Virus record (IMG/VR): IMGVR_UViG_3300025120_010521 | DNA: 64,000 nucleotides | Strand: one strand, 5' to 3' | From: a virus | Lineage: Duplodnaviria; Caudoviricetes | In this document: in pieces, positions 1-64,000 of the stretch | How positions within the stretch are numbered: position 1 is the first letter of the stretch | How the letters are laid out: each line of letters opens with the position of its first letter | The notes under the pieces: generated by a model | What the model saw: only the letters and a program-made list of their open reading frames with translations | Database searches by the model: none | Told to the model about the DNA's origin: nothing | Program-made: the position numbers and the translations under genes

Positions 1-8
1 TACGTAAC

Positions 9-1037
9 TCATTCAACATACACCTGGCCAAATTTATTGCTAATAAAAGTTTGCCATTTAACATCTTCTTGTTTAACAAAACCCTCACCTGTAAGCTCAT
101 CCCTACAGTATGATACTATATTAGCACAAACTCCAGATGCTGTCGACCTCTGAATTGCACTCATACCATCTTTTCCAAAAATATTTTTCTGGTATGACTT
201 TTCTAATAGTTTTCCGTTCTTCATTCCAATTACTTTAATCAACATAACTACAACATCTTCTGTAGTATATGGAACTGTTTGATCAAATAAGTCACCTATT
301 TTATCTTTGTTACTTTTTAGGTTTAAATCCTGTAATAAGAAGTTCATTTTATCTCTATGACCAGGATATCTAATTGTTTTATAGCTTAATGTGTTTACTT
401 TTCCATCAAACGTTTCACACATTGTTGCTACGCCACCTGATGTGTTAAATGCTTCATATCTTCTGCCATCGATATAAATTCTTTCGACTCCATCTAACGG
501 TGGTATTTTTAATTTTTTGCCGTCTGCAATTACATCACATAAATTACAATACTCGTTTATCAACCCATTTGTTGACCAGGTTAAGTAATAGCTCATTTCG
601 TTTGAAGGATAACGTGGTAATGCACCAACCCTCATTTGTACATCATGTGCTTCATCAAAATCTTTAATTAAGTTACTTCCAATAATATTAACTGCACCAG
701 GAGCCAATCCACATTGGGGCATCATAAAAGTTTTAGTATCTAAATCTTTAATATAGTCAGTTACTTCAACGTCTTCTGTTAAATCAAAGTATGCTACACC
801 TAATTTTGAGGCCACATTAGCAATACCTTTATTTAAATAGTAAGGGGCCGCAGAACATACTACATCTTTATTTTTTAAAAAATGTTCTAATTGTGTTTCA
901 TTAGATGCATCTAACGAAACAACTCCATTACTTGCTATTGAATCTCCTATTACAACATTATAATTTTCTGATCGTAGTAAACTGGCGATAACTCGGCCAA
1001 TCTTTCCATTTCCTATAACTGCTACATTATTTTTCAT
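9..1037 (-). CDS. Saccharopine dehydrogenase / lysine 6-dehydrogenase family oxidoreductase
   Basis: N-terminal Rossmann VIGNGKIG; family motifs CGLAPG, YYLTWSTNGLINEY and KTIRYPGH. Confidence 0.8.
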   Translation of the reverse strand: MKNNVAVIGNGKIGRVIASLLRSENYNVVIGDSIASNGVVSLDASNETQLEHFLKNKDVVCSAAPYYLNKGIANVASKLGVAYFDLTEDVEVTDYIKDLDTKTFMMPQCGLAPGAVNIIGSNLIKDFDEAHDVQMRVGALPRYPSNEMSYYLTWSTNGLINEYCNLCDVIADGKKLKIPPLDGVERIYIDGRRYEAFNTSGGVATMCETFDGKVNTLSYKTIRYPGHRDKMNFLLQDLNLKSNKDKIGDLFDQTVPYTTEDVVVMLIKVIGMKNGKLLEKSYQKNIFGKDGMSAIQRSTASGVCANIVSYCRDELTGEGFVKQEDVKWQTFISNKFGQVYVE

Positions 1038-1040
1038 ATA

Positions 1041-1349
1041 CTATTTTTTCTTTTTAACCTTTTTAGTTTTCTTTCTTATACCATATGCTTCAGCTAACTT
1101 TAATGGTTCCATTCCATCTATAGAAATTACTTTATCAAAAGTAACATCTTCCCATTTTCCATCTACATTTGATCTTGAATGAAATGTTGTGCTACCATTA
1201 TTATTATCAATACTATGTATTGTGAAGTCACCAGTTTTATCTACTGTACCGCTTCCACCAAAAGCAACTGCTGAGTACCAAGCACTTATTTCTGTGTCTG
1301 CTTTAATTATATTTCGAGTAATTAACTCTCGTCCGAGTGCTTTATCCAT
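1041..1349 (-). CDS. Hypothetical protein, basic C-terminus
   Basis: Track ORF 1041..1442; more plausible start MDKALG at 1349. Confidence 0.6.
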   Translation of the reverse strand: MDKALGRELITRNIIKADTEISAWYSAVAFGGSGTVDKTGDFTIHSIDNNNGSTTFHSRSNVDGKWEDVTFDKVISIDGMEPLKLAEAYGIRKKTKKVKKKK

Positions 1350-1451
1350 ATTTTTCTCTTTCTTTTTTCTTGTTGTTTTGCTGTACTGTATCCAATTAAA
1401 AATGACACTGCTATTACAGTACAAATAGCGAATAAATGCCAAATAACAAAA

Positions 1452-2063
1452 TTACTCATTTACTATCTCCTTAAATTGATCTAACGTAACTGCTGATTCA
1501 ATTTTTATTATATGATGATTTAGTGCAAGTTTACATAACATTACATCATCGTGGTCAGTTAAATATAATACAGGATTACACCAATAAGTTCTCCATCTTT
1601 CTTTTTCTTTTAGTAGAGAATTTAATGACGATCCAAATCTATATCGTGATGGATCTTTTTCTGTAAAAAAATTAAGAAACCAATCAATTGATTTTTCCAT
1701 GTTAGTATGTGCACCAAATGTCATTTTATACGAATACCTATTCCAAAACAATCTGTTTCTTGTAATACAATCTTTGTTGTCCATTAAATATTCATAATGT
1801 TTTTTATTATAAGGCTCGTATACTTCTTTTACCCATTTACCATGATTATTAATAATATATTCTAAATCTTTACGTTTTTTAAAAAACATTTGTATTGTTC
1901 TTGCATGACGCATTTGATAATTTTCTTTGTTTTGTGTTTTTAACCACTCAATCATTTTTCGCATATCTTCATAATAAAAGTCCAGATCAAATCCTTCACT
2001 TACTAATACTGCTTTGTAAGGAAATTTACTATAAAATAATTTTGTTGTTGTTTCAAATTGCAT
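1452..2063 (-). CDS. Hypothetical protein
   Basis: 203 aa ORF abutting the clpA stop (TAATG coupling). Confidence 0.7.
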   Translation of the reverse strand: MQFETTTKLFYSKFPYKAVLVSEGFDLDFYYEDMRKMIEWLKTQNKENYQMRHARTIQMFFKKRKDLEYIINNHGKWVKEVYEPYNKKHYEYLMDNKDCITRNRLFWNRYSYKMTFGAHTNMEKSIDWFLNFFTEKDPSRYRFGSSLNSLLKEKERWRTYWCNPVLYLTDHDDVMLCKLALNHHIIKIESAVTLDQFKEIVNE

Positions 2064-4291
2064 TATTGTTTGTATTCAAGTTCTAGTTTATCGTTGACTG
2101 CTTTAACAATTACTGTACCACCATTAATTAACTTACCAAATAGTATTTCTTTTGATAATGGACGTTTGACATTTTGATCAAATATTCTTTGCATTGGTCT
2201 TGCACCCATTGACGGATCAAAACCTTTATCAGCAATCCATCGTGACGCTGTGTCATCAAGCACTACAATAACTTTTTTGTCTTTTAACATTTCGTTTGTT
2301 TCATCTTTAACTTTATTAACAATTTTTAAAATATTATCTTTTGATAACTTGTTAAATTGTATTGTTGCATCAAGTCTGTTTCTAAACTCAGGTGCAAAGA
2401 AGTCTTTTACGTAATCATCAGTTGCATTAACTGAATCAGGACGACCAATACCCATTGGTGGTTTTTCACTTGCTTGAGCACCTAAGTTAGAAGTTAAACA
2501 CAAAATGACTTTGTTAAACATCACCGTTTTACCTGTCGATGATGTTAGTTTACCGTCATCCATTACTTGTAACAATACTTGTAATACTTCTGGTGCTGAT
2601 TTTTCAACCTCATCAAGTAGTAGTACACAGTTTGGATTATCTTCAACGTCATTAATTAGCTGTCCTGAGCCAATTGATCCTTCTGCATATCCTACATAAC
2701 CTGGAGGAGCACCAATTAATTTTGATACTGAATGTCTTTCTTGATATTCTGACATATCATATTTTAATAGTTTAATTCCTAATGAGTCTGCTAGTTGTCT
2801 ACAAACTTCTGTTTTACCAACACCTGTTGGACCTACAAACAAGTATGATCCAATTGGTTTATTAAATGGTCTTAACCCTGCTTTTGCAATCATAATAGAA
2901 TCAACTATTTTTTCAATTGCTTCATTTTGTCCATATACTTTTGTTTTAACTTTACCTTCTAAACCAGCATAGTTATCAGTTTGTTTTTCATCAATAACAT
3001 CCATAGGAACGTTTGAAATTTTGCTTACTTGTTGTTGTATCATATGCTTTGTAACTGATGGTGCCTGTGCCAATTTTGCTTTTGCACCTGCGGCATCAAT
3101 AACGTCAATTGCTTTATCTGGTAAAAATTTATTGTGTATAAATCTATCTGCAAGATCAACTGCTAAATCAACACATCCATCATCATATTTTGCTTGATGA
3201 AACTTTTCATAGTATGTAAGAATACCATTTAAAATTAATTTTGCATCTGTTTTACTTGGTTCACCTAAGTCTAATCTTTGGAAACGTCTCATTAATGCAC
3301 GATCTTTTTCAAAGTTTTCTCTGTATTCTTCAATTGTTGTTGTACCAATACACAATAGTTTACCTTTTGCAAGTATTGGTTTTAATAATGTACCAAAATC
3401 CATGTTTGATTGTCCGGCACTACCTGCACCCATTATCATATGTACTTCGTCAATGAATAGTATTACATCTTTTTGTTTTTGTAATTTATCTAATACTACT
3501 TTTGCACGTTCTTCAAAGTCACCTCTAAATTTTGTGCCTGCCACTAATGAAGCAACGTCTAATGAGTAAACTATTTTATCTTTAATTGCATCAGGAACTT
3601 GTTTATCTACAATTTTTTTTGCGATACCTTCTGCAATTGCTGTTTTACCAACACCAGGTTCACCAACAACAATACAATTATTCTTTTTACGTCTTGCAAG
3701 AATATGCACAATGTCATCTAGTTCTGGTTCTCTACCAATTAGTGAATCAATTTTTCCATCTTTAGCTTCTTTGTTTAAGTCAGTACAGTAATCTTCAAAT
3801 CTAATTCCACCACCTGGCTCACCGCCCTGTTGTCTTTCTTGTAAACCAACGTCTTCACCGTATCTTTCTTTTGTTAATTGTTCGATGATTGCTTGTCTTG
3901 TAATATTGTTTTTCTTTAAAAAGTATAACGCATGACTATTCTTTTCACTTAATAAACTTACGAAGATGTCTTTAATAGTTAACTTTTTTCTTCCAGAGAA
4001 TATAACTTGGGTCACTGCTCTATTAAACACTCTTTCTAAAGCAGATGTTTTGCGTGGTGCATCTGATGATTCTACAACAATATCTTTTAATCTAGTATCA
4101 AGATATTCTGAACAGTCAACCATAACTTGTTCAATATCGCCTTTAACATCTACAATTAAAGACTGTATTTCTTTTTCATCGGATAATGCTAACAAAAGAT
4201 GCTCGAGCACCACATATTCGTGGTTACGTTCCGAGGCATACTCCATTGCTTTATCTAGTACGGATTCTATCGGATCGTATTCTTCAGCCAT
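2063..4291 (-). CDS. clpA: ATP-dependent Clp protease ATP-binding subunit ClpA
   Basis: Clp N-domain (LEHLLLAL), two AAA+ modules (GEPGVGKT/FIDEVH and GPTGVGKT/LLDEVEK), no M-domain, IGF-like MGIG loop. Confidence 0.92.
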   Translation of the reverse strand: MAEEYDPIESVLDKAMEYASERNHEYVVLEHLLLALSDEKEIQSLIVDVKGDIEQVMVDCSEYLDTRLKDIVVESSDAPRKTSALERVFNRAVTQVIFSGRKKLTIKDIFVSLLSEKNSHALYFLKKNNITRQAIIEQLTKERYGEDVGLQERQQGGEPGGGIRFEDYCTDLNKEAKDGKIDSLIGREPELDDIVHILARRKKNNCIVVGEPGVGKTAIAEGIAKKIVDKQVPDAIKDKIVYSLDVASLVAGTKFRGDFEERAKVVLDKLQKQKDVILFIDEVHMIMGAGSAGQSNMDFGTLLKPILAKGKLLCIGTTTIEEYRENFEKDRALMRRFQRLDLGEPSKTDAKLILNGILTYYEKFHQAKYDDGCVDLAVDLADRFIHNKFLPDKAIDVIDAAGAKAKLAQAPSVTKHMIQQQVSKISNVPMDVIDEKQTDNYAGLEGKVKTKVYGQNEAIEKIVDSIMIAKAGLRPFNKPIGSYLFVGPTGVGKTEVCRQLADSLGIKLLKYDMSEYQERHSVSKLIGAPPGYVGYAEGSIGSGQLINDVEDNPNCVLLLDEVEKSAPEVLQVLLQVMDDGKLTSSTGKTVMFNKVILCLTSNLGAQASEKPPMGIGRPDSVNATDDYVKDFFAPEFRNRLDATIQFNKLSKDNILKIVNKVKDETNEMLKDKKVIVVLDDTASRWIADKGFDPSMGARPMQRIFDQNVKRPLSKEILFGKLINGGTVIVKAVNDKLELEYKQ

Positions 4292-4772
4292 TTTGTTTTA
4301 ACCTTTTATTTCGTTTTTTCATTGCCATGCCAAGTTTAAGTTTAGAAACCAACGTATCAAATGTTACTCCATTTAAGTGATCAGTTTCATGTTGAAAGAC
4401 TCTACTCATCATTCCGTCGAGTTTTTCATTAACTTTCTCTCCATTAGTATTTACATATTCTACAACAACATTAAGTGGACGTAGAACTTTTAAAAATAAT
4501 CCTGGAAAACTTAAACATCCTTCTGTAATTAAACCTTGCTCACTACCTGTTTCAACAATCTTAGGGTTAGCTATTAGTTTATAACGTGTTTTATCTCCCA
4601 TGATGAAAAAACTTTTATCTAAACCAACTTGTGGTGCCGCTAGTCCTACCCCATTATTATTTGACATAATTGTATGCATTTGCTCTGCTAATTTTACTAC
4701 ATTATCCATGTCTTCGTCAACACTTATTGTAGGTTTCTTTAATATATCTGCTGGTGCATAAACGAGATCCAT
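4284..4772 (-). CDS. def: Peptide deformylase
   Basis: Motifs GVGLAAPQVG, EGCLS and QHETDH all intact. Confidence 0.95.
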   Translation of the reverse strand: MDLVYAPADILKKPTISVDEDMDNVVKLAEQMHTIMSNNNGVGLAAPQVGLDKSFFIMGDKTRYKLIANPKIVETGSEQGLITEGCLSFPGLFLKVLRPLNVVVEYVNTNGEKVNEKLDGMMSRVFQHETDHLNGVTFDTLVSKLKLGMAMKKRNKRLKQNG

Positions 4773-5656
4773 TAATTTTCTCCTTTAATTTTTTTAAGTA
4801 ATTCTTTTTGTTCATCTGTTAATGTTTTAGGTATTTTATAATTTAGCTTTATATATAAGTTTCCTGCTGTACCACTAGTTAATACCATTCCTTTACCTTT
4901 AACTCTAATCACATCTTCTGGTTGTGTTAATGGTGGAACAATAACTGATATGACTGTGTTGAAATGTTGCACATCTACTTTTGTTCCTAACAATGCATCA
5001 AATATATCAATATCTAAATTAGTATATAAATTATTTTCTTTTTTTGTAAAGTTTTTATGACCTGCAATACTCAATACAACATATAAATTGCCAGGACGTA
5101 GATCACTATATTGTTTAGAACCAAGACCACTAAATTTAATTTGTGTTCCTGTATCACAAGATTTTGGTATTTCTATTTTAACATTTTGGTTTGTTCCGTC
5201 TGGTGTTTTTACTACTACTTCTTTTGTATTACCATGATAAACATCTTCTAATGATACTGTTAAACTAATCCTAATGTCTTGATTACGTAATGGCTTATTT
5301 TGTCTTTGACTTTGCCTATATGATTGTTTTGGATTGCTACCAAAGAATTGATTAAACATAGATTGAAACCCACCAGGTCCTTCCATATCAATAATAATAT
5401 CATCAAATCCGCCACCACCAAAATTAAAAGAACCAGGACCTCCTTGGGCACCAAATCGTCTTTCCATGTCATATTGTTGACGTTGTTTTTGATCACTCAA
5501 AGTATTATTTGCTTCGTTAATTTTTTTAAAGTTAGTATCGTCGCCACCATTTATGTCAGGATGATATTGTTTAGCCAACTTTTTGTAGGCTCTTTTGATT
5601 TCATCTTGAGATGCTTGTTCTGATACACCTAGTGTTTTGTAATGATCCTGACTCAT
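4772..5656 (-). CDS. dnaJ: DnaJ/CbpA-type co-chaperone (class II, no Zn finger)
   Basis: J-domain with HPD, G/F-rich linker, C-terminal substrate-binding domain. Confidence 0.92.
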   Translation of the reverse strand: MSQDHYKTLGVSEQASQDEIKRAYKKLAKQYHPDINGGDDTNFKKINEANNTLSDQKQRQQYDMERRFGAQGGPGSFNFGGGGFDDIIIDMEGPGGFQSMFNQFFGSNPKQSYRQSQRQNKPLRNQDIRISLTVSLEDVYHGNTKEVVVKTPDGTNQNVKIEIPKSCDTGTQIKFSGLGSKQYSDLRPGNLYVVLSIAGHKNFTKKENNLYTNLDIDIFDALLGTKVDVQHFNTVISVIVPPLTQPEDVIRVKGKGMVLTSGTAGNLYIKLNYKIPKTLTDEQKELLKKIKGEN

Positions 5657-5662
5657 TGTTTA

Positions 5663-5690
5663 AGTATACAATAGATTAGTATAAAGTCAA
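5663..5690 (-). promoter_or_regulatory. Sigma70-like promoter of dnaJ-def-clpA
   Basis: TTGACT-N16-TATACT, ATG 6 nt after the -10. Confidence 0.65.
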
Positions 5691-5693
5691 GTA

Positions 5694-6173
5694 TTATTTA
5701 GACTTATTATCAACTTCTTCAGTTGATTCATATTCTTCGTAATACTTTTTATATTCTTCTAACAGTGTATTTGTTTCTTGAAGTTTTGCTCTAATCTGTG
5801 CGAAGTTTTTGGCCAAAAGTTCGTAATCCTTATCTGATAAACCAAACAATACAGGATCTAATCCTTGCTCTTTCATTTTAGCAAACACTTCATCTGCATT
5901 TTCACTGTGAATAATAATCCATTGTATTTGTTCAAGTTCTAATGGTGTTGGCAATGGATAATCTAACTGTTGTCTTGGTTCTTCAACTTGGAATATTTTT
6001 ATTTTCTTTTCTCCGCCAATTGAACAACCAGTTAATGCACAAATTATTAATACGAGAAACGCACCTTTAAGATAGGCTACCCACATCACGCCATAGTCAG
6101 ACATGTTAAATTTATTTTTAAACCATTCTATTTGTCTTTTGTGTAAATCAATAAGTTTATTCATATGGTACAT
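5694..6173 (-). CDS. Outer-membrane lipoprotein, o-spanin (Rz1-like)
   Basis: Hydrophobic stretch + lipobox LTGC, Pro-rich segment, C-terminal helix; overlaps the upstream i-spanin-like gene. Confidence 0.65.
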   Translation of the reverse strand: MYHMNKLIDLHKRQIEWFKNKFNMSDYGVMWVAYLKGAFLVLIICALTGCSIGGEKKIKIFQVEEPRQQLDYPLPTPLELEQIQWIIIHSENADEVFAKMKEQGLDPVLFGLSDKDYELLAKNFAQIRAKLQETNTLLEEYKKYYEEYESTEEVDNKSK

Positions 6174-6630
6174 AAGAAGGATTTGCTAGTGCCGGACATT
6201 CTGGATTAATTTCCGACTTTTTAGTTGCCTTCAACTCCTGTTCAGTGTGTGGTGCACCTGACGCCAATTCTATACATCTTATAGCATTGTCAGATCCTTT
6301 ATTGAATATTCTTTCAACTGGTGCTGTTTTTTCAATTGCAAGTTTGCCCACGTCTCTTTTGCCTTTGTTGAATCTTTTGTCTAATTCATCTAAGTCTTTT
6401 TTAAGTGTGCTAATTAACTTGTTTAATTGTTTATTTGATTCTAGTATATCTTTAAAATCTTCTTTTTGTTTTTGTAATAATTCTTTTTGTGATTCTACAC
6501 TACGTTCTAATTCAATTTGATTTGCTTTTAATATAGCATTATCACTACGTAATTTCATTACATACATGCCGGCCCCTGCTATAGCTGAAATAATTAGTAC
6601 TGTAAAAATAACTTTAATGTAGCCAAACAT
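6157..6630 (-). CDS. Inner-membrane i-spanin (Rz-like)
   Basis: Single N-terminal TM, long coiled coil, two C-terminal Cys. Confidence 0.65.
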   Translation of the reverse strand: MFGYIKVIFTVLIISAIAGAGMYVMKLRSDNAILKANQIELERSVESQKELLQKQKEDFKDILESNKQLNKLISTLKKDLDELDKRFNKGKRDVGKLAIEKTAPVERIFNKGSDNAIRCIELASGAPHTEQELKATKKSEINPECPALANPSYVPYE

Positions 6631-6632
6631 GT

Positions 6633-7442
6633 TTAATCCTTTTTATGAACTGTATCACAGTTGTCAATATATTTAGTGTAGTCGCCAATTGAGTGATCTA
6701 CAAAACCATCACCAACTGTTTTATTAAAAATACTTGCTACACCATCTTTAAACATTCTCCAAAACTTTACTGCACCAATTCTTAAATCATGATTACGATC
6801 AATATAGCAAAAGTTACCAACATGTGTATAGTTCATTATTACCCACGGTACTCTTGTAACTAAATCTCTTTGATTTCTAAATCTCCACACTGGACATTTG
6901 ATTGTTTTTGTAAATGTTCTATTGCCAACCCTAGGTGACCCGTAAGTAAAACATCCTCTAGCAAACGTACCTAACCGTGAAGCCGCAACTGTTGCCGCCG
7001 CCGCACCCAATGAATGTCCTGTAGTGTAAACTTTTTTAGTTTTATTTGTTTTTAAGTTAGTACCATGTTCAAAAAATATTCTTTTAATGTCATCCCAAAT
7101 TTCATCAACATAGTTTGAAAATCCAGTGTGTACTTTACCACCTTCCCATGCTGACCTTTTCCAAAACTTCATATCAGAAAATATATCTTTCATTTCTTTT
7201 GGTTGTGTTCCTCTAAAAGCAATTATAAAAGTATCATCATTCCAAAGTATGTATGCTTGAGAACCGTTTCTATCTAAAAATTGATAATGATAATCATCAA
7301 TTATATTTTCTTTACGTAAAAAATGTGTAAATGACTTTGGTGTATAATATGCCGCACTACTTAATTTAGAAAAAAATACTGCTGTGTCTTTGTTAAATTT
7401 ATCAACAATAATATTAAGCGGCCCAGACATGAGTTGCTCCAT
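6633..7442 (-). CDS. Lipase class 3 (alpha/beta hydrolase)
   Basis: AFRGT, VHTGF, GHSLG nucleophile, GSPRVGN, DLVTRVP, C-terminal DH. Confidence 0.88.
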   Translation of the reverse strand: MEQLMSGPLNIIVDKFNKDTAVFFSKLSSAAYYTPKSFTHFLRKENIIDDYHYQFLDRNGSQAYILWNDDTFIIAFRGTQPKEMKDIFSDMKFWKRSAWEGGKVHTGFSNYVDEIWDDIKRIFFEHGTNLKTNKTKKVYTTGHSLGAAAATVAASRLGTFARGCFTYGSPRVGNRTFTKTIKCPVWRFRNQRDLVTRVPWVIMNYTHVGNFCYIDRNHDLRIGAVKFWRMFKDGVASIFNKTVGDGFVDHSIGDYTKYIDNCDTVHKKD

Positions 7443-7905
7443 TTTGTTTACCTACTCTAGCAATATGATTCATTCTTTTAATTACATCATTATAGTAGCC
7501 TTCACGTTTACCGCCACCAATCATTGTTGCTCCGCCACCGGACTTATCAATTGTTGTTGGTTCTTCTGGTGATGGTTTACCAATTGCTTTTTGTAGCCAT
7601 TGTGTAGTTTTTGCTATAAACTCATCAATTGGAAAAGGTGATGCATCTTCTAAGTCTGTTGGATACCCAAGTTCATCCATTACTTGTCTCATATTTGTAT
7701 TTGCAAGACTGAGATCTAGTTCAGGTTTGTAATCTGGATTTGGTTTTGGCTCTGCATCATACGGATAATCTGCTTTGTAAACATCAGGATGATATCTATC
7801 GCCCGAATCAACAGATGATCTCCAATAATTATCTTTTGGATCTTTGGCACCTGCTGAAAAACTCATACTCTCTTGTATTTGCTGAACTAGTTCTCTAAAT
7901 CTCAT
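7414..7905 (-). CDS. Hypothetical protein with capsid-targeting-like N-terminus
   Basis: MRFRELVQQIQE start resembles T4 internal-protein CTS MKTYQEFIAE. Confidence 0.6.
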   Translation of the reverse strand: MRFRELVQQIQESMSFSAGAKDPKDNYWRSSVDSGDRYHPDVYKADYPYDAEPKPNPDYKPELDLSLANTNMRQVMDELGYPTDLEDASPFPIDEFIAKTTQWLQKAIGKPSPEEPTTIDKSGGGATMIGGGKREGYYNDVIKRMNHIARVGKQNGATHVWAA

Positions 7906-7907
7906 TA

Positions 7908-8066
7908 TTAGCCTCTTGTAAAAAATTGATATGCACCAAAGGCAATCGCGGCATAAGCCGCAATGTTAATCCAACTACCTAAGAATAAGATAATTAAACC
8001 AACTGCTACTAAACCTAGTCCACCATGTGACGCTTTTTCTTTAAGTCTATCTGTTAACCAATTCAT
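7908..8066 (-). CDS. Small 2-TM membrane protein (52 aa, not in ORF track), possible holin
   Basis: MNWLTDRLKEKASHGGLGLVAVGLIILFLGSWINIAAYAAIAFGAYQFFTRG; AAGGAG SD 6 nt upstream. Confidence 0.7.
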   Translation of the reverse strand: MNWLTDRLKEKASHGGLGLVAVGLIILFLGSWINIAAYAAIAFGAYQFFTRG

Positions 8067-8098
8067 GTTCATCTCCTTTTATTATATTATTATATGGC

Positions 8099-8341
8099 TT
8101 ATTTTTCTACCTTTGAAATCCTACTCTCAAGGTCAGCTAACTTTTTTGTTAAAGCTGGAAACTTCGCCATTCTTTTCTCCTCATCAGTGAGAAGTTTTAC
8201 GTTATACCTTTTTGCCGCCCAGTTGTATAGTGAATCTACCTTATTATAGAACCATACACCTAGCTTGGTATCTCGAAACCATGTTGCTGTTGCATTTCCA
8301 ATAATTGCTCCAGCCATTGCTTTTATAATCCAAAACCACAT
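8099..8341 (-). CDS. Hypothetical membrane-associated protein
   Basis: Hydrophobic N-terminus, C-terminal coiled coil. Confidence 0.6.
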   Translation of the reverse strand: MWFWIIKAMAGAIIGNATATWFRDTKLGVWFYNKVDSLYNWAAKRYNVKLLTDEEKRMAKFPALTKKLADLESRISKVEK

Positions 8342-8342
8342 A

Positions 8343-8561
8343 TCATTTATACCTATATACTATTCTTCCTTTTGTTAAATCATATTGTGAAACTTCAATG
8401 TCAACTTTATCATTTTCTAAAATTCGAATATGATTCTTTCTCATCTTTCCACTTAAATGACCTAACACTTCATGTTTATTTTCTAACGTTACTCGAAACA
8501 TTCCTCCAGGTAATACTGTTGATACTGTTCCGCTTAATTTTAAAATATCGTCTTTTGGCAT
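8343..8561 (-). CDS. infA: Translation initiation factor IF-1
   Basis: 72 aa; [37 protein letters not shown]. Confidence 0.95.
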
Positions 8562-8986
8562 TAATTCTTTAGTGCTTGAGTAATCATCTTTTCTGATAAC
8601 ATGTGTGTTTTACCACCATAAAAATTTAATTGCCATTCTCGAACTGTTGTTACACTCTTAATGTCGTTGAGTATTTCTACTACACGATTTAAAGTTTCTG
8701 CATCTTTTTTTATTTCTACAAAAACCATGTAGTTCCCATCTTCATCTGGTCCTGGTGATACTTCTGTATCTGCAACACCAATATAACCTCGTTCAATAAA
8801 TCTTGCTAAATCTTGAGCTGGTTCATCATCTTTTGAATACAAGCCCATTACTAAAATATCTTTTGAATCACCTGTTTTAGGTTCAAATTGATCAATACTA
8901 ACTTTGTTTAAAACTAGATGTTCTAAGTCACCTGGTCTTAAACCTTCTTCAAGGCGTTTACTCGTTACTAGTGATTGTAGTTTCAT
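8561..8986 (-). CDS. Hypothetical phage protein, CTS-like N-terminus
   Basis: [14 protein letters not shown] start; coupled to infA. Confidence 0.65.
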
Positions 8987-9443
8987 CTGTAATCCCCTCG
9001 TCTTTTGCTTGATTTTTTACTTCTGCATCTGCATCAGTTTCTAAATCAAAGTTATCTAATAATCGTTTTGGCATCTTAATAGATACCAACCATACTGGCA
9101 CTTCGTCTGCTTGTGGTTTTTTTGTTCCAGGTTTAAAATCACCTGGGGTTTTTACTCTACGTGGAGCCATGTAATAATCTTTTTTGTAATACACTTTACA
9201 GTCATATCCTAATAGACGTTGACCACCGGCTGGATCTGGCATCTGCTCTCTTGGGTACATTAATGTAATGTCTACCCAATATCTACCAACTTTAGGACCA
9301 TCTACAACTTCTCCTTCTAGCCAGTTTTTGTAAGTGTAAATGCCCATCTCGTCCATAGATTTTTCAAACTCTAACAATATGTCAAGTAAGCTAGTGTTTT
9401 GATGAACTGCGTAATGATTATCTAATATATCTTGTGTTTCCAT
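8958..9443 (-). CDS. Hypothetical phage protein
   Basis: 161 aa ORF; ATAAATA element 8 nt upstream. Confidence 0.65.
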   Translation of the reverse strand: METQDILDNHYAVHQNTSLLDILLEFEKSMDEMGIYTYKNWLEGEVVDGPKVGRYWVDITLMYPREQMPDPAGGQRLLGYDCKVYYKKDYYMAPRRVKTPGDFKPGTKKPQADEVPVWLVSIKMPKRLLDNFDLETDADAEVKNQAKDEGITDETTITSNE

Positions 9444-9454
9444 AACAATTGTAT

Positions 9455-9778
9455 TTATGCCTTATTCGTTGTTTTATACGTTTCCCACTTTGGTTGTCCA
9501 GTTAGAGAAGTATTATACCCTTTTTTGCCACATTCTCTATAACAGGTCTTTATAGCAAACGATTTGTTAAATTTATTCATAAAATTAGACGTTTCTACTT
9601 GATTTGGAGTGTTTTTTTCAATATTTAAATCGTTTATATCAGCATTATTCTTTATAGCCCACTCTTTAAGCTCGTCTTTTTGAACATATACGAAGCAACA
9701 AGGATAAAGATTACCATCAGCACTTAAAAAATGTGCCATATCTTTAAAGCATTTTGGATCTAAATCTTCTACTGCCAT
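9455..9778 (-). CDS. Stand-alone SPASM/twitch Fe-S domain
   Basis: C..HFLSADGNLYPCC...CYREC pattern typical of SPASM. Confidence 0.65.
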   Translation of the reverse strand: MAVEDLDPKCFKDMAHFLSADGNLYPCCFVYVQKDELKEWAIKNNADINDLNIEKNTPNQVETSNFMNKFNKSFAIKTCYRECGKKGYNTSLTGQPKWETYKTTNKA

Positions 9779-10401
9779 TGTATGTTACGTCTTTCTTGAT
9801 CATTTTCAAACCATTGTGTATTGTATTTTCTTAAACTTTTGTAAGTTTCAAACTGATCAAATCCAATATCTTTTGCTAGTGCTCTTGCTTCTTCCACTTG
9901 GTGCTCATTATAAGGAAAAACCAAATACTTCCATTTAAGGTGTGGTCTTCGATATTTAGGAACCGAGGTAATTGTATTAAGAGCCAGCATAATACTTTTC
10001 CAATCACTATTTTTTCTATATATATGATTAGTGTCTTCAAGTCCATCAATACTAAAAATAAATCTATGATAACGTGGATTCCAATTAAATGAAATAAACT
10101 CATTCCAAAATTTTTCATTTCGGTATGCACCATTTGTTTCAACTGAAAATCCTTTATTTTGAGAAATCATAAACTCCATTATTTGATTAAAGTTTGGGTG
10201 ATACAATGCATCTCCAAATGCTCCACAAAAGTTGTAACTCCAATAATTGCTATTTGATACAAATGATTTAAGGACATCAACTTTCATAAATCCAGTATTC
10301 CAGGTATTGTCTTTCCAATAAGTTCTTGGACAAGCTGGACATTTAATTGTACACTTTGTTGAAATTTCTACATCTATTGATATGTTTTTTAACTTGAACA
10401 T
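9769..10401 (-). CDS. Radical SAM protein (core domain only)
   Basis: CTIKCPAC (CX3CX2C), GAFGD, TNG, FSIDG motifs. Confidence 0.85.
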   Translation of the reverse strand: MFKLKNISIDVEISTKCTIKCPACPRTYWKDNTWNTGFMKVDVLKSFVSNSNYWSYNFCGAFGDALYHPNFNQIMEFMISQNKGFSVETNGAYRNEKFWNEFISFNWNPRYHRFIFSIDGLEDTNHIYRKNSDWKSIMLALNTITSVPKYRRPHLKWKYLVFPYNEHQVEEARALAKDIGFDQFETYKSLRKYNTQWFENDQERRNIQWQ

Positions 10402-10426
10402 ACAAGTATTTATTGGACATTATAGC

Positions 10427-10660
10427 TTAATTAAATGCAGATTCATCTAGTTTAACTAGCTTGTCATATCCACCAATACTCGATCCATCAATATAAATCT
10501 GAGGCATAGTTCTATGACCTTCACCAATTATAAACTCACGTGCTTCTGGTTGTTCTTCAATGTTAATTTCTTTAAATTCAACACCTTTATTTTTTAACCA
10601 ATTTTTTGCTTGTACACAATATCCACACATGTTTTTACTATATACTATTACTTCTTTCAT
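10427..10660 (-). CDS. Glutaredoxin (GrxC-like)
   Basis: CGYC active site, TMPQI, IGGYD. Confidence 0.92.
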   Translation of the reverse strand: MKEVIVYSKNMCGYCVQAKNWLKNKGVEFKEINIEEQPEAREFIIGEGHRTMPQIYIDGSSIGGYDKLVKLDESAFN

Positions 10661-10662
10661 TA

Positions 10663-11766
10663 TTATTTTCCTTCTTTAGCAAATTTAAATTCTTTTAGTT
10701 TCACATCAAAAGTTATAAACTTGCCATCTCTATAAACTTTAACTTTTAATGTATCGCCAATATCATTATACCATAATTGTTTAATAATGTCAAGTGATCC
10801 AATAACTTCTTCGCCACCTACTGAAACTATCACATCATCAGATTTTAATCCTGCTACAAAGGCCGCTCCGTCTTCTGGTGTTTTATCAACTTTAACAACT
10901 GAGCTTATTCCTTTATCTAATAATTCTTGTCTTTCTTCCAGTGTTTCAACTGCTTTCATATGTATGCCAATTGCTGGATATGTTACATATCCTTTTTCTA
11001 TAATTTGATCAACTGATCTTTTTGCTAAATCTGAAGGAACTGAAAATCCAACTCCTGAGAAAGATCCAGTTCTTGAAAATAATAATGTGTTTACTCCAAT
11101 AACTTCTCCACACATATTAAATAATGGACCTCCAGAGTTACCTTGATTAATAACTGTATCAGATTGATTATATGTAATCATAGGTTTTGTAGTATCTGGT
11201 CGTCTATCTTTATAACTTATAATTCCTTTTGTAACTGCCCACGGCATACTTAACCCGTGACCAATTGCGATAACATCTTCACCTATTTCTAATTTTTCAC
11301 TATCTCCCCATTTAACAAATTTTGTTGGACCTTCTGGATTAATTCTTATTACGGCAATATCAGCAATTTCATCTACACCTACTATTTCTGCTTCGCTATA
11401 TTCTAAAGGAGATTCCCAATAGTATATTCTTAGACTAGATGCATTTTTTACAACGTGTGCATTAGTAACAATGTATCCATTATCATTAATAAAAAAACCT
11501 GTTCCTACTCCTGCTGATGGTTGCGGAAGACTAGGCATTAATCCACCAAATTCGCTTTCTTCTCCAGTGTCTAAAGTTCTTTCCATATAAATGTATACAA
11601 CACTAGGAATAGTTTCTGCAACTATTTCAGGTGTTGTGTTATACATACAAGAGTTATATACAAATGTATTTGGATTATTGTCGTCATCATATGATGCTAG
11701 TGCATTAGTCGTAAATAATAATACCATTGCCATTAGTGCTGGTATTACATTAAAAATTTTATTCAT
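10663..11766 (-). CDS. degP: HtrA/DegP-family periplasmic serine protease, one PDZ
   Basis: Signal peptide, GTGF, TNAHV, DIAV, GNSGGPL, C-terminal PDZ. Confidence 0.9.
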   Translation of the reverse strand: MNKIFNVIPALMAMVLLFTTNALASYDDDNNPNTFVYNSCMYNTTPEIVAETIPSVVYIYMERTLDTGEESEFGGLMPSLPQPSAGVGTGFFINDNGYIVTNAHVVKNASSLRIYYWESPLEYSEAEIVGVDEIADIAVIRINPEGPTKFVKWGDSEKLEIGEDVIAIGHGLSMPWAVTKGIISYKDRRPDTTKPMITYNQSDTVINQGNSGGPLFNMCGEVIGVNTLLFSRTGSFSGVGFSVPSDLAKRSVDQIIEKGYVTYPAIGIHMKAVETLEERQELLDKGISSVVKVDKTPEDGAAFVAGLKSDDVIVSVGGEEVIGSLDIIKQLWYNDIGDTLKVKVYRDGKFITFDVKLKEFKFAKEGK

Positions 11767-11774
11767 GATATCTC

Positions 11775-11981
11775 CTAGAATGTTCCTGCGTCAACTGGCT
11801 GTCGATCATTTGATTCCACCGTTGGTACTTGAACAGTATTTTGCTCTTTTAATAGTAATTGGTTGAGCTCACACATTATCTCAATAGCTTCTTGCTGAGT
11901 CAACCGAATTTCTTTACTACCTGTTTTTTGTAAATGAATTATTCTGTTACAGAAATTCTTAATATTATCATACTGTGCCAT
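11775..11981 (-). CDS. Hypothetical protein
   Basis: ORF in co-directional array. Confidence 0.6.
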   Translation of the reverse strand: MAQYDNIKNFCNRIIHLQKTGSKEIRLTQQEAIEIMCELNQLLLKEQNTVQVPTVESNDRQPVDAGTF

Positions 11982-12483
11982 GTGTGTGCTTTCGTTCTCG
12001 CTTTTTATTATTTATGTTGATATTCATTTCCATTTCTGAGTGGAAAGGACCAACATACGAGATTGCACCTTCTAGCAAAGTGTTTAATTTAGGGTTAAAA
12101 GAGGGTACCCAGCCTTTTGAAAACTCAATACCATAATAGCCTGCACTGTATTTTACATTAGATTTAGGTGTTTTAGTGTATGTAGGAAGTAATTTATACT
12201 TTTCTACATTATAAGGTTGTACAGGAGTAGAATATCCATCAACATCAAAGTCACCTTGCACTGGTTGTTCTGCTAGTGATTTGCTATTAACTTTTAACGG
12301 ATCTTCTCCTAAAAATTCAATTACATTATTATAAGAGTCAAAATCTTTTCGATCTTTTTCTAACAATACTTGCCACATATTATTTGCATGTCTCATAGTG
12401 CCAATCTTTTGCTCATTGGCTTCTAAGATCCAAAACGAATCTTTAATTATTTGTTTGGCTTTCAACAATTTTGTATCCTGCAT
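11968..12483 (-). CDS. Hypothetical phage protein
   Basis: ORF overlapping the RNase H 3' end. Confidence 0.65.
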   Translation of the reverse strand: MQDTKLLKAKQIIKDSFWILEANEQKIGTMRHANNMWQVLLEKDRKDFDSYNNVIEFLGEDPLKVNSKSLAEQPVQGDFDVDGYSTPVQPYNVEKYKLLPTYTKTPKSNVKYSAGYYGIEFSKGWVPSFNPKLNTLLEGAISYVGPFHSEMEMNININNKKRERKHTHGTV

Positions 12484-13435
12484 TTAAGTATTGTGCATGA
12501 TCAGTTGGCTGTTCAGCTAATTTTGTTAAGCCATACTTTGCACAAAACTTCATAAAACGTATTCCAACTTGATCAATATGTTTTGGATTCTGTGCTTTTA
12601 ATATTTCTGCAAATACTTTAGTTCTAATTTCTTCTGGTTGTTTAGTTAAATCAATTAACTTCTTATTTCTTTCATAGCATTCTTTTACTCTATGTTCTAC
12701 ACCATTATGGTCTGTCCAACGTTGTAACATCATGTTATTCCAAACAAATCCCTGATTATCTCTATCAGCAAATGCTTCTTCAAGTTTAGTTTTACGTACT
12801 TTTGGATATGCTGAAAAAACATTGTCTGTTGAGTCACCTCTCATACATTTTTCAAACAATAACCACTCTGGATTAGGTGGTAACTTTGTTTCACCTGTTT
12901 TTTTATCTATAATAGGACGATCTTTTTCATCATAAAAACCATTTGCTGTAACAATTTGATTTGCTACTCCGTTATATAAAGAGATGTTTTGATTTATTAA
13001 CTGATAAAAATCTGAGTCTGATGATATAATAATGTGCTTATCATTTGGATGTGCTTGTGTCCATAACGCAATTAAATCGTCTGCTTCTGATGTTGGTTCA
13101 CGCAATACAGAACAGTTTGTATTTTCTTTTACAAATGTACAAAAATGATCAAATGCTTCCCACCAAAAATCATCTTCTTCTTTTTCACGTTCAGTTCTTT
13201 TGTCAAGTACAACTGCACGATTCTTTTTATATGGTTCGTAAAAATCTTTACGCCAACTACGTCCTTCTAAACAGAATACAACGTGTGATCCTGAAAACAT
13301 TGTGTTGGCTTTTTTAAGTGAATTAAAAAGAATGTGAAATGCCAAACTGATCTTTGTATCTAGGTCAGTTCCTCTACTAGAAACATGTCTAGCCCTAAAA
13401 AATGTGTTTGCTGTATCTACTAATATATATGTCAC
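12443..13435 (-). CDS. rnh: T4-type RNase H / 5'-3' exonuclease (FEN-like)
   Basis: LVDTAN, WRKDFYEPYK, EADDLIA, SSDSDFYQL, GDSTDNV. Confidence 0.88.
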   Translation of the reverse strand: MTYILVDTANTFFRARHVSSRGTDLDTKISLAFHILFNSLKKANTMFSGSHVVFCLEGRSWRKDFYEPYKKNRAVVLDKRTEREKEEDDFWWEAFDHFCTFVKENTNCSVLREPTSEADDLIALWTQAHPNDKHIIISSDSDFYQLINQNISLYNGVANQIVTANGFYDEKDRPIIDKKTGETKLPPNPEWLLFEKCMRGDSTDNVFSAYPKVRKTKLEEAFADRDNQGFVWNNMMLQRWTDHNGVEHRVKECYERNKKLIDLTKQPEEIRTKVFAEILKAQNPKHIDQVGIRFMKFCAKYGLTKLAEQPTDHAQYLNAGYKIVESQTNN

Positions 13436-13854
13436 GAATATTCTACTTTGCCATCTTTGAGTTCAGTTTTAGAAATTTTTTCTCTGTTTTCTTGTTGTGC
13501 TTTTAATTCTTCAAACACATCTTGGTCCATGGTTTCTAAAACAATGCCTCGGCAAAGATCATCAAACCATTTGTTAACAATTTCGTCATCTGTTACACCT
13601 GTGTAATTATTTTTAGATAACATATCAATAAATGATTGATTCCAGTCTAACTCAAAGTATCCTTTCTTTGGGTTCTCTGGATCAAAGTTCGTATTCAATA
13701 CAGTCACAAAAGGCTTGTTATCTATATCAGCAAGTTTCTTATCAAGTTCTGTACCTGATAATTCATGATGTGCTTTGGCACGTTCTTTGTCCTTGCCTTT
13801 TAGTAACCATCCTTTTGGATTTAAGTTAAATGGTATTTTATTTTTCTTTTTCAT
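13432..13854 (-). CDS. Hypothetical phage protein
   Basis: ORF coupled to rnh (ATGA overlap). Confidence 0.65.
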   Translation of the reverse strand: MKKKNKIPFNLNPKGWLLKGKDKERAKAHHELSGTELDKKLADIDNKPFVTVLNTNFDPENPKKGYFELDWNQSFIDMLSKNNYTGVTDDEIVNKWFDDLCRGIVLETMDQDVFEELKAQQENREKISKTELKDGKVEYS

Positions 13855-13906
13855 TTTTTATTGTCTTTTCTATGGGAAATATAATTACATTATCAAATTT
13901 AAGCAT
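13838..13906 (-). CDS. Micro-ORF (22 aa) MLKFDNVIIFPIEKTIKNEKEK
   Basis: GGAG SD upstream, directly below the promoter at 13941-13968. Confidence 0.4.
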   Translation of the reverse strand: MLKFDNVIIFPIEKTIKNEKEK

Positions 13907-13940
13907 TTCTATTCTCCATTTTAAGTATTCTATATAAGTC

Positions 13941-13968
13941 ATTATAACATATTTAGCGGTAATGTCAA
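13941..13968 (-). promoter_or_regulatory. Sigma70-like promoter
   Basis: TTGACA-N16-TATAAT with TGn extended -10. Confidence 0.7.
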
Positions 13969-14333
13969 GTGGTCTTTTGAAGAAATCTTTCACTTAAATC
14001 TCTTAATTCATCGTGTGTAAATGAACTTTTCCAAGTATTTGCTTTGTGTGTTAATAGTTGAATATTGTCTACTGTATATCCTTTTGTTGGATCTATCCTA
14101 TCAATTGTACACGATTGTGGGTTACACCATTTATTTTGCCATTTTCCTCCTCCACGTACAAATTCTAAATCATCTCCAGTTATAGCACATTTCCAATTTT
14201 GTTTTTGGCCAATATTATATACATCAATTTTAGTTATTTCACTTGACCAAGATTTTTGGCCTCTGTTCTTAGCACGACTGATATTCTGTTGGATAAATTT
14301 TAATTTAGTACTATCCATATTAGCAATGTGCAA
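13965..14333 (-). CDS. HNH/His-Me finger endonuclease-like protein
   Basis: KCAITG...TIDRIDPTKGYTVDNIQLLTHKANTWK. Confidence 0.7.
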   Translation of the reverse strand: MHIANMDSTKLKFIQQNISRAKNRGQKSWSSEITKIDVYNIGQKQNWKCAITGDDLEFVRGGGKWQNKWCNPQSCTIDRIDPTKGYTVDNIQLLTHKANTWKSSFTHDELRDLSERFLQKTT

Positions 14334-14940
14334 TAGGATCGTGTGTAAGATTAGACATCTGTTCTAATCTAGTTGTTGGATATTTGTCTCTGTTTTTAAG
14401 AAATTCTTCGTGATGTATCATTTTACCATTAACAAGGAATCCCCAATGATCACCTTCTGTTTTTTTACCCATAAAAAATATACTCCAACAAGGAATTTCA
14501 TTGCCATTTTCATCTTTGGCTAATTCTAAATAGTGTAAATCTTCTGCTTTTCTAAATCTTATACTGCCAGGACCCCTCCAAAATTTACCTTTAGGAGTAT
14601 GTTCCCAATATCCACCTTTTAATATTATAGCACCCCAATTCCAAGGATGACTATGTAGTATTGGTTCATCACCTAACATCACTTTGTGTAATGTAAAGTT
14701 AAAAGGAAAGTTTTTTCTATCTTTTAAAAACAAATAGTATCTCACAAGATACTCTCGTGTATTATCTCTGTTGTAAATAATTCTTTTTCTATCTTTAAAT
14801 AATGTTGATATCAATAACACTGCAAATACTCCCACACATGCAATAAACATAATTGTTGTTTTAAATACCTTGACAACTGTTTCTGCTACATCTACTTTTG
14901 AAACTATTTCTTCTGCTTTAAACCAAATATCTTTGATCAT
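14320..14940 (-). CDS. Cupin-like phage protein with N-terminal TM
   Basis: LHSHPW...GGYWEH...LHYLEL cupin-type His pattern. Confidence 0.55.
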   Translation of the reverse strand: MIKDIWFKAEEIVSKVDVAETVVKVFKTTIMFIACVGVFAVLLISTLFKDRKRIIYNRDNTREYLVRYYLFLKDRKNFPFNFTLHKVMLGDEPILHSHPWNWGAIILKGGYWEHTPKGKFWRGPGSIRFRKAEDLHYLELAKDENGNEIPCWSIFFMGKKTEGDHWGFLVNGKMIHHEEFLKNRDKYPTTRLEQMSNLTHDPIAHC

Positions 14941-15863
14941 GTTCCTATCGCATTACCAAAAAGATAAACGTGAACTCTCGCCGCGACATTGTAACCACGT
15001 TTGAAAGCCTTTTCGGCAACCTTTCCTGCACCTGCTGTTTGTTCTTCTTCTCTTGCACCTGTAGGCATAACCCATACTGGCCAATCAACACCTTGTGCTT
15101 TAAAAAGTTTAATTACTTCTTCCATTTCTTCCCACTCTCTATCATCAGGACCTACCACAAACTTTAATTGTCCTTTGCTAGAAAGTTTTCTATACTCTGC
15201 CACAATCTCAGGCTTGATTGCTTTTTCTCTTTTCTCACCGGATACTGTAAACAGTTTAGGACTACAACTAAAGAATATTTCTGTATCAATTCTGTTAACC
15301 CAATCAATAAATGGTTGTCTAAGTTTTTGTGTGCCATTAGTTTCAAATGTCATCGATCCAGGCAAGTTACCTTGTCTTTCAAGTTCTTCATATATGCCTA
15401 TGGTTGCTGTTTGTCCTGTAACCATTAATGGCTCTCCACCTGTGATACACAAATGTTGACTTTGTCCTGTTACTGGGTGTTTAAATAATCCTTGTGGATT
15501 ACTTTCATTCTTCATTATATCAACTATTTTGTTTGCCATCACAGTTGGTGTTTCTTGACCCATCAGCTCTTTAAACTTCTTAGCCCATGTGTAACTTGAA
15601 TCACAACCTTTGTCCCAAACAGGCAAGTCTTCAACTTTGTCTACACTAGATACATCAAAATTTTCAAATGGCAAATCATATGTGTCTGGGTTGGTTGGAT
15701 CTATTTGCCCAAACCCATTGCATTGCAAATTGCACAAGAAGAAACGTATCCATGCTGTTGGAACACCTGTGTAATGTCCTTCACCTTGAATACTGTGAAA
15801 TATTTCAGAATAATAGAACTTCTTTTCTACAGTTTTACCAAACTCATGTTGTGCTAATGCCAT
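14937..15863 (-). CDS. queE: 7-carboxy-7-deazaguanine synthase QueE-like radical SAM enzyme
   Basis: EIFHSIQGEG, IRFFLCNLQC...CDSSYTW, ITGGEPL, ETNGT, CSPK. Confidence 0.8.
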   Translation of the reverse strand: MALAQHEFGKTVEKKFYYSEIFHSIQGEGHYTGVPTAWIRFFLCNLQCNGFGQIDPTNPDTYDLPFENFDVSSVDKVEDLPVWDKGCDSSYTWAKKFKELMGQETPTVMANKIVDIMKNESNPQGLFKHPVTGQSQHLCITGGEPLMVTGQTATIGIYEELERQGNLPGSMTFETNGTQKLRQPFIDWVNRIDTEIFFSCSPKLFTVSGEKREKAIKPEIVAEYRKLSSKGQLKFVVGPDDREWEEMEEVIKLFKAQGVDWPVWVMPTGAREEEQTAGAGKVAEKAFKRGYNVAARVHVYLFGNAIGT

Positions 15864-15887
15864 ATTATATACTCCATTATACTACCT

Positions 15888-15915
15888 ATTATATAGTATT
15901 TAGGCAATATGTCAA
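15888..15915 (-). promoter_or_regulatory. Sigma70-like promoter upstream of queE
   Basis: TTGACA-N16-TATAAT. Confidence 0.65.
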
Positions 15916-16463
15916 CCGCTATGTTCTTCTAGATATTCTAACATTTTTTCAGGTGTTGACTCAATATATGGATCATCGTCCTCTCCGTCATTGTTGATTC
16001 CTGGTTCTTGCCACCATTTTTCAACAATACCATCGTTGATTACTGCCATATATCTCCAACTACGCATTCCAAACCCTAAATGGTTTTTACCAACTAGCAT
16101 ACCCATAAAACGTGTAAAGTTAGCAGATCCATCTGGAATAACTTTTACGTTATTAATATGTTGCTGTCTTGCCCATGCGTTCATTACAAATGAATCATTT
16201 ACACTCATACAGTAAATTTCGTCAATTCCTAATAATCGAATAGTATCATAATTTTCTTCAAACCCTGGAAGTTGTTTCGAAGAACAGGTAGGTGTAAATG
16301 CACCAGGTAAGCTGAATAGTACTACTCTCTTATTTTTAAAATAATGGTCTGTAGTTTTATCTACCCAAACTCCGCCAATAGCACAACCACTGCCTTGTGT
16401 TTCTTCTTCATCGCCTTCTCTAGTTCTAAATGTTACTTTTGGTATTTTCAAGCCTTGTCTCAT
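15912..16463 (-). CDS. Peroxiredoxin (Prx5/type II)
   Basis: SLPGAFTPTCS, SVNDSFVM, GMRSWRY; start revised to MRQGLK at 16463 (GGAG SD). Confidence 0.92.
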   Translation of the reverse strand: MRQGLKIPKVTFRTREGDEEETQGSGCAIGGVWVDKTTDHYFKNKRVVLFSLPGAFTPTCSSKQLPGFEENYDTIRLLGIDEIYCMSVNDSFVMNAWARQQHINNVKVIPDGSANFTRFMGMLVGKNHLGFGMRSWRYMAVINDGIVEKWWQEPGINNDGEDDDPYIESTPEKMLEYLEEHSG

Positions 16464-16489
16464 GCTCCTCTCCTTTATTGTTTGACTAT

Positions 16490-17002
16490 CTATATAGCCC
16501 ACCACTCTTCCCATGGATATACTATCCATTGAGGATGGTCGATTTTATTGATGAACTTTGATACATAATCAACATCACCAAATTTGCTTGGTTCATTTTC
16601 AACCAATACTGCAAATCTTATATTGTCTTCCCAATTAATTTCTGACTTGTTGTTTTTAATAATTTTACCACTGTTATTCCAATCTTGTTTAATCCAAGAT
16701 AATGTTTCACCGGTATCGTTAATGTCGTCAACGATTAAAATCTTTTTACCATCAAGGGCATCTTGGGCCATCCACTTATTTGATTCTGGTTGAACAGCAT
16801 GATCTCGTAATTTAATTTCTAATGTATGCATTGGCACTTCAAAGTAATGACTTATCATTGTTGCAGGAATTAATCCACCTCGTGTTAATCCTACTATGTA
16901 GTCTGGTTTAAATCCATCACCGTCAACTGCAATTTGTTGGATAACATCTGATGTCATATCTTCAATGTCTTGCCAACTATAATAAATTTTTTTATCTGCC
17001 AT
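16490..17002 (-). CDS. Purine phosphoribosyltransferase (Gpt/Hpt-like)
   Basis: GLTRGGLIPA, LIVDDINDTGET PRPP loop, WIVYPWE. Confidence 0.85.
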   Translation of the reverse strand: MADKKIYYSWQDIEDMTSDVIQQIAVDGDGFKPDYIVGLTRGGLIPATMISHYFEVPMHTLEIKLRDHAVQPESNKWMAQDALDGKKILIVDDINDTGETLSWIKQDWNNSGKIIKNNKSEINWEDNIRFAVLVENEPSKFGDVDYVSKFINKIDHPQWIVYPWEEWWAI

Positions 17003-17405
17003 CTGTTACCCTTTTCCTTAAATCTGTAGTGCTGAATCTGTGATCTCTTGTATTAAAATACAGTTCAATACCACGTTGGTTACAAGCATCTTTGCCTGTA
17101 AAATCTTTTTCTTTATATTCTTTACCTAATATTCTAACATCAATTGGTAAAGTTTGCAAGATATCAATTACATCTTTTTCTGTTTGATAAGGAACTACTT
17201 CGTCTATATATTCAACTGCTTTTAATTGTAGATACCTTTCAAACATTGTTTGAATTGGTTTATTTTTAGTATCTGGCCTATCAATTGTTGGATCGCTTTG
17301 TAGACCAACAATTAAATAATCACATTGACCTTTTGCTTCACGCAACATAGAAATATGACCTGCATGTAACAAGTCAAATGTACTAAATGTTATTCCTACT
17401 TTCAT
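16992..17405 (-). CDS. tagD: Glycerol-3-phosphate cytidylyltransferase-like (TagD family)
   Basis: FDLLHAGH, ER, G.EY, HRFSTT motifs. Confidence 0.85.
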   Translation of the reverse strand: MKVGITFSTFDLLHAGHISMLREAKGQCDYLIVGLQSDPTIDRPDTKNKPIQTMFERYLQLKAVEYIDEVVPYQTEKDVIDILQTLPIDVRILGKEYKEKDFTGKDACNQRGIELYFNTRDHRFSTTDLRKRVTDGR

Positions 17406-18180
17406 CTTTTACCTTATTATTTTTTACTGCTTGATTTAAATGAAGCCAAAAATTATTATATTCTACTGCTTCTTTTATCACAGACAATCCAACTTCATTG
17501 TTGTTTGCTGTTGTAACTAATGCATTTGTATCTTTTGGAAAACAATGTCCGCCAAAACCTCTTTCATCAGTTATGTAACTGTGGCTTTCACCTATTCGCA
17601 TATCATCTGCTACACATTCTCTCACTTTGTCAAAATTAAGATTAAGTTTTGAACACAGATCATACATTTGATTAAAGAAAGAAACTTTTGTTGCTAAGAA
17701 ACTATTTCTAAAATATTTTGATAGAATTAATTCTTCAGCACTTGCTAATTTAAATTTTAAATTTTTATTGTTGTTTGAAAAAAGTTTACTCCAAAATTCC
17801 CAGTTATCTACACTAAAATACATTGTTGTTTGTTTGTTAAAGTCTTCTATGGCTGTTTTTGCTCTCAAAAACTCTGGACTAAACGTTATGCCTTTGTTAG
17901 GATACTTTTGTTTAAGTTGTTGCCAACCTTCTAAACTAATTGTGCTTTTAATTAATATTGGCTTATCATTTGATTCATCAATGCAATCAAATACATTTTG
18001 CATATCACAAGCACCATCTTGTCTTTGTGGGGTTGATACACAAATTATTAATGCATCGTAATCTGCATCTTTAATAGTTTTATTATTGTATGCTGGATCA
18101 ACTATTGTTATTGAGTGCTCTGATAATGCTTGTTCAATTGCTTTACCAACGTACCCATATCCTGCTATAATTATTTTCAT
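17383..18180 (-). CDS. UDP-glucose/GDP-mannose dehydrogenase family, short form lacking the C-terminal domain
   Basis: GYGYVG, CVSTP, KST, PEFL, GFGGHCFPKD; start revised to MKIIIAG at 18180. Confidence 0.85.
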   Translation of the reverse strand: MKIIIAGYGYVGKAIEQALSEHSITIVDPAYNNKTIKDADYDALIICVSTPQRQDGACDMQNVFDCIDESNDKPILIKSTISLEGWQQLKQKYPNKGITFSPEFLRAKTAIEDFNKQTTMYFSVDNWEFWSKLFSNNNKNLKFKLASAEELILSKYFRNSFLATKVSFFNQMYDLCSKLNLNFDKVRECVADDMRIGESHSYITDERGFGGHCFPKDTNALVTTANNNEVGLSVIKEAVEYNNFWLHLNQAVKNNKVKDESRNNI

Positions 18181-18464
18181 CACAATATAAACAATTGTAC
18201 TAGTGCTATTGCATTCATTATTGTAAACCAACCACATAGTATTATAACAAATGCCGCTTTACGTATAACTGCACTAATTACTCCTAATGCTGATCCAACA
18301 AAATACATTGGTATAAACAATTTAGTTGCAGGATCTAAAATTGTAAATGTTAATATTGCACTTGCTGTAATTAACAAAATTGCTTCAACCATTTCACACC
18401 AAAATGCAAGTGGTGAAAAAGTATAACTATCTTTTATAAATTTTTTAACTTTTATCATATCCAT
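18180..18464 (-). CDS. Small multi-TM membrane protein
   Basis: Three hydrophobic segments. Confidence 0.65.
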   Translation of the reverse strand: MDMIKVKKFIKDSYTFSPLAFWCEMVEAILLITASAILTFTILDPATKLFIPMYFVGSALGVISAVIRKAAFVIILCGWFTIMNAIALVQLFIL

Positions 18465-18739
18465 GTCAACTTAAATAGTGTATCAATTTTCTTATCAAAT
18501 ATTTGTACAGTGATGTGTCCTGTAAGATCATCTGTTAAATCATTATGCGAATATTTCTTAAAACTGTATTTCTTTGCTGGCACACTATTATTTTTAAACC
18601 AATTAGTATACTTTTCTAATTTATTTGCTATTTGCATATCTTCCCAAACTTCATAATCAACACTATCAATAGGATGAAAAGTAAATAAGATGTGTTCACT
18701 ACGGTATGTTTTCCTTGCTGTATTAATCATTATACTCAA
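18455..18739 (-). CDS. Hypothetical protein
   Basis: ORF in array. Confidence 0.55.
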   Translation of the reverse strand: MSIMINTARKTYRSEHILFTFHPIDSVDYEVWEDMQIANKLEKYTNWFKNNSVPAKKYSFKKYSHNDLTDDLTGHITVQIFDKKIDTLFKLTWI

Positions 18740-18741
18740 CT

Positions 18742-19428
18742 CTACCTTGGAGCAAATTCTTGTTGTAATTTAATATTGTCCATAAACTCTTTTTTAGTTC
18801 CTTCAATATTTTTAAAATCACCTCTTAACACTGTGGTTTGTGTTAAACTACTGTGTGCTTTAATACCTCTGTTTTCACAGCAACCATGTGTTGCTTGTAC
18901 ATACACACCAACGTGTTCACTGCCTGTTTGCTTTTGAATTGCGTTAGCAATCATAACATTAAGTTCTTCTTGTAGTGTTCCACGTTTTGCACACCATTGT
19001 GCAATTCTTGTGTACTTGCTTAAACCTAATAGTTTAGGACCAGCAATGATACCAATGTATGCTACACCAGACACTGGCTGGTGATGATGTGAACAAACAC
19101 TTTTAAGTTCACTTCTTACAACAAGCATACCTTCATATCCATTTTCAATGTAGTTAGGAAATGCACTTGGATTAGGCATGTCTTCATATCTGCCACTCAT
19201 GATTTCGTTGATGTACATTTTTGCCATACGCCTTGCAGTATCTTTGCTGTTAGGATCTGTTTCAGTATCTATTAGTAAACTTTGTAGTACATTTTCAAAA
19301 GCAGGAACTGCCTCATCAATTAGTTGTTGTTTTTCACCTGGCTCAATATATTTAGAGATATTATCATTAGCCCAGTATCTTGTGTTGTTATCTTTTAGTC
19401 TCTGTAGAATTTTATCTTTTATTTTCAT
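18742..19428 (-). CDS. folE: GTP cyclohydrolase I
   Basis: SVCSHH, GLSKYTR, LQEE, HGCCENRG; start at second ATG (GGAG SD 7 nt upstream). Confidence 0.95.
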   Translation of the reverse strand: MKIKDKILQRLKDNNTRYWANDNISKYIEPGEKQQLIDEAVPAFENVLQSLLIDTETDPNSKDTARRMAKMYINEIMSGRYEDMPNPSAFPNYIENGYEGMLVVRSELKSVCSHHHQPVSGVAYIGIIAGPKLLGLSKYTRIAQWCAKRGTLQEELNVMIANAIQKQTGSEHVGVYVQATHGCCENRGIKAHSSLTQTTVLRGDFKNIEGTKKEFMDNIKLQQEFAPR

Positions 19429-19475
19429 TACCATTCTCCGATGTTAAGGCAGTGGATTGCCGTTAATATTTCTTA

Positions 19476-19503
19476 TTATAACAATTTTGTTTTGAAAATG
19501 CAA
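19476..19503 (-). promoter_or_regulatory. Sigma70-like promoter of folE
   Basis: TTGCAT-N16-TATAAT. Confidence 0.6.
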
Positions 19504-19511
19504 GTATTTTT

Positions 19512-19844
19512 TTAATGGTAAGAATAGTTAGCCATTGGATAGTAAATCCCATTATGATTCATTCCAAGTCTATCTTCATAGTCATCACTAATATCTGCTA
19601 TTTCAAAATATTGTCTTTTATGATGATATTCAGGTTCATGGCCAAATAATTCTAATATTTCTGCCATACTAACGTAACGTACACCTTTTTTTATTTTTTC
19701 TTTAAAGTATGTCGATAGAGAATCCATTACCTCTTGCTCTTGCCAATCAATTACGTCTGGTAATTTCATTCCGGAATCAATCTCAAACTGTAAGTGAGAT
19801 TTTCCTATTTTTTTCTTTGGTTTCTTTATTTTCTTGTTTGCCAT
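19512..19844 (-). CDS. Hypothetical protein
   Basis: ORF overlapping the glycosyltransferase 3' end. Confidence 0.55.
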   Translation of the reverse strand: MANKKIKKPKKKIGKSHLQFEIDSGMKLPDVIDWQEQEVMDSLSTYFKEKIKKGVRYVSMAEILELFGHEPEYHHKRQYFEIADISDDYEDRLGMNHNGIYYPMANYSYH

Positions 19845-20907
19845 AATTACTAATAGTATTTACTAAATTATTTGCAGAGAAATACGTATCAGTTAATTTT
19901 TGCTCTAAATCTTTTAATTTTGGCAACTTATTATCATAATTCTGCATATCATTTTTAATCATATCAACTAGCTTATATTTGTGTATTTCATAACTGGCAT
20001 AAGAACTAGTCCAAGTTGGATCATATTTCCAAATATCATCATACATTTCCGTATAACTTAATCTATCAGGAACTAATGGCATTGCACCAACTAGTATTCC
20101 TTCGTATGGTGATATACCTAATGTTTCTTGTGTATTTGCTGAGAACACCATTTTTGCTTCTCCAAGTAAAGTATGATATTCATCTTTAGTTAATTGTTCA
20201 TCTTGACACACAATAAATTCATACTGTGGTAAATGTTTTGCTAGGTCTCTAAATATTTGTGGTTGTTTTTCAGGAGCAATTCTATGTGGAAATAAAATTA
20301 AATCACGTTTTTTCATTCCATTATATTTTTTAAGAGTATCTTTCATATACTCCATTGGCCATCCACTTTGTATAATTTTATCATTTACACTACGGACTTT
20401 ATGTGATTTGCCAAATAATCTTACGTGAAATTCTGTTGCAAAATAGTTGTGGTCAAAACATTCAAACATTGATCTTTCTGCATGTCTTACCCATGGAGCA
20501 TCTCCAATCAATCTACCTAAAAAGTCTGCTGGATCATATGAGCCGGCATGCCATAGACCATGTGTGATAACTTTGATTCCAAGTAGTTCAGACATATACT
20601 TAACATTAATAATACCAGGATGCCAAGCATCAGTAAAAATAATATGGTCGCCATCTTTAACTTCGCCTTCAGTAAAGGCTCGTGATAGTTTTTCCATTTG
20701 TGTTGATTTATAAATATTTGTTCCACCAAAGTTTAAAAAAGCACCTGGTGTTGTTGCAGGTGGAATATCGTCAGCACCGTCAATAACTCTAACTAAAAAT
20801 CCTTCATCATTTAATAATTTAGGAACGTGTGTTTTCCACTGACAAGTATATCTTGTTTCTACTGATTCTAAATCTACTATCCAAACTTTTTGTATATCTA
20901 TTTTCAT
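19783..20907 (-). CDS. GT-B glycosyltransferase (GT4-like)
   Basis: FPHRIAPEKQP, QETLGIS..EG, PDRLSY donor-binding motifs. Confidence 0.75.
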   Translation of the reverse strand: MKIDIQKVWIVDLESVETRYTCQWKTHVPKLLNDEGFLVRVIDGADDIPPATTPGAFLNFGGTNIYKSTQMEKLSRAFTEGEVKDGDHIIFTDAWHPGIINVKYMSELLGIKVITHGLWHAGSYDPADFLGRLIGDAPWVRHAERSMFECFDHNYFATEFHVRLFGKSHKVRSVNDKIIQSGWPMEYMKDTLKKYNGMKKRDLILFPHRIAPEKQPQIFRDLAKHLPQYEFIVCQDEQLTKDEYHTLLGEAKMVFSANTQETLGISPYEGILVGAMPLVPDRLSYTEMYDDIWKYDPTWTSSYASYEIHKYKLVDMIKNDMQNYDNKLPKLKDLEQKLTDTYFSANNLVNTISNYGKQENKETKEKNRKISLTV

Positions 20908-20916
20908 TATTTGTTT

Positions 20917-20944
20917 ATTATATACGATTTATTAAAAATGTCAA
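20917..20944 (-). promoter_or_regulatory. Sigma70-like promoter
   Basis: TTGACA-N16-TATAAT. Confidence 0.65.
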
Positions 20945-21264
20945 TCTTTTTTAGGAGTAACATCTTTAACAACTTGCATGAATTGTTGGTATTGCTGTGG
21001 ATAATGTTTATTAACATGATCTAACATTCCTTGGACTGTTACATCATCACCGCCTGTACTATCTTTTAAAACTTTCCAGTTATCATAATCAATTATAACT
21101 GTTGATGAATCCCAATGCTTTGGTCTTAACTTATCAACAAAGTAAACATACTCTTGCACTCTCCATTTTCCTTCTGTGCCAAAGTTTTTCATTGATGTAT
21201 TAGCCCCTGGGGCCGGCATGTATGTGTGTTGGAATACTATAAAGTGACCTTTTTTAGTGCTCAT
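20941..21264 (-). CDS. Hypothetical protein
   Basis: Start revised to MSTKK at 21264, 5 nt after TAAATA. Confidence 0.6.
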   Translation of the reverse strand: MSTKKGHFIVFQHTYMPAPGANTSMKNFGTEGKWRVQEYVYFVDKLRPKHWDSSTVIIDYDNWKVLKDSTGGDDVTVQGMLDHVNKHYPQQYQQFMQVVKDVTPKKD

Positions 21265-21268
21265 ATAG

Positions 21269-22195
21269 TTATTTACCACGAATCATTTCTAGTTCTACCA
21301 TTGTAGCCGCTAGATTGATTTCTGGGTCAACAACCACTGCATGATTAACAATACCTTCACGTATTGCCAACAATGCTCTGTTTTGTTTTTCTTCTGTGTC
21401 ACCAAACCATTCAAGATTTTCATACATTTTACGATAAATTTTTTCATATGAATTAGAATCTGCATTTTCAACAATGTACTTTCTTGCTTTCTCAATGTCA
21501 CCGTTTTGGAACATAGCAACATAAGTAATCTCCATATTGCCTTCTGTAAGATCACCATCTTGTGGTTTTTCTAATTTATTAGTTTGTGAATTCATTTGGC
21601 AAGTGTTAATACACTTTCTTAAATCTGGATAGTTTGCTTTAACATAGATATCAAGTGTATCCATATCAAATTCAACTTTTTCATTTGTAAGTATTTCGCC
21701 AACTCTTACTGCAAACATAGTTTGATCTAAACTTTTAATATGAAATCCTTGACAACGTGAATGTATTGCTGGAATAACTCTACGTTCATAATTACAAGTT
21801 AATAAAAATCTACAAGTTGATGCAAACGACTCCATTAGTCCACGCAATATTGCTTGACCGTTTTGTGTAATATAATCTGCTTCATCTAATAAAACATATT
21901 TAAAATCACCAAACGGCATTGTTTGAGCGAAGTTTGTAATTTTTTCACGCATAACATCTACTGAGTTTTCATTAGATGCATTTATTTCTAATACATCACC
22001 TTTATCAACTTCTAATTCATGTAACAATAATTTTGCAAGTGTAGTCTTACCTGTACCCGGATCACCACTAAACAATAGATGCGGAATAGCTTTAGAGTCT
22101 ATCCAACTTTGAACTTGTCGTTCTTGTTGCTCGTCTCTAAATACGTATTCTTTTACTTTTTTAGGTCTGTATTGTTCTACCCAAAGTTGTTTCAT
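21269..22195 (-). CDS. Sliding-clamp loader AAA+ subunit (T4 gp44/RFC small-like)
   Basis: WVEQYRP, GDPGTGKT, NAS, LDEAD, AIHSRC, DLRKCIN. Confidence 0.9.
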   Translation of the reverse strand: MKQLWVEQYRPKKVKEYVFRDEQQERQVQSWIDSKAIPHLLFSGDPGTGKTTLAKLLLHELEVDKGDVLEINASNENSVDVMREKITNFAQTMPFGDFKYVLLDEADYITQNGQAILRGLMESFASTCRFLLTCNYERRVIPAIHSRCQGFHIKSLDQTMFAVRVGEILTNEKVEFDMDTLDIYVKANYPDLRKCINTCQMNSQTNKLEKPQDGDLTEGNMEITYVAMFQNGDIEKARKYIVENADSNSYEKIYRKMYENLEWFGDTEEKQNRALLAIREGIVNHAVVVDPEINLAATMVELEMIRGK

Positions 22196-22362
22196 TTTTT
22201 ATTCCCGCCAAATAAGTTTTTTACTGTTTCAATTGGTTTTTGCAGATGGTTATATACTGCCCATATTCTTTCAATATGCCCATCAAGTTTATTGTTGAGT
22301 TCATGAATTTGTTTCTTAATATCTGCAACATCTTTTTTTATTTTTTTTATATCATCTGACAT
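22192..22362 (-). CDS. Small coiled-coil protein (56 aa, not in ORF track)
   Basis: MSDDIKKIKKDVADIKKQIHELNNKLDGHIERIW...; ATGA overlap with the clamp loader; promoter at 22371-22399. Confidence 0.6.
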   Translation of the reverse strand: MSDDIKKIKKDVADIKKQIHELNNKLDGHIERIWAVYNHLQKPIETVKNLFGGNKK

Positions 22363-22370
22363 TATGCTTT

Positions 22371-22399
22371 ATTATAGTATAAATTGTATATTTTGTCAA
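22371..22399 (-). promoter_or_regulatory. Sigma70-like promoter
   Basis: TTGACA-N17-TATAAT perfect consensus. Confidence 0.75.
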
Positions 22400-22403
22400 A
22401 TGT

Positions 22404-22760
22404 TTAAAATGTAGCAACGCCGCCGTCCTGAAGATCATCTGGTTTGTCATTAGATTTACCAAGAATGCCTTTTGGGTCAGCAACACGAAGATCAAACTCT
22501 TCTCCATCATCTTCAACTTGCACGCCTTTTGTCCAACGACCATGTTCCATTAATACATAATCACCAGGTTGTACCCAATCAATTTCAGGACCAACAGCAT
22601 ATACTTCTGCCCAACGTGGTCTAATTCCATGTCCGCCATCTGAAATTTTATCTGCAGATGGAAGTATAATTCCACCTTTGGATTTCCGCATACCTTGATC
22701 AATACTTTTAACCAAGATTTTATTTCTCAAAGGACGTATTTTACCTTTTGTTACGTGCAT
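22404..22760 (-). CDS. groES: Co-chaperonin GroES (gp31-like)
   Basis: IRPLRNKILV, SKGGIILP mobile loop, VYAVGP, GDYV. Confidence 0.85.
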   Translation of the reverse strand: MHVTKGKIRPLRNKILVKSIDQGMRKSKGGIILPSADKISDGGHGIRPRWAEVYAVGPEIDWVQPGDYVLMEHGRWTKGVQVEDDGEEFDLRVADPKGILGKSNDKPDDLQDGGVATF

Positions 22761-22763
22761 ATT

Positions 22764-23135
22764 TTACTCTTCTGTTTCTTGTACTAATTCAATATCACCA
22801 TTTGGCAATTCAACTTCTTTCATTTTTGGTTGTTTTGCTTTTGGCTTTGCTGTCTTTTGTGTTTTTGGTTTTTCAGTTACAGGTTGTTCCATTGTTTTTG
22901 TTGCTGAAACATCAACTGCATCTTTAATACTTACAGTTTTTACAGCCGCTTTAGGATTATTTTGATAGTATGCTTGAGCTTGTTCAGTTTTTGTTTTTAC
23001 AACATTACCTTTAGTGTCTAATTGATCACCTCTAGCATTAACTTTCATGTTACCTACTGCTACTGCTTCTTCATTTGTTAATACAAGACTCGACATATCA
23101 ATTGCCTGTCCTCTATTTGATTTTTTAATTGACAT
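22764..23135 (-). CDS. Hypothetical phage protein
   Basis: ORF with GGAG SD. Confidence 0.65.
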   Translation of the reverse strand: MSIKKSNRGQAIDMSSLVLTNEEAVAVGNMKVNARGDQLDTKGNVVKTKTEQAQAYYQNNPKAAVKTVSIKDAVDVSATKTMEQPVTEKPKTQKTAKPKAKQPKMKEVELPNGDIELVQETEE

Positions 23136-23154
23136 AAGTTATACTCCTATATAA

Positions 23155-23694
23155 TTATTTATCTTTCAAAAAGTCAGTAATATTTAGACCATATTTGATA
23201 GAATTTACTTTGTGTACCCCTAATAGATACAATATGTATGATGATACAGATGATCCTCTACCTACTCCCCATACAATTTTATTTTCTCTCATTGTGTCGA
23301 TTAAATATACTAAAAATCTTAATACATCTAGTATAGCAAATTTTTTGTATAAAATCAATTCTTCTTCAACTCTTATTTTTTCATTTGTGTCTTTAGCTAA
23401 ATTTCTAACATGTTCTTCAATATCCATATTTTTATAATTACTTGGCATGTACCAATCTGATTGTAATGCACGATCATAATCTTCAACTGGAATATCTATA
23501 TCAGTTAATTTTTTGATAGCTGGCCACTCTAATGATAAATCTTCTATAATAGAATTATACTTTTCAACTCTATCATCATTAACTCTAACCTTATCAATAT
23601 CATAACCTTGATATACCAATTCAATTAAATCATTGCAATTTACGATTGGTTCACCATATTGATTTGTGTTTGTAATACGACCTACTTCTGACAT
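23155..23694 (-). CDS. DNA polymerase III alpha (DnaE) fragment-like protein
   Basis: RVEEEL...WGVGRGSSVSSYILYLLGVHKVNSIKYGL matches the DnaE GRGS region; ends before PDIDxD. Confidence 0.75.
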   Translation of the reverse strand: MSEVGRITNTNQYGEPIVNCNDLIELVYQGYDIDKVRVNDDRVEKYNSIIEDLSLEWPAIKKLTDIDIPVEDYDRALQSDWYMPSNYKNMDIEEHVRNLAKDTNEKIRVEEELILYKKFAILDVLRFLVYLIDTMRENKIVWGVGRGSSVSSYILYLLGVHKVNSIKYGLNITDFLKDK

Positions 23695-23700
23695 AGTTGT

Positions 23701-23729
23701 ATAATATATTAAAATGTATTGATTGTCAA
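23701..23729 (-). promoter_or_regulatory. Sigma70-like promoter, leaderless
   Basis: TTGACA-N17-TATTAT, ATG 6 nt downstream. Confidence 0.6.
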
Positions 23730-23735
23730 GATCTT

Positions 23736-24107
23736 TTAAGCTTCGCTAACTCGCTGATTCCACTTTTGTGTTAAGTTGCTTACCCAGTTTGTTTTAACTG
23801 CTTGTACACAGGCACCATATGTACATCCTGCTTTTTTGTATTTTTTGTACAATTTTTCTGCTTCTAGTATAATGCTTTGTTTTTCTAAATGTTTAGCATA
23901 TTGATCTTTAGACTTTTGATCTCTACGTCCGGCCAATTCTCTATAAAAGTTTTCATGTGCTGTCATGCTTCTAATTGTTTGCATATCAACAAATATAAAC
24001 TTACGTCTATCTCTTTTTATTGCATTTGTGATTTTTCGGCTTGGTCGTCCAGTCGTTCCACCATTGGAAGTTTTTTTTACTCCAGAACCTGAATTGCCTT
24101 TTGCCAT
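23736..24107 (-). CDS. Basic hypothetical protein
   Basis: K/R-rich; ATAAATA 6 nt upstream. Confidence 0.65.
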   Translation of the reverse strand: MAKGNSGSGVKKTSNGGTTGRPSRKITNAIKRDRRKFIFVDMQTIRSMTAHENFYRELAGRRDQKSKDQYAKHLEKQSIILEAEKLYKKYKKAGCTYGACVQAVKTNWVSNLTQKWNQRVSEA

Positions 24108-24132
24108 ATAATATATTTATGATATGTGTTAA

Positions 24133-24363
24133 TTAATCACCTATTGTGAAAGGTTTTTCGTCAAATCTTTCTAAATCTTGTTCTTTAGTTTGACGATCTC
24201 GCAATTCTTGTGTAAGAAATGCTAGTTGACGTTGCATCTGTTTGTGTGCTTCTGTATATCCACCACGTCTACCAACTTGATTAATTTTATTTTGAATTGA
24301 GTTAATCAACTTCATTAGTTGATCGTTATCTAAATCTGGTTGTTCAAAAACATTTTTAGGCAC
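24133..24363 (-). CDS. Hypothetical helical protein
   Basis: Probable GTG start at 24363 with GGGGAG SD 7 nt upstream, inside the iscA end. Confidence 0.55.
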   Translation of the reverse strand: MPKNVFEQPDLDNDQLMKLINSIQNKINQVGRRGGYTEAHKQMQRQLAFLTQELRDRQTKEQDLERFDEKPFTIGD

Positions 24364-24676
24364 CAAAACTCTCCCCACATCCGCATGATGATGTTGCATT
24401 TGGATTTACAACATTTAAATATGATCCACCTAATTCTTCAACATAGTCAATTGTACAACCAAGTATGTACATTTCAGCAACTTTATCTATTAATAATGCT
24501 TTGCCTTCATTTAGTTCAAATTTAATTGTATCTTCAGCTTCTTCATCTGCGAAGTTCCATTCATACTTAAAACCTGCACATCCACCGCCTTTAACAGAAA
24601 AACGCACATATGGTTTATCTTTGCTTAATGCTGTGTTAGTTAAATATGATTTTGCTGTATCTGTTATGTTAATCAT
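24356..24676 (-). CDS. iscA: A-type Fe-S carrier (IscA/SufA/ErpA, HesB family)
   Basis: GGGCAGFKY, IDY, NPNATSSCGCGESF. Confidence 0.93.
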   Translation of the reverse strand: MINITDTAKSYLTNTALSKDKPYVRFSVKGGGCAGFKYEWNFADEEAEDTIKFELNEGKALLIDKVAEMYILGCTIDYVEELGGSYLNVVNPNATSSCGCGESFGA

Positions 24677-25199
24677 TTGTAGTATTTATCTGTTTTTGCG
24701 ATCTAAGTCGTCTACGTTTTTTAGCTTGTTTTGATGTGCTTAACAGCCTATCATAGTTATCAAGTTGTCTTTGGTTTTCATTAAACCATGTTACATATTC
24801 AATTGCTCTTGTTTTTGCCGCTGGATTGTAAATTATATTTGTATAATAAGGATGATAAAGACTATCATTTTCATCTTGCATATATTTGATATAAATTTCA
24901 CCATCAATAACTGTAAAGTGTTTATCTTTTTTTATATAATAATCATTACCGCTTGGATAGTTGCGAACCTTAATGTGGTTTGGTGGTATTCTATCAATCC
25001 AATGCATTCGTGGAAACCAAGAACGTTTACCGTTCCAAGATACACACTCTGGTCTATCTTGTGTTACTTCCCATGCCATTACATAACAAGGATCGTTATC
25101 AATTTTACCTTGAGCTACAACTAGCTCGTCACCAAAGTTATTCTTGCGACCTGATCGCCACACAGTTTTTTCAATAGTGTAATTTTCAGGTCGCGACAT
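24669..25199 (-). CDS. Hypothetical protein
   Basis: 176 aa ORF, GGA SD. Confidence 0.6.
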   Translation of the reverse strand: MSRPENYTIEKTVWRSGRKNNFGDELVVAQGKIDNDPCYVMAWEVTQDRPECVSWNGKRSWFPRMHWIDRIPPNHIKVRNYPSGNDYYIKKDKHFTVIDGEIYIKYMQDENDSLYHPYYTNIIYNPAAKTRAIEYVTWFNENQRQLDNYDRLLSTSKQAKKRRRLRSQKQINTTND

Positions 25200-25208
25200 T
25201 TTGAATCC

Positions 25209-25400
25209 TTAGGCACTCGCAGTTTCGGTAGTTTTTGCTTCTTGTATTTCTTTTCTTCTTACTTTTGCAAGTTTTGTGATTTCAGATAAGGCTTTTCTAG
25301 CTCTTGTGCCTGCCGCCTTATTACCTTTTTCAGAAAACTTATCATTGTTGTCTTTGTATTCTTCAAACAATGTTAATAATTGTTGACTTGTAGTACTCAT
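25209..25400 (-). CDS. Histone H1-like Hc1-family small basic protein
   Basis: KGNKAAGTRARKALSEITKLAKVRRKEIQ; AAGGAG SD. Confidence 0.8.
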   Translation of the reverse strand: MSTTSQQLLTLFEEYKDNNDKFSEKGNKAAGTRARKALSEITKLAKVRRKEIQEAKTTETASA

Positions 25401-25423
25401 AATTATTTCTCCTTAACTTTGTT

Positions 25424-25452
25424 ATTTTAATATATTTTCTTGTCAAAGTCAA
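25424..25452 (-). promoter_or_regulatory. Sigma70-like promoter of the Hc1-like gene
   Basis: TTGACT-N17-TAAAAT. Confidence 0.55.
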
Positions 25453-25483
25453 TTAAATTCACTAAACCCCAATCAAGGTGGCC

Positions 25484-25671
25484 AAAAGTGAGCAAAAAAT
25501 TTGTCCCACTCAATTAGGGTTCCGTTATTATATTTCTACCAGATGGTAACGTATATACAACGCGATATAATTCATCCTCATTCAAGAGATCTTACCCCTC
25601 AAGATTCATGGTTTATACCAAACCCAAAAAACCAACGATAGCTTGAACCTCAAGTTTCTATGGTTTCTCAC
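25484..25671 (-). ncRNA. Candidate structured small RNA (~188 nt) directly downstream of hfq
   Basis: No credible ORF; ATAAATA at 25678-25684 with +1 geometry; several hairpins; terminal hairpin 25488-25509 plus U4. Confidence 0.5.
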
Positions 25672-25705
25672 TATATGTATTTATATATTAAAACTACTGA
25701 TAATA

Positions 25706-25912
25706 TTATAATGTAATTGGATCAATTGGCATTATTGTTGAAATTGCATTTTTATATACTAATTGAGTATGTTGCTCACGTTGTAGATACAATGTGCTCT
25801 CATCCATTGCCGTTATGACGCCACTCAATTTAATACCGTTAATTAAAAAAACAGTAACTTGAGATTTTGCATCTAATAATTTTTTTATAAATTTGTCTTC
25901 TTGTTCATGCAT
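25706..25912 (-). CDS. hfq: RNA chaperone Hfq homolog (divergent)
   Basis: Sm1 VFLINGIKLSGVI and Sm2 QLVYKNAISTIMP. Confidence 0.9.
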   Translation of the reverse strand: MHEQEDKFIKKLLDAKSQVTVFLINGIKLSGVITAMDESTLYLQREQHTQLVYKNAISTIMPIDPITL

Positions 25913-25945
25913 GATAATTAATAACCTTCATAAGTATTTATCCAG

Positions 25946-26158
25946 TTATTTATTATCTTTAGAGTTTTTAACCAATTTCATCATCATTAGGTATTGTTGA
26001 TACGATTCTTCGACTGCTGGGTATCTCCTACGCATATATTGTTCATGTTTTGCTCGTTGATCTAGTTTAAACTGTTTACGTTTTAATGTATACAGATCTT
26101 GTTCGAGTTGTTTTATTTTATGCGTTTGTAAGTACTCGTCAGGAGCCATTTGTGTCAA
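25946..26158 (-). CDS. Hypothetical coiled-coil protein
   Basis: ORF overlapping the pepA end. Confidence 0.6.
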   Translation of the reverse strand: MTQMAPDEYLQTHKIKQLEQDLYTLKRKQFKLDQRAKHEQYMRRRYPAVEESYQQYLMMMKLVKNSKDNK

Positions 26159-27635
26159 TCCACTTATTCAACAATTTAATACCCCATCCTGTAGCACCAC
26201 CACTTGCTGTCATTGACCCTTTATCATTCCAAGTAACTCCTGCTATATCAATGTGTGTCCAAGGAACATCATTTACAAACCTCTGTAAAAATTGTGCCGC
26301 TGTTGTTGAACTTGCTTCGCCGCCTTTACCAACATTATGCATGTCAGCAATTGTTGAATCAACGTATTTGTCGTATCTTTCTCCAATTGGATCGCATGGT
26401 AAACGCCATACTTTTTCATCTACTTTATGTCCTGCATCAATAAGTTGATTGCTTAAATCATCATTGTTTGAAAATATGCCAGCAAGTTGATCACCAAGTG
26501 CAATTGAAATTGCTCCGGTTAATGTTGCTAGATTAATCATTGTTTTTGGCTTATATGTTTTTTGTGTGTACCATAAACAGTCTGCTAGAACTACTCTACC
26601 CTCAGCATCTGTATTATCAATTTCAATAGTTTGCCCACTCATTGAGTTGATTACATCTCCAGGCTTATATGCATTACTAGACACCATATTTTCTACTAGC
26701 CCAATAACACCAACTGCGTTAATAGGTAGGTTACGTTTTGCAATACTGATCATTGTACCAACAACCACTGCTGAACCACCCATATCATATTTCATGTCTT
26801 TCAAGCCTCTAGATGGTTTAATTGAATATCCACCAGTATCAAATGTAACTCCTTTACCAACAAAGGCCCTAGGTGCATCACCTTTTTTGCCTTTCATCCA
26901 TTCCATTACAACCATTTTAGATTCTCTAGCACTACCTTGGCCAACTGCCAATAGTGCTTCAGCACCCATTTCTTTTAGTTCTTTTTCACCATATACTTTT
27001 ACTTTGAGTCCTAGTGCTTCTAATCCTTTAACACGTTCAGCATAAGATTCAGGATACAGTACATTTGAAGGCTCTGAAATTAAATCTTTTGCAAATGCTG
27101 TGCCTTCAATTACTGCGTCTTTGTGTGCATACTCTTCTTTTACTTTTTTTAAGTCAGCACCTTCTTGACATATATCAACTTCAAATAATGTTTCTTCTTT
27201 GTCTTTTTTAGTAAAGTATTTGTCAAACTTATATTCTTTTAACTGCATACCAAAAGCAACATTAGTAGATGATGGTAGTACTTCTTTGTCAACAAATGCA
27301 AGTACACGACCTTGTGTGCCACGTTCTTTTAATTTACTATAAATTGCTCCACCTACTTTTTCTAATTTAGCATCATCTAATTTAACAGGATCTCCTACAC
27401 TAACAAACAATGCATCATGGCAAGGCAAGTTGTTAGATGTAATAAAAAAACTATCTAAAAATTTACCTTTAAAATTATTGTGTGTAATTGTTTCGCTTAA
27501 TAATCCATCAGTGCCTTCATCTAGTATTGATGATGAATGAGATAATTGTACTGCATCGTCTTTTGTATAAAGTAAATGTACTTCGCAAGTACTTTCGCCA
27601 CTTGATTCTATATCGTTAATAAAATCTATTTTCAT
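26139..27635 (-). CDS. pepA: Leucyl aminopeptidase (M17)
   Basis: VGKGVTFDTGG, MKYDMGG, NTDAEGR, HIDIAG; LATLTG shows a D-to-N change at the usual DLATLTG. Confidence 0.93.
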   Translation of the reverse strand: MKIDFINDIESSGESTCEVHLLYTKDDAVQLSHSSSILDEGTDGLLSETITHNNFKGKFLDSFFITSNNLPCHDALFVSVGDPVKLDDAKLEKVGGAIYSKLKERGTQGRVLAFVDKEVLPSSTNVAFGMQLKEYKFDKYFTKKDKEETLFEVDICQEGADLKKVKEEYAHKDAVIEGTAFAKDLISEPSNVLYPESYAERVKGLEALGLKVKVYGEKELKEMGAEALLAVGQGSARESKMVVMEWMKGKKGDAPRAFVGKGVTFDTGGYSIKPSRGLKDMKYDMGGSAVVVGTMISIAKRNLPINAVGVIGLVENMVSSNAYKPGDVINSMSGQTIEIDNTDAEGRVVLADCLWYTQKTYKPKTMINLATLTGAISIALGDQLAGIFSNNDDLSNQLIDAGHKVDEKVWRLPCDPIGERYDKYVDSTIADMHNVGKGGEASSTTAAQFLQRFVNDVPWTHIDIAGVTWNDKGSMTASGGATGWGIKLLNKWIDTNGS

Positions 27636-27859
27636 TTGACCTCCATGTCTTTAGTAAGAACTAAAGGTTTTTCTGAAAACATTTCTGAATATACTTTTAG
27701 ATCTTCTTGTTCTTTTTGTTCTCGCTGATCAAATATTTCTATTTGAATTGCTTGTTTAATATCATATGCAAGTTGTGGCCATTTGACTACAAAGTTATGA
27801 ACAAACTCATCTCGTTGTTTTTGATTCATTCTTGCAATTTGTTCTACTACATCAGTCAT
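27632..27859 (-). CDS. Hypothetical protein
   Basis: ATGA-coupled ORF. Confidence 0.6.
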   Translation of the reverse strand: MTDVVEQIARMNQKQRDEFVHNFVVKWPQLAYDIKQAIQIEIFDQREQKEQEDLKVYSEMFSEKPLVLTKDMEVK

Positions 27860-28191
27860 GCAACATTTTCTTCCTTAGGCATTTCATACATTGGAAATTC
27901 TGCCTTACCACGTTTAGGTTCGTGCATACCTACTGCCCAACCATTTTCTAATTCAACCCAGTACTTTACGGTCTTTTCTGGACCAGGCCATCCATAATTA
28001 CCAGCATTACGATCTTTAATTTTTACGTCGCTAAACTGTCTGGCAGGAATATCTTTTTTCTTATATTTTGCCATCTTCCACCACCATTGAAAATCTAAAC
28101 CAAGTGTAGTTTCATTTTCAAGTTCTTTTGATATTCCATATTGTTCTGATGCATACAGTCCTAATGGATCGTTTTTGTCTATTTTAGGCAT
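27856..28191 (-). CDS. Hypothetical protein
   Basis: ATGA-coupled ORF. Confidence 0.6.
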   Translation of the reverse strand: MPKIDKNDPLGLYASEQYGISKELENETTLGLDFQWWWKMAKYKKKDIPARQFSDVKIKDRNAGNYGWPGPEKTVKYWVELENGWAVGMHEPKRGKAEFPMYEMPKEENVA

Positions 28192-28372
28192 TATATTCTC
28201 CTTTGTAGTTTATTTTTTGTTTAGTTTGTTTATTCCATATATAATGATATGGAAATGCTTTTGGCCTTTTGTCTTTTAAACTAGCCATGGCGTGTTGGGC
28301 ATCTACTTCTGTTTCAAATTTCCAACACAATACGTCATCATGTATTCTTGGTGTGTACCAAATTTCATACAT
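28184..28372 (-). CDS. Hypothetical protein
   Basis: ORF in array. Confidence 0.55.
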   Translation of the reverse strand: MYEIWYTPRIHDDVLCWKFETEVDAQHAMASLKDKRPKAFPYHYIWNKQTKQKINYKGEYNA

Positions 28373-28713
28373 TATTTTTTCTCTTCTTCTGTTAAGCTAC
28401 TTAAAAAGTCTGGCTTTGTTTCCAAGCAATAAACTTTTAATGTTTCTTCTTTAAGTATTCTTGTGGCTTTACAATCCTTGCCTGTGATTGACGAAACAAT
28501 GTGATCAGTTGTTGTTTTCTTTCCTTCAACTGCCAATGCTGTATCAACACCTGCTTTTACTATTGTAACCGTTTTGTATGTTTGGTAAGAACTTGATGCT
28601 GTTGCTGTTGCTCCGCCACCAACTAAAAAGCTAGGGGCCGCACATCCTTGTAATAATACAAGTATAGATATCCACAACAACATTAAAAATAGTACTGGTC
28701 TTGGACTCATCAT
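28372..28713 (-). CDS. Putative lipoprotein
   Basis: Signal peptide with lipobox LQGC. Confidence 0.7.
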   Translation of the reverse strand: MMSPRPVLFLMLLWISILVLLQGCAAPSFLVGGGATATASSSYQTYKTVTIVKAGVDTALAVEGKKTTTDHIVSSITGKDCKATRILKEETLKVYCLETKPDFLSSLTEEEKK

Positions 28714-29135
28714 ACTTTTCTACCTGCTGTTTTTAAATCTTCTTTTGCTACTACCATATATGGACCTTTATTATAAGCTGGAACAATAGAGTATTGTTTA
28801 CTAACTTCAAGTCTTTCTTTGGTTTCTTTCCAACTACGTGTACCACCTCTAGTAATTCTATTGCTCAACTTAGGTTGTGGTAATGTTTGCCTAGTCATTG
28901 GTTCTGTAGTAGTTGGGTTACCTAAACTCATTTTCTGTTGTGGTTGTTTTATAGGTTTCCATTTACCTTGAACATAATCAACATACTCTTCAAAAGTCAT
29001 TTTTGACAGTTTCATTTTTGCTAAGAACTTATTATGTTTGCGAAAGCCGTCCATATACGTATGTAACGGTTTTGGCTTTTTTTTGCGCCTTGTCGTATTT
29101 AGGGTAGTAAGCCCTTGTTCTAAGTGCATTGTCAT
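28710..29135 (-). CDS. Conserved-type basic phage hypothetical protein
   Basis: C-terminal IVPAYNKGPYMVV; leaderless promoter upstream. Confidence 0.65.
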   Translation of the reverse strand: MTMHLEQGLTTLNTTRRKKKPKPLHTYMDGFRKHNKFLAKMKLSKMTFEEYVDYVQGKWKPIKQPQQKMSLGNPTTTEPMTRQTLPQPKLSNRITRGGTRSWKETKERLEVSKQYSIVPAYNKGPYMVVAKEDLKTAGRKV

Positions 29136-29141
29136 AGTATT

Positions 29142-29169
29142 AATATAGCATCAATTAGCAGATTGTCAA
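29142..29169 (-). promoter_or_regulatory. Sigma70-like promoter, leaderless
   Basis: TTGACA-N16-TATATT, ATG 6 nt downstream. Confidence 0.6.
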
Positions 29170-29209
29170 GTAAAAGATTAGTCTTTTTTGAAACAATAAG
29201 TCATTGAAA

Positions 29210-30238
29210 TTATTGACTTTTTATTTTTTTATTTTTTTCTTCTATTTGTTGCTCTGCTACAATGAATGGAGGTTTGCGTAATTTAGAGCTATGATTTAAC
29301 AAAGATAACGTTCTAGTAAAGATTTTATCAAGTTCTTTTTCTAATGATTTTTTATTATCTTCTAAATGTTTTGCAATCATAATTACACCACCTACACCAG
29401 CAACATACTCAGGAATATAAAGTACTCGCTTACTATGTAAATTATAACCTGCTTTATTACTTGCTAGTTGTCCTTCAGATACTCCTACAATGTTTAAAGC
29501 GGACGTTTCGATAGTAACACTTTTATCTAAGTAATCTACTCCATTGCAAAGTACATAAACATCAGACGGAACTTTGTGTGCTTCAGATGTACTACATGTT
29601 CCAAAATATGCATTAGCATATAATTGATTAATGTTTTCTTTATTATCATCACATACTGTAAGATTAGCTTTGTTTTTATCAATTAGTTTGGAAACTTCTT
29701 TTCCAACACTATCTAATCCTTTAACAACAACATGCTTATGTTGTAGAGACTTACTACTACTGTGAAACTGCTGAAGTGCCCTAATAGAATAAAATACTCC
29801 TTTAGCCTGAGCTTTAGAGTATGCTTCATGCTCAACATCAACTAATTGAGGTAAACTTTCTTTTAAGTAATAGTAAAATTCATACTCTAGTTCTTGACCA
29901 ATATATAAATTAATTTCATCTTTATACTGATTTGAAACAAAGTCTACAAACTTATTAATAGCCGATACTTTATTTTTATATGATTCTGTATTAATTGTAA
30001 TTACTCCAGGAGAGTAATTAATGCCAGCATACTTAAACTTTTTATCTATAGATTTAGCATACTTTATTGTATTATCAAATTGTTGATTTTTTGATGTGAA
30101 TGACTCGAATTTAATTTCTACTAAAGGTTTTTTATCGTTATCATTAGAAATTGCAATTACTGACTCAAATCCGCATTCATCATCGCTAACGTGTGATACT
30201 GAGAATTTTTCGTATCCAATTGGATCGATTTTAATCAT
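29210..30238 (-). CDS. Degenerate Glu/Leu/Phe/Val dehydrogenase-fold protein
   Basis: Collinear with LeuDH (VIAISND, AQAKGV, VVVKGLDSVG, N..VGVSEGQL, YIPEYVAGVGGVI) but catalytic motifs eroded. Confidence 0.65.
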   Translation of the reverse strand: MIKIDPIGYEKFSVSHVSDDECGFESVIAISNDNDKKPLVEIKFESFTSKNQQFDNTIKYAKSIDKKFKYAGINYSPGVITINTESYKNKVSAINKFVDFVSNQYKDEINLYIGQELEYEFYYYLKESLPQLVDVEHEAYSKAQAKGVFYSIRALQQFHSSSKSLQHKHVVVKGLDSVGKEVSKLIDKNKANLTVCDDNKENINQLYANAYFGTCSTSEAHKVPSDVYVLCNGVDYLDKSVTIETSALNIVGVSEGQLASNKAGYNLHSKRVLYIPEYVAGVGGVIMIAKHLEDNKKSLEKELDKIFTRTLSLLNHSSKLRKPPFIVAEQQIEEKNKKIKSQ

Positions 30239-30253
30239 TTTATTTGTCTCCGC

Positions 30254-30970
30254 TTATTTCTTCTCGGGTTGACTAACTGTCTGCTGTGCTTTTGTTAATT
30301 CTTCAAATTCTTTGTCTGTTACTTTTTTAATAACAAATACTAAATTTTTTTCTTTGAATGTTTTATCATCTTCACCTTTTGGATTACCATTAATAAGTTC
30401 AATTGAAAAATCTGTTGCTACTTGAATTTGAAATTTATGTCTTAAAAACAATGACGCCCATTGTTTTGCTCCCATTACCGAATAATGATTAGCCATATAT
30501 TCAATAGGTCTAAAATTATCTGGTGCAGGCATTTCAATGTATGCTTTTCCACCAGTCTTTAATACTCTACGAAATTCACCAAGTGTAAAATATGGGAAAG
30601 GTGAATGTTCTAAGCAATGTCTAACAAAAAGGAAATCAAAAGATTCATCTGCAAAAGTCATAAAAGACTGATCCATATTTTCACATTCAAAGCCTCTGTC
30701 TTTAGTTGCTTTTACATCTTCATTACTCATTGTGATGCCTTTAATATTTGTAAACCCTGCTTCTTTAAATTTTTCCATAGCATAACCTTGACCACAACCA
30801 ATATCAAGTATCGCTTGGTCTTTGTTATCGCCTAGTTGATTTTTTTCTAAGTCAGGAACTATCTGATCAATCATTTTTGTGTGCATAGCACTATCTGGTT
30901 CTGAATATACTTCACTAGATACCTTGTTTAAAAAATTTGTTATTTTTTGTAATTTATCTGTTATTTCCAT
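30254..30970 (-). CDS. Class I SAM-dependent methyltransferase
   Basis: LDIGCGQG, FDFLFVRHCLEH, RRVLKTGG. Confidence 0.88.
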   Translation of the reverse strand: MEITDKLQKITNFLNKVSSEVYSEPDSAMHTKMIDQIVPDLEKNQLGDNKDQAILDIGCGQGYAMEKFKEAGFTNIKGITMSNEDVKATKDRGFECENMDQSFMTFADESFDFLFVRHCLEHSPFPYFTLGEFRRVLKTGGKAYIEMPAPDNFRPIEYMANHYSVMGAKQWASLFLRHKFQIQVATDFSIELINGNPKGEDDKTFKEKNLVFVIKKVTDKEFEELTKAQQTVSQPEKK

Positions 30971-30992
30971 TTTTATTCTTTCTTGTGTTATT

Positions 30993-31067
30993 TGGAGCGG
31001 GTAAAGGGGTTCGAACCCTTGACCTATTCGTTGGCAACGAATCGCTCTACCACTGAGCTACACCCGC
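30993..31067 (-). tRNA. tRNA-Gly(GCC)
   Basis: Cloverleaf GCGGGTG.../ATTCG-TTGCCAA-CGAAT/GGTTCGAACC, CCA encoded. Confidence 0.95.
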
Positions 31068-31083
31068 CTAACATCATAATAAT

Positions 31084-31112
31084 ATAATACTTGTTTTCAT
31101 TAATTATGTCAA
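31084..31112 (-). promoter_or_regulatory. Sigma70-like promoter of tRNA-Gly
   Basis: TTGACA-N17-TATTAT. Confidence 0.6.
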
Positions 31113-31121
31113 CACCTATTA

Positions 31122-31517
31122 TTAATTTGCTAAAGGATTTGTTGCTTTTAATCTTACTTCTTCAATTTTAGAATCTTGTAATTCATTTACTTTTGATTGA
31201 ATTTCAATATCTTTTTGTGCTTCGGCCATTTCTGTCCATAGCTCTTCTACATCTGCCCAAAGTTCATTAATACCTTCGTCTGATTCAGAACTCATTTTAT
31301 CTTCAATTATTTTGATTCTATCAATTACTTCGACTCTGATGTTAGCAATTTTATCATTTACAGATGTAAGATCTACTGTTTGATTTACAATAAAATCTTT
31401 ATTTTCAATTGCTGATAGTCTTGTATTAAATTCACCCCATGCGTAGAATCCACCACCAATTGCACCTATTACACCAATAAGCGATGCATAAGTTGTTAGT
31501 TTATCAATTATTTTCAT
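31122..31517 (-). CDS. N-terminal TM + coiled-coil protein
   Basis: LIGVIGAIGGGFYAWGEF followed by heptad-rich helix. Confidence 0.7.
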   Translation of the reverse strand: MKIIDKLTTYASLIGVIGAIGGGFYAWGEFNTRLSAIENKDFIVNQTVDLTSVNDKIANIRVEVIDRIKIIEDKMSSESDEGINELWADVEELWTEMAEAQKDIEIQSKVNELQDSKIEEVRLKATNPLAN

Positions 31518-33366
31518 TTCTAAGTACCTCTAATTCGGCTTGTAGCCTTGCTATATCGTTGTTTACTTTATTTACCTTTAGTTCGTGCTGTGCCACAGGA
31601 TCTGACTGTATATAAGAAGTTAATGTAACATCTTGGTATATTGACCTATTATATGCCATTAATATAGTATCTTCAGCATACCAATCTGGATTGTCTTGTA
31701 GTTTTCTTGTGTCATAAAACTGTTGGTTTGCGTATTCAGTTATGTCAGGTTGATCTTCAATCATACCTTGTAATGTTACAATTGATATAACTTTTAATTT
31801 CTGATCAAGTGTTTTTAATTTTGATTCTAATTTTTTAAGTACTTTTTCCACTTTGGCTTGAATTTCGCTAACTTCTGATTCTACACTATCGGTATCAACA
31901 CTTGCATCTGCACCATCTTGTTCATCAGTGGATGCTTCTTCGTTACCGTCTTCCACTGACTCTTCTTCATTACCAGTGGACTCTTCTTGTTCAGTTGTTT
32001 CAGCTTCTTCTGATTCCGTAGACTCAGTTTCACTCTCTGTGCTTTCAGCTTCCGTTTCTGACGGTTCAGACTCTGTCGATGTTTCAGTACTAGGTTCACT
32101 TTCAGTTGTTTCCGTTTCTGTAGTTGGTTCTGATTCTGTTTCAACTGTTTCTTCACTAGTATTTACTGTTTCAGATTCTGTTGTAGGTTCTTCTTCTACT
32201 ACTGGACTTTCTTCAATTGGTGCTTCTTCTTCAACTGTTGGTTCTTCCACAGTAGGTTCTTCTTCTGTAGGTGTTGCAAATTCTTCTGTGACCATTTCTG
32301 TTACTGCTTCAAAAAACTGTTCTTCTGTAATGCCTTCTTCAACCAATGCTTCTTCAAACGTTTCTGTTAATCCTTCTTCTTCAAGTATCGCTGTAAAGTT
32401 CTCTTCAAATGATTCCTGGAATGCCTGTTGTTCGATCTCTACTGTTGGTTCTTCAATTGTAGGTTCCGCTACTTCAACTGTAGGTTCTTCAACAGCAATT
32501 TCTTCAACACCTTCCACTATTTCTTCAATAGGAATGTTTTCAATGATGTTTTCTACTTCTTCAATGGCTTCATTTGCTTCTTCAATCTCTTCTTCTTGTT
32601 CTACAGTTAATGGTGTGTAATCAATATCAGCTATTGTCATTTCTAATGCCGCACCTATTAAATTTGGTCCTTGTAGGCCACTGGTGTTACTTGAATTATT
32701 GCCATCTGTACCTGTCCATTGCCAGTCAAAGTTTCTAGAACCTTCTCCTGTGTATGTTACTGAATCTTGGTGTATAGCTGTATTACTATTGTAACCAGCG
32801 TCTGTGTTCCTTGTTTGCTCTACTGTGGCCAATACATTGCCACTGGCATCTTTGATTTCTACTTTAACTGTAAATGAGTCTTGGGCACCTGCAGATGATC
32901 CACATTTGTAACTTGAACTTTGCCATTCACAGTTCTGCTGTTCTGTGGTTGACTTTAGTGTAACACCACCATCTAGCATCTGTGCATCTGTTGTAGTTGT
33001 GCCACCGTTTTGTTTGTCTACTGTGATGTTCTCTAATGATCCTGATGTGCCTATTGTTATGTTACCATTTGATTCTATATCTTTGGTTCCAGCAGTTCCC
33101 CATTCTTTACCTGTACCTGATCTTACATCAAACCCTTGATTGGTCGTATCACCTTGTTGGTATGCTGGTTGATTACTGCCTGAACAACCTATACCTGCAG
33201 GTCCATTACCACTTGCTCTGTTGTTCGTACAGGCTTGGTTGCCTGTGTTAGGCAGTAAGTTTCCTGATGTGGCCGTTTCCGCATAAACGTCTGTGTTCTG
33301 CACAAAGGCTTGAATAGCCATCAGTGCTAGTATAAAGAAAAGCGACTGTTTCCAACGTTTAATCAT
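31504..33366 (-). CDS. Exported protein with a long acidic E/T/S-rich repeat stalk
   Basis: Signal peptide, Cys-containing N-terminal beta domain, ~250 aa E/T/S/P-rich region, C-terminal coiled coil. Confidence 0.8.
   Translation of the reverse strand: MIKRWKQSLFFILALMAIQAFVQNTDVYAETATSGNLLPNTGNQACTNNRASGNGPAGIGCSGSNQPAYQQGDTTNQGFDVRSGTGKEWGTAGTKDIESNGNITIGTSGSLENITVDKQNGGTTTTDAQMLDGGVTLKSTTEQQNCEWQSSSYKCGSSAGAQDSFTVKVEIKDASGNVLATVEQTRNTDAGYNSNTAIHQDSVTYTGEGSRNFDWQWTGTDGNNSSNTSGLQGPNLIGAALEMTIADIDYTPLTVEQEEEIEEANEAIEEVENIIENIPIEEIVEGVEEIAVEEPTVEVAEPTIEEPTVEIEQQAFQESFEENFTAILEEEGLTETFEEALVEEGITEEQFFEAVTEMVTEEFATPTEEEPTVEEPTVEEEAPIEESPVVEEEPTTESETVNTSEETVETESEPTTETETTESEPSTETSTESEPSETEAESTESETESTESEEAETTEQEESTGNEEESVEDGNEEASTDEQDGADASVDTDSVESEVSEIQAKVEKVLKKLESKLKTLDQKLKVISIVTLQGMIEDQPDITEYANQQFYDTRKLQDNPDWYAEDTILMAYNRSIYQDVTLTSYIQSDPVAQHELKVNKVNNDIARLQAELEVLRNENN
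31900..32600 (-). repeat. Degenerate EEPTVE/ETES coding repeats
   Basis: Repeated gtaggttcttc/gttggttcttc units on the + strand. Confidence 0.7.
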
Positions 33367-33425
33367 TTATAGTGCAACTCCAAAAAGAACTAATCCTATA
33401 ACCACCATTAATGGTTTAATTAAAT

Positions 33426-34313
33426 TTAATCCTTTTTTTTAGCGTCTACTTCATTTATTATAGAATCAGTATGCGGTGCAATTGGCTCTATTATAACCTT
33501 ATCAGTTGTAATAGTTGTTTCTGCTTTTGGCATAAGTGCTTCTGCTTCTTTGGCATTAGCTTCCGCTTGTTCTAATAACTCTGCTTGTAACTTTTGTAAC
33601 TCTTTAATTTGCTTCTCTAAATTTTTGTTGTCTTTTGCAATTTGTTTTATGTTTACTTTTAAAGTTTCATTTTCTTCAAGTACGCCTTCGTCTTTCATAA
33701 TACGTTCATCAATTTCTAAACGTGTATCCATTTTTTCAACATACTTATCGTAATCTGGTCTTTCAATATCGTATTTGTCCCATTGTGCTTTTGCATCTTT
33801 ACCAATCTTACCTTCAAAAGGACATGGCGTACCTGCTTGTTCCATTGATTCAAACACACGTGGATCTTGGCAGAGTATAGCAACTGCGGCAACCTTCATA
33901 CCATAATCGTTCAATAATTTTGACAGTTTCATACGTTCACAATTCATATCTCTTGCAGTTGAACCACCTGATAAACCAACACCTGGTAATTGTAAACCAC
34001 CTGATCTACCAACTGCACAAACATCTTGTGAATAAGCACTCATACTTGGTGCACCTGCACTTGGAACTGGTATAGTGTTTTTGTTATTTGTTGTATTAGT
34101 AGTATCGTTGTTGGTAGTAGAATTGCTAGAAGATCCTGACTGATATGTTGTTGTAGTTTCAGCCGCATAACCACCTGATATAGTAGTGTTTGACCCTGAT
34201 GTGTTTGTTTGTGAATTTGTAGTTGCACCTGAGTTTGTAACATCTGCATAAGCAGATAATGATACAAAACCAAAAAGTGTGGCGATCGCAATTGTTCTTA
34301 TAAAATTGTACAT
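33426..34313 (-). CDS. Exported Cys-rich protein with T/N-rich N-terminus; -1 frame extension to 33367 adds a TM anchor
   Basis: Signal peptide, CAVG..CER..LC..PCP, coiled coil; A8GG at 33431-33440. Confidence 0.8.
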   Translation of the reverse strand: MYNFIRTIAIATLFGFVSLSAYADVTNSGATTNSQTNTSGSNTTISGGYAAETTTTYQSGSSSNSTTNNDTTNTTNNKNTIPVPSAGAPSMSAYSQDVCAVGRSGGLQLPGVGLSGGSTARDMNCERMKLSKLLNDYGMKVAAVAILCQDPRVFESMEQAGTPCPFEGKIGKDAKAQWDKYDIERPDYDKYVEKMDTRLEIDERIMKDEGVLEENETLKVNIKQIAKDNKNLEKQIKELQKLQAELLEQAEANAKEAEALMPKAETTITTDKVIIEPIAPHTDSIINEVDAKKKD

Positions 34314-34415
34314 ATGAATTTTTTCTCTCTACTGTTAAACTCATATGTATTTAATTATAACGTACTTTAAGTTAAGTACTGTTTTATTGCATAAATTAGT
34401 ATAAAGGTGTTTATT

Positions 34416-34610
34416 TTAGTGTTTTTCGCAAAAATCTTTTGATGCTGATAAACCACCTTCTTTACCATAGACCCATACGTAACTTGATACTGTACTGCCA
34501 TCTTCGTTGACGTTACATTTTTTACCAAATGACATTCTTGGATCTTTAGGTACTATTGAACAACCTGTAAATAATATTACTGTTGCTAATATTAGTAGTG
34601 TTTTTCCCAT
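34416..34610 (-). CDS. Small lipoprotein
   Basis: Lipobox FTGC, two further Cys. Confidence 0.75.
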   Translation of the reverse strand: MGKTLLILATVILFTGCSIVPKDPRMSFGKKCNVNEDGSTVSSYVWVYGKEGGLSASKDFCEKH

Positions 34611-34619
34611 GTTTTCTCC

Positions 34620-35825
34620 TTAGTTAAATTTTTTATATATTTCTTTTAGACAGTCTATAAAGTAATCAACTTCTTGTTTAGTACTATATACTCCTGTAGA
34701 TATTCTACATGATCCTGACCAACCTATTTGCTTATGTAACATTTGTGTACAATGATGTCCTGGTCGTGTAGCAATACCATATGTATCTAAAAACATTGCC
34801 ATATCTTGGTGATGTATATTGCCAATATTAAAAGATATCACTGCACTACGTTTATCTGTACCAATAAATTTCATGTCTGGTAATTCAGACATTCTTTGAT
34901 AAGCATAATTTATTACTTCCTCTTCATGCTTGACCATTTCATTAAAACCTGTTTCTACATAAAAATCTAATGCTTCATTTAGCCCTACTATTTCTGTAAC
35001 TGCTAAAGTTCCTGCTTCCCATTTTTTAGAACCTGTAGCAAAATTAACATCATCATGTGTTACTGACTCTATCATTCCGCCGCCACCAAGTGCTGGATCT
35101 AACTCATCAATCCATTTACGTTTTGCATACATGACTCCAATTCCGCTTGGGCCATACATCTTGTGTCCACTCATTGCATAAAAATCACAATCCAAATCTT
35201 GCATATCAATTTTAATATGTGGTGCACCTTGTGTACCATCGACTGCAACTGCAATATTATGTTTATGTGCAATATCACAAACACGTTTTATATCTACTGT
35301 TTGTCCTGTTGTATTTGACACATGAGTAATTGCAATAATTTTTGTTTTGTCTGATATAAGTGATTCTAATTGATCAATATCTACTTGATGTTGGTCATTT
35401 ACTTTTAAGAACTTAATCACTGACTTGTTAAATTTTCTTTGCAGATGCCATGGTATATAATTAGAATGATGCTCTACTTCCGTTGTAATTATTTCATCAC
35501 CTGGTTGCATTGTTCTACCAAATGCTGTCGAAACCACATTAATTGCTTCTGTGGCTGATTTGGTGAAAACAATTTCTTCTTTATCTTTTGCATTTATAAA
35601 ATCTGCGACTGACTGTCTACTTTTTTCTACTAATGCTGTTGCATGATTTGATAATTCGTGTATGCTTCTTCCAACACTTGAATATTCTTCAGTCATGAAT
35701 CTACTCATTCTATCAATCACACGTTGTGGTTTTTGTGAAGAATTGGCACTGTCAAAATACACTAATGGCTTGCCACTAGGTAACTTCTTATTCAATATTG
35801 GAAATTGTGATCTAATATGTTCCAT
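34620..35825 (-). CDS. sufS: Cysteine desulfurase, SufS type
   Basis: YFDSANSSQKP, EHHSN, AMSGHKMYGP (PLP Lys), RPGHHCTQ (catalytic Cys). Confidence 0.93.
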   Translation of the reverse strand: MEHIRSQFPILNKKLPSGKPLVYFDSANSSQKPQRVIDRMSRFMTEEYSSVGRSIHELSNHATALVEKSRQSVADFINAKDKEEIVFTKSATEAINVVSTAFGRTMQPGDEIITTEVEHHSNYIPWHLQRKFNKSVIKFLKVNDQHQVDIDQLESLISDKTKIIAITHVSNTTGQTVDIKRVCDIAHKHNIAVAVDGTQGAPHIKIDMQDLDCDFYAMSGHKMYGPSGIGVMYAKRKWIDELDPALGGGGMIESVTHDDVNFATGSKKWEAGTLAVTEIVGLNEALDFYVETGFNEMVKHEEEVINYAYQRMSELPDMKFIGTDKRSAVISFNIGNIHHQDMAMFLDTYGIATRPGHHCTQMLHKQIGWSGSCRISTGVYSTKQEVDYFIDCLKEIYKKFN

Positions 35826-35836
35826 AAAAATCTTTC

Positions 35837-35912
35837 TGGTGGAGGATACAGGGATCGAACCTGCTACCTCCTGAATGCAAATCAGGCGCTCTCCCAGATG
35901 AGCTAATCCCCC
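35837..35912 (-). tRNA. tRNA-Ala(TGC)
   Basis: G3:U70 acceptor pair, CCTGA-TTTGCAT-TCAGG, CCA encoded. Confidence 0.95.
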
Positions 35913-35932
35913 AGGTTGTAAACAGTATATAT

Positions 35933-36157
35933 TTATTTTGTTTCATTGTCAAGTTTTTCAAGCTCTTTTGTAATTTCTTTTTGTTGTTTTATACTTTCTT
36001 CTTCTTTAATCTTTTCACATTCTTGTGGAGCAAACATACATCCTAATACTCTAGATATAGATCCATCAAATATAGAAGCAGAAGGAGGTGCTGATTGTAC
36101 TGTAGGTTGTTTAGCCGTACAAGAGGCAAGTATCAACAATAATAGTATATACTTCAT
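35933..36157 (-). CDS. Small lipoprotein
   Basis: Lipobox LASC. Confidence 0.7.
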   Translation of the reverse strand: MKYILLLLILASCTAKQPTVQSAPPSASIFDGSISRVLGCMFAPQECEKIKEEESIKQQKEITKELEKLDNETK

Positions 36158-36160
36158 AAA

Positions 36161-36364
36161 CTACGCCGAGTGTTTTGGCATTTTTTTTTCTACAAACCAA
36201 ACATGTTTTTTAATTACAGGATCATATTTTCGTTGTCTTATTTTCATTGTTCTTTTTTCACCTTTGGTAGGTTTACGAACATAGTATCTTGTTCCTGTAT
36301 CTGGTTTGTTTTCTTCTGGTACTAGCATTTTTAATTCAAATGTTTTCTTACTACTTTTTGCCAT
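36161..36364 (-). CDS. rpmG: 50S ribosomal protein bL33 (Cys-free form)
   Basis: TGTRYYVRK...RKYDPVIKKHVWFVEKK. Confidence 0.88.
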   Translation of the reverse strand: MAKSSKKTFELKMLVPEENKPDTGTRYYVRKPTKGEKRTMKIRQRKYDPVIKKHVWFVEKKMPKHSA

Positions 36365-36575
36365 CGAAATCTTCTTCTAACTTTTTAAGTTTTTTATCAA
36401 TTTTTTTATTTAATTTATCAACTTGTTTATTTAATTGGTCCAAATTTTGCATATATTCATTAAACTTACCTAAGGGTAAAATATTATCTAAGGTTTTGAA
36501 CTCTTTTTGGTCCATTACTTTTTTAATATATAACGGGTGCCTTTTTAAATCAATTATGTTACTCTTTTTGATCAT
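36351..36575 (-). CDS. Hypothetical coiled-coil protein
   Basis: ORF in array. Confidence 0.55.
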   Translation of the reverse strand: MIKKSNIIDLKRHPLYIKKVMDQKEFKTLDNILPLGKFNEYMQNLDQLNKQVDKLNKKIDKKLKKLEEDFDGKK

Positions 36576-37491
36576 GTACTCTTTTTACTACTTTTCCTAT
36601 GTTTATTCTATTGTATAACTGATCTCTATGAAATTGATCCCATTGTCTGTCACCTAATGCAATATGTAAACAATTGCTTGGAGTCAATCCATATGTTGCA
36701 CAAACCTTACCTTGTGCTTTACTGTATTTAGTCCACTGATAATCAGGTGAAAAATTCTTCATTAATTCTAAGCTAATTCTATTGTTTAAATGACAACTGT
36801 GTGACCAATCTGCCTGTAATGCTAATCTATCTTTTCTTTTAATTGACTCATACTCTATTCCACCATGTCTTGAAAAACGTATACCAGATCTGTAGTCACC
36901 TGTGCATAAACCTTTAGTAGTTGAAAAAGCAACTTCTTGTATTGCTGGATGTGACAAATCTATATCAATACCTTTACAAGTACCAAACCAAGCCATATCA
37001 ACAAATACTGGAACTTTAAGATCATATGCTTCATCTAACGTTTTAGACATTTGAGAATGTATAGACCCAGTTCCACTAAAAGGACAACTTATAATAATTG
37101 CATCACCTTTAGCTAAAGGTTTATCATCTATAAAATCATCATAAGACCACACATGAACATCTCTATTATAAGGATATTCGCCTCTAAACATTCTAAGTCT
37201 AAGACCATTTTCTAAAATAAAATAATGAAACTCATCTAACGATTGAGTTACTCCAATTGACGGGAAACGATAATTAAAACTATCTAACCCTGTTATACTA
37301 TTAAGTTCACTGGAATCTATCCATCTTGTATATTCTTCAACATAATCCTGTTCACATCTTACGCCTTTTTTTAATGAACTATTAATAATATCGTTATCAA
37401 TTAGATATGATAAAAACTCTCCATTATAAATTGAATTACCGTTGCGTTTAAACTCTGTGTTTGATTCTGTATATTGTGACTTTTCTGTCAT
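36559..37491 (-). CDS. PLP-dependent fold-type I enzyme-like protein
   Basis: SCPFSGTG, VFVDMAW, AFSTTKG...RSGIRF pattern. Confidence 0.6.
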   Translation of the reverse strand: MTEKSQYTESNTEFKRNGNSIYNGEFLSYLIDNDIINSSLKKGVRCEQDYVEEYTRWIDSSELNSITGLDSFNYRFPSIGVTQSLDEFHYFILENGLRLRMFRGEYPYNRDVHVWSYDDFIDDKPLAKGDAIIISCPFSGTGSIHSQMSKTLDEAYDLKVPVFVDMAWFGTCKGIDIDLSHPAIQEVAFSTTKGLCTGDYRSGIRFSRHGGIEYESIKRKDRLALQADWSHSCHLNNRISLELMKNFSPDYQWTKYSKAQGKVCATYGLTPSNCLHIALGDRQWDQFHRDQLYNRINIGKVVKRVHDQKE

Positions 37492-38525
37492 TATAAATTT
37501 ACTACTTGCTTTTTATTATTGATTCTATTATAAAAATCTATACTAGCAAGATTTTTTGCTTTAGATTCACACATAATATCAAAGTCATCTGTAAATGTCC
37601 ATGCCCATTCATTAACGGCATCATTCCAATAGTAATCAGAGTGTGCTCTTAGTTTTGCTTTTTTATAACCTGATTCCAATAACTTTTTATAGTTTGGCTT
37701 AATACTGGCTGTATGACCTGTAAGAAGATCTTCACGGCTAATACTATAATGCATAGCAGGCCTAACCCCACGCCAACTATCAATGACACGTTTAATACGA
37801 TCATCGCTTGGTTGTATATATTCTCCGGCGCTATGAACCCAGTGGTGATGTATGTCGACGACAAGTGCTAAATCCTTTTCTAATTCTAATGAAGCATCTA
37901 AGCCCCATGAGTTTTCATCATTTTCAATTGTAATACAATTTCTTGCTTCTGGAGTAAGCCTTGGTAATACATCTTTAATACCTTGCGGACCACGTCTACC
38001 AGATATGTGTACGTTACATTTAAAATCTTGAAACTTTTTGCCATACCCCATCCAACGTGCAACATCAATATGGTATTCAAATTCTTCAATTGATCTTTCT
38101 ACAATACTATCTGTTTCTGATGCTAGTACTGTAAATTGACCAGGATGCATACTAACACGTACATCTAAATTTCTTGCAAGATCTCCTGCTTTAGCAAATT
38201 CACGTTCACAGTAAGCAATAACATCAGACTTTTTCCAAAAATATCCCCAAGTTGGTTCTGTATATACCGGCAATACATCACTGCCAAGTCTTACCATTCT
38301 AAAGTGTGGTTCTAAATTTCCTACATACGAAATAATATTTCTAAATGATTGAATGTTATGAACCATAATATCCCAAAGCCTTTGTTCAGCGACTTCACGT
38401 GTTTGTCTATTAAGCCAAGCAACAGTTGTTGATTTGCAATTGTATGGTCTTTGAATTTCTTCTAATAGTTTTTTCTTTTGTGTTTGATCTTCATGCATGT
38501 ACTTACAAGCAAAACCTAATCTCAT
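37491..38525 (-). CDS. uvsE: UV-damage endonuclease UvsE/UVDE
   Basis: MRLGFAC, RLGSD, SMHPGQF, IENDE, VDIHHH, HYS, HSDY, EAKxK-like ESKAK. Confidence 0.92.
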   Translation of the reverse strand: MRLGFACKYMHEDQTQKKKLLEEIQRPYNCKSTTVAWLNRQTREVAEQRLWDIMVHNIQSFRNIISYVGNLEPHFRMVRLGSDVLPVYTEPTWGYFWKKSDVIAYCEREFAKAGDLARNLDVRVSMHPGQFTVLASETDSIVERSIEEFEYHIDVARWMGYGKKFQDFKCNVHISGRRGPQGIKDVLPRLTPEARNCITIENDENSWGLDASLELEKDLALVVDIHHHWVHSAGEYIQPSDDRIKRVIDSWRGVRPAMHYSISREDLLTGHTASIKPNYKKLLESGYKKAKLRAHSDYYWNDAVNEWAWTFTDDFDIMCESKAKNLASIDFYNRINNKKQVVNL

Positions 38526-38986
38526 AATTTTCCTAACTTTTTAACTCTACGTTGATGTCTGCCACCTTCAAAGTCTGTTGTAAAAAATGTTTTTACAATT
38601 TTCTTTGCTTGACTTGTTGTTGTAAAATCTGCACCTAAGCATAACACATTTGCATTGTTGTGTCTACGAGCCATTTCAGCTTCTTTTGGTGTTCTACATA
38701 CTACAGCTCTTATATCTTTAAATCTATTTGCGGCAATACTAACTCCGTAACCTGACCCACATATTAGTATTCCGTGTGTGTATATGTCAAAATTTTTGCC
38801 AAACTCTTTTATTACATCAGGGTAATCAACTGACTTACCAGGTTCATGTGGTTTTAAATTATGTATTACTGCTACATTAAATCTAGTTCCACCATCTATA
38901 TCATCAGGTGCAATAAAATCTAACAGTTTATTTTTAAGGTCTAGGCCTCTATGATCTGAGCCCATAATAAGATCAATTGTTTTCAT
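38522..38986 (-). CDS. rpiB: Ribose-5-phosphate isomerase B
   Basis: GSDHRG, DYPD, ICGSGYG, ANR, HNNANVL, GGRHQRRV; start revised to MKTI at 38986. Confidence 0.93.
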   Translation of the reverse strand: MKTIDLIMGSDHRGLDLKNKLLDFIAPDDIDGGTRFNVAVIHNLKPHEPGKSVDYPDVIKEFGKNFDIYTHGILICGSGYGVSIAANRFKDIRAVVCRTPKEAEMARRHNNANVLCLGADFTTTSQAKKIVKTFFTTDFEGGRHQRRVKKLGKL

Positions 38987-38992
38987 ATTATT

Positions 38993-39020
38993 ATTATATA
39001 GCATTTTATATAAAAGTCAA
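38993..39020 (-). promoter_or_regulatory. Sigma70-like promoter, leaderless (rpiB)
   Basis: TTGACT-N16-TATAAT, ATG 6 nt downstream. Confidence 0.65.
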
Positions 39021-39022
39021 GA

Positions 39023-39050
39023 GGAAACGCCAGTTATTACTGACGTCCCC
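39023..39050 (-). terminator. Hairpin terminator after the porin gene
   Basis: GGGGACGTCAGT-AATA-ACTGGCGTTTCC followed by a T-rich tract. Confidence 0.65.
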
Positions 39051-39085
39051 AATTGATCAAAATTATGTTCTAATTTTGGCCTAAA

Positions 39086-40009
39086 TTAAAATGTAAATTT
39101 AAGACCAGTTGAATAACTGTCAGTATCTACTGTAGATCCTGTATTATCTGAATGTTGATATTCAACATACGTTGATAATGATTCAGTTACTCCGTAAGAT
39201 AATCCAGCAGTGTAGTATGCAGTTGAATCTTCAACTTTGCCATAACCACCAGTTAGTTTTGCACTACCTGTGGTATATGAAGCAACTACTTCATTGCCAG
39301 TTACATCTGTTGCGGCATCTTTTTCAGTATATGTGTAACCAAGTGTTACAGGCATACCTAAAGATGAAGCATCTGCGGTTATACCAACACCATAGTAATA
39401 TATGTCATTTACTTCATCACTTGACATACCTCCTGATGCTGTTATTACGCCGGCGTCATATGTTACTGTACCTTCCGATACATCAACACCATCTTTACCA
39501 GTTGAGCCATCTATTTTGACTAACCCATCAAATGTAAGTGCACCTATATTATTACTATAGGCAATTGTGTTTGTATCACGTGTGAACAAATTTTGATCAG
39601 CACTTGAACCATACACTTCAAATACATCTGTATGACCACTTACATTGTCTGTAAATGGAGATGATTGACGACCCGCTGACAACGATCCTACAGGACCAAA
39701 ATTTAAACCAACAAGGGCCAATCTTGAATCCAACGGATTATTATTCGAATCATCAGCATCAATACCAAATTCAACTTTAGCAAAGCCTGTTATGCCTTCG
39801 CCAATGCCTTCTTCAGCATCAATACCAATAAACGATGAGTTATTTTCAGCTTTCATATATGAATTACCGCTTGAATTTTCATCGTTGCTAACTTTATAGT
39901 TAATTGAACCGTAGATATTAACTTCGGCTTCAGCTTCACTACAAGCTGTCAATGAGAACGCCATTGCTATTCCAAATATAAATGCTATGCTTATATATTT
40001 TCTCATCAT
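39086..40009 (-). CDS. Gram-negative general-diffusion porin
   Basis: Signal peptide, EVNIYG, SSFIG..A.E, SAGRQ, amphipathic strands, terminal GLKFTF (BAM signal). Confidence 0.88.
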   Translation of the reverse strand: MMRKYISIAFIFGIAMAFSLTACSEAEAEVNIYGSINYKVSNDENSSGNSYMKAENNSSFIGIDAEEGIGEGITGFAKVEFGIDADDSNNNPLDSRLALVGLNFGPVGSLSAGRQSSPFTDNVSGHTDVFEVYGSSADQNLFTRDTNTIAYSNNIGALTFDGLVKIDGSTGKDGVDVSEGTVTYDAGVITASGGMSSDEVNDIYYYGVGITADASSLGMPVTLGYTYTEKDAATDVTGNEVVASYTTGSAKLTGGYGKVEDSTAYYTAGLSYGVTESLSTYVEYQHSDNTGSTVDTDSYSTGLKFTF

Positions 40010-40072
40010 TTCCTCCTTTTCTAATTCCTCTATGGAATTAATTTGCCACGACTCTTCGCCATGGACCTCACA

Positions 40073-40101
40073 ACTATATACTAATAGTTGTATTCTGTCA
40101 A
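40073..40101 (-). promoter_or_regulatory. Sigma70-like promoter of the porin
   Basis: TTGACA-N17-TATAGT; leader has two 7-bp hairpins and an AAGGAGG SD. Confidence 0.7.
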
Positions 40102-40114
40102 CACATATTGTGGA

Positions 40115-40384
40115 TTATTTTTTATTTTCTACTATATCTTGTGAGCTTCTAATGAAATTTTCGTCTTGGTCTTCTTTTGCTTTAGTAGGTGATATTATTT
40201 CTTCTAATATATCTTTTGGATCAACTTCGTTGCTTTGTAGTGCCAACATGCATTCTTTAACTGTTGGTCTTAAACCCATTCTATGCATTTTTGAAGCAAT
40301 CAATACTAATTCAAATTTTGATAAATCCGGGTTAGTTCTAAGAACGTCATCTGCTAATACTAATTTTTTTTCTTGTACTGTCAT
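40115..40384 (-). CDS. rpoZ: RNA polymerase omega-subunit-like protein
   Basis: SKFELVLIAS resembles N[RK]FELVL.AA; EVDPKDILEEII resembles the alphaproteobacterial omega C-terminal helix. Confidence 0.55.
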   Translation of the reverse strand: MTVQEKKLVLADDVLRTNPDLSKFELVLIASKMHRMGLRPTVKECMLALQSNEVDPKDILEEIISPTKAKEDQDENFIRSSQDIVENKK

Positions 40385-40396
40385 ATAAACCTTTTC

Positions 40397-40472
40397 TGGT
40401 GCCGGCAGAGAGATTCGAACTCCCGACCTGACGATTACAAATCGCCTGCTCTACCAACTGAGCTACGCCGGC
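40397..40472 (-). tRNA. tRNA-Thr(TGT)
   Basis: GCCGGCG acceptor, GGCGA-TTTGTAA-TCGTC, CCA encoded. Confidence 0.95.
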
Positions 40473-40490
40473 ACATTGCATTTATTTATA

Positions 40491-40518
40491 TAGAGGAGCA
40501 AAGTTAAATGCTCCTCTA
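40491..40518 (-). terminator. 10-bp inverted repeat, probable terminator/processing hairpin
   Basis: TAGAGGAGCA-N8-TGCTCCTCTA; weak U-tract. Confidence 0.5.
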
Positions 40519-40554
40519 CTCGATATAGTTATTGTTGTTATTTGTAACGAGAGA

Positions 40555-40779
40555 TTACTTCTTGCCTCTATTAGCAAGCCAATAAATAACACCAATAGCA
40601 ATTAATCCTACTACACCGGCATCACCAAGTGATCCAACTAGTGCAACAAGATTGCCGACAACGTCTGCTGGAAAGAATGGTACTGAACCAAACACAACCT
40701 GCAATACAATGCCAAGTAGTAAAAATGTTAATGCCACTTCTGTAAGACTTGACAGTAACCCTTTAATTTTATCAATCAT
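40555..40779 (-). CDS. Small hydrophobic membrane protein (paralog of 52576..52800)
   Basis: LTEV..T...G.VLQV.FG...DVV.N..A.V...G..G.VGL.A...YW. Confidence 0.75.
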   Translation of the reverse strand: MIDKIKGLLSSLTEVALTFLLLGIVLQVVFGSVPFFPADVVGNLVALVGSLGDAGVVGLIAIGVIYWLANRGKK

Positions 40780-40894
40780 AATGTTTCCTCCTTATTCATG
40801 ATTCGAACATTTCTTGATCATTTATTATAATACTACTAAAAATTGATAATGTCAACTAGAAAAGTTAACAATTGTGGCCAGTGTTATCCACAAA

Positions 40895-42334
40895 TTAAAT
40901 ATTATGTTTTGTTTGGCTTTGTTTTACCCAATTGTTAAACATAGTTTGTGGGTCTGTTTGTTCTTTTAAGCCTTTTCTTACCATACCCATTACACTTGGT
41001 TTAGTAATGATTTTTGATAATTTCATTACAACATCAATTACATCATCTTTGTAACTGATTGGTAAGTCTTTGCCGTTTGCAAGTGTACGCATAGCAGTTT
41101 TAAATCTTGATACTTTGTTTTTTGGTACCATGCCTTGTCTTGCTAACATATCAAGTTTTGATAAATCTTGTTGCGAAAGTGATTCTGCCAATGCTCTTGA
41201 AAGTAAATTTGCTTTGCCTGGATTATTAAGTGCTTTTGCAACTTTTAAAAGCAAAGGTTGTAGTGCTTGTTGTCTTGTTGGATCAATATTATTACCTGAT
41301 GCTAATTTTTTAATTGCAACCATAGTTGTCGCATTTGCATTTGGGTCTGTTTTTTTAAGTAAATCTAATTTTACTTTAATATCTTTAGCATCTTCCGGTG
41401 ATGCATCTGGTGTTGCTTTTGTACGTGATTGTTTTGCCGCCATTGCTTGTTTAATTCCTGGAGTAATAGCATCTTGATCAACATTTGCATTTGCATCTGG
41501 TTCAACATCCATACCATGATTTGTTTTAAACCAACCTTTGACCTGTGCCGCATCTGGGTCACTTTGTTTAAATTGTAAATAACTTTTCCAAACATCATTA
41601 GCAACTTGACCAATGTTTGCTTCAGCATCTGCTTTAGTTTTCATATCCCCTAAACCAGGAACTTTGCCTACAACTTTTTTTGCTTTGTTAACTGCTTTTT
41701 TAATAGCACCAAATGGTGCCTCATCAACTGATTCATCTTTGATTAATTCTTCTTGATGCCTTGCAAGTTCTTCTATCGAATCAAAAACACCTGTCATCTT
41801 ACCATTTTTATATGAATAAAATTTTCCTTTATGATTTCTAGCTGACAGTCCATATTTGTTCATACTTGTTTGCGATGACCCATCTTCAAGTAAACCTAAA
41901 TCATCAATCCTATCTGCAATCCAAACATCTGGATCTCCTTCTCTGGCTTTCATAATACCATATGGCATTTCGCCTGAATTCATATAGTAACCAAATAATT
42001 CATCATACACTTCAGATCCATATTCAATATCATCTGTGCTTTTAATATTGTGTTTGATTAATATTGCTTTGATTGTGTTATATTCAGTTGATTCATTTAA
42101 ATCTTTTTTCATTTGTTCTTTTGATTTGCTGTATTTCTTTTGAAACTCTTGATCTGATAATGTTTTAATATCAGCATCTATGTCTGACATTCTACCTTCA
42201 TTTTTGTTAGGCTTGCCATGTTTGTTGTGTTGAGCCCATGCAATGGCGTATGGTGCACCTGGATCGTCAAACTTCTTTTTTAGTTTTTTAACTTGTTTTT
42301 CTCTTCCTGGTGGTGCTATTTCGCTAAATTTCAT
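40895..42334 (-). CDS. Modular putative internal head protein
   Basis: MKFSE start, PYAIAW module, hydrophobic-X-E linkers; ATAAATA at 42352-42358. Confidence 0.65.
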   Translation of the reverse strand: MKFSEIAPPGREKQVKKLKKKFDDPGAPYAIAWAQHNKHGKPNKNEGRMSDIDADIKTLSDQEFQKKYSKSKEQMKKDLNESTEYNTIKAILIKHNIKSTDDIEYGSEVYDELFGYYMNSGEMPYGIMKAREGDPDVWIADRIDDLGLLEDGSSQTSMNKYGLSARNHKGKFYSYKNGKMTGVFDSIEELARHQEELIKDESVDEAPFGAIKKAVNKAKKVVGKVPGLGDMKTKADAEANIGQVANDVWKSYLQFKQSDPDAAQVKGWFKTNHGMDVEPDANANVDQDAITPGIKQAMAAKQSRTKATPDASPEDAKDIKVKLDLLKKTDPNANATTMVAIKKLASGNNIDPTRQQALQPLLLKVAKALNNPGKANLLSRALAESLSQQDLSKLDMLARQGMVPKNKVSRFKTAMRTLANGKDLPISYKDDVIDVVMKLSKIITKPSVMGMVRKGLKEQTDPQTMFNNWVKQSQTKHNI

Positions 42335-42354
42335 TGTGTACTCCTACTTTATAT

Positions 42355-42606
42355 TTATCGCTTTAACATAGGATATATGTCTTTTACTTTGGTTCTATAT
42401 GCTAGTGTATCTGCACTATACCCCATTTGTGCTATATTTTTGTGTTTTTTACGTGCATTTTTAAAAATTTTACCAAATGGATCAACTGCTTTACGGGCCT
42501 GTGCTTTTGTAGTACCTGGTGTTATTGGAAATGCAATTGTGGCTATATTACCACTTGCTGTTGAACCTGCAGTTGCATCTTCTGTTATAATGTCATTTAT
42601 ACGCAT
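42355..42606 (-). CDS. Putative internal head protein
   Basis: MRINDIITE CTS-like start; ATAAATA 5 nt upstream. Confidence 0.65.
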   Translation of the reverse strand: MRINDIITEDATAGSTASGNIATIAFPITPGTTKAQARKAVDPFGKIFKNARKKHKNIAQMGYSADTLAYRTKVKDIYPMLKR

Positions 42607-42620
42607 AAAGATATTTATCT

Positions 42621-42845
42621 TTAACTTAACTTTTTCTTAATCCATAATACAAGTGCGTACACAGTAATTGCGTACACTGTAGCAACACCAATATCTAATA
42701 AGTGTTCACGCATATGATATATAAATTCAATACCTGCTTGTACATCGCCCATATTACCAGTTGATGTCGTTTGCATTATTTCAACATTACCGGCACCGTC
42801 ACCGATATTAATTTCTTTTCCACTGTATGGATTATCTTCTGACAT
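42621..42845 (-). CDS. Small protein with C-terminal TM
   Basis: Hydrophobic C-terminus. Confidence 0.6.
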   Translation of the reverse strand: MSEDNPYSGKEINIGDGAGNVEIMQTTSTGNMGDVQAGIEFIYHMREHLLDIGVATVYAITVYALVLWIKKKLS

Positions 42846-43042
42846 TATTTTTTTCTCCCTGACTTCATGTTAGCACACCAGTGATACATTTTTGCTTTTT
42901 CTCCTGATGCTTTTTTAGCCTTTGCTCTTAGACTAGTAACTGATCCTTTGCAACTTGCTCCTGAACGTTTTACTCTACCAGGACGTGATTTACCTTTTTT
43001 CTTGCCATCAGCAAAATTTTCTGTTAGTTCTATGTATCTCAT
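42845..43042 (-). CDS. Small basic protein, CTS-like start
   Basis: MRYIELTE then K/R-rich with C..HWC. Confidence 0.7.
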   Translation of the reverse strand: MRYIELTENFADGKKKGKSRPGRVKRSGASCKGSVTSLRAKAKKASGEKAKMYHWCANMKSGRKK

Positions 43043-43440
43043 TTTTTGTACTTGTTACTAACGTTTTTTGCTTTGCCTTTTCTATCTGGATTTGAATCTT
43101 TTCTGCGTTTTCTATTTACTGCTTGAGCTATTGCTTTCTTACCGCCTTTGGATCTTAACGAAGACGCTCTTGCTTTTGATAAACATTTTGGCTTGCCTTC
43201 ACCTGATTTCGAATCACCACATTTGCCAATTCTTTCGCCTTTGGTGTTGTAACGATCCCAGCCACCGCCACCTGCGCCACCTTTTTTGCCTTTGCCAAAC
43301 CAAGCACGTAGATCTTCTTCTACGTTTTCTTGTGCTTCTTTTTTTACACAGTTAGGAACACGTTTTCCAAATAACATTTTTGTGCCTTTTTTCTGGTAAC
43401 CCTTCCAGCACTTCTCATCTAATAACTCAATTAGCTTCAT
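43039..43440 (-). CDS. Basic protein, CTS-like start
   Basis: MKLIELLDE, CWKGY...VPNCVK, LRAWF, KPKCL. Confidence 0.7.
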   Translation of the reverse strand: MKLIELLDEKCWKGYQKKGTKMLFGKRVPNCVKKEAQENVEEDLRAWFGKGKKGGAGGGGWDRYNTKGERIGKCGDSKSGEGKPKCLSKARASSLRSKGGKKAIAQAVNRKRRKDSNPDRKGKAKNVSNKYKK

Positions 43441-43631
43441 TACTTTTTACTCTTATTTCCCCAATTCTTAGCACCAACTTTTCTGCATTTTACTAGAGCA
43501 CCGCTGGCGTAAGCTGACGGCCACACTTTATAACGTGATTTAACTTTATGATAACAAGCATCTTTCTTTTCAGCAAGTGTATCAAACTCATCTTCTGTAA
43601 GTGCTTTTAATTTAATTTCATTTATTCTCAT
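43440..43631 (-). CDS. Small basic protein, CTS-like start
   Basis: MRINEIKLKALTE, DACYHKVK.RY.VWPSAYASG...CRK. Confidence 0.7.
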   Translation of the reverse strand: MRINEIKLKALTEDEFDTLAEKKDACYHKVKSRYKVWPSAYASGALVKCRKVGAKNWGNKSKK

Positions 43632-43645
43632 AATGTCTCCTAATA

Positions 43646-44356
43646 CTAATATTTACCAAATGCCCAATATTTTTCTTCACACCACCAACATGTTTCACAA
43701 GGTGTAACATAGCCGTTAGTTTCTTGTGATTCACCTTCACAAGACCATGTTAACGGCAATAACGTATTAATTAACCCGTGTTGCTTATACATATCTGCAA
43801 CAAATTTCTTATCTGTATTAAAAAATGGTCGCATACCCATACCATCATCTTGTATAACTACGTGATTAAGGTCTGGATTTCGTCTATCTACTTGATCAGT
43901 GTCATGCGACATTGTTGTATGTGGTGGGTTAGATGTTATACCATCATACAATACATCCCATGTTCTAATTTCAAAATTATTTTTATCTCTATCTGTAAAT
44001 TCTTTTAATTCAGTTTGATGGGCATCATTTAAATCTGGATAATAAATTACATGATCTTTCATGTTCTTAAAATTTAAAAGTTCAATAACTTTGTTTATAA
44101 CTTGAGATGCTTTTACAGGATTCCATGGGCGTTGTCGTCTGACTGACATTGGTTGCACTTTAATATTTAAGTTTTTATCTTGTACTTGTTTACAAAGTAA
44201 ATATAGTAACAAACTAGAATCTGCTCCACCAGAACACCATATACCCAATGTGTTTACTTCGCGAGTGTTGTTTGTAAATTTAGGAATTACTATATCAATT
44301 GATTCAGACTTATTTGTATTATAATACGTTTGTCTTGTTAATTCTTGCCATTTCAT
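43646..44356 (-). CDS. QueC-like PP-loop ATPase (divergent)
   Basis: SGGADS PP-loop; TWSC...CETCWWC Zn motif; start revised to MKWQEL at 44356. Confidence 0.65.
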   Translation of the reverse strand: MKWQELTRQTYYNTNKSESIDIVIPKFTNNTREVNTLGIWCSGGADSSLLLYLLCKQVQDKNLNIKVQPMSVRRQRPWNPVKASQVINKVIELLNFKNMKDHVIYYPDLNDAHQTELKEFTDRDKNNFEIRTWDVLYDGITSNPPHTTMSHDTDQVDRRNPDLNHVVIQDDGMGMRPFFNTDKKFVADMYKQHGLINTLLPLTWSCEGESQETNGYVTPCETCWWCEEKYWAFGKY

Positions 44357-44997
44357 CTTCCCATCCTTAGGTTGATTTGATTCCAATCAATAATAGTCAT
44401 TATACTTTTAATGTATTTTGCTTTTGCATCTTTGGCAGGAATATAATCCGTAAATGAATGTTCCCACATATCAATTGGCATTAGTATGTCTGACTTGTAA
44501 GATTGATTTGGTGTTGTTTTAAGTTCGCCTGACTTACTTAAATATACCCAACCACTACCTTGTATGGTCATTGCTGTAGCAATCATTTCTTCTGTAAATG
44601 AATTAAGATCGCCAAATCTGTGTTCAATTAATTCTTTAATGGCACCATCTGGTTTTGATCCATCTGCTTTTTGCAGTTGTTCCCAGAATAGGTTGTGTAG
44701 CATTGCACCACCATAGTTAAAATCTGGATCACCTTCTTTGTTATTATATCTTGTTACGTATCCGTTTGATAATATGTTGTAGTGATATTCTACATTGTCT
44801 TTAGATAGCACTGGTGCTAAATCTTTTGTTTCATAAGCCAACTTTTTTAGTTCTAGTTTTTGTGGTTTTGACTCGTTCATAGATAGTTTCATCCTTTCAT
44901 GATGTCTTCGTGCAAACTCTTTGCGAGGATTTGGCATTTGTATAAAATGCGGATTCTCGCCAATGCCTGCTAGTTGTTTTAATCTTGCTATATCCAT
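44353..44997 (-). CDS. Fe/Mn superoxide dismutase with N-terminal extension
   Basis: EYHY, GGAMLHN, QGSGWVYL, DMWEH metal ligands. Confidence 0.88.
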   Translation of the reverse strand: MDIARLKQLAGIGENPHFIQMPNPRKEFARRHHERMKLSMNESKPQKLELKKLAYETKDLAPVLSKDNVEYHYNILSNGYVTRYNNKEGDPDFNYGGAMLHNLFWEQLQKADGSKPDGAIKELIEHRFGDLNSFTEEMIATAMTIQGSGWVYLSKSGELKTTPNQSYKSDILMPIDMWEHSFTDYIPAKDAKAKYIKSIMTIIDWNQINLRMGR

Positions 44998-44998
44998 A

Positions 44999-47830
44999 TT
45001 ATTTTATAGCAACTTGGTAAGCCATACCACGTTGCTTTTGTCCTCTTACATAAGTATCGCCAATTGTTACAAATTGCATTAATGCTTCTGTTGGTTCATC
45101 AATTGATATTGTTTGTACTCCATCACTTGATAATCTAACTAATAACATAGAATGTAATCCTTGTTTAACTTTATAACTTTGGAAAGCAATTTTTCCAAGT
45201 TGTAAAGGAGAAACATTTGGATAGTTTACAACTGCACTGTCAATTAACCCATCGTCAGCACTTTGATATGCTGTCTTTAATACTAATTTAAAAATTTGTT
45301 TTTGTTGTTCTGATGTTAACGGATTATTTGGATCCTTAGCATATTGCGGATCACTTAATACTTGAGCTAAATGTGGTTGTTTAACTCTTGTTGTTTTTCC
45401 TGGTAGTGTCCTAACACCAGCAGGAACTAATTCTTTATTTAATAAACTATCTGGTCTATTTAAATATGTTTCTAAAGGAGTATCATCATATGCTGTCCAT
45501 CTGCCTCCGCCGCCTGAACTAGTAGATGCTTTAGCTTTAACTTCAATTAATTTACCGCCCCATTTTAAATCGTAACCAGCATCTGGTGACGTTCCAACTG
45601 TAATTTTTCTGTGGAAAGCCGCTAGTGCAACTTCGCCTGGACCAGCTTCACCGGCAAATTTTCCTTGCAATTGAGGATCGTTAATCATTTTTTGGAACAT
45701 TACTGAAGCAATGCCTGATCCTGTCCACCAATCGTCCATAGATTTAACATCACCACTGCCATCAAATAAAATTTCTGGTTTAATATAATTTTGTCTGCCA
45801 AATTCTTTTAGAAATTGAATTTTGGTTGGTATTGGAACTTCCATATCAACTATTATTTGCGATAATCTATTAATAAATTGTTTAGCGTCACTATCCTTAC
45901 CAAAAGCAAATTTTACAATGTTTCCAATATTTCCTGAACGTAAGATACTTGCAACTTTATTTAAAAGTTTTGGATTATCAGTTTTTTGTATTCTTGTTAT
46001 TATTTGTTTTTTTAAAGTATCTGGATCAACTTCGTCTTCTTTTATCATGCCATGTTTAATTAAAAGTTTTTCTAACTGTTCTTTGACCGGTAGCATGTAA
46101 TGATTCTTTCTGCCTTTGGTCAAGTATGAAAGTGTACGCCAAGTTTTAAACCAATCTTCTGTGCCTGGTTTTGATGTTGCTTTCATTTTTTGATGCATTT
46201 CTGTACCTGGATGTGTTAACAAGCTCATTTCGCCGCCATCATTTTGATATGGAACCTCAGCTGGATTTGATATTGTTTTTTTAGCTTCTTTTACTAGATG
46301 ATTAATACTTTTTTTAATTCCTTGCAAATCCATTTGTTGTTGTAGTGTTAAGTCTTTGTTTGAGCCATTAATTTTAATTAATGCTTCTTGCATACGTTTT
46401 ACACGTCTTAAATTTTTTGGTGTCATTATTGGTGGTACTCCATCTTTAGTTACTTTAAATCCAAATTTAGCTGACTGCTTTTTGATTGCATCAACACCAA
46501 CATCATGTGTAGTGTTTATGCCCTTAACAACTCTGCCACCATGTTCTGTTAAATTATTTTTTTCTTTGAAGTCTTTTATACTGTTTTGTACTTTTGACAA
46601 TGGATCTTCATCTGCTTGATACTTAACACCATAACCTCCACGTTGTAGCCAACCTTGTATATTTCTTCCTCTATCATCAATTAGTATATTTTGTGTTCCA
46701 TCTGATTGTACAGCATATGAATCTTTTCTTCCAACAACAATAATTTCATCTGGTTGTATAGCAAGTTCTCTTTTAATCCATTTAATCTTTTGTACTTTTG
46801 AATTTTCATGGTCACCTCTCAACGGAGATGATAATATTTTGTAACTACCAAATTCTTTTACAATCATTTGTATTAATTTGTCTGTAGTTGGAAATTTTGG
46901 TAATCTATTAAAAAAATCTGTACCAATCATTTTATCTAATGTTGGATCTGTTTTAGCAGGTGGAATATCTTTGTAATTTCCTGTAGTTACTCCTGCAAGT
47001 TTGGCATACTCGGCAAAAAAGTTTGCAAGTACTCCATCCATATCAACATAAGCGATTGGTTTACTTTCTGGTGCTTCTAGTTTTGCACTTTCATTAATAT
47101 CATATGATTTGCTTTTGTGTTTTGTATAACCTCTTTTGTCTAGTGCTTTTTTATCTTTGTGTGATCCTGCCGCACCGCTTTTTCTAATGGCTTCCATGTC
47201 TTTCCAATTTGGATCACGTGATTTGATATCTGGTTTCTTTGGCATCTTTGGTTTATTTGCCATTTCCATAATTCCCATACCTTGTCTTACTTTTGTGTAC
47301 AATTGTTGTTTTAATTTTTCGCCACCATCAATAGTTTGTGAAAATGTGTTAAAGTCTCCTGCTTTTGCAAGTGCTCTTGCCTTAGATGCTGACACACCAG
47401 ATACATCAGTAGCATCTGCATCTCTTTCGCCTGAACTTACTATTGAAAATTTCTCAATACCAAAATCTTTAAGATATGGTCTCATTTGTGATTCAAAGTC
47501 TTGTTTACGATCAGAACCAACTACCATAATAACTTCGTTATATTGTTTACCTAATTCTTCTAATGCTTCCCACGGTGTACGAATTGCTGGATCGTCCATA
47601 ATATTCATATGTGGAAACATTGCTCTTAAGAATGTAATTTTATCTTTGTACTGTAATGGATTTTTTTTTGGATCATTAGTTTTACCTGTAAACACATAAT
47701 GGTCTGCACCGCTAGATGCATTTTTTACAACATCCATTAATCGTGCATGTCCTTTAGTTGGAGGATTAAATCTACCAAATGTAAACACTGCCTTTTTTGC
47801 GTTTGGTTCTAATAATTCATTTATGTCCAT
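44999..47830 (-). CDS. Multidomain protein: HIGH-family nucleotidyltransferase + HAD 5'-nucleotidase + PD-(D/E)XK-like domain
   Basis: FGRFNPPTKGH and VSASKAR; YVDMDGVLANF, LSSP, ILIDD; GEVAL...YDLK...IEVKA. Confidence 0.75.
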   Translation of the reverse strand: MDINELLEPNAKKAVFTFGRFNPPTKGHARLMDVVKNASSGADHYVFTGKTNDPKKNPLQYKDKITFLRAMFPHMNIMDDPAIRTPWEALEELGKQYNEVIMVVGSDRKQDFESQMRPYLKDFGIEKFSIVSSGERDADATDVSGVSASKARALAKAGDFNTFSQTIDGGEKLKQQLYTKVRQGMGIMEMANKPKMPKKPDIKSRDPNWKDMEAIRKSGAAGSHKDKKALDKRGYTKHKSKSYDINESAKLEAPESKPIAYVDMDGVLANFFAEYAKLAGVTTGNYKDIPPAKTDPTLDKMIGTDFFNRLPKFPTTDKLIQMIVKEFGSYKILSSPLRGDHENSKVQKIKWIKRELAIQPDEIIVVGRKDSYAVQSDGTQNILIDDRGRNIQGWLQRGGYGVKYQADEDPLSKVQNSIKDFKEKNNLTEHGGRVVKGINTTHDVGVDAIKKQSAKFGFKVTKDGVPPIMTPKNLRRVKRMQEALIKINGSNKDLTLQQQMDLQGIKKSINHLVKEAKKTISNPAEVPYQNDGGEMSLLTHPGTEMHQKMKATSKPGTEDWFKTWRTLSYLTKGRKNHYMLPVKEQLEKLLIKHGMIKEDEVDPDTLKKQIITRIQKTDNPKLLNKVASILRSGNIGNIVKFAFGKDSDAKQFINRLSQIIVDMEVPIPTKIQFLKEFGRQNYIKPEILFDGSGDVKSMDDWWTGSGIASVMFQKMINDPQLQGKFAGEAGPGEVALAAFHRKITVGTSPDAGYDLKWGGKLIEVKAKASTSSGGGGRWTAYDDTPLETYLNRPDSLLNKELVPAGVRTLPGKTTRVKQPHLAQVLSDPQYAKDPNNPLTSEQQKQIFKLVLKTAYQSADDGLIDSAVVNYPNVSPLQLGKIAFQSYKVKQGLHSMLLVRLSSDGVQTISIDEPTEALMQFVTIGDTYVRGQKQRGMAYQVAIK

Positions 47831-47977
47831 TTATCTTCTTTTGCCTTGTCCGTTATATTGTTTATAAGAACGTCTTTTGGATTTATTCATCGATGACATT
47901 TTTAATCTGCCACGACCAATTGTTGTTCTTTTTGCTACATGGTTGATTGTAGACTCTTGTCCCATCATCTTTGCCAT
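47831..47977 (-). CDS. Small very basic protein (48 aa, not in ORF track)
   Basis: MAKMMGQESTINHVAKRTTIGRGRLKMSSMNKSKRRSYKQYNGQGKRR. Confidence 0.65.
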   Translation of the reverse strand: MAKMMGQESTINHVAKRTTIGRGRLKMSSMNKSKRRSYKQYNGQGKRR

Positions 47978-47978
47978 A

Positions 47979-48350
47979 TTATGCTCCTATTTTTAAATTT
48001 ACTTCACTGTACTCATTATCATCCATCTTTTGTAATTCATCATCAGCAATTGATTTAGCCGCTAAATTTCTCACAAGTCCTGGAAACTTAACTCTTGCCA
48101 TTGGACCTGCTTCTTTTTTAGCTACGTTATCAATTAAGTAACGCCATAATTTAATTGCTAGATTATGATCGTAAACACCTTTAGCACGTTTACGCATAAG
48201 ATTTTTAATAATTGGCATATATTGACTTCTATAAAGATCTCCATCATTTGTTGCTAATAATTCTAACTCATCAGCAAGATCTTGAACTTTAGTAGGGTCA
48301 ACAGTACCTTCTTGTACTTCTAGTAAATAATCTTTAAATTGTCTAGTCAT
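47979..48350 (-). CDS. Hypothetical protein, CTS-like start
   Basis: MTRQFKDYLLE; TATAAATA inside the upstream promoter. Confidence 0.65.
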   Translation of the reverse strand: MTRQFKDYLLEVQEGTVDPTKVQDLADELELLATNDGDLYRSQYMPIIKNLMRKRAKGVYDHNLAIKLWRYLIDNVAKKEAGPMARVKFPGLVRNLAAKSIADDELQKMDDNEYSEVNLKIGA

Positions 48351-48369
48351 AACTAATTCCTAATAGTAT

Positions 48370-48398
48370 TGTATATACTAGTGTATTTATACTGTCAA
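48370..48398 (-). promoter_or_regulatory. Composite promoter (sigma70-like with nested TATAAATA)
   Basis: TTGACA-GTATAAATACACTAGTA-TATACA. Confidence 0.55.
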
Positions 48399-48412
48399 GA
48401 AAAATTAGAAAC

Positions 48413-48979
48413 TTAATTAAATGTGATATATTCGTCTTTATTAGGCTTTACATCATCATCATTAGTTGAATTTCCAGGTTCTGTTCCTGGAGTCTCTATT
48501 TCTTGCTGTAATATTGGATTCCAAAACGTTCCCATATTTGGACCTGCATATCCTACACCAATAGCTAAATTAATATCATCACCATGATAGCATCCACAAA
48601 ATCCTATATCAAGTCCATAATTTACTGCTGATGTAACTGTAAACATTGCCGCCAAGCCAATTTCCATTAATGAATTGCTGTTTGCTCCTTCATCACCACT
48701 ATCTCTATATGAAAAAGTAAACAAGTACGGAGCCATTACTTGAGGATTGCGTCTATCTTCCGGAGAATCAACATCACACCAAGTATTTTTAAATATTTGA
48801 TTTCGTTTTTCTGGATTTGACCAATCTAAAACTTCAATTTTGTATGGAACTGCGTTTTGCTTACTTGGACAATTATTGTGTACTTCATCTAATATTTGAT
48901 TAATAATGTTACGATCAGGAACTTTGTTAGACCAACTAAACGTTTGCTTTTTGTTTTTAAGTATATCTTGCCAATCCAT
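48413..48979 (-). CDS. Nitroreductase-like protein
   Basis: PSKQN, EIG.AA.F...A...GLDIGFCGC. Confidence 0.7.
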   Translation of the reverse strand: MDWQDILKNKKQTFSWSNKVPDRNIINQILDEVHNNCPSKQNAVPYKIEVLDWSNPEKRNQIFKNTWCDVDSPEDRRNPQVMAPYLFTFSYRDSGDEGANSNSLMEIGLAAMFTVTSAVNYGLDIGFCGCYHGDDINLAIGVGYAGPNMGTFWNPILQQEIETPGTEPGNSTNDDDVKPNKDEYITFN

Positions 48980-49017
48980 ATCTATATAAATCCCTATATA
49001 GTATATTTATAATTGGA

Positions 49018-49611
49018 TTATCCCCATGGCTTCTTATCAAGGTCAACTGTGATACCTTGTGCTTTTAACCCTTTTATTACGTTTTGTACACCAACTACCT
49101 GTCTAAATGTGTCATGTAGTGCATGGTGCTTGTCTGCTTGTGGCATTTGTGCTTGGATTCCAAAGCCAAACAATGTTCTAGTATCTCTTATGTCGTAATA
49201 ACTCCATGGAACTCCAACTTCCATTTTACGCATAATATTGTCAACAATCATTAAATCAAAGCATGATCCATGGCTCCAAGGACGTTTTACACCAAATGAA
49301 AACTTACGCAACTCTTTCATTGCGTCTTGTATTGTGATCCTATCACCGTTGTCACCAAATGCTTCATCTTGTGCTTCTTTTGATTGTGTTGACCACCAAT
49401 TGATTGTTTCTTCGTTGACTTTACACCCAAGTGCTGTGCATGAATCTAAATCAATTCTTCTGTACATAACTTGATGTGGTGGAAGATCTGAAACTTTAAT
49501 TTTGCTATAATCTGCGTGTGGATCAAATCTAATTGCGGCCATAGTAACAATTGCCGCATCGTTAGATGTAGCTAGAGTTTCTAAATCAATCATTAAATCT
49601 GTGTTTGCCAT
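49018..49611 (-). CDS. DEDD-family 3'-5' exonuclease
   Basis: MIDLETL, HGSCFD, DTRT, HHALHD. Confidence 0.85.
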   Translation of the reverse strand: MANTDLMIDLETLATSNDAAIVTMAAIRFDPHADYSKIKVSDLPPHQVMYRRIDLDSCTALGCKVNEETINWWSTQSKEAQDEAFGDNGDRITIQDAMKELRKFSFGVKRPWSHGSCFDLMIVDNIMRKMEVGVPWSYYDIRDTRTLFGFGIQAQMPQADKHHALHDTFRQVVGVQNVIKGLKAQGITVDLDKKPWG

Positions 49612-49617
49612 ATTTTT

Positions 49618-49645
49618 ATTATAGCATCAATTAGTTATTTGTAAA
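49618..49645 (-). promoter_or_regulatory. Sigma70-like promoter, leaderless
   Basis: TTTACA-N16-TATAAT, ATG 6 nt downstream. Confidence 0.6.
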
Positions 49646-49650
49646 GAGGT

Positions 49651-50292
49651 TTATTCTTCTGATTTGTCTTTATATTGCCATTCGTCAGTGTGTCCAACTG
49701 ACCATTTAGGTTCATTTTCAACTGTATAATTTTGTGTACAAACTTTAAAGTCTGGCATTTTACGATCAGGATGTACTAGACTTTGGTCTGTAAATATAGT
49801 TCTATTGTTTGGCTGTGCCGCAAACTGTCCATTGTCTAGTTTAATAAAATTAAATGACTTATGCTCTGGATCATGTTCTGAAAAATTTGTATTAAGTGTA
49901 TTATTGTCTCTATGACAAGTATCAAGTGTAAAAATGTATTCGCCTTTGTGCATATTTTTGTCTTTACCAAAAAATTGACAATCAGCTAACATTGGCTTTT
50001 TAATTACTGTAATATCGTAATCAAAACAATCCCATATTTGTAATGTATCTAAAGGAAGTTGGTTATCTTTGTCGTAGTCTATTTTCCAGACGAATGCTGA
50101 AATTGGAAGTTTATCATATAATGCACCATATTCTGTTAGTAGTGTTTCTATGTATAATGCTTTACCCATTATACTTCTAATTGATATCCAAACTCCAGGT
50201 GTTAGTTCACCATGACCTTTTTGTAGATCATAAAGATATTCTTTTTTTACATATACTTCAATTGGTGGAAGATTGTGTACTAGGAAGCTCAT
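49651..50292 (-). CDS. Conserved-type hypothetical protein
   Basis: 213 aa globular ORF with GGAGG SD. Confidence 0.7.
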   Translation of the reverse strand: MSFLVHNLPPIEVYVKKEYLYDLQKGHGELTPGVWISIRSIMGKALYIETLLTEYGALYDKLPISAFVWKIDYDKDNQLPLDTLQIWDCFDYDITVIKKPMLADCQFFGKDKNMHKGEYIFTLDTCHRDNNTLNTNFSEHDPEHKSFNFIKLDNGQFAAQPNNRTIFTDQSLVHPDRKMPDFKVCTQNYTVENEPKWSVGHTDEWQYKDKSEE

Positions 50293-50304
50293 CCGATGCC
50301 TCCG

Positions 50305-51417
50305 TTACCATGCTCTGCAACTCCAGTAACGAGCTTTCGTTCTTGGACCTGGATTTGAGCAATTATGTCTTGCACGGAATGATTTTCTACGTGCTGGGTT
50401 TGATTTTTTAATACGCATTGTTTTTGAATCTTTGTTCTTGCCGCCACCTTGGTGACCAAAGCGTACCATTTTTACGTTTCCTGTTTTAGGATCTTTTACA
50501 TAAACTTTAAATTTACCTGGCTCATCTGTGCCAGTTCTGATTGGCTTACTTAACTTAACTGTTTTGCCTTTGTACTTGGCTTCAAATGCTTGACCAAAAG
50601 TTCGTGTATTTTCAGCAACACCAAAACCTACAATATCTTCACCTAAGATCTTTGCCGCTTCTGTACAGTTGTCTTCATCAATTTCTGATACACCCATAAC
50701 TTTCATAAATTCTTGGTGCATAGATTTAGTAATTGGCATCATAGCATAAAAAGGTTCTAATCCTTTTTCAGTAACAGCATCTTGACCGTACTTTGATGTA
50801 ACGTTATTGTATTCGTTAATTTCAGCACCATCTGAAAGTATACCAGTGTCTATATAACCTTTTAACATTCCTGCTGGTAATTCGTCTCCGTTGCTTCCTT
50901 CATAATTTTTGTACTTGTTGTACCAAGCCTCTAATGCTGACTTATCAACTGCTTCATTAACATCTTGTTCGTTGTTATCAAAACCTGCTTGTACCATTTC
51001 ATATTCTAAATAATCTTTTACCACTTTTAAGTAATCTGATGCTTTGGTTAGTTTTGATGCTACCCAACCTTCGATACCTTGACGTTCAGAAACCTTTTGC
51101 AACATATCATGAACTGCTTTTGCGTTTTTCATTGCATGGTACATTTGTGATTTGCCCATGTTGACTTCATGGTCTTGTTCTTGTGATTCTTGCTCTTGTG
51201 GTTCTTGTTCCATTTCGCAACCACATGCTTCTTCTAAATCTGAAATAAATTTTAATGCTTTGTCATCTGCTATTACAGTAACAGAGTTTTCATCAATTTT
51301 TTCAATCACTGTTGAAATTAATGCTGTGCTTTCGCCAAACTCAAGATCAATTGCATCACCAACTTGTGGTTTTAGCTGTTCTGATACAATATCAATGTAT
51401 TTTCTTATATCTTGCAT
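50305..51417 (-). CDS. Modular putative internal head protein with basic C-terminal domain
   Basis: MQDIRKYIDIVSE; GWVASKLTKASDYL module; RRKSFRARHNC...ARYWSC C-terminus. Confidence 0.7.
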   Translation of the reverse strand: MQDIRKYIDIVSEQLKPQVGDAIDLEFGESTALISTVIEKIDENSVTVIADDKALKFISDLEEACGCEMEQEPQEQESQEQDHEVNMGKSQMYHAMKNAKAVHDMLQKVSERQGIEGWVASKLTKASDYLKVVKDYLEYEMVQAGFDNNEQDVNEAVDKSALEAWYNKYKNYEGSNGDELPAGMLKGYIDTGILSDGAEINEYNNVTSKYGQDAVTEKGLEPFYAMMPITKSMHQEFMKVMGVSEIDEDNCTEAAKILGEDIVGFGVAENTRTFGQAFEAKYKGKTVKLSKPIRTGTDEPGKFKVYVKDPKTGNVKMVRFGHQGGGKNKDSKTMRIKKSNPARRKSFRARHNCSNPGPRTKARYWSCRAW

Positions 51418-51421
51418 AATT

Positions 51422-51793
51422 TTATTTATCTCCTACTGCTTGTTTGTAAGCATCTAAGCCCATTTCCATAGCATCACGTTCTGTATCAGTAAAATTTCCT
51501 ACTACAGGGGTTGTTGATTCTACATCAAAGTCAATTGTCATTACATAATCTAATGCATCAAACAATAATTCTGTTTCGTCTGGGGTTAAGTCTCTAGTAG
51601 TAGGCATGTCATAAGCATGACGTCCATCTTTAATATGATAGAATACATCAGTATTTGATTTACCTGGTTGACTTATGGTTCTTAGTATACCTTCCGGTAC
51701 AATTAATTCAATTGTTTTATATATAATTTGTAGAACTTCATTTGAAAGTTCTTCATCTACGTATACTCTTATATGATGTTGATATGATCTCAT
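51422..51793 (-). CDS. Hypothetical protein
   Basis: ORF in array. Confidence 0.6.
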   Translation of the reverse strand: MRSYQHHIRVYVDEELSNEVLQIIYKTIELIVPEGILRTISQPGKSNTDVFYHIKDGRHAYDMPTTRDLTPDETELLFDALDYVMTIDFDVESTTPVVGNFTDTERDAMEMGLDAYKQAVGDK

Positions 51794-52230
51794 TACTTAC
51801 TAGCCTTCATTTTATTTATTGCTTCTCGGTTTTTAGAAATTTGTTCATCTTGAACTTTATCAATAAGTGTTTTAACTCTTTCTGCTTTTTCTAATTCTGT
51901 ATCTATATGTAAATCTTTCTTAATAACTTTCTCAAGTTTTAAAAAAGGTATTCTTTCATTTGGTACATATCTCCAAGTGTACCCACGTTCTGAATATACT
52001 CCAAACACTGTTTGTCTTGCACCAATTTTAACAATCATTGCTAACTCACCGTCTAGTAAACATTCATCACCTTCATTAAATGCCGGATCAAATTTAAATC
52101 TAAGACCTTTTGCTAAACCTATAGCAAAATCTTTAAACCAAATAGCTACTACCAAAGATAGTAATACTGCAATCCATGGTAATAGCATACCTGTTAAATC
52201 CATTGATAATGTATTAAGATCCGGAGACAT
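51793..52230 (-). CDS. Minimal MscS-like membrane protein
   Basis: TM helix, FNEGDECLLDGELAMIVKIG..T...YVPN beta domain. Confidence 0.55.
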   Translation of the reverse strand: MSPDLNTLSMDLTGMLLPWIAVLLSLVVAIWFKDFAIGLAKGLRFKFDPAFNEGDECLLDGELAMIVKIGARQTVFGVYSERGYTWRYVPNERIPFLKLEKVIKKDLHIDTELEKAERVKTLIDKVQDEQISKNREAINKMKASK

Positions 52231-52493
52231 TAACTTACCTTGCTTCCTTTGGTAGTTGTTTCAATTTTCATTTTTTTACCTGTGCCTGAATTTACATATA
52301 AACCAAACCAAGCCGCGCCTGCACCAACTATTACTGATACAAAACCTGCCTGTGCATTATTTGGGTTTTCTAACAACATAAACCAATTCATTGTTTGGTA
52401 AAAAACAACTGCGTATAAAAAGATTAGTAATCTTGGAATGACTCTCCAGTTATCTAATGTTTCAGGTATCTCATATTTTATGATATTCCACAT
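52230..52493 (-). CDS. 2-TM holin-like membrane protein
   Basis: WRVIPRLL..TM1..NPNNAQ..TM2, basic C-tail. Confidence 0.5.
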   Translation of the reverse strand: MWNIIKYEIPETLDNWRVIPRLLIFLYAVVFYQTMNWFMLLENPNNAQAGFVSVIVGAGAAWFGLYVNSGTGKKMKIETTTKGSKVS

Positions 52494-52542
52494 AAATTTA
52501 CTCCTATTGGTATAATTTAATAGTATTTATGTAAATGAAAGA

Positions 52543-52565
52543 GGTGCCCTAAGAATTAGGGCACC
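52543..52565 (-). terminator. Rho-independent terminator
   Basis: GGTGCCCTAA-TTC-TTAGGGCACC then TCTTTCATTT. Confidence 0.8.
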
Positions 52566-52575
52566 CTAAATAAGT

Positions 52576-52800
52576 CTATTTTTTAGTAAAAATCCAGTAT
52601 AAGATCCATAGTGCTACTAACCCTACAAGACCTTGACTACCGATTTGATTTACAATGGCAATAATATTTGCAACAACATCTAAATCATAAAAGCCAATTA
52701 GTTTGTCACCAAATAATACTTGCAATACAACACCAAATGAAATTAACGTGATTCCTACTTCTGTTAATTTTCTGACGCCGTCAATTATTCTATCCCACAT
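52576..52800 (-). CDS. Small hydrophobic membrane protein (paralog of 40555..40779)
   Basis: Start revised to MWDRIID at 52800 (AAGGAG SD). Confidence 0.75.
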   Translation of the reverse strand: MWDRIIDGVRKLTEVGITLISFGVVLQVLFGDKLIGFYDLDVVANIIAIVNQIGSQGLVGLVALWILYWIFTKK

Positions 52801-53037
52801 AAGTAATCTCCTTATCGTTGATATGTGTATCAACTGTGCTTTATTTAATATAGAGTTAATTGACTATTAAAAACTATGTTTATGTAGGTAGTGTTTGTGA
52901 TAAATGCACACCTATCAAGCACTGTAGAGCCCTTAAAATAGGATTAAGACACCAATATAGTGGTATTTTAGTATTATATATTGTTGGTTTTAAACAATAA
53001 TAATATGAATATTTTGGCCAAAGTTGACCTAGTTGAA

Positions 53038-55023
53038 TTATGTTAGATCTTCGTAATCTATTGTGATTGTGTCTGCATCTGTGATCGCACCATAATCATG
53101 ATTACTAATTGCTGTTGTAGATATCGCACTATAATCAGTTACTTCATTAGTTGGAAGTACTGATCCAAGTATTACCCAACTTGCACCATTGTAACCTTCA
53201 AATCTATCTGTAGTTGAATTAAATCTAAACATGCCAACCACTGGAGTAGCAGGTCTTTGTGCTGTTGTTCCAACTGGTAGTATTAATGCACCAGTGCTGG
53301 TAATCTTTGCATTACCTGTTCCGTTTGGTTCTATTTCAACGTCACCGTTTGATGTTGATACAATTTTATTTCCGTTAACATCTAAATCTCCACCAAGTTG
53401 TGGTGTTGTATCTTCAACAACTTCATTTATAGAAACTGCTTGTACTCTAGCAGTTGTGTGATATAAATTACTTCCTTCTGTAATATGATCTGTTGTGCTC
53501 GGTACTGTTAATACACCAGTGCTATTATTGTATGCTGGTGTTCCTGAACCTAAACTTATACCTGCTCTCGAACGTGCATCTGTATAGTATAAATTACTCG
53601 AGCCTTCTGTTAGATTGTCTGTTGTTTTGGTTGCCAATCTATTATCAAAATCTGTGTTTGTGTAACCTGAGTTATCAATCCAAGCATAATCAGAACCATT
53701 CCAACTTAATACATATCCCGAAGTTGGATTTGATTGATTTAAATGTGCATCAACACTAGCATTTGTATATGCCGCAGGTACATCACTTGTTAATGCAACT
53801 GTACCAGTTGCATCTGGTAACGTGATTGTTCTGTCTGCTGTTGGATCTGTTGCTGTTATAGTTGTTTCATATGCATCTGCTGTTGCACCTTCTAAAATAA
53901 TATCTCCACCAGTACCAATATAAAAATCTGTACCGTTTAATAATTGGAATTGGTCACTTCTAAATCTACCTGATATATTTTGTGATCCACCTTTGATAAA
54001 AGCATACTCCAACATACCATCTTCTGAACCATCTGAAGCATCTAATATTTTACCAGTTATTTTAGCATAGGTAATCTCTTGATCTGCATCATTTTCACCT
54101 TTGAATTTAACTTGTCCAATGTAATCAGCATCTGCCGGACTGGCACTATTTCGTTTTAATGCAATAACTGGTCCTGCTGTGCTTGAATCTTCTGTTGTTG
54201 TAATTAACAAACTGTCATCAGTTGTTGTGTTTGCAATTGCAAGTGATCCTGATGCTGTTCCTGAAAAAGTCGGACTTGCTAATGTTTTGTTTGATAATGT
54301 GTCTGTGGTATCTTGTAATACAATTGTGCCTGTAGCATTTGGAATTGTAACTGTTCTGTCTGCTGTTGGATCCGCAACTATCAATGTAGTTTCATGATCG
54401 TCTGCTGTAGCACCTTCAAATGTAAATGAATTTGTTACTGCTATTGTAGATGAATCAATTGTTGTTGTTGAACCTTGTACTGTTAAATCACCTGTTACTG
54501 TTAGGTTTGTCATTGATGACGTGCCAGTTACTGATATTGGATCAGCGAACGTAATTGGATTTGCATTTGAAGAACTAATAGATTTAGTTGCATTTACTAT
54601 AACATCACCATCAAAGTTAACTTGTCCTGCTGATGTAGTAAATGTAATATCACCTGTGCTTGATGTAGTAAAATTCAAACCTGCCGCACTTTGCATTGTA
54701 GTTTGACCTGTACCGTGTGTTTTTATGTGTAAACTTTGATCAACTGATGTTGATAGTGTAATTGATCCTGAATCATCTTCAAGAACTTTTTTACCATTTA
54801 TATATAATGATCCTGGACCTACATATACATCACGCCACATTAGAGTTGATGTACCTAAATCGTATGTAACGTTTGCTGATGGAACTAAATGTCCAGTAAT
54901 TGAAGCAACTGACCCACTAGCACTGGTGGCATTTATGGCCCCTACTTTTAATGTGCCGTTAGCTGATTTGCCAACTTGAAAATCGGAATTACTAGTTCCT
55001 TTTAAGTTATATGTTACTGCCAT
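53038..55023 (-). CDS. Virion structural protein, tail fibre/baseplate-like
   Basis: T/S/G-rich; duplicated EGATAD.ETT....DPTADRT.T.P.ATGT and T.....EGS.NLY.T.AR repeats; G..RFN....FEGY motif. Confidence 0.75.
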   Translation of the reverse strand: MAVTYNLKGTSNSDFQVGKSANGTLKVGAINATSASGSVASITGHLVPSANVTYDLGTSTLMWRDVYVGPGSLYINGKKVLEDDSGSITLSTSVDQSLHIKTHGTGQTTMQSAAGLNFTTSSTGDITFTTSAGQVNFDGDVIVNATKSISSSNANPITFADPISVTGTSSMTNLTVTGDLTVQGSTTTIDSSTIAVTNSFTFEGATADDHETTLIVADPTADRTVTIPNATGTIVLQDTTDTLSNKTLASPTFSGTASGSLAIANTTTDDSLLITTTEDSSTAGPVIALKRNSASPADADYIGQVKFKGENDADQEITYAKITGKILDASDGSEDGMLEYAFIKGGSQNISGRFRSDQFQLLNGTDFYIGTGGDIILEGATADAYETTITATDPTADRTITLPDATGTVALTSDVPAAYTNASVDAHLNQSNPTSGYVLSWNGSDYAWIDNSGYTNTDFDNRLATKTTDNLTEGSSNLYYTDARSRAGISLGSGTPAYNNSTGVLTVPSTTDHITEGSNLYHTTARVQAVSINEVVEDTTPQLGGDLDVNGNKIVSTSNGDVEIEPNGTGNAKITSTGALILPVGTTAQRPATPVVGMFRFNSTTDRFEGYNGASWVILGSVLPTNEVTDYSAISTTAISNHDYGAITDADTITIDYEDLT

Positions 55024-55137
55024 CTCATCTCCATGTCAGCCCTTCTTTTCCACTAATGGACTGTCCGGGCATAAGCCCAAGTCATAGATTATATATGTAC
55101 TTTAATTTATTTATCTATATAGTTAATTTTAATGATG

Positions 55138-55374
55138 TTACAAGTTAAGATGATATCTAAGTTGCCAACGTTCTAACATTAATTTGTCCATTTTTTCTTG
55201 ATTCTCATAACTAAAAATGTGTACCAATTCTTGTATTTCAGCTTCTACTTGTATTAATCTTTGACGCTTAGGATTCTTTGTTTTGTTTCGTGGTGGTTGT
55301 TGGTCATAATGTTTTACATTATTAGGTTTCGCTTCAGCATTGCGTTTTTTAGTATTTTTACGTCTATATATCAT
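55138..55374 (-). CDS. Basic hypothetical protein
   Basis: ATG 6 nt after the tRNA-Asn CCA. Confidence 0.55.
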   Translation of the reverse strand: MIYRRKNTKKRNAEAKPNNVKHYDQQPPRNKTKNPKRQRLIQVEAEIQELVHIFSYENQEKMDKLMLERWQLRYHLNL

Positions 55375-55380
55375 AATTTG

Positions 55381-55456
55381 TGGCTCCGCAGGCAGGACTC
55401 GAACCTGCGACCAATTGATTAACAGTCAACTGCTCTACCAACTGAGCTACTGCGGA
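55381..55456 (-). tRNA. tRNA-Asn(GTT)
   Basis: TCCGCAG acceptor, GTTGA-CTGTTAA-TCAAT, CCA encoded. Confidence 0.95.
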
Positions 55457-55698
55457 ATGATGTGAGCTTGAACTGTATATGTTTCTTCATCGTACAACAC
55501 GTCAATTAATCTTCCTGTTTTACGACTTACAATAAATGGCATCATTTTGTGTTGACTATGTTCATAAACAACATCAACATCACAATAGTACATCTTGTCT
55601 ATTCCTTGCTTTGCAAGTTCATCCTCGACACATTCTCGACAACGTCTTTGACGAATTAACAGTGTAATATCTATTATATCTAAATTTTGTTCTGCCAT
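55447..55698 (-). CDS. Hypothetical protein; stop codon lies inside tRNA-Asn
   Basis: Ends ATT CCG CAG TAG within tRNA positions 1-10. Confidence 0.5.
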   Translation of the reverse strand: MAEQNLDIIDITLLIRQRRCRECVEDELAKQGIDKMYYCDVDVVYEHSQHKMMPFIVSRKTGRLIDVLYDEETYTVQAHIIPQ

Positions 55699-55739
55699 AA
55701 TACTTGTACAATGATTGCAAAAGTATTTAGCAAAAAAAA

Positions 55740-56675
55740 TTAAGAAAATAAAGTGCTTACTGACTCTTCGTTACTTACACGTCTTATTGCTTCTCCAATA
55801 AGTTTATCTACTGACACTTGTCTTATTTTAGAAATATCTTCTTCACAGTGATATTCAATAGAATCTGTAATAACAACTTCTTCTAATTTACTATCTTGTA
55901 TTTTTCTACAAGACTTTCCTGTTAAGACTCCATGTGTAATATATGCACGAACACTTAACGCACCTTTAGATAAAAGTATATCTGCCGCATTACAAAGTGT
56001 TCCACCTGAATCAACCATATCATCAACTAGTATTGCATGTTTGTCTTTAACATTACCAATAACGTGCATGGCTTCGCTAACTCCAGGTCTTGATCTTCTT
56101 TTATCAACAATAGCAATCATTCCATTAAATGAGTCAGCAAATTTTCTTGCTCTTACAACTCCACCAGCATCAGGTGAAACAAAAACTGTTTTAGATGATT
56201 CTGATCTTAGTTTTTTCTTTATGTCTTTAGTAAATAAAATTCTCGATGTTAAGTCATCAACAGGTATATCAAAAAATCCTTGTATTTGACCTGCATGTAG
56301 ATCCATTGTTAATATTCTATCAGCACCTGCTTTAGTAATTAAGTTAGCAACTAACTTGGCACTAATTGGTGTACGTGATGCACTTTTTCTATCTTGTCTT
56401 GCATATCCAAAATATGGCATAACTGCTGTAATTCTTTTTGCTGATGATCTTTTTAATGTATCAATTATAATTAATAATTCCATTAAACTGTCATTTACTG
56501 GCGAACTGGTTGATTGAATTATAAAACAATCTTCTCCACGAACATTCTCTAATAACTCAACTGAGCATTCACCATCTGCAAATCTTCCTATCTTTGCTGG
56601 AACAACTTTAGTAAAACAATGCTCTGCAATAGACTCTGCCAAATTTAAATTTGACTGCCCTGCAATAATTTTCAT
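55740..56675 (-). CDS. prs: Ribose-phosphate pyrophosphokinase
   Basis: [43 protein letters not shown]. Confidence 0.96.
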
Positions 56676-56685
56676 ATAGTACCTC

Positions 56686-57738
56686 CTATTTTACTGTATA
56701 ACTTTCATAAACTTTGTTTATGTTGTTATACGTGGTTACAAAACTTGCACATTTTGGCATATCTTTTAATCTTCTAGCACCAATATATGTACAAGCACTT
56801 CTTACCCCGCCGAGAATATCTTCTACTGTGTGTTGAACTGGACCACGATATGGTAGTTTGATAAGTCTACCTTCGTTACCTCTATATCCATCTTTTCTTT
56901 TACCGTGTACTTGTCTTGCACGGTCTGAACTCATTCCATAAAATTCAACATGCCCATCAACAACTTTCTGTTCTGATTCATCATGACCTGCTAACATGCC
57001 ACCAATCATTACCATATGAGCTCCGGCACCAAACGCCTTAGCAATATCACCAGGGTGTACACATCCGCCATCAGCAAGTATGTGTCCATCTACTCCATTG
57101 GCCGCATCTGCACAATCTAATATTGCTGAAAATTGCGGAACACCTACACCAGTCATTGTTCTTGTTGTACATACTGATCCAGGACCAATACCAATTTTAA
57201 CAACATCAGCACCATTTATAATAAGTTCTTCTGTCATTTCAGGTGTAACAACATTACCAGCAATAATTACTTTATCTGGAAATTCATCTCTTACACGTTT
57301 AATAAAATCTACAAAATTTTCATGATATGCATTTGCAACATCAACTGTAATAAATTTAATGTCTGGAAATGACTTTAACACTTGTTGCATATTACGATAA
57401 TCTTCTGCTTCTGGATCCCACATTTTATTTGTGCCTGTACATACAGAAACACTTTGTAATCTTACACCATTACCTACTGCTTGTCGCCACTGTTCAACAG
57501 TAGTTGATTTTGTAATTACAGTCATCATTTTATGCTCTTGTAATACTTTAGCCATACTAAATGTTCCTACGCCATCCATGTTTGAAGCAAAGATAGGTAA
57601 AAAGTTTACAACTTTACCAGAGTTTCTAAATGTAAACTTTCTTGTCATGTCAACATCTTTACGACTTGATAATGTAGAACGCTTTGGTTCTAATAATACA
57701 TCATCAAAATTAAGTTTAGGTTGTGTGTTAATACGCAT
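56686..57738 (-). CDS. guaC: GMP reductase (GuaC type 1)
   Basis: [46 protein letters not shown]. Confidence 0.93.
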
Positions 57739-57742
57739 GATA

Positions 57743-58717
57743 TTATCCTTTTAGTTTTTTTTTGACCTGTGGTCCTAATAATTCTTTTGTGAACGTTGAA
57801 TACACATCTGGTTTGAAATGAATTTTATCTGAATGCATTTCATTAAATGCTGTTTTACTACCTGCTTTTTGTTTAGCCCAATTAATAAAAGACCAATCCA
57901 TTTTTTCATTTAACCAATACTCCGGCTTATCTAAAACATTTTTATATGTATCTGTAAATACATGATTTTCATCATATTGTTTATCGCAGTGTGTAAACAA
58001 TAAAAATTTAACATCTAATGATTTTAAGGTATTAATAATATTCATCATATTTGAAAGATAATTAGAAATGTCTGTATCGCTCATATCCATAAACACAGAA
58101 TAAAAATAACAATAAATTAACATATTTTTAAATTGTTCATCATTATTACCTAATGCTTTATATAGCTCATCAAATTTTCTTTTTACATTGTCTCTTTCAT
58201 GCTCACTTAAACTTGCACTTCTATAAAAACCTTCTACTGTCCAAGTTGTTTTACCTTTAAAAAAATCACGTACAGATGCTTTTGTATCAGCACCATGATA
58301 AAAATCAACACATTCTTGTTTTGAAAGACTTTTTCTATTTGGCCATCCATACTGTTGTCCTTTAGACCAATCTTTAGTTAGCACTCGTTGTCTTGAATAG
58401 ATGGGATGATAATCTTTTTCTTTATTAATATATGTTCCAGTGATATGACTAGAAATTTCTACATCTACTTTATCAGTGTCGGGTACTTCTATAACAAACA
58501 TATCTGGTTTATACTCGTTATAAAAATTTAATATTTTTGTTGGATAAAAGAAAGACGAAAAAGAACTTTCGCCGCCATTGTATATATAATTCTCTATTCC
58601 ATTTTGTTCTAAATATGTACTTAAATGTCCAGGCCATCCACTTTTAAAAGGATAAGGAATTCCGTTTCCTCCGCCAAATGTATGACTAGTGCCTAAGCAA
58701 ACAATTTTCTGCATCAT
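57743..58717 (-). CDS. SGNH/GDSL hydrolase-like protein
   Basis: CLGTSHT block I; SDKIH DxxH block V. Confidence 0.55.
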   Translation of the reverse strand: MMQKIVCLGTSHTFGGGNGIPYPFKSGWPGHLSTYLEQNGIENYIYNGGESSFSSFFYPTKILNFYNEYKPDMFVIEVPDTDKVDVEISSHITGTYINKEKDYHPIYSRQRVLTKDWSKGQQYGWPNRKSLSKQECVDFYHGADTKASVRDFFKGKTTWTVEGFYRSASLSEHERDNVKRKFDELYKALGNNDEQFKNMLIYCYFYSVFMDMSDTDISNYLSNMMNIINTLKSLDVKFLLFTHCDKQYDENHVFTDTYKNVLDKPEYWLNEKMDWSFINWAKQKAGSKTAFNEMHSDKIHFKPDVYSTFTKELLGPQVKKKLKG

Positions 58718-58754
58718 GTTTTAATACTACTATCTTTAAGATAAAAAATCAACA

Positions 58755-59030
58755 TTATTCATTCCATAATTGCCAATTTTTATCTTTTGGTTTCCAATTT
58801 ACAGGAATAGGAAAAATCCAATCTTTTTCTTCCATTTCTACCCAGGCTTTTTCAAACATGTCATCTAACTTATTTTCTAAAGGATTTTCTTCTCCTTCTT
58901 CTTTAGTCATTTTTTCTACACGTTCTAAAAATTCTTTTATTTCTTCGTACATTTTTTCTTTATTGTACACTCGTAATCGTTGATGATCGTAATACTCTTT
59001 TAGATGATTATACTCTTCTTTGCTAATCAT
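58755..59030 (-). CDS. Hypothetical protein
   Basis: ORF in array. Confidence 0.6.
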   Translation of the reverse strand: MISKEEYNHLKEYYDHQRLRVYNKEKMYEEIKEFLERVEKMTKEEGEENPLENKLDDMFEKAWVEMEEKDWIFPIPVNWKPKDKNWQLWNE

Positions 59031-59099
59031 ACTTTCTTACATATACTAATATGCCTAATATAACTACTGTTACTATCATACCTAAAAAAAATAGGCCTA

Positions 59100-59330
59100 T
59101 CATTCTACAATCTCAACTTTTGCTTCAGTTTCTATAACAACTCTAGCACCGCAACTAAGGATAGGCTTATCATTGCCGCCATAACGCACAACACTATCGC
59201 CCAATATTTTAACTGCATGACAATAGTCATTCCTATTTCCACGTTTAACAGTGATAACCGGTTCATCAGTTCCATTCTTTTTGTTGCTCCTAATTTTATG
59301 TTGATTAACGTGTATATATGTTTTTACCAT
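59100..59330 (-). CDS. Conserved-type phage hypothetical protein
   Basis: IHVNQHKIR...CGARVVIET. Confidence 0.7.
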   Translation of the reverse strand: MVKTYIHVNQHKIRSNKKNGTDEPVITVKRGNRNDYCHAVKILGDSVVRYGGNDKPILSCGARVVIETEAKVEIVE

Positions 59331-59587
59331 TTAACCTCTTTTTTAAATTTGTCAATTGCTTTGTAAAAAGGATTTTCAAGTCCATAATGTTTAGAAACAG
59401 CCGCATGTATAAATTTAAAAGCCAATGCAAGATCAGTTTGAAACTCTGCATCATCAATTGGAAAATTATGTGCATGTAATGAATGCAACAATGCCGCAAC
59501 ACCATCTCGTGTAATTACTTCTGCTGAACCAACATCTCTCATTTTTTTCTTTCTTCTAAACTTTTTTATATCAATTACATCATTCAT
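59324..59587 (-). CDS. Hypothetical protein
   Basis: Start revised to MNDVIDIKKFRRKK. Confidence 0.55.
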   Translation of the reverse strand: MNDVIDIKKFRRKKKMRDVGSAEVITRDGVAALLHSLHAHNFPIDDAEFQTDLALAFKFIHAAVSKHYGLENPFYKAIDKFKKEVKW

Positions 59588-59753
59588 TTGGTTTCCATCC
59601 TGATACAACTTGAATTGAATGATCAAGTTCACGTATCTGTTCTTCTAACTTTTCTATTGTAGTATCACTAAATGCATATTGCAATTGTGATTCAAGTTCT
59701 TTCTTTTCTTCTTTTAGTAGACTTAACTTATCGTTAATGTATCCAACGTTCAT
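59580..59753 (-). CDS. Small coiled-coil protein
   Basis: Start revised to MNVGYIND (GGAG SD). Confidence 0.55.
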   Translation of the reverse strand: MNVGYINDKLSLLKEEKKELESQLQYAFSDTTIEKLEEQIRELDHSIQVVSGWKPNE

Positions 59754-59855
59754 TATATTCCTCCTGCATGATTTAATGACAATACTATCCCAAATACAAA
59801 CATTAGGATTATCCAAATCATAGGTAAATTATCCAGTATTGCCCATTTAATTTTA

Positions 59856-59984
59856 TTAAGCATAACTTACCCACACTATCCAAGAAATAATTGCAATAAA
59901 TCCTGCAATCAAAACATGGTTGCCTAAATTCCAAGCACTTGTTCCTACTGTATTTGGATTTTTAGGATCAATTATTTTATTCAT
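59856..59984 (-). CDS. Small membrane protein (42 aa, not in ORF track)
   Basis: MNKKIDPKNPNTVGTSAWNLGNHVLIAGFIAIISWIVWVSYA; AAGGAG SD. Confidence 0.6.
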   Translation of the reverse strand: MNKIIDPKNPNTVGTSAWNLGNHVLIAGFIAIISWIVWVSYA

Positions 59985-60150
59985 GTTCTTCTCCTTTTAT
60001 TTTATGAAAAATTTTTCCTTTTTCAATAATATGTAGTTCTTTATCAATTTTTTTAATTTCTTGTTGCAAGTGATTTATGTTTTCCATAAATCCAAGTTTC
60101 TTTCCTAACAAAGACATTACTTCTGAATGATCTGCTATATTAGTTTTCAT
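59977..60150 (-). CDS. Small coiled-coil protein (57 aa, not in ORF track)
   Basis: MKTNIADHSEVMSLLGKKLGF...; ATGA overlap, GGAG SD. Confidence 0.55.
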   Translation of the reverse strand: MKTNIADHSEVMSLLGKKLGFMENINHLQQEIKKIDKELHIIEKGKIFHKIKGEEHE

Positions 60151-60518
60151 TCGTGTTCTCCTCCTGGATCATCTTTTGGCAAATCAACTCTAAAAGGATT
60201 GCCAAATTTATCCCTATATATCACATACTCACGTCCTCGACCATAACTGTGATATCCCCAATTGTATTTGTTTTTTTTAACATTATGAAATTGTTTGAAT
60301 GTAAAATACATTGCAAATAAAATTGCTATGTGTCCTACTACTAATCCTGTCCATACATCAGCATATAATTGACCCCAAAAGAATAAAGTAAATGCTGTTG
60401 ACCAAACAAAACTCAACACACTTAATAACTGAAGCCTTACTGTCTTTGGTAAAGCACGAAGATCATTTTTTGAATCATCAAAAAGTATAGTCGCCGCAGA
60501 TATCATCCATTGTTTCAT
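60147..60518 (-). CDS. 2-TM membrane protein
   Basis: Two hydrophobic helices, DDPGGEHE C-terminus. Confidence 0.65.
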   Translation of the reverse strand: MKQWMISAATILFDDSKNDLRALPKTVRLQLLSVLSFVWSTAFTLFFWGQLYADVWTGLVVGHIAILFAMYFTFKQFHNVKKNKYNWGYHSYGRGREYVIYRDKFGNPFRVDLPKDDPGGEHE

Positions 60519-61834
60519 TATATTTTTTCTCCCTGTTCAAAACCTCTAAATCTTAAAAATCTAGGAAATCTTAAACTCCATTCATTTTCTGCGTCTTGGT
60601 TTTTAGTAATAGCATCAGCTCTAACTTCTACTATCTGACCAACTAGTTTTTCTTTACCAGCCCAAAACTCGTCTCTGTTATCATCAGTTAGTCCACTACC
60701 AACGTTAACTTTGATAAACTTATCATCATCAGTACCTTCACAAATAAGAGCACCTAGTTTACCTTCGTTTCTACCTGTGCCTTCTTCTGTTGCTACTACT
60801 TCTAATGAAACTTCAATAAAAGGTTTTGCTTTTAACATATAATGACTTCGCTTACACTCATATGGTGCATTTCTATCTTTGATCATTATACCTTCAAAAC
60901 CTTTTTCAATAGCCATTGTGTTGTAATCTTTAAAAATCTTTTGTCCTTGTTCAGTATCAAAATTACATTCTACTTTTTCTACTGGAAAAATGTTACTGTA
61001 CAGTGGATTTAGATCTAAAAATAATGCTTCAAGTTGTTTGTGTCTATCCCAACATCCTAGTTCTGACGTTCCTGCTTTGAATTCTTTTAATGTTAGCACA
61101 TCAAATACGGCAAACTTGGCGTCTGTTGCTTCTACATTGTCTTTTCTATGCACTTGTTTCATCAATGCTTGAAAAGAACTTGATACCATTTCGCCATCTA
61201 ATACCATTGACTCTGTAAATTTATCTGAAAATGCATCTACTATTTCTGTTTCAATATGACTAAAATTAATAAACTGCTTACCATTACGTGAATACATAGT
61301 AACTGACTTTGATTCAACATCATATATAGCAAGTACTCTCACACCATCTAATTTGTAATCTAATAGTTTTTCACCTACTAGTTTCTTTTCATGATTGGCA
61401 CTATCATGTGCCAGCATACATTTAAAAACAGGTATAGTGTAATCTTTGTTTACTTTTTTAACCACATTGTTGATTGTCTTTTCACTTACACCACAACGTA
61501 GGTCTTTAATAAGAATACGTCTATACCAACTGTTCCAATTAGATTCAGTTGATTGATCCATTGCTTCAGCAACAGCATCTCTGGCCGCATGACCTGTAAG
61601 TTCACGTTTCATTAATTGATCAGCAAGATCACAAAATTGATTCCAACTAAATCCATTACCATTGGAATTTGTTTTTTCAGGAACTTGTTTAACACCAAAT
61701 GAAACTAATGGATCAAGTGCAAGTTGACAGCCTTGAAAAAACTCAATGTTGTTTGCTTTTGCTTCTCGTTTAATTACATCTTCTTTAAACAATCTTGAAT
61801 TATTAGATTCTAATTCTTGTATTATGCTGTACAT
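60518..61834 (-). CDS. lig: ATP-dependent DNA ligase
   Basis: Motif I KLDGVR, LDGE, FDVL, EGIMIK, K.K, LRFPRF. Confidence 0.95.
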   Translation of the reverse strand: MYSIIQELESNNSRLFKEDVIKREAKANNIEFFQGCQLALDPLVSFGVKQVPEKTNSNGNGFSWNQFCDLADQLMKRELTGHAARDAVAEAMDQSTESNWNSWYRRILIKDLRCGVSEKTINNVVKKVNKDYTIPVFKCMLAHDSANHEKKLVGEKLLDYKLDGVRVLAIYDVESKSVTMYSRNGKQFINFSHIETEIVDAFSDKFTESMVLDGEMVSSSFQALMKQVHRKDNVEATDAKFAVFDVLTLKEFKAGTSELGCWDRHKQLEALFLDLNPLYSNIFPVEKVECNFDTEQGQKIFKDYNTMAIEKGFEGIMIKDRNAPYECKRSHYMLKAKPFIEVSLEVVATEEGTGRNEGKLGALICEGTDDDKFIKVNVGSGLTDDNRDEFWAGKEKLVGQIVEVRADAITKNQDAENEWSLRFPRFLRFRGFEQGEKI

Positions 61835-62040
61835 ATTTTTTCTGCTACCTCTCTGCTGTGTTTACATTTACCGTGGTGTGCAAATCCTATGCACGAACAC
61901 ACAAACCCTTGCTCAGTCATTTCAACACCGTATTTTTTTCCTGTCGATCCAATAACTGGCCACTCAACACCAACCATATGATTGTTTTTAAAATTAATTT
62001 CTTCTGGTGCGTAATATCTTAATTTAAATTTTCTCATCAT
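61822..62040 (-). CDS. SWIM Zn-finger protein
   Basis: CSC.GF....CKH. Confidence 0.75.
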   Translation of the reverse strand: MMRKFKLRYYAPEEINFKNNHMVGVEWPVIGSTGKKYGVEMTEQGFVCSCIGFAHHGKCKHSREVAEKICTA

Positions 62041-62281
62041 CTCTCAGTGGTGTCATAAAATTTGGACACCCATCATCTGTGCAATATTCTGGATTTGGTT
62101 CACACATTGCATCAGTGTGAAATTGTACTCCAGGTAAAGTTACGTTTATAGAATTAAATTTGTTTTCTTCTATTACACATTCTTCCATTGTATCATATGA
62201 CGTAGTAAAAGAAAACTCTTTTGGCTCCATCGAATCAGTTGGAATAATTGTAAACCAAATTGTTAATAACCATTCTCCCAT
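62024..62281 (-). CDS. Hypothetical protein
   Basis: ORF in array, Cys-containing. Confidence 0.55.
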   Translation of the reverse strand: MGEWLLTIWFTIIPTDSMEPKEFSFTTSYDTMEECVIEENKFNSINVTLPGVQFHTDAMCEPNPEYCTDDGCPNFMTPLRDDEKI

Positions 62282-62529
62282 TATAGTTTATCTCCTGTAA
62301 TATCAAATGCCCATTGATCCCATGGTTCAGTTTCAGTTGCTTTTAAGCAAGACTTAACAACTTTATAACCTGTGAATGTTTGTAATGATTCTACAATTGT
62401 TTGTGCTGTAATTTGATTAACATAGTCACACCACATAGTACCGTTTGAAAACCAAGGGTCAATTTTTTCTTGATGTTCGACTGCAACTTCATACTTTACG
62501 TGATCCATTGCCATTTTTTCAAAAGCCAT
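62281..62529 (-). CDS. Hypothetical protein
   Basis: ORF in array. Confidence 0.55.
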   Translation of the reverse strand: MAFEKMAMDHVKYEVAVEHQEKIDPWFSNGTMWCDYVNQITAQTIVESLQTFTGYKVVKSCLKATETEPWDQWAFDITGDKL

Positions 62530-63245
62530 TATTTGTCTCCTATTCTTAAAACTTTAATTCTGTTAACAATAGTTTCTTTACCACCATTGTATTTGTTAAT
62601 TTGATGATCTTTAACATACGCACTAATTTGTAAATTAGCACCAACAACAATTCCATCATCCTCTGGATTTGACGGTGTAAAATGTTTTAGAATGTTACTA
62701 CCTTTCATAAAACTTACAATGTATAATCCTTTATGAGGTAACGGTTTTACCATTTCAACTACAACATCAAATATATTACGTTTTTTAACATCGCCTACAA
62801 AAGAACTTTTAGAAGCTAATTGTTCTTCTTTTAACTTTCTAGCTTCTTTGTCAAGAGTTGTTGTATAAGTATGTGGTAATGAAGCTAGTATTCCTATATC
62901 TCTTGCTTTAATAGTATCATGTGCAACACATGAAAGAACTGCTTCTTGGAAATTATTTTGCTGATCACCTAATCTAAAAAGAAGTAACCCTTGGTAGTGT
63001 TCAATTATATCATTAGCAACTGTTAAATCTTTTTTAGTGTATTTTGGAGAAGGTTTTGCAAGTTCTTCAAGAACAAGAGATTTATTAGATTTACGTTCAT
63101 TATATCCAGACTCAATAGTCTTAACATAACCTTTTTTACGATAGATCGAGTTAGAAACTGCTAGTGCTATCTTTGTATCAAATCTAGATTCAACCTTACT
63201 CATTAATAATCTCCCATGTAACTCTTTTTGATCCCAAATTAGCAA
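62529..63245 (-). CDS. Hypothetical phage protein, possible C-terminal OB fold
   Basis: FVG...R...YVKDH....ETIVNRIK; start may be MSKVES at 63203. Confidence 0.6.
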   Translation of the reverse strand: MLIWDQKELHGRLLMSKVESRFDTKIALAVSNSIYRKKGYVKTIESGYNERKSNKSLVLEELAKPSPKYTKKDLTVANDIIEHYQGLLLFRLGDQQNNFQEAVLSCVAHDTIKARDIGILASLPHTYTTTLDKEARKLKEEQLASKSSFVGDVKKRNIFDVVVEMVKPLPHKGLYIVSFMKGSNILKHFTPSNPEDDGIVVGANLQISAYVKDHQINKYNGGKETIVNRIKVLRIGDK

Positions 63246-63381
63246 GTATTGGTTTAAGATCTTCTACTGTATAAAGATCACTAAATGATTCTGGGTCTAG
63301 TATATTAACTAGCTTAACTGCTTTGTATAGCTTTGTGCTTTTTTGTGCTGACACATTTTTAAATATTACTTTTGACGACAT
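63196..63381 (-). CDS. Hypothetical protein
   Basis: AAGGAG SD, promoter at 63413-63440. Confidence 0.6.
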   Translation of the reverse strand: MSSKVIFKNVSAQKSTKLYKAVKLVNILDPESFSDLYTVEDLKPILANLGSKRVTWEIINE

Positions 63382-63412
63382 TTGCGTACTCCTTGTTTCT
63401 GTTATTATATTA

Positions 63413-63440
63413 AATATAACATAGAATACTGATCTGTCAA
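63413..63440 (-). promoter_or_regulatory. Sigma70-like promoter
   Basis: TTGACA-N16-TATATT with TGn. Confidence 0.6.
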
Positions 63441-63554
63441 CCAGAAAAATAGATAAAAAAATGTAGTAAAATCAATGGTTTAGGAGGGCGTTAAGAACTA
63501 AATCTGCCTTTTTCTGCTACTATTATTTAAATGAGTAGTTAATAATATAAAGTA

Positions 63555-63998
63555 CTAGGTTAATATACTATTAACTAGTTTTTTTAACGTACTATGATTA
63601 TCCTTATATGGTTCAAAATACTTAACTTTTTCATATAATTCGTTATTTTGTATTTCATAGCTATTTGTTATCCATCCAGTTACTATATCTTTTTCTGGAA
63701 TTTCTGGGTGATAGTACGATCTATTATTTCTTACTTGATCACCAATATCTGTATAACTGTTAATGCATTCGGAAAAGAACTTATCTTTTGCAAAAGATTC
63801 TTGCATTTGATCTATTTTATCAAGATTAATCATAAAGCATTGCCTTGCTAGTTCTTTTCCATTATTTGACCACCCACTAATAATACTATTTGTTTGTAAA
63901 TCTTTAATATAGTTTGATATGTTTTGATTATGCCATACAAATCCTCCAAAAAATACTAGGCACTTCTTAAATCCTTTTTGTTTTAGATTATTTAAAAA
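63555..63998 (-). CDS. Hypothetical protein, 5'-truncated by the window edge
   Basis: Track ORF 63555..63833 stays open upstream to the edge (FLNNLKQKGFKKCLVFFGG...). Confidence 0.65.
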   Translation of the reverse strand, partial: FLNNLKQKGFKKCLVFFGGFVWHNQNISNYIKDLQTNSIISGWSNNGKELARQCFMINLDKIDQMQESFAKDKFFSECINSYTDIGDQVRNNRSYYHPEIPEKDIVTGWITNSYEIQNNELYEKVKYFEPYKDNHSTLKKLVNSILT

Positions 63999-64000
63999 TT

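Follow-up and report, generated by a model that had tools for sequence, protein, structure and literature searches.

A conserved, structured RNA between the hfq and Hc1 genes of a marine jumbo phage

Histone-like Hc1 genes are widespread in large phages, and to our knowledge nothing is known of how they are controlled there; nor do we know of any RNA partners or targets of the Hfq proteins that phages encode. A locus in which the two genes lie side by side raises the question of what the non-coding DNA between them specifies, and which of its neighbors it serves. The locus described here belongs to a 64,000-nt stretch of viral DNA (IMG/VR record IMGVR_UViG_3300025120_010521; the window hereafter), in which the minus strand carries every gene and G+C is about 32%. 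One close relative, an IMG/VR contig of 328 kb, has direct terminal repeats and a completeness rated at 100%; the source is therefore a marine jumbo phage.

A preliminary description of this DNA placed a 188-nt small RNA, with its own promoter and terminator, in a large non-coding gap directly after hfq, and took gene and RNA together as an hfq-sRNA module. The gap is indeed non-coding, spanning 305 nt (25401-25705) with short unconserved ORFs only. It holds a conserved, structured RNA of about 215 nt, running from 25671 to ~25455 on the minus strand, between the phage hfq and Hc1. The features of the locus are, in the direction of transcription:

25935-25942, minus strand: GATAAATA box upstream of hfq, late-type and promoter-like, invariant in 13 aligned relatives
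25706-25912, minus strand: phage hfq, 68 aa (Pfam Hfq, E = 1.9e-20)
25678-25685, minus strand: TATAAATA box immediately past the hfq stop codon, with ATAAATA in 25 of 25 distinct relatives
25671, minus strand: predicted 5' end of the RNA, 6 nt past the box (contig X5, with 0 differences, ends at 25672)
25626-25669, minus strand: P1, long 5' hairpin with an invariant GGU triloop at 25647-25649
25564-25619, minus strand: P2, variable long hairpin from clade-wise consensus folds
25527-25562, minus strand: P3, hairpin with a UUACC/GGUAG apex, also from clade-wise consensus folds
25514-25585, minus strand: 23-codon TTG ORF, an open frame and no gene
25459-25525, minus strand: 3' module, a 67-nt irregular hairpin ACGGAACCC...GGGUUUAGUGA, a conserved block defined by covariation
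25450-25458, minus strand: U-rich tail after the module, a possible weak terminator tract read from the sequence
25424-25452, minus strand: sigma-70-like promoter for Hc1, TTGACT-17-TAAAAT (10/12 matches)
25209-25400, minus strand: Hc1 histone-H1-like gene, 63 aa (Pfam Hc1, E = 1e-18), with the SD AAGGAG at 25409-25414

Conserved hairpins of the gap

Searching with the phage Hfq protein yielded 28 marine metagenome loci, and 2 IMG/VR contigs have the same gene arrangement; together they provide 25 distinct gap sequences. Wherever downstream sequence is present in these loci and contigs, hfq is followed by a gap of 249-320 nt and then by Hc1. A DNA search of GenBank phages returned zero matches to the stretch, and the Hfq matches in those phages are less than 42% identical and unrelated. 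One Hfq of the main clade (P0031) is filed at NCBI as 'RNA chaperone Hfq [Crocinitomicaceae bacterium TMED45]'; the record is probably phage DNA binned into a bacterial MAG, and its name would thus be no host assignment.

The 188-nt form of the RNA proposed initially folds at -51 kcal/mol, better than its shuffles (z = -2.9), and the structure is conserved in relatives. The middle part of the gap alignment (25 distinct relatives) is unalignable between subclades; clade-wise consensus folds give a four-hairpin plan, P1-P2-P3-module, which is common to subclades A, B, C and E. Part of the original proposal, a long 5' hairpin capped by CTTGA-GGT-TCAAG, is present, and a GGU-triloop hairpin with a covarying stem recurs in all 25 distinct relatives. 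It lies 24-30 nt past the box in each of them, and its apex GAGGUUC is conserved in the gap alignment. P1 cells are paired at 90.5%, compared with 27-69% in slid controls, a comparison in which the GGT-anchored alignment somewhat favors pairing, and compensatory changes occur in all five loop-proximal inner pairs. The other GGU-triloop hairpins of the window are uninformative, as most of them are found within genes.

From one subclade to another, P2 changes in both sequence and length, and it is too variable for cross-subclade alignment. Further along, the proposed TACC/GGTA pairing forms the apex of a hairpin kept in the closest relatives, and the proposed GGTTT/AAACC pairing gives way to another one, which is conserved in that segment. 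The boundary between P3 and the module is ambiguous, because an AAC is able to pair either way. An open frame also crosses this region, and the 23-codon TTG ORF, read as a micropeptide gene, could have been the conserved element. One relative (L092) has lost most of this ORF, the start codon is not maintained, and even among the closest relatives a 1-nt indel puts the ORF out of frame. The alignments refute the micropeptide, which retains next to no probability.

The conserved core of the RNA is its 3' module, with a length of exactly 67 nt and zero indels in 30 loci. From the base upward, the module consists of an 11-13-bp basal helix, an internal loop of variable sequence and a GG/CC step; further up, an invariant A.G mismatch is followed by a 5-bp apical helix and a 9-11-nt loop (25488-25498) that contains UUGCU. 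Within the main clade alone, 81.5% of cells are paired, compared with 29-50% when the partners are slid, and 10 pairs are compensatory. In a joint alignment with a sister clade (clade II, described below) these figures become 92.3%, 33-48% and 11, and the covariation score is 0.457 as against at most 0.112 with slid partners. The sense strand is fixed by many G.U pairs and by two models, R1 and R2, which score 89 and 81 bits in this direction and 20 and 18.5 in the other.

The 3' half of the RNA consequently looks different from its first description. A GTGGG-ACAAA...TTTG-CTCAC hairpin with U4 can be drawn in the window, but it lies inside the module, where the pairing that covaries (25525-25459) joins ACAAA to UUUUG and sets GUGG opposite CCAC. 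Since the covarying 67-nt hairpin spans 25525-25459, an RNA ending at 25484 would have its conserved element cut in two; it reaches at least to 25459, about 25-30 nt beyond 25484. Past the module, the tail reads UUUAGUGA(A/U)UUU, and a terminator scan reported none at 25450-25458. With no terminator found by the scan and a U4 hairpin other than the conserved pairing, the terminator proposed initially is not supported.

The complete 328-kb genome and three other records each have one copy of the module, which is therefore not a general terminator or processing signal. At the Rfam 15 gathering threshold, four tRNAs alone pass in the window. Nothing relevant appears between 25300 and 25800 at E up to 10, and 17 relatives give no match at E up to 0.1. 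A full-text literature search found no description of such an RNA. Scanning 185,579 prokaryote genomes with a pattern of the motif gave 28 matches, which differ in length and belong to unrelated taxa; none of those tested exceeds 23 bits with the models, and they hence look like chance. A match in L115 (25 bits) lies within an ORF of an unrelated contig of different base composition.

Promoter-like boxes and RNA-library contigs

The box past the hfq stop codon was first noticed as an ATAAATA lying 6 nt ahead of G25671, and is confirmed as the full TATAAATA on the minus strand. This octamer is identical to the consensus of T4 late promoters and marks intergenic starts in the window. Its minus-strand copies are intergenic in four cases out of four, each directly upstream of a gene or of tRNA-Thr, and the octamer is under-represented in the window (5 copies, with ~12 expected). 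An invariant GATAAATA box also precedes hfq, which probably puts the gene and the RNA in one temporal class.

A promoter of another type lies between the module and Hc1. Its TTGACT and TAAAAT hexamers are invariant in the main clade, and the site is absent in clade II. In other phages, ATAAATA occurs within 100 nt upstream of Hc1 in 11 of 41 distinct regions, compared with a background of 1.7%, so that Hc1 is often a late-box gene. Such frequent late boxes would fit a post-hfq box that is, at least ancestrally, the late promoter of Hc1.

Among the sequencing runs listed, 15 from nine studies contain at least some of the sampled words of the sequence, and 11 of these 15 are recorded as RNA. Contigs of four RNA runs were compared with the window. 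A 303-nt contig (X1) matches 25357-25659 with 0 differences and extends from P1 through the module into the Hc1 ORF; X2 gave an identical contig, and X1 and X2 probably represent one data set. Another contig of 174 nt (X5), equally with 0 differences, covers 25502-25672, so that its end adjoins the predicted start. RNA-library contigs thus cover the RNA. Being assembled, they establish presence and continuity; strand and true transcript ends cannot be judged from them, and DNA carry-over is possible. The hfq gene is almost uncovered in the four RNA runs, which, for contigs, is no evidence about hfq expression.

The sister clade and the possible roles of the RNA

Clade II consists of Hfq relatives at 52-55% identity to that of the window (L146-L148), together with kin from the protein collection (L149-L155). 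Its gene order is hfq-gap-Hc1-(~200 aa)-IscA, and the gap measures just 160-175 nt. It contains a box, one hairpin and then a 66-67-nt hairpin homologous to the module. The box is CTAAATATAAT in most members and CATAAATACA in L149; CTAAATATAAT is only loosely like TATAAATA. The second hairpin was found by the first model (20 bits, E = 0.007, filters off) and aligns with the module of the window, having GGAnCCCC, a GUUGCU loop and GGGGUU in common with it. It ends 13-35 nt ahead of the Hc1 SD with no promoter-like site between. Transcription must hence pass through the module to reach Hc1, and the clade II module must belong to the transcript, or leader, of Hc1. Placed inside the Hc1 5' leader, the core of the RNA is tied to Hc1 at least as closely as to hfq.

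Both models find the module absent from 78 Hc1 loci of other phages, and none of these 78 has hfq within 3 kb. With a single-copy module that is missing from Hc1 loci lacking hfq, the three elements hfq, RNA and Hc1 move as one cassette, a pattern that amounts to one or two independent evolutionary events only.

Within this cassette, the RNA may well be a late leader or cis element of Hc1, a reading that we hold tentatively, at not quite an even chance. Control of Hc1 through a leader is more likely than a classic Hfq-bound small RNA. The conserved synteny, the covariation of the module, the layout of clade II, the contig that continues into Hc1, the late boxes of Hc1 and a precedent in Chlamydia all argue for the leader, and together bring it close to, though short of, even probability. 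The RNA would then work mainly in cis, as the structured leader of a late Hc1 transcript, with late transcription proceeding from the box through P1-P3 and the module toward Hc1. The module would be a protein-recognized hairpin and possibly a leaky terminator as well, since in both clades its G+C-rich basal stem leads into a U-rich tract. The share of late transcription, processing or translation that gets through to the histone-like protein would depend on it. As a candidate for its reader, phage Hfq comes first, because hfq is always adjacent and has the same promoter type, and Hc1 itself would be the second. In the clade of the window, the sigma-70-type promoter between the module and Hc1 would allow Hc1 to be made without the leader too, and part of the late RNA may stop at the module as free RNA.

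That same promoter, invariant in the main clade, is an argument against the leader, as Hc1 would appear to need none here. The 78 Hc1 loci of other phages without the module show, moreover, that it is not a general Hc1 leader. No conserved masking of the Hc1 SD by the leader was seen. Duplexes between the RNA and the Hc1 start region have z-scores of ~0, with sites that differ between relatives, and a run of four ARN before Hc1, matched by 16 of 69 other genes, is unexceptional for this genome.

In Chlamydia, the small RNA IhtA, which is short, antisense and encoded in trans, controls Hc1 (hctA) at the RNA level and pairs with the start region of hctA (PMC3469542, PMC4355289). The two systems resemble each other in that a toxic, late, DNA-condensing, histone-like Hc1 protein is tied to a dedicated non-coding RNA. 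They differ in that the phage RNA lies in cis upstream of Hc1 and is not consistently complementary to the start of that gene. At E up to 10, the phage RNA matches none of the Rfam families, among them IhtA if Rfam has it. Structured 5' leaders and attenuators that release leader-derived small RNAs, such as riboswitch- or protein-controlled terminators, offer a second comparison. They share with the phage RNA a hairpin and U-rich tract placed between a promoter and a downstream SD, and in clade II this route is the only one to Hc1. Unlike them, the module has no evident ligand pocket, given that its internal loop varies in sequence, and a second promoter offers a way around the element in the main clade. 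An alternative pairing of the antiterminator kind was not found either.

The RNA could instead be a stand-alone, trans-acting late sRNA of ~215 nt, which would use the module as terminator, ending there, and would work together with the Hfq encoded next to it. What stands of the original claim of a phage sRNA is a discrete non-coding RNA, conserved and structured, that follows hfq directly and has a promoter-like box of its own; the proposed terminator and 3' end are not supported. The conserved box, the stability of the 5' hairpin and the U-rich tract behind a G+C-rich basal stem would suit a free RNA, as would the late-type boxes on both hfq and the RNA and the invariant GGU and UUGCU loops, which could be seed or recognition sites. 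The module, besides, occurs only where hfq is the upstream neighbor and is missing from the 78 Hc1 loci, all of which lack hfq; this co-occurrence, however, amounts to one or two phylogenetic events only. The partner protein fits such a role poorly. Aligned to Caulobacter Hfq (6gwk), the phage Hfq has E, S and N at three of four proximal-pocket positions, which we take to be Q8, F42 and H57 in E. coli Hfq numbering. Its rim segment reads LLDAK where the alignment has VRKSK, so that the basic rim is lost, and the distal-face positions are kept. On the side of the RNA, no conserved U-tail was seen, and no (ARN)n run of at least three repeats stands at a conserved place among the 25 relatives. 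An efficient terminator in clade II, at 13-35 nt from the Hc1 SD and with no promoter between, would silence Hc1, and the RNA-library contig passes through the module into Hc1.

Proteobacterial Hfq-dependent sRNAs of class I and class II are likewise structured small RNAs from genes with their own promoter, here beside the gene for Hfq, but the phage RNA is without their terminator U-tail and their rim or ARN motifs, and its presumed partner has an altered face and rim. The hfq-sRNA module envisaged initially is thus not upheld in its classic form, and a stand-alone sRNA, the main rival of the leader, is less likely than the latter, even if phage Hfq may possibly bind the RNA in a non-textbook manner.

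Two further explanations would dispense with a regulatory RNA. The hairpin could be a passive intercistronic terminator, an RNase III-type processing site or a stability hairpin, which separates the hfq and Hc1 messages and has no regulatory partner. Long, irregular and interrupted by an internal loop, the hairpin lies between two genes of one strand, ahead of a U-rich tract, and resembles the intercistronic RNase III sites of T7, which are irregular intergenic hairpins too. The module differs from these in being single-copy per genome, as the complete 328-kb relative attests. Its exact 67-nt length and its invariant loop and mismatches persist across relatives with Hfq down to ~66-70% identity, and the P1 triloop is invariant as well. 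Such constraint appears far greater than a stability hairpin would need, which makes a passive role improbable. A DNA-level element, that is, an UP element or regulator site for the Hc1 promoter, is suggested by the 3' end of the module, where TTTAGTGA and a T-rich stretch lie unvarying at about -37 to -55 of the sigma-70-like promoter. Against this, the pairing is maintained by compensatory changes, its many G.U pairs would turn into A.C if the opposite strand were read, and clade II has the module but lacks that promoter. A promoter-UP function might exist alongside the RNA; taken alone, it is contradicted by covariation and is very unlikely.

In one functional cassette of hfq, RNA and Hc1, the late RNA could be a specific ligand of the distal-face-only phage Hfq, of Hc1 or of both, forming an RNP that times or restrains late DNA condensation by Hc1. 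Recognition would take place at the UUGCU loop, the A.G mismatch and the GGU triloop, and the RNP would work as nucleoid-associated RNAs do with HU in E. coli. We regard this reading as speculative and, on balance, improbable; if true, the phage would encode an as yet undescribed kind of chromatin-control RNP. The RNA itself is sharply defined, single-copy and covarying, matches no known family, is present in ocean RNA-library contigs and links hfq to Hc1 in at least two clades of marine jumbo phages. A 67-nt hairpin with few invariant unpaired bases offers a handle on what phage Hfq binds and on how a potentially toxic, DNA-condensing protein is timed.

Neighboring genes and other transcripts

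Several other features of the region accompany the locus. Upstream of hfq, the window encodes a small basic protein with the motif KHEQYMRRRYPxV (25946-26158), which is present as two tandem paralogues in the 328-kb relative (L003 1951-2457) and is not conserved in clade II. Downstream, 7 nt past the end of Hc1, starts a 176-aa protein (24669-25199, minus strand) with a basic C-terminal tail, KKRRRLR, and no Pfam or PHROGs match; no neighboring protein searched against PHROGs matched. Both hfq clades keep a protein of ~180-204 aa at this place after Hc1, with an IscA-type Fe-S protein next in order, and it may be part of the same hfq-RNA-Hc1 cassette as the 176-aa protein of the window. In clade II (L154 929-1240), a SET-domain protein (PF00856) and a methyltransferase lie a few genes upstream of hfq and Hc1, a notable neighborhood for a histone-like gene.

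The RNA genes of the window vary in their upstream sites. The tRNA-Thr gene (40397-40472, minus strand) has its own TATAAATA box at 40483-40490, 10 nt before the mature 5' end, and a G+C-rich hairpin AGAGGAGCA...TGCTCCTCT lies ahead of this box (region 40472-40530, minus strand). The tRNA-Ala gene (35837-35912) is preceded by a TTGACA-17-TATACT site, and the phage thus seems to use both promoter types for its RNA genes. Two more transcripts driven by TATAAATA have a short 5' hairpin ahead of the start codon (48350-48391 and 48979-49011, minus strand), and a 5' hairpin may be a general feature of the late transcripts of this phage.

What the first reader, a model, noticed from the sequence alone, without database searches (positions are those of the whole stretch)
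25706..25912. Phage Hfq that keeps the distal face but has lost proximal-face and rim residues
Seen, by manual alignment to E. coli Hfq: distal A-rich-binding residues are kept (Y25 to F, G29, I30, K31). Proximal U-tail residues are changed (Q8 to E, F39 to M, F42 to S, H57 to N), and the rim arginine patch is lost (R16 to L, R17 to D, R19 to K). Known: the proximal face and rim are needed for sRNA binding and annealing. Inference: it could poison host Hfq hexamers (dominant negative, silencing host sRNA control) or act as an A-rich mRNA binder for AT-rich phage transcripts. It is under a TAAATA late-type element (25935-25941).
Basis: partly seen in the sequence, partly recalled or inferred. 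Interest (0 to 1): 0.75.

Follow-up and report, generated by a model that had tools for sequence, protein, structure and literature searches.

The report
Giant phage Hfq without sRNA-binding surfaces
A giant T4-like ocean phage carries its own copy of the bacterial RNA chaperone Hfq that has kept only one of its three working surfaces, so it cannot act as a normal small-RNA matchmaker; it probably either holds A-rich RNA or plugs the phage neck, as host Hfq does in T4.

Summary

It is one member of a phage family from ~290-330-kb marine T4-like jumbo phages. The family is of alphaproteobacterial ancestry and under purifying selection (dN/dS ~0.09). Conservation is reversed relative to textbook Hfq:
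- The distal face is nearly frozen (pN/pS 0.04).
- The former uridine pocket (0.34) and N-terminal rim (0.31) drift; positions 39 and 42 are hypervariable.
- Core charge falls from +4 to -1 per subunit.

The gene has a late-promoter element. It always lies in a cassette of hfq, late promoter, structured RNA and hc1.

Canonical sRNA-mRNA matchmaking is therefore very unlikely. My best reading (0.4) is a distal-face RNA holder for A-rich phage transcripts. The strong rival (0.28) comes from a 2026 T4 study in which host Hfq docks on neck protein gp14 through K31/Q33 as a second genome gate. This phage may supply its own.

Some chromosomal alphaproteobacterial Hfqs share part of the pocket loss, so the substitutions are not phage-only. 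This scan has noted similar phage Hfq variants on other DNA before.

The parts
25706..25912 (-). hfq: 68-aa core-only Hfq with no C-terminal tail
   Evidence: Pfam PF17209, 72.7 bits. AF2 Sm fold, pLDDT 92.8. Best PDB match is Caulobacter Hfq 6GWK. Family of about 42 clusters.
25935..25941 (-). ATAAATA late-promoter-like element 29 nt upstream of the hfq start
   Evidence: Motif is 19:2 strand-biased, with 10 of 19 hits in intergenic DNA. GATAAATA is conserved upstream of hfq in both sub-lineages.
25678..25685 (-). TATAAATA (T4 late-promoter consensus) directly after the hfq stop codon
   Evidence: Only 4 coding-strand copies in the window, all intergenic, against 12 expected on both strands. 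Conserved in all relatives. RNA-library contigs end at 25672 and 25659 (weak hint only).
25453..25672 (-). Structured non-coding RNA of about 215 nt, probably the late leader of hc1 mRNA; always follows phage hfq
   Evidence: No Rfam match. Two covarying hairpins. 35 of 36 metagenome hits of the 3' hairpin lie 120-192 nt behind a phage hfq. Single copy per genome.
25642..25654 (-). 5' hairpin with an invariant GGU triloop
   Evidence: A GGT loop flanked by at least 3 complementary pairs was found in all 37 distinct RNAs, with the stem sequence differing between sub-lineages; two of them (L191, L197) fit only doubtfully.
25455..25530 (-). 3' long hairpin with invariant AACGGARCCC ... GGGUUUAGUGA
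   Evidence: RNAalifold finds 19 pairs, 8 with compensatory changes. 97% of cells paired against 85% in shuffles; covariation 0.415 against 0.19, 0 of 500 shuffles as high. CM hit of 82.5 bits.
25424..25452 (-). Sigma-70-like promoter TTGACT-17-TAAAAT in front of hc1
   Evidence: 10 of 12 consensus matches. Conserved across relatives.
25209..25400 (-). hc1: histone H1-like protein, constant downstream partner of hfq
   Evidence: Pfam PF07432, E=1e-18. Synteny in all family loci. The distant L092 lineage has an ORF with Hc1-like sequence motifs in the same place, read by eye.

Best explanation
This is a true Hfq ring protein that an ancestor of this marine T4-like jumbo-phage lineage captured from an alphaproteobacterium. 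It has since been stripped to the Sm core. It is probably made late in infection.

Its uridine/3'-end pocket (proximal face) and its N-terminal arginine patch (rim) no longer exist and are free to drift. It therefore cannot load U-tailed small RNAs or catalyse sRNA-mRNA annealing.

What selection maintains is the distal face, which is the A-R-N purine-binding surface, plus one distal-rim arginine (R45). I infer that the ring works as a distal-face-only RNA holder. It would bind A-rich single-stranded stretches of AT-rich phage late transcripts. One candidate is the purine-rich ribosome-binding region of the adjacent hc1 gene, with which it forms a conserved cassette. Binding would modulate translation or stability rather than match RNAs.

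Shown: the identity, ancestry, selection pattern, charge loss, late-type promoter and cassette. Inferred: RNA binding through the distal face and the choice of targets.
For: - Hfq identity and fold.
- Purifying selection on the whole gene: median dN/dS 0.09 over 132 pairs.
- Class-wise pN/pS: distal 0.043, ex-proximal 0.34, N-terminal rim 0.31, rest 0.19.
- The distal R-site and A-site equivalents F22, L23, N25, G26, I/V27, K28, L29, Q50 and T59 are invariant or nearly so in 41 family sequences. Position 42 is S/N/T/E/A/P and position 39 is S/M/N/V/T/Y/A/K.
- Published roles of the surfaces: the proximal pocket (Q8, Q41, F42, K56, H57) binds U-rich 3' ends, and the rim arginines set the annealing rate (PMC10628458). 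The distal face binds A-R-N, and Caulobacter Hfq binds A18 at 2 nM or better (PMC6561178).
- Chromosomal hfq-hflX genes of uncultured Alphaproteobacteria show similar pocket loss and low charge. An Hfq with a degenerate proximal pocket therefore also exists as a chromosomal gene in cells, where no phage-neck role applies.
- The cassette of hfq, late promoter, structured RNA and hc1 is conserved even in the 52%-identical sister lineage.
Against: - No binding has been tested.
- Core net charge is -1 per subunit, against +4 in the nearest cellular Hfqs. This is odd for an RNA binder.
- A-site residue Q33 is S here and I in the sister lineage.
- Many 'distal' residues also belong to the Sm fold signature and are invariant in all alphaproteobacterial Hfqs. 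Their conservation is not specific proof of RNA binding.
- The linked RNA has no excess of A-R-N runs: the longest is 2-3, no more than in shuffles.
- The complete relative encodes no PolyA_pol-family enzyme.
- T4 shows that Hfq's K31/Q33 surface can serve a protein-docking role instead.
Confidence: 0.4

Rival explanations
1. Self-supplied neck plug. In T4, the host Hfq hexamer docks transiently under the gp14 stopper hexamer. It stabilises the gp13/gp14 neck and acts as a second genome gate until the tail attaches. This T4-like jumbo phage may encode its own late-expressed Hfq for that job. If so, only the ring shape and the docking (distal) face need to be kept, and RNA-binding surfaces and positive charge can be lost or even selected against.
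For: - PMC12929587: gp14 contacts Hfq K31, Q33, T49, S65 and R19. K31 and Q33 are distal-face residues by established knowledge. The Hfq-binding surface of gp14 is conserved among T4-like phages, and an hfq-minus host gives about 2-fold lower yield.
- Here K31 is invariant as K28 and the distal face is the constrained face.
- A late-type promoter lies upstream.
- The phage is T4-like. In the complete 328-kb relative G001 I found a T4-type portal at 7.9e-110, a gp13 homologue at 2.6e-35 and a gp55-like late sigma factor.
- Loss of the RNA pockets and of net positive charge is what this role predicts.
- No Hfq family exists in PHROGs, and no reference T4-like phage carries one. The gene is therefore a lineage-specific gain.
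Against: - No gp14 homologue is recognisable by sequence in the complete relative (PF11649, T4 gp14 itself, phrog_460).
- The 611-aa protein beside gp13 resembles myophage stoppers only weakly (Foldseek E 0.03-0.2 on a model of mean pLDDT 62).
- Of the five T4 contact residues only K31 is retained.
- T4 docking is said to rely on a positively charged Hfq surface, whereas this protein is net acidic.
- The gene sits among replication and auxiliary genes, not with neck genes.
- Similar pocket-less Hfqs occur in chromosomal hfq-hflX operons.
Confidence: 0.28
2. Anti-host Hfq. The phage subunit co-assembles with host Hfq into crippled mixed hexamers, or competes as a decoy for A-rich mRNA sites. 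Either would disable host sRNA control that could target phage transcripts.
For: - The strands that form the subunit interface (QLVYK-AISTIMP) are almost identical to alphaproteobacterial Hfq.
- Alphaproteobacterial ancestry of both Hfq and the neighbouring PepA fits an alphaproteobacterial host that has an Hfq.
- Phages are known to compete for host Hfq with their own sRNAs (PMC12197685).
Against: - A late-type promoter is the wrong timing for host takeover.
- Preformed Hfq hexamers are stable and abundant (my own knowledge), so late-made subunits would mostly form homohexamers.
- The host and its Hfq are unidentified.
- A poison subunit needs only the interface, yet the distal surface is the most constrained part.
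Confidence: 0.1
3. An ordinary working Hfq chaperone. The substitutions are tolerated lineage noise, and the protein still binds sRNAs and anneals RNAs for the phage.
For: - Strong Pfam score and intact fold.
- Y55 and K56 are kept, and one family member has H at position 57.
- Gram-positive Hfqs also lack rim arginines (PMC10628458).
Against: - Three of the four residues that build the uridine pocket are replaced. The stacking aromatic position is hypervariable, which means there is no constraint on it.
- Q8 is kept in 110 of 110 named alphaproteobacterial Hfqs but is E in 39 of 41 phage sequences.
- Positions 16/17 are hydrophobic/acidic, and net charge is reversed.
- The literature holds the proximal pore to be the most conserved Hfq function (PMC6561178).
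Confidence: 0.05

Closest known systems
Caulobacter crescentus Hfq (PDB 6GWK) and other alphaproteobacterial Hfqs
   Same: Best solved match (E=6.8e-15). All 80 nearest genome-encoded relatives that were kept carry alphaproteobacterial or unresolved MAG labels apart from three odd ones (Micavibrio, [Ruminococcus] gnavus, Exiguobacterium MAGs), at 48-62% identity. They share the FL(V/I)NG(V/I)KL, RR(D/E) and QLVYK-AISTIMP signatures, F at position 25 and the distal-rim arginine.
   Different: The phage protein has no C-terminal acidic tail. It lacks Q8, F39, F42, H57 and the R16/K17 basic patch. Its core charge is -1 instead of +4. It is not in an hfq-hflX operon.
E. coli Hfq as hijacked by phage T4 in the gp13/gp14/Hfq neck complex (Han et al., Nat Commun 2026, PMC12929587)
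   Same: A T4-type phage uses an Hfq hexamer. The surface used, which includes K31 and Q33, is the surface conserved here. That role needs no RNA binding.
   Different: In T4 the Hfq is the host's and fully RNA-competent. Here the phage encodes it. Only K31 of the five contact residues is kept, and no gp14 homologue could be recognised by sequence.
Chromosomal Hfq of uncultured (mostly gut) Alphaproteobacteria (loci L110-L127, L177)
   Same: Parallel loss of the pocket: F42->E/S/T/N, F39->Q/H, K56->T/S or H57->N, R17->D/N. Low core charge of -1 to +1.
   Different: All keep Q8. L120 and L111, the two loci whose neighbours I scanned, sit in hfq-hflX operons of cellular genomes. They form a separate branch in the tree.
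Gram-positive Hfqs (S. aureus, B. subtilis) with arginine-poor rims
   Same: An arginine-poor rim predicts weak or no annealing activity (PMC10628458; PMC6561178).
   Different: They retain the proximal pocket (Q8, F/Y42, K56, H57). The phage protein does not.
Cyanobacterial Hfq (Synechocystis, Anabaena), recalled from memory and not tested here
   Same: Hfq homologues with poorly conserved RNA-binding sites, reported to work through a protein partner.
   Different: A different lineage and a different set of changes. This is a lead only; I did not retrieve or align those sequences.

Membership tests
Hfq (Pfam PF17209 / bacterial Sm-like) | Profile match above the curated cut-off | tested here: met
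   72.7 bits against a 27-bit cut-off, residues 6-66.
Hfq (Pfam PF17209 / bacterial Sm-like) | Sm fold: N-terminal helix followed by five bent strands | tested here: met
   AF2 model, pLDDT 92.8: H3-15, E18-23, E28-36, E40-44, E49-53, E57-62.
Hfq (Pfam PF17209 / bacterial Sm-like) | Proximal uridine/3'-end pocket: Q8, Q41, F/Y42, K56, H57 | tested here: not met
   E5, E38, S39, K54, N55: only K56 is kept. Position 42 is hypervariable in the family.
Hfq (Pfam PF17209 / bacterial Sm-like) | Basic rim patch (R16, R17, R19) that drives annealing | tested here: not met
   L13, D14, K16 here. The family has I/L/V, then D/E/N, then K/N/Q. The distal-rim R45 (Caulobacter R50) is kept.
Hfq (Pfam PF17209 / bacterial Sm-like) | Distal A-R-N site residues (Y/F25, L26, N28, G29, I/V30, K31, L32, Q33, Q52, T61) | tested here: met
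   All kept and invariant or nearly so, except Q33->S. pN/pS is 0.043.
Hfq (Pfam PF17209 / bacterial Sm-like) | Homohexameric ring | not tested
   The interface strands are conserved, but no oligomer model or experiment was made.
Hfq (Pfam PF17209 / bacterial Sm-like) | RNA binding and sRNA-mRNA annealing activity | not testable with these tools
   Needs EMSA or anisotropy and beacon assays.
T4-type Hfq neck gate (gp13/gp14/Hfq) | T4-type portal and gp13 adaptor present | tested here: met
   In the complete relative G001: Portal_T4 at 7.9e-110 and phrog_211 (gp13) at 2.6e-35.
T4-type Hfq neck gate (gp13/gp14/Hfq) | gp14 stopper with the conserved acidic Hfq-binding surface | tested here: inconclusive
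   No hit with PF11649, T4 gp14 or phrog_460. The 611-aa neighbour of gp13 is only weakly stopper-like.
T4-type Hfq neck gate (gp13/gp14/Hfq) | Hfq contact residues K31, Q33, T49, S65, R19 | tested here: inconclusive
   K31 is invariant. Q33->S, R19->K/N/Q, S65->I, and the T49 loop is changed. The partner has diverged as well, so no verdict is possible.
T4-type Hfq neck gate (gp13/gp14/Hfq) | Physical complex of the Hfq ring with neck proteins | not testable with these tools
   Needs co-purification or cryo-EM.

The most novel reading that the evidence does not exclude
This lineage of T4-like jumbo phages has turned a captured bacterial RNA chaperone into a virion-assembly part. It would be a self-encoded Hfq ring that has discarded RNA binding and serves as the second genome gate under the neck stopper. 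T4's newly discovered hijack of host Hfq would then be a function that is heritable in phage genomes.
Probability: 0.27. Interest if true: 0.85.

Novelty: new variant of a known kind. Interest (0 to 1): 0.62.

Why it matters
Hfq is the central small-RNA chaperone of many bacteria, and its uridine-binding proximal pore is regarded as its most conserved feature. Here a virus keeps Hfq under strong selection while letting exactly that pore and the annealing rim decay.

This is a natural separation-of-function allele. It shows that the ring plus the distal face has a selectable use of its own.

It also offers a direct test of two open questions. The first is what distal-face-only Hfqs do; they also occur in some bacterial chromosomes. 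The second is whether the T4 'Hfq neck gate' reported in 2026 is general enough for phages to encode their own gate.

My full-text searches found no paper describing a phage-encoded Hfq. PHROGs has no family that matches these proteins.

Tried and rejected
- Complex prediction of three copies of the stopper candidate (residues 1-240) with three copies of phage Hfq, both from the complete relative G001: no verdict. It is not used as evidence either way.
- Sequence searches for gp14 in G001 with PF11649, T4 gp14 and phrog_460 found no credible homologue. A profile of the 611-aa protein's N-terminus found no solved relative by sequence. Its model was poor (pLDDT 62), and Foldseek gave only weak stopper and neck hits.
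- Rfam scan of 24000-28000 at E<=1: nothing.
- Megablast of 20 kb of the window against reference phages: no match. tblastn of the Hfq against 50,697 phage records gave only seven distant matches (31-41% identity). Two are Salmonella genome records, and none is a known T4-like phage.
- Hfq 'sponge' idea for the linked RNA: no enrichment of A-R-N runs.
- Metatranscriptome contigs: only Logan contigs were available. Near-identical contigs did not cover the hfq body; only one contig from a relative (12 differences) reached its 5' end. That gap is not evidence of anything. DNA carry-over cannot be excluded for the parts that were covered.
- No whole genome is held for the window, so the host could not be identified. 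I could not check whether Pelagibacter or any other candidate host has an Hfq; a literature search was uninformative.
- A poly(A) polymerase partner was sought in G001 and none was found.

Full report
**What is there.** The minus-strand ORF at 25706-25912 encodes 68 residues.
- It matches Pfam Hfq (PF17209) at E=1.9e-20, 72.7 bits against a cut-off of 27, over residues 6-66.
- An AlphaFold2 model built on 21 family sequences has mean pLDDT 92.8. It shows one N-terminal helix and five strands, which is the Sm fold.
- The best solved relative is Caulobacter crescentus Hfq (6GWK, E=6.8e-15), ahead of the gammaproteobacterial Hfqs.
- The window has 32% G+C with nearly all genes on one strand.
- It carries phage proteins such as a tail-fibre/baseplate-like protein and an ATP-dependent DNA ligase. 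It also carries four tRNAs and many cell-like genes: ClpA-like, DegP-like, IscS, IscA, PepA and GMP reductase.
- Relatives of the contig reach 286-328 kb. One relative in IMG/VR is a complete 328,149-bp genome with terminal repeats, a T4-type portal, a gp13 homologue and a gp55-like late sigma factor.
- This is therefore an uncultured marine T4-like jumbo phage, as earlier notes of this scan also say.

**Check of the observation.** I took the Salmonella Hfq from a tool-supplied record (L009:280-588) and read the alignment with E. coli numbering; that the two cores are the same is my own knowledge. I aligned it with the phage protein and 140 others.
- F25 and K19 are simply the alphaproteobacterial norm.
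- The alphaproteobacterial distal-rim arginine (Caulobacter R50; PMC6561178) survives as invariant R45.
- The upstream ATAAATA at 25935-25941 is real. The heptamer occurs 19 times on the coding strand against twice on the other. Ten of the 19 lie in the 5.8% of intergenic DNA, mostly 12-40 nt before a start codon. GATAAATA is conserved upstream of hfq in both sub-lineages.

**The family.**
- A search of 5.8 billion proteins found about 42 clusters (at 90% identity) of 68-residue relatives at 66-99% identity. All come from marine metagenomes, on hundreds of contigs.
- In a library clustered at 50% identity the whole family collapses into one representative. Everything else is 62% identical or less.
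- The 80 nearest genome-encoded relatives that were kept carry alphaproteobacterial or unresolved MAG labels, apart from three odd ones.
- In a maximum-likelihood tree the jumbo-phage family joins a second phage lineage (L092/L093, 52-55% identical). Support is 87/91, on a long stem inside an unresolved group of non-rhizobial Alphaproteobacteria.
- L092 has a mini-DnaE and a GroES/gp31-like gene downstream of hfq, as the window's family does, so it is a distant cousin of the same phages.
- PHROGs has no family matching any of these proteins. The reference phage collection holds no credible counterpart.

**Selection pattern: the key result.**
- Across 31 distinct coding sequences the median dN/dS is 0.09, so the gene is maintained.
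- The constraint is distributed in reverse to textbook Hfq. Summed pN/pS is 0.043 for the ten distal-face positions, 0.34 for the seven former proximal-pocket positions, 0.31 for the three N-terminal rim positions and 0.19 for the rest.
- Position 42, the aromatic that stacks on uridine, is S/N/T/E/A/P. Position 39 is S/M/N/V/T/Y/A/K.
- Position 8 is E in 39 of 41 sequences. Position 57 is N in 40 of 41.
- Positions 16/17 are I/L/V followed by D/E/N.
- In the 100 most similar single-domain Hfqs of the 50%-clustered library, which are mostly of the cellular type, Q8 is 85%, F39 84%, F42 69%, H57 93% and R16 75%. In 110 distinct sequences from named, mostly alphaproteobacterial genomes they are 100%, 95%, 81%, 99% and 87%.
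- Net charge of the core is -1 per subunit in the phage family (range -3 to +1). It is +4 in the nearest cellular Hfqs and +3 in Salmonella.
- The literature states that the proximal pore is the most conserved Hfq function and the distal face the variable one (PMC6561178). It also states that rim arginines set the annealing rate (PMC10628458).
- This protein therefore cannot plausibly act as a canonical sRNA-mRNA matchmaker.

**Not unique to phages.**
- Among the nearest cellular relatives, two clades of uncultured, mostly gut-derived Alphaproteobacteria also lack the pocket. They show F42->E/S/T/N, F39->Q/H, K56->T/S or H57->N, and R17->D/N. Their core charge is low, -1 to +1.
- The two I checked lie directly upstream of hflX, beside gltX or rmuC/murG, one of them on a 547-kb contig. 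They are ordinary chromosomal hfq genes.
- All keep Q8, and none has the full phage combination.
An Hfq with a degenerate proximal pocket is a recurring natural form, not a phage invention. Because it occurs in cells, it has some use that does not involve a phage neck.

**Surroundings.**
- In every family locus the order is PepA, one or two small ORFs, hfq, a 277-320-nt gap, hc1 (histone H1-like, PF07432), a 172-180-aa ORF and IscA.
- The gap opens with TATAAATA, the T4 late-promoter consensus, at 25678-25685. That octamer is under-represented in the window (5 copies against 12 expected), and all four coding-strand copies are intergenic.
- Next comes a sequence-variable region with a hairpin carrying an invariant GGU triloop. 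A GGT loop flanked by at least three complementary pairs was found in all 37 distinct RNAs, with different stem sequences in different sub-lineages; two of them fit only doubtfully.
- Then comes a 68-nt hairpin with invariant ends. It has 19 pairs, 8 of them with compensatory changes. 97% of cells are paired against 85% in shuffles. The covariation score is 0.415 against 0.19, matched by 0 of 500 shuffles, and slid controls reach at most 0.14.
- A sigma-70-like promoter (TTGACT-17-TAAAAT) and the hc1 ribosome-binding site follow.
- The 3' hairpin is single-copy in the window and in the complete relative.
- 35 of 36 exact-pattern hits in JGI metagenomes lie 120-192 nt behind a phage hfq.
- The distant L092 lineage keeps a shorter version between hfq and an ORF with Hc1-like sequence motifs, which I read by eye and did not scan.
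- No Rfam family matches.
- In RNA libraries, one 303-nt contig identical to the window runs from inside this RNA across the hairpin and promoter into hc1. A contig from another study ends 6 nt downstream of the TATAAATA box. This is a weak hint that the RNA is the late leader of hc1 mRNA, as an earlier follow-up of this scan concluded.
- The RNA holds no excess of A-R-N runs, so nothing supports it as a distal-face sponge.
- The deep conservation of the hfq-RNA-hc1 triad suggests a functional link, but that link is untested.

**How it most likely works.** Two uses of a ring that retains only its distal face are credible.

*(i) RNA holder (0.40).*
- The distal R-site and most of the A-site are intact.
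- Caulobacter Hfq binds A18 at 2 nM or better through this face.
- Phage transcripts are AT-rich.
- The same stripped form exists in cellular chromosomes.
- I therefore rank this first: a late-made ring that binds A-rich single-stranded RNA and affects translation or stability, without matchmaking.
- The weak points are the net acidic charge, the Q33S change and the absence of any identified target.

*(ii) Neck gate (0.28).*
- A 2026 study shows that T4 recruits the host Hfq hexamer under the gp14 stopper. The contacts are Hfq K31, Q33, T49, S65 and R19.
- Hfq there stabilises the gp13/gp14 neck and acts as a transient second genome gate. The gp14 surface involved is conserved among T4-like phages (PMC12929587).
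- K31 and Q33 are distal-face residues by established knowledge.
- A T4-like phage that makes its own late Hfq, keeps just that face and sheds its RNA-binding features is what this role predicts.
- Against it: I could not recognise a gp14 homologue by sequence in the complete relative. The 611-aa protein next to gp13 is only weakly stopper-like. Four of the five contact residues differ.

*(iv) Ordinary chaperone (0.05).* The hypervariable pocket contradicts it.

**Novelty and context.**
- Full-text searches found papers on phage sRNAs that exploit host Hfq. They found none describing a phage-encoded Hfq.
- This scan has already noted phage Hfq variants with similar losses on other DNA, among them a marine podophage and another huge T4-related phage. 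I have not checked those notes. One of them gave me the lead to the T4 paper.
- I rate this a new variant of a known kind. It is a real, well-supported separation-of-function Hfq whose actual job is open, with two sharply testable alternatives.

Noticed in passing
window 25453-25685 (-): A late-promoter-driven structured RNA of about 215 nt lies between hfq and hc1. It has a GGU-triloop hairpin and a 68-nt covarying hairpin, has no Rfam match, and always sits behind phage hfq. An RNA-library contig bridges it into hc1, so it is probably the late hc1 leader.
   Followed up: partly
L092:4208-4555: In the distant sister phage lineage (Hfq 52-55% identical), hfq is again followed by a TAAATA box, a shorter structured stretch with an ACCCC...GGGGU stem, and an ORF with Hc1-like sequence motifs (read by eye). 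The hfq-RNA-hc1 triad therefore seems older than the split of the two lineages.
   Followed up: partly
L110-L127, L177 (genome-contig loci); neighbours checked in L111 and L120: Chromosomal Hfqs of uncultured, mostly gut Alphaproteobacteria have lost F42 and F39, plus K56 or H57. Their core charge is near zero. The two loci checked are hfq-hflX operons. This looks like a cellular class of Hfq without a proximal pocket that seems not to have been described.
   Followed up: partly
P0061-P0070: Proteins of 139-190 aa with two Hfq-like stretches in tandem (duplicated Hfq) head the list of representatives. Their origin was not examined.
   Followed up: no
window 40483-40490 (-): A TATAAATA late-promoter box sits about 10 nt upstream of tRNA-Thr (40397-40472). 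At least one phage tRNA may therefore be transcribed late.
   Followed up: no
G001:C1:213341-215176 (L231:298-2133, -): A 611-aa virion protein lies divergently beside the gp13 homologue. Its N-terminal ~170 residues are 55-65% identical across more than 7,800 phage proteins of 340-612 aa. It matches no Pfam family and is only weakly like myophage stopper proteins. It is a candidate gp14 equivalent of a very large phage group.
   Followed up: partly
L223:2814-2902: This is the one metagenome hit of the hairpin pattern without an hfq upstream. It has a longer insert and a weak CM score (22 bits). It may be a diverged copy or chance.
   Followed up: no
window 25946-26158 (-): A conserved 67-70-aa ORF rich in K, Q and E sits immediately upstream of hfq in the close relatives; the more distant sub-lineage has an 80-aa ORF there. 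It matches no family and its function is unknown.
   Followed up: no

Follow-up and report, generated by a model that had tools for sequence, protein, structure and literature searches.

Does the gene at positions 33426..34313 give rise to one exported protein or to two, one of which carries a membrane anchor? The question is posed by the 3' end of this ORF (minus strand, 295 aa; gene 1 in what follows), which reads GCT AAA AAA AAG GAT TAA in the window, by which we mean the whole analysed stretch of 64,000 nucleotides from the IMG/VR virus record IMGVR_UViG_3300025120_010521. An earlier note on this DNA had drawn attention to the A8 run before the stop codon, to a hydrophobic segment in the -1 frame behind it, and to a TAA that closes this segment directly against the ATG of the next gene. 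Coordinates and translation agree with this layout, the elements of which are as follows.

33426..34313, minus strand: gene 1, 0-frame ORF of 295 aa with a signal-peptide-like N-terminus, a four-Cys domain, a coiled coil and a Lys-rich end
34245..34313, minus strand: predicted Sec-type signal peptide, residues 1-23, from translation and alignment
33433-33440, minus strand: A8 run, from the sequence
33432-33438, minus strand: slippery heptamer A_AAA_AAG, in phase with gene 1 and within the A8 run
33426..33428, minus strand: 0-frame stop TAA, one codon past the heptamer
33370..33432, minus strand: -1 extension of 21 codons encoding a hydrophobic C-terminal tail, from the translation
33404..33415, minus strand: palindrome ACCATTAATGGT, pointed out in the earlier note, unsupported as a frameshift stimulator
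33378..33381, minus strand: GGAG, probable ribosome-binding site of gene 2, 11 nt before its ATG
33367..33369, minus strand: -1 frame stop TAA, abutting the ATG of gene 2, from the sequence

Read in the -1 frame, the run continues as K K G L N L I K P L M V V I G L V L F G V A L, and the predicted trans-frame product has 315 aa. Since a TAA in the -1 frame stands immediately 5' of the A8 run (gcTAAaaa), this frame is open solely from the run onward. The start codon of gene 2 is the ATG at 33364-33366 (minus strand). The GGAG sits within the Phe-Gly-Val codons of the tail, and TTTGGAG or TTTGGAA recurs among the tails of relatives; this stretch may be doubly constrained, by the codons of the tail and by the ribosome-binding site of gene 2. 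A promoter and terminator scan found none between genes 1 and 2 on the coding strand, and an Rfam scan of positions 33250-33600 gave no match.

We suggest, with a probability of roughly 0.6, that gene 1 is decoded in two ways and that a ribosomal -1 shift adds the hydrophobic tail. Most ribosomes would stay in the 0 frame and terminate one codon past the A-run, releasing a 295-aa exported protein that would be soluble in the periplasm once its signal peptide has been removed. Some would slip by -1 with the Lys tRNAs on the AAA and AAG of A_AAA_AAG, add 21 codons and give a 315-aa isoform with a hydrophobic, membrane-anchoring tail at its C-terminus, which would tether the gene 1 protein to the inner membrane if the topology is as predicted. 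Shifted ribosomes would terminate exactly at the gene 2 start, and translation of gene 2 may be coupled to the shift. For a stop-transfer anchor the tail has odd features, namely a core of only about 15 residues and nothing after it. The predicted anchored isoform would have its Lys cluster on the periplasmic side and no cytoplasmic tail, which is an unusual topology.

The heptamer by itself does not make this case. In-phase A_AAA_AAG occurs eight times among the 82 ORFs of the window, and as seven of these copies lie in other, ordinary genes, the motif is evidently tolerated; AAA and AAG are used 1360 and 261 times as Lys codons in the window, so that AAG accounts for 16%. The -1 ORF behind the heptamer has 21 codons in gene 1 and 1-14 codons at the other in-phase sites. 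With the motif within what chance would give, the case has to be built on conservation across homologues.

We compared homologous 3' ends from 80 metagenome loci, 160 viral-contig loci and three cultured phages. In 56 of 182 distinct 3' ends, the -1 frame encodes a hydrophobic C-terminal tail, and the layout described above was seen at 24 of 79 metagenome loci in addition to the window. In most tail-bearing relatives the tail ends at the gene 2 start or a few bases from it, abutting or overlapping. Every one of the 56 tail-bearing ends has an in-phase slippery heptamer, versus 6 of 130 tail-less ends (last 21 codons), and in all 56 the heptamer lies in the overlap that reaches from the last -1-frame stop to the 0-frame stop and spans 2-21 codons (median 9). 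Nearest the 0-frame stop, the heptamer is A_AAA_AAG in 33 ends, A_AAA_AAA in 16 and C_CCA_AAG in two; the other five were scored as A_AAC_CCA (three) or A_AAA_AAT (two) and also have A_AAA_AAA or A_AAA_AAG a few codons upstream, inside the overlap. Run length ranges from A6 to A10 among tail-bearing homologues, with A9-A10 in 28 of the 56. The A6 (GGA AAA AAG) and A7 (GAA AAA AAG) lineages always have the run in the phase that gives A_AAA_AAG. At one locus, L283, the sole good site is C_CCA_AAG, followed at once by TAG; no A-run there exceeds five, which makes polymerase slippage impossible at this locus.

The tails themselves carry a coding signature. Across 21 distinct tails there is not a single stop in the -1 frame, whereas the other two frames have 75 and 32, and the number for the -1 frame remained zero when the set grew from 21 to 56 (tails of 19-42 codons). 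Codon-pair comparisons among the 21 tails yield 867 synonymous to 2162 non-synonymous differences in the -1 frame, against 320:2561 and 104:2725 in the other frames; at codon positions 1, 2 and 3, variable columns number 18, 11 and 19 of 19, the second position being the most conserved. By these patterns of change, the -1 frame evolves as coding sequence. An in-frame version of the tail was found in none of 238 loci and 120 proteins. Since a single-base insertion would fuse the tail to gene 1, the frame break itself is apparently maintained, and it is conserved between lineages whose proteins diverge by as much as about 50% in sequence. A tree built on the N-terminal domain has tail-bearing members in both deep branches, and their distribution requires at least eight changes of state. 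The earlier note had asked whether homologues keep the heptamer with both frames, or whether they encode the membrane segment in frame and have no slippery site: the former holds for all 56 tail-bearing ends, the latter for none of the loci and proteins surveyed. Its proposal that programmed frameshifting makes secreted and anchored isoforms has gained comparative support from the in-phase heptamer, the coding signature and the tail that is never in frame. That an anchored isoform is made by recoding, be it ribosomal or transcriptional, we consider highly probable; that the ribosomal route is the dominant one in this window we hold with less assurance, but favour.

The site is reproduced outside the window. 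A 784-nt DNA contig (X1), a 421-nt DNA contig (X8) and a 450-nt contig from an RNA library (X13) show no differences or gaps across it; they stem from two DNA studies and one RNA library and are assembled contigs, in which minority length variants would be lost. A8 and the same tail recur in 20 of 20 contigs of close relatives from other samples (proteins 86-87% and 83% identical), on which gene callers leave a gap of 59-62 nt without annotation. On one RNA-library contig, positions 33279 and 33622 are linked by 328 different letters; this contig comes from runs X9 and X13, apparently a single data set deposited under two entries. As an alternative allele of the gene 1 3' end and gene 2 5' end is present in the same sample, we read this junction as a mosaic.

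In sister lineages with A6-A7 runs, GGAGG, AGGAG or GAGG stands 9-11 or 16 nt upstream of the heptamer at 17 of 22 distinct sites, against a background of 2.9% of windows in the gene 1 body (0.9% for the five-base motifs). Such a Shine-Dalgarno-like motif is absent upstream of the heptamer in the window and in other A8 sequences. Past the heptamer, an 8-bp stem begins after 5 nt in one sister lineage (SGKK; z -2.2 to -3.1), and a GC hairpin of 6 bp after 6 nt in the cultured Pelagibacter phage Mosig; in the window, the 75 nt downstream of the heptamer fold no better than shuffles (z about 0). The palindrome ACCATTAATGGT, previously suggested as a hairpin that might act as stimulator, forms about four effective pairs at a distance of 16-17 nt from the heptamer and without covariation, all of which speaks against such a role. 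A longer fold, in which a downstream U-run pairs with the A-run, was rejected, with a z of -1.8, a covariation term of -0.04 and the slippery site itself included in the pairing. Reporter assays in E. coli found shifting only 2-10 times above background (0.055%) where the heptamer lacks stimulators, and X_XXA_AAG motifs to be the most efficient heptamers (PMC4066793).

These data have to be weighed against readings that do not invoke a ribosomal shift. Homopolymers are error-prone, and the frame break could be a sequencing or assembly error, or the mark of a pseudogene. However, independent assemblies agree on exactly A8, which refutes the one-base assembly error considered at the outset, and the same break is conserved between lineages up to about 50% apart in protein sequence, so that the chance of either is negligible. 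Homopolymers are also mutable, and the two states of the site lie one base apart, which would suit phase variation at the DNA level, with A8 or A9 toggling the anchor within the phage population. This idea, likewise put forward in the earlier note, finds no support: all contigs, from different samples and studies, are in the same frame-interrupted state, the 20 of 20 contigs of relatives included (as assemblies, from which minority variants would drop out), the tail is in frame at none of the 238 loci and in none of the 120 proteins, and A6 runs are below hypermutable length. Phase variation is therefore very improbable. We find it just as hard to believe that the tail is a separate mini-protein made from its own start codon. 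Podovirus-type relatives do have a separate small membrane-protein ORF at this place, but the sole ATG in the -1 frame of the window leaves 13 codons, no start codon is conserved among the tails, and the tails start right at the slippery run. Somewhat less remote, though still improbable, is a scenario free of recoding, in which the 60-nt spacer is an untranslated leader of gene 2 that looks hydrophobic merely because of its U-richness. The GGAG 11 nt before the gene 2 ATG, which the most conserved part of the tail overlaps, fits such a leader. The absence of -1 stops from 21 and later 56 distinct sequences (75 and 32 in the other frames), the excess of synonymous change, the conserved second codon position and the perfect association between tail and heptamer (56/56) do not, and as tail-less relatives start gene 2 directly at the gene 1 stop, the spacer is unnecessary. 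Stop-codon readthrough from the tail into gene 2, which are in frame in the window, was rejected because their relative frame is not conserved.

Transcriptional slippage deserves more weight. As the main route, it would have RNA polymerase add one A at A8/T8, with A9 transcripts translated into the anchored isoform. Runs of nine slip efficiently in bacteria, and Thermus dnaX uses one (PMC5009743); half of the distinct tail-bearing relatives (28 of 56) have A9-A10 runs, and the lineage of the window combines a longer run, A8, with the absence of ribosomal stimulators. On the other hand, A8 is shorter than the length reported to be efficient (about nine or more), and the A6, A7 and C_CCA_AAG lineages cannot depend on the polymerase and keep the ribosomal phase. 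The RNA-library contig has A8 as its consensus as well, which is a weak argument since contigs lose minority variants. Taken together, slippage by the polymerase seems unlikely to be the main route here. Given the A9-A10 runs in half of the tail-bearing relatives, the family may nevertheless use it too; the A8 of the window is intermediate, and polymerase slippage may add to the shift there.

The arrangement that would support a ribosomal -1 shift also occurs in a cultured virus. The heptamer of Pelagibacter phage Mosig (MT647606) precedes the annotated stop of Mosig_00202 by 12 codons, with 10 codons between its AAG and the stop, and the -1 frame encodes a 28-residue extension that ends F-F-G-V-A-F. 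This tail fills the 56-nt gap between Mosig_00202 and Mosig_00201 (L085:2024-2079) and is absent from the deposited annotation. Podovirus-type relatives have a separate small ORF in place of the tail; its ATG overlaps the gene 1 stop (ATGA), and its product starts with a membrane segment, behind which comes a basic tail containing an N-P-Y-N/D-F motif. In HTVC202P this ORF lies unannotated between gp24 and gp25 (L086:3400-3520), and it is also found at L136, L156, L160, L250, L287 and other loci. The separate membrane ORF of these relatives suggests that the selected feature is a membrane segment beside gene 1.

As to the protein that would be anchored, the signal-peptide-like segment of gene 1 has a hydrophobic core followed by AYA/DV. 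A Thr/Asn/Ser-rich stretch comes after the signal peptide, and a conserved four-Cys domain lies at about residues 84-200, with C99, C125, C148 and C164 invariant in the alignment. The signal peptide and the four invariant cysteines argue for a periplasmic gene 1 product. Residues 24-100 (34000-34245, minus strand) are rich in Thr, Asn, Ser and Gly and of low complexity, yet almost invariant among homologues of 70-90% identity; this is unusual for low-complexity sequence such as the mature N-terminus of gene 1. Gene 1 matches PHROG 20531, whose function is unknown, and the protein atlas placed it in unnamed viral clusters only. An AlphaFold2 model (42 sequences) reached a mean pLDDT of 53. Gene 1 belongs to a cassette with the following further members, for none of which, nor for gene 1, Pfam and NCBIfam hold a family.

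31504..33366, minus strand: gene 2, 620 aa, with a signal peptide, a long acidic Glu/Thr/Ser stretch and a C-terminal coiled coil
31122..31517, minus strand: gene 3, 131 aa, with an N-terminal transmembrane segment and a coiled coil; third in the conserved cassette
34416..34610, minus strand: small ORF, 64 aa, upstream of gene 1, with a lipoprotein-type N-terminus (LFTGC)

The order gene 1, gene 2 (430-680 aa), gene 3 (110-130 aa) recurs in Mosig, HTVC202P and HTVC033P, the signal peptide and acidic stretch of gene 2 and the membrane segment and coiled coil of gene 3 having been read from the copies in the window. Gene 2 likewise follows gene 1 in metagenome contigs, and relatives have a gene of 64-75 aa at the position equivalent to the small ORF. 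With the membrane segment and coiled coil of gene 3, the small lipoprotein ORF upstream, and a location four genes past a lysozyme gene in HTVC033P, the cassette is reminiscent of a spanin-like lysis complex. A spanin-like or otherwise trans-envelope role is only a resemblance at this point; the cassette may make a periplasm-spanning complex in infected SAR11-type cells. A literature search found no account of this recoding site or of the cassette.

It is a tentative idea, and in our estimate rather doubtful, that the recoding site serves as the stoichiometry device of an undescribed trans-envelope complex of SAR11-type phages, with a ratio retuned by lineage. Shifting ribosomes alone would make the anchored gene 1 isoform and would end exactly at the gene 2 start, which would couple its amount to that of the gene 2 protein, and the ratio would be retuned via the type of heptamer, the length of the A-run, the stimulators, or the provision of the anchor as a separate small gene.

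Judging from its relatives and its neighbours, the DNA of the window is that of a giant marine phage, not bacterial. Close homologues of gene 1 lie on IMG/VR viral contigs, one of them a complete 328-kb genome with terminal repeats, and the genes neighbouring gene 1 match phage families. The four-Cys domain is found in the cultured Pelagibacter phages HTVC202P, Baldr, Mosig, HTVC033P, HTVC023P and HTVC115P, as well as in Roseobacter phages and one Ralstonia phage, and gene 1 matches more than 8000 ocean-metagenome protein clusters. From the cultured pelagiphage homologues we infer a SAR11-type host for the giant phage of the window; SAR11 are the most numerous marine bacteria. A tail-less gene 1 homologue of 58% identity lies on a 20-kb contig (contig 17; L003) of the Pelagibacteraceae single-cell genome AG-439-D15. 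This contig is probably phage DNA in an infected cell, which supports SAR11 as host of the family. The shiftiness of A_AAA_AAG in E. coli has been attributed to its sole tRNA-Lys (PMC5009743). In two Pelagibacteraceae genomes, tRNA-Lys(UUU) is the sole tRNA-Lys found. The complete genome of a related giant phage (G001; IMGVR_UViG_3300020477_000990, 328,149 bp with terminal repeats) has 15 different tRNA genes, no tRNA-Lys among them, and its gene 1 lacks the tail.

Phages are known to use programmed frameshifting chiefly in tail-assembly and capsid genes. A -1 frameshift in E. coli copA reportedly gives soluble and membrane-bound products from one gene, CopA(Z) and CopA, in work attributed to Meydan et al. 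2017; the proposed outcome for gene 1 is similar, but the copA shift cuts a transporter down to a soluble chaperone, whereas the gene 1 shift would add a membrane segment. Lambda G/GT resembles gene 1 in that one mRNA of a phage yields short and long forms through a conserved -1 frameshift close to the 3' end of the gene (PMC5009743). It differs in its heptamer and in that G and GT are cytoplasmic assembly factors, whereas the gene 1 products would be exported and the extension would be an anchor. The tau/gamma site of E. coli dnaX has the same heptamer, A_AAA_AAG, decoded by the sole tRNA-Lys(UUU) (PMC5009743), and the sister lineages have their stimulators placed as in dnaX, the Shine-Dalgarno-like motif about 10 nt before the heptamer and the hairpin 5-6 nt after it. 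The gene families are unrelated, however, the window's own lineage has neither stimulator, and the dnaX shift truncates the protein where the gene 1 shift would extend it with a hydrophobic tail. Thermus thermophilus dnaX, in which transcription slips on a run of 9, has its counterpart in the A9-A10 runs of half of the tail-bearing relatives; the window has A8, other lineages have A6-A7 or C_CCA_AAG, and the assembled contigs, from which minority variants would drop out, show no RNA heterogeneity. As dnaX takes the ribosomal route in E. coli and that of transcriptional slippage in Thermus (PMC5009743), the gene 1 family may, by analogy, alternate between ribosomal and polymerase slippage. Slippage on an A7 run in the GP gene of Ebola virus decides between soluble sGP and transmembrane GP (PMC5009743). 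In gene 1, too, one slippery A-run would separate the soluble from the membrane-anchored form of an exported viral protein. In Ebola, however, a viral RNA polymerase slips in a eukaryotic host, whereas the phage gene would be read by a slipping bacterial ribosome (or RNA polymerase); the gene 1 extension, moreover, has just 21 residues. The gene 1 site would thus join the recoding sites of the dnaX type. Its proposed anchor-toggling output is new for phages as far as we found, the literature search having turned up no description of a toggled membrane anchor as recoding output in phages.

If our reading is correct, frameshifting sets whether an exported phage protein is soluble or tethered to a membrane, in a very abundant gene family common to phages that infect SAR11, and gene callers omit the tail, even in the cultured Mosig. 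With its different heptamers, run lengths, stimulators and the split-gene alternative, the family is a natural series for the evolution of recoding signals, and a cultured virus-host pair exists in which the frameshift prediction can be tested.

Many tail-less relatives have the gene 2 ATG right behind the gene 1 stop. Three loci (L020:2290-2330, L017 and L048) keep an in-phase A_AAA_AAG (E-E-K-K), the -1 frame shutting after one codon and the 0 frame extending to ...F-N-S-A-G-K, which looks like the relic of a recoding site. Many tail-less forms, as well as the 0-frame product of Mosig, have Gly-Lys or Gly-Arg as their last two residues (AGK, DGR, PGR, GGR), possibly a C-terminal motif conserved in the unshifted product.
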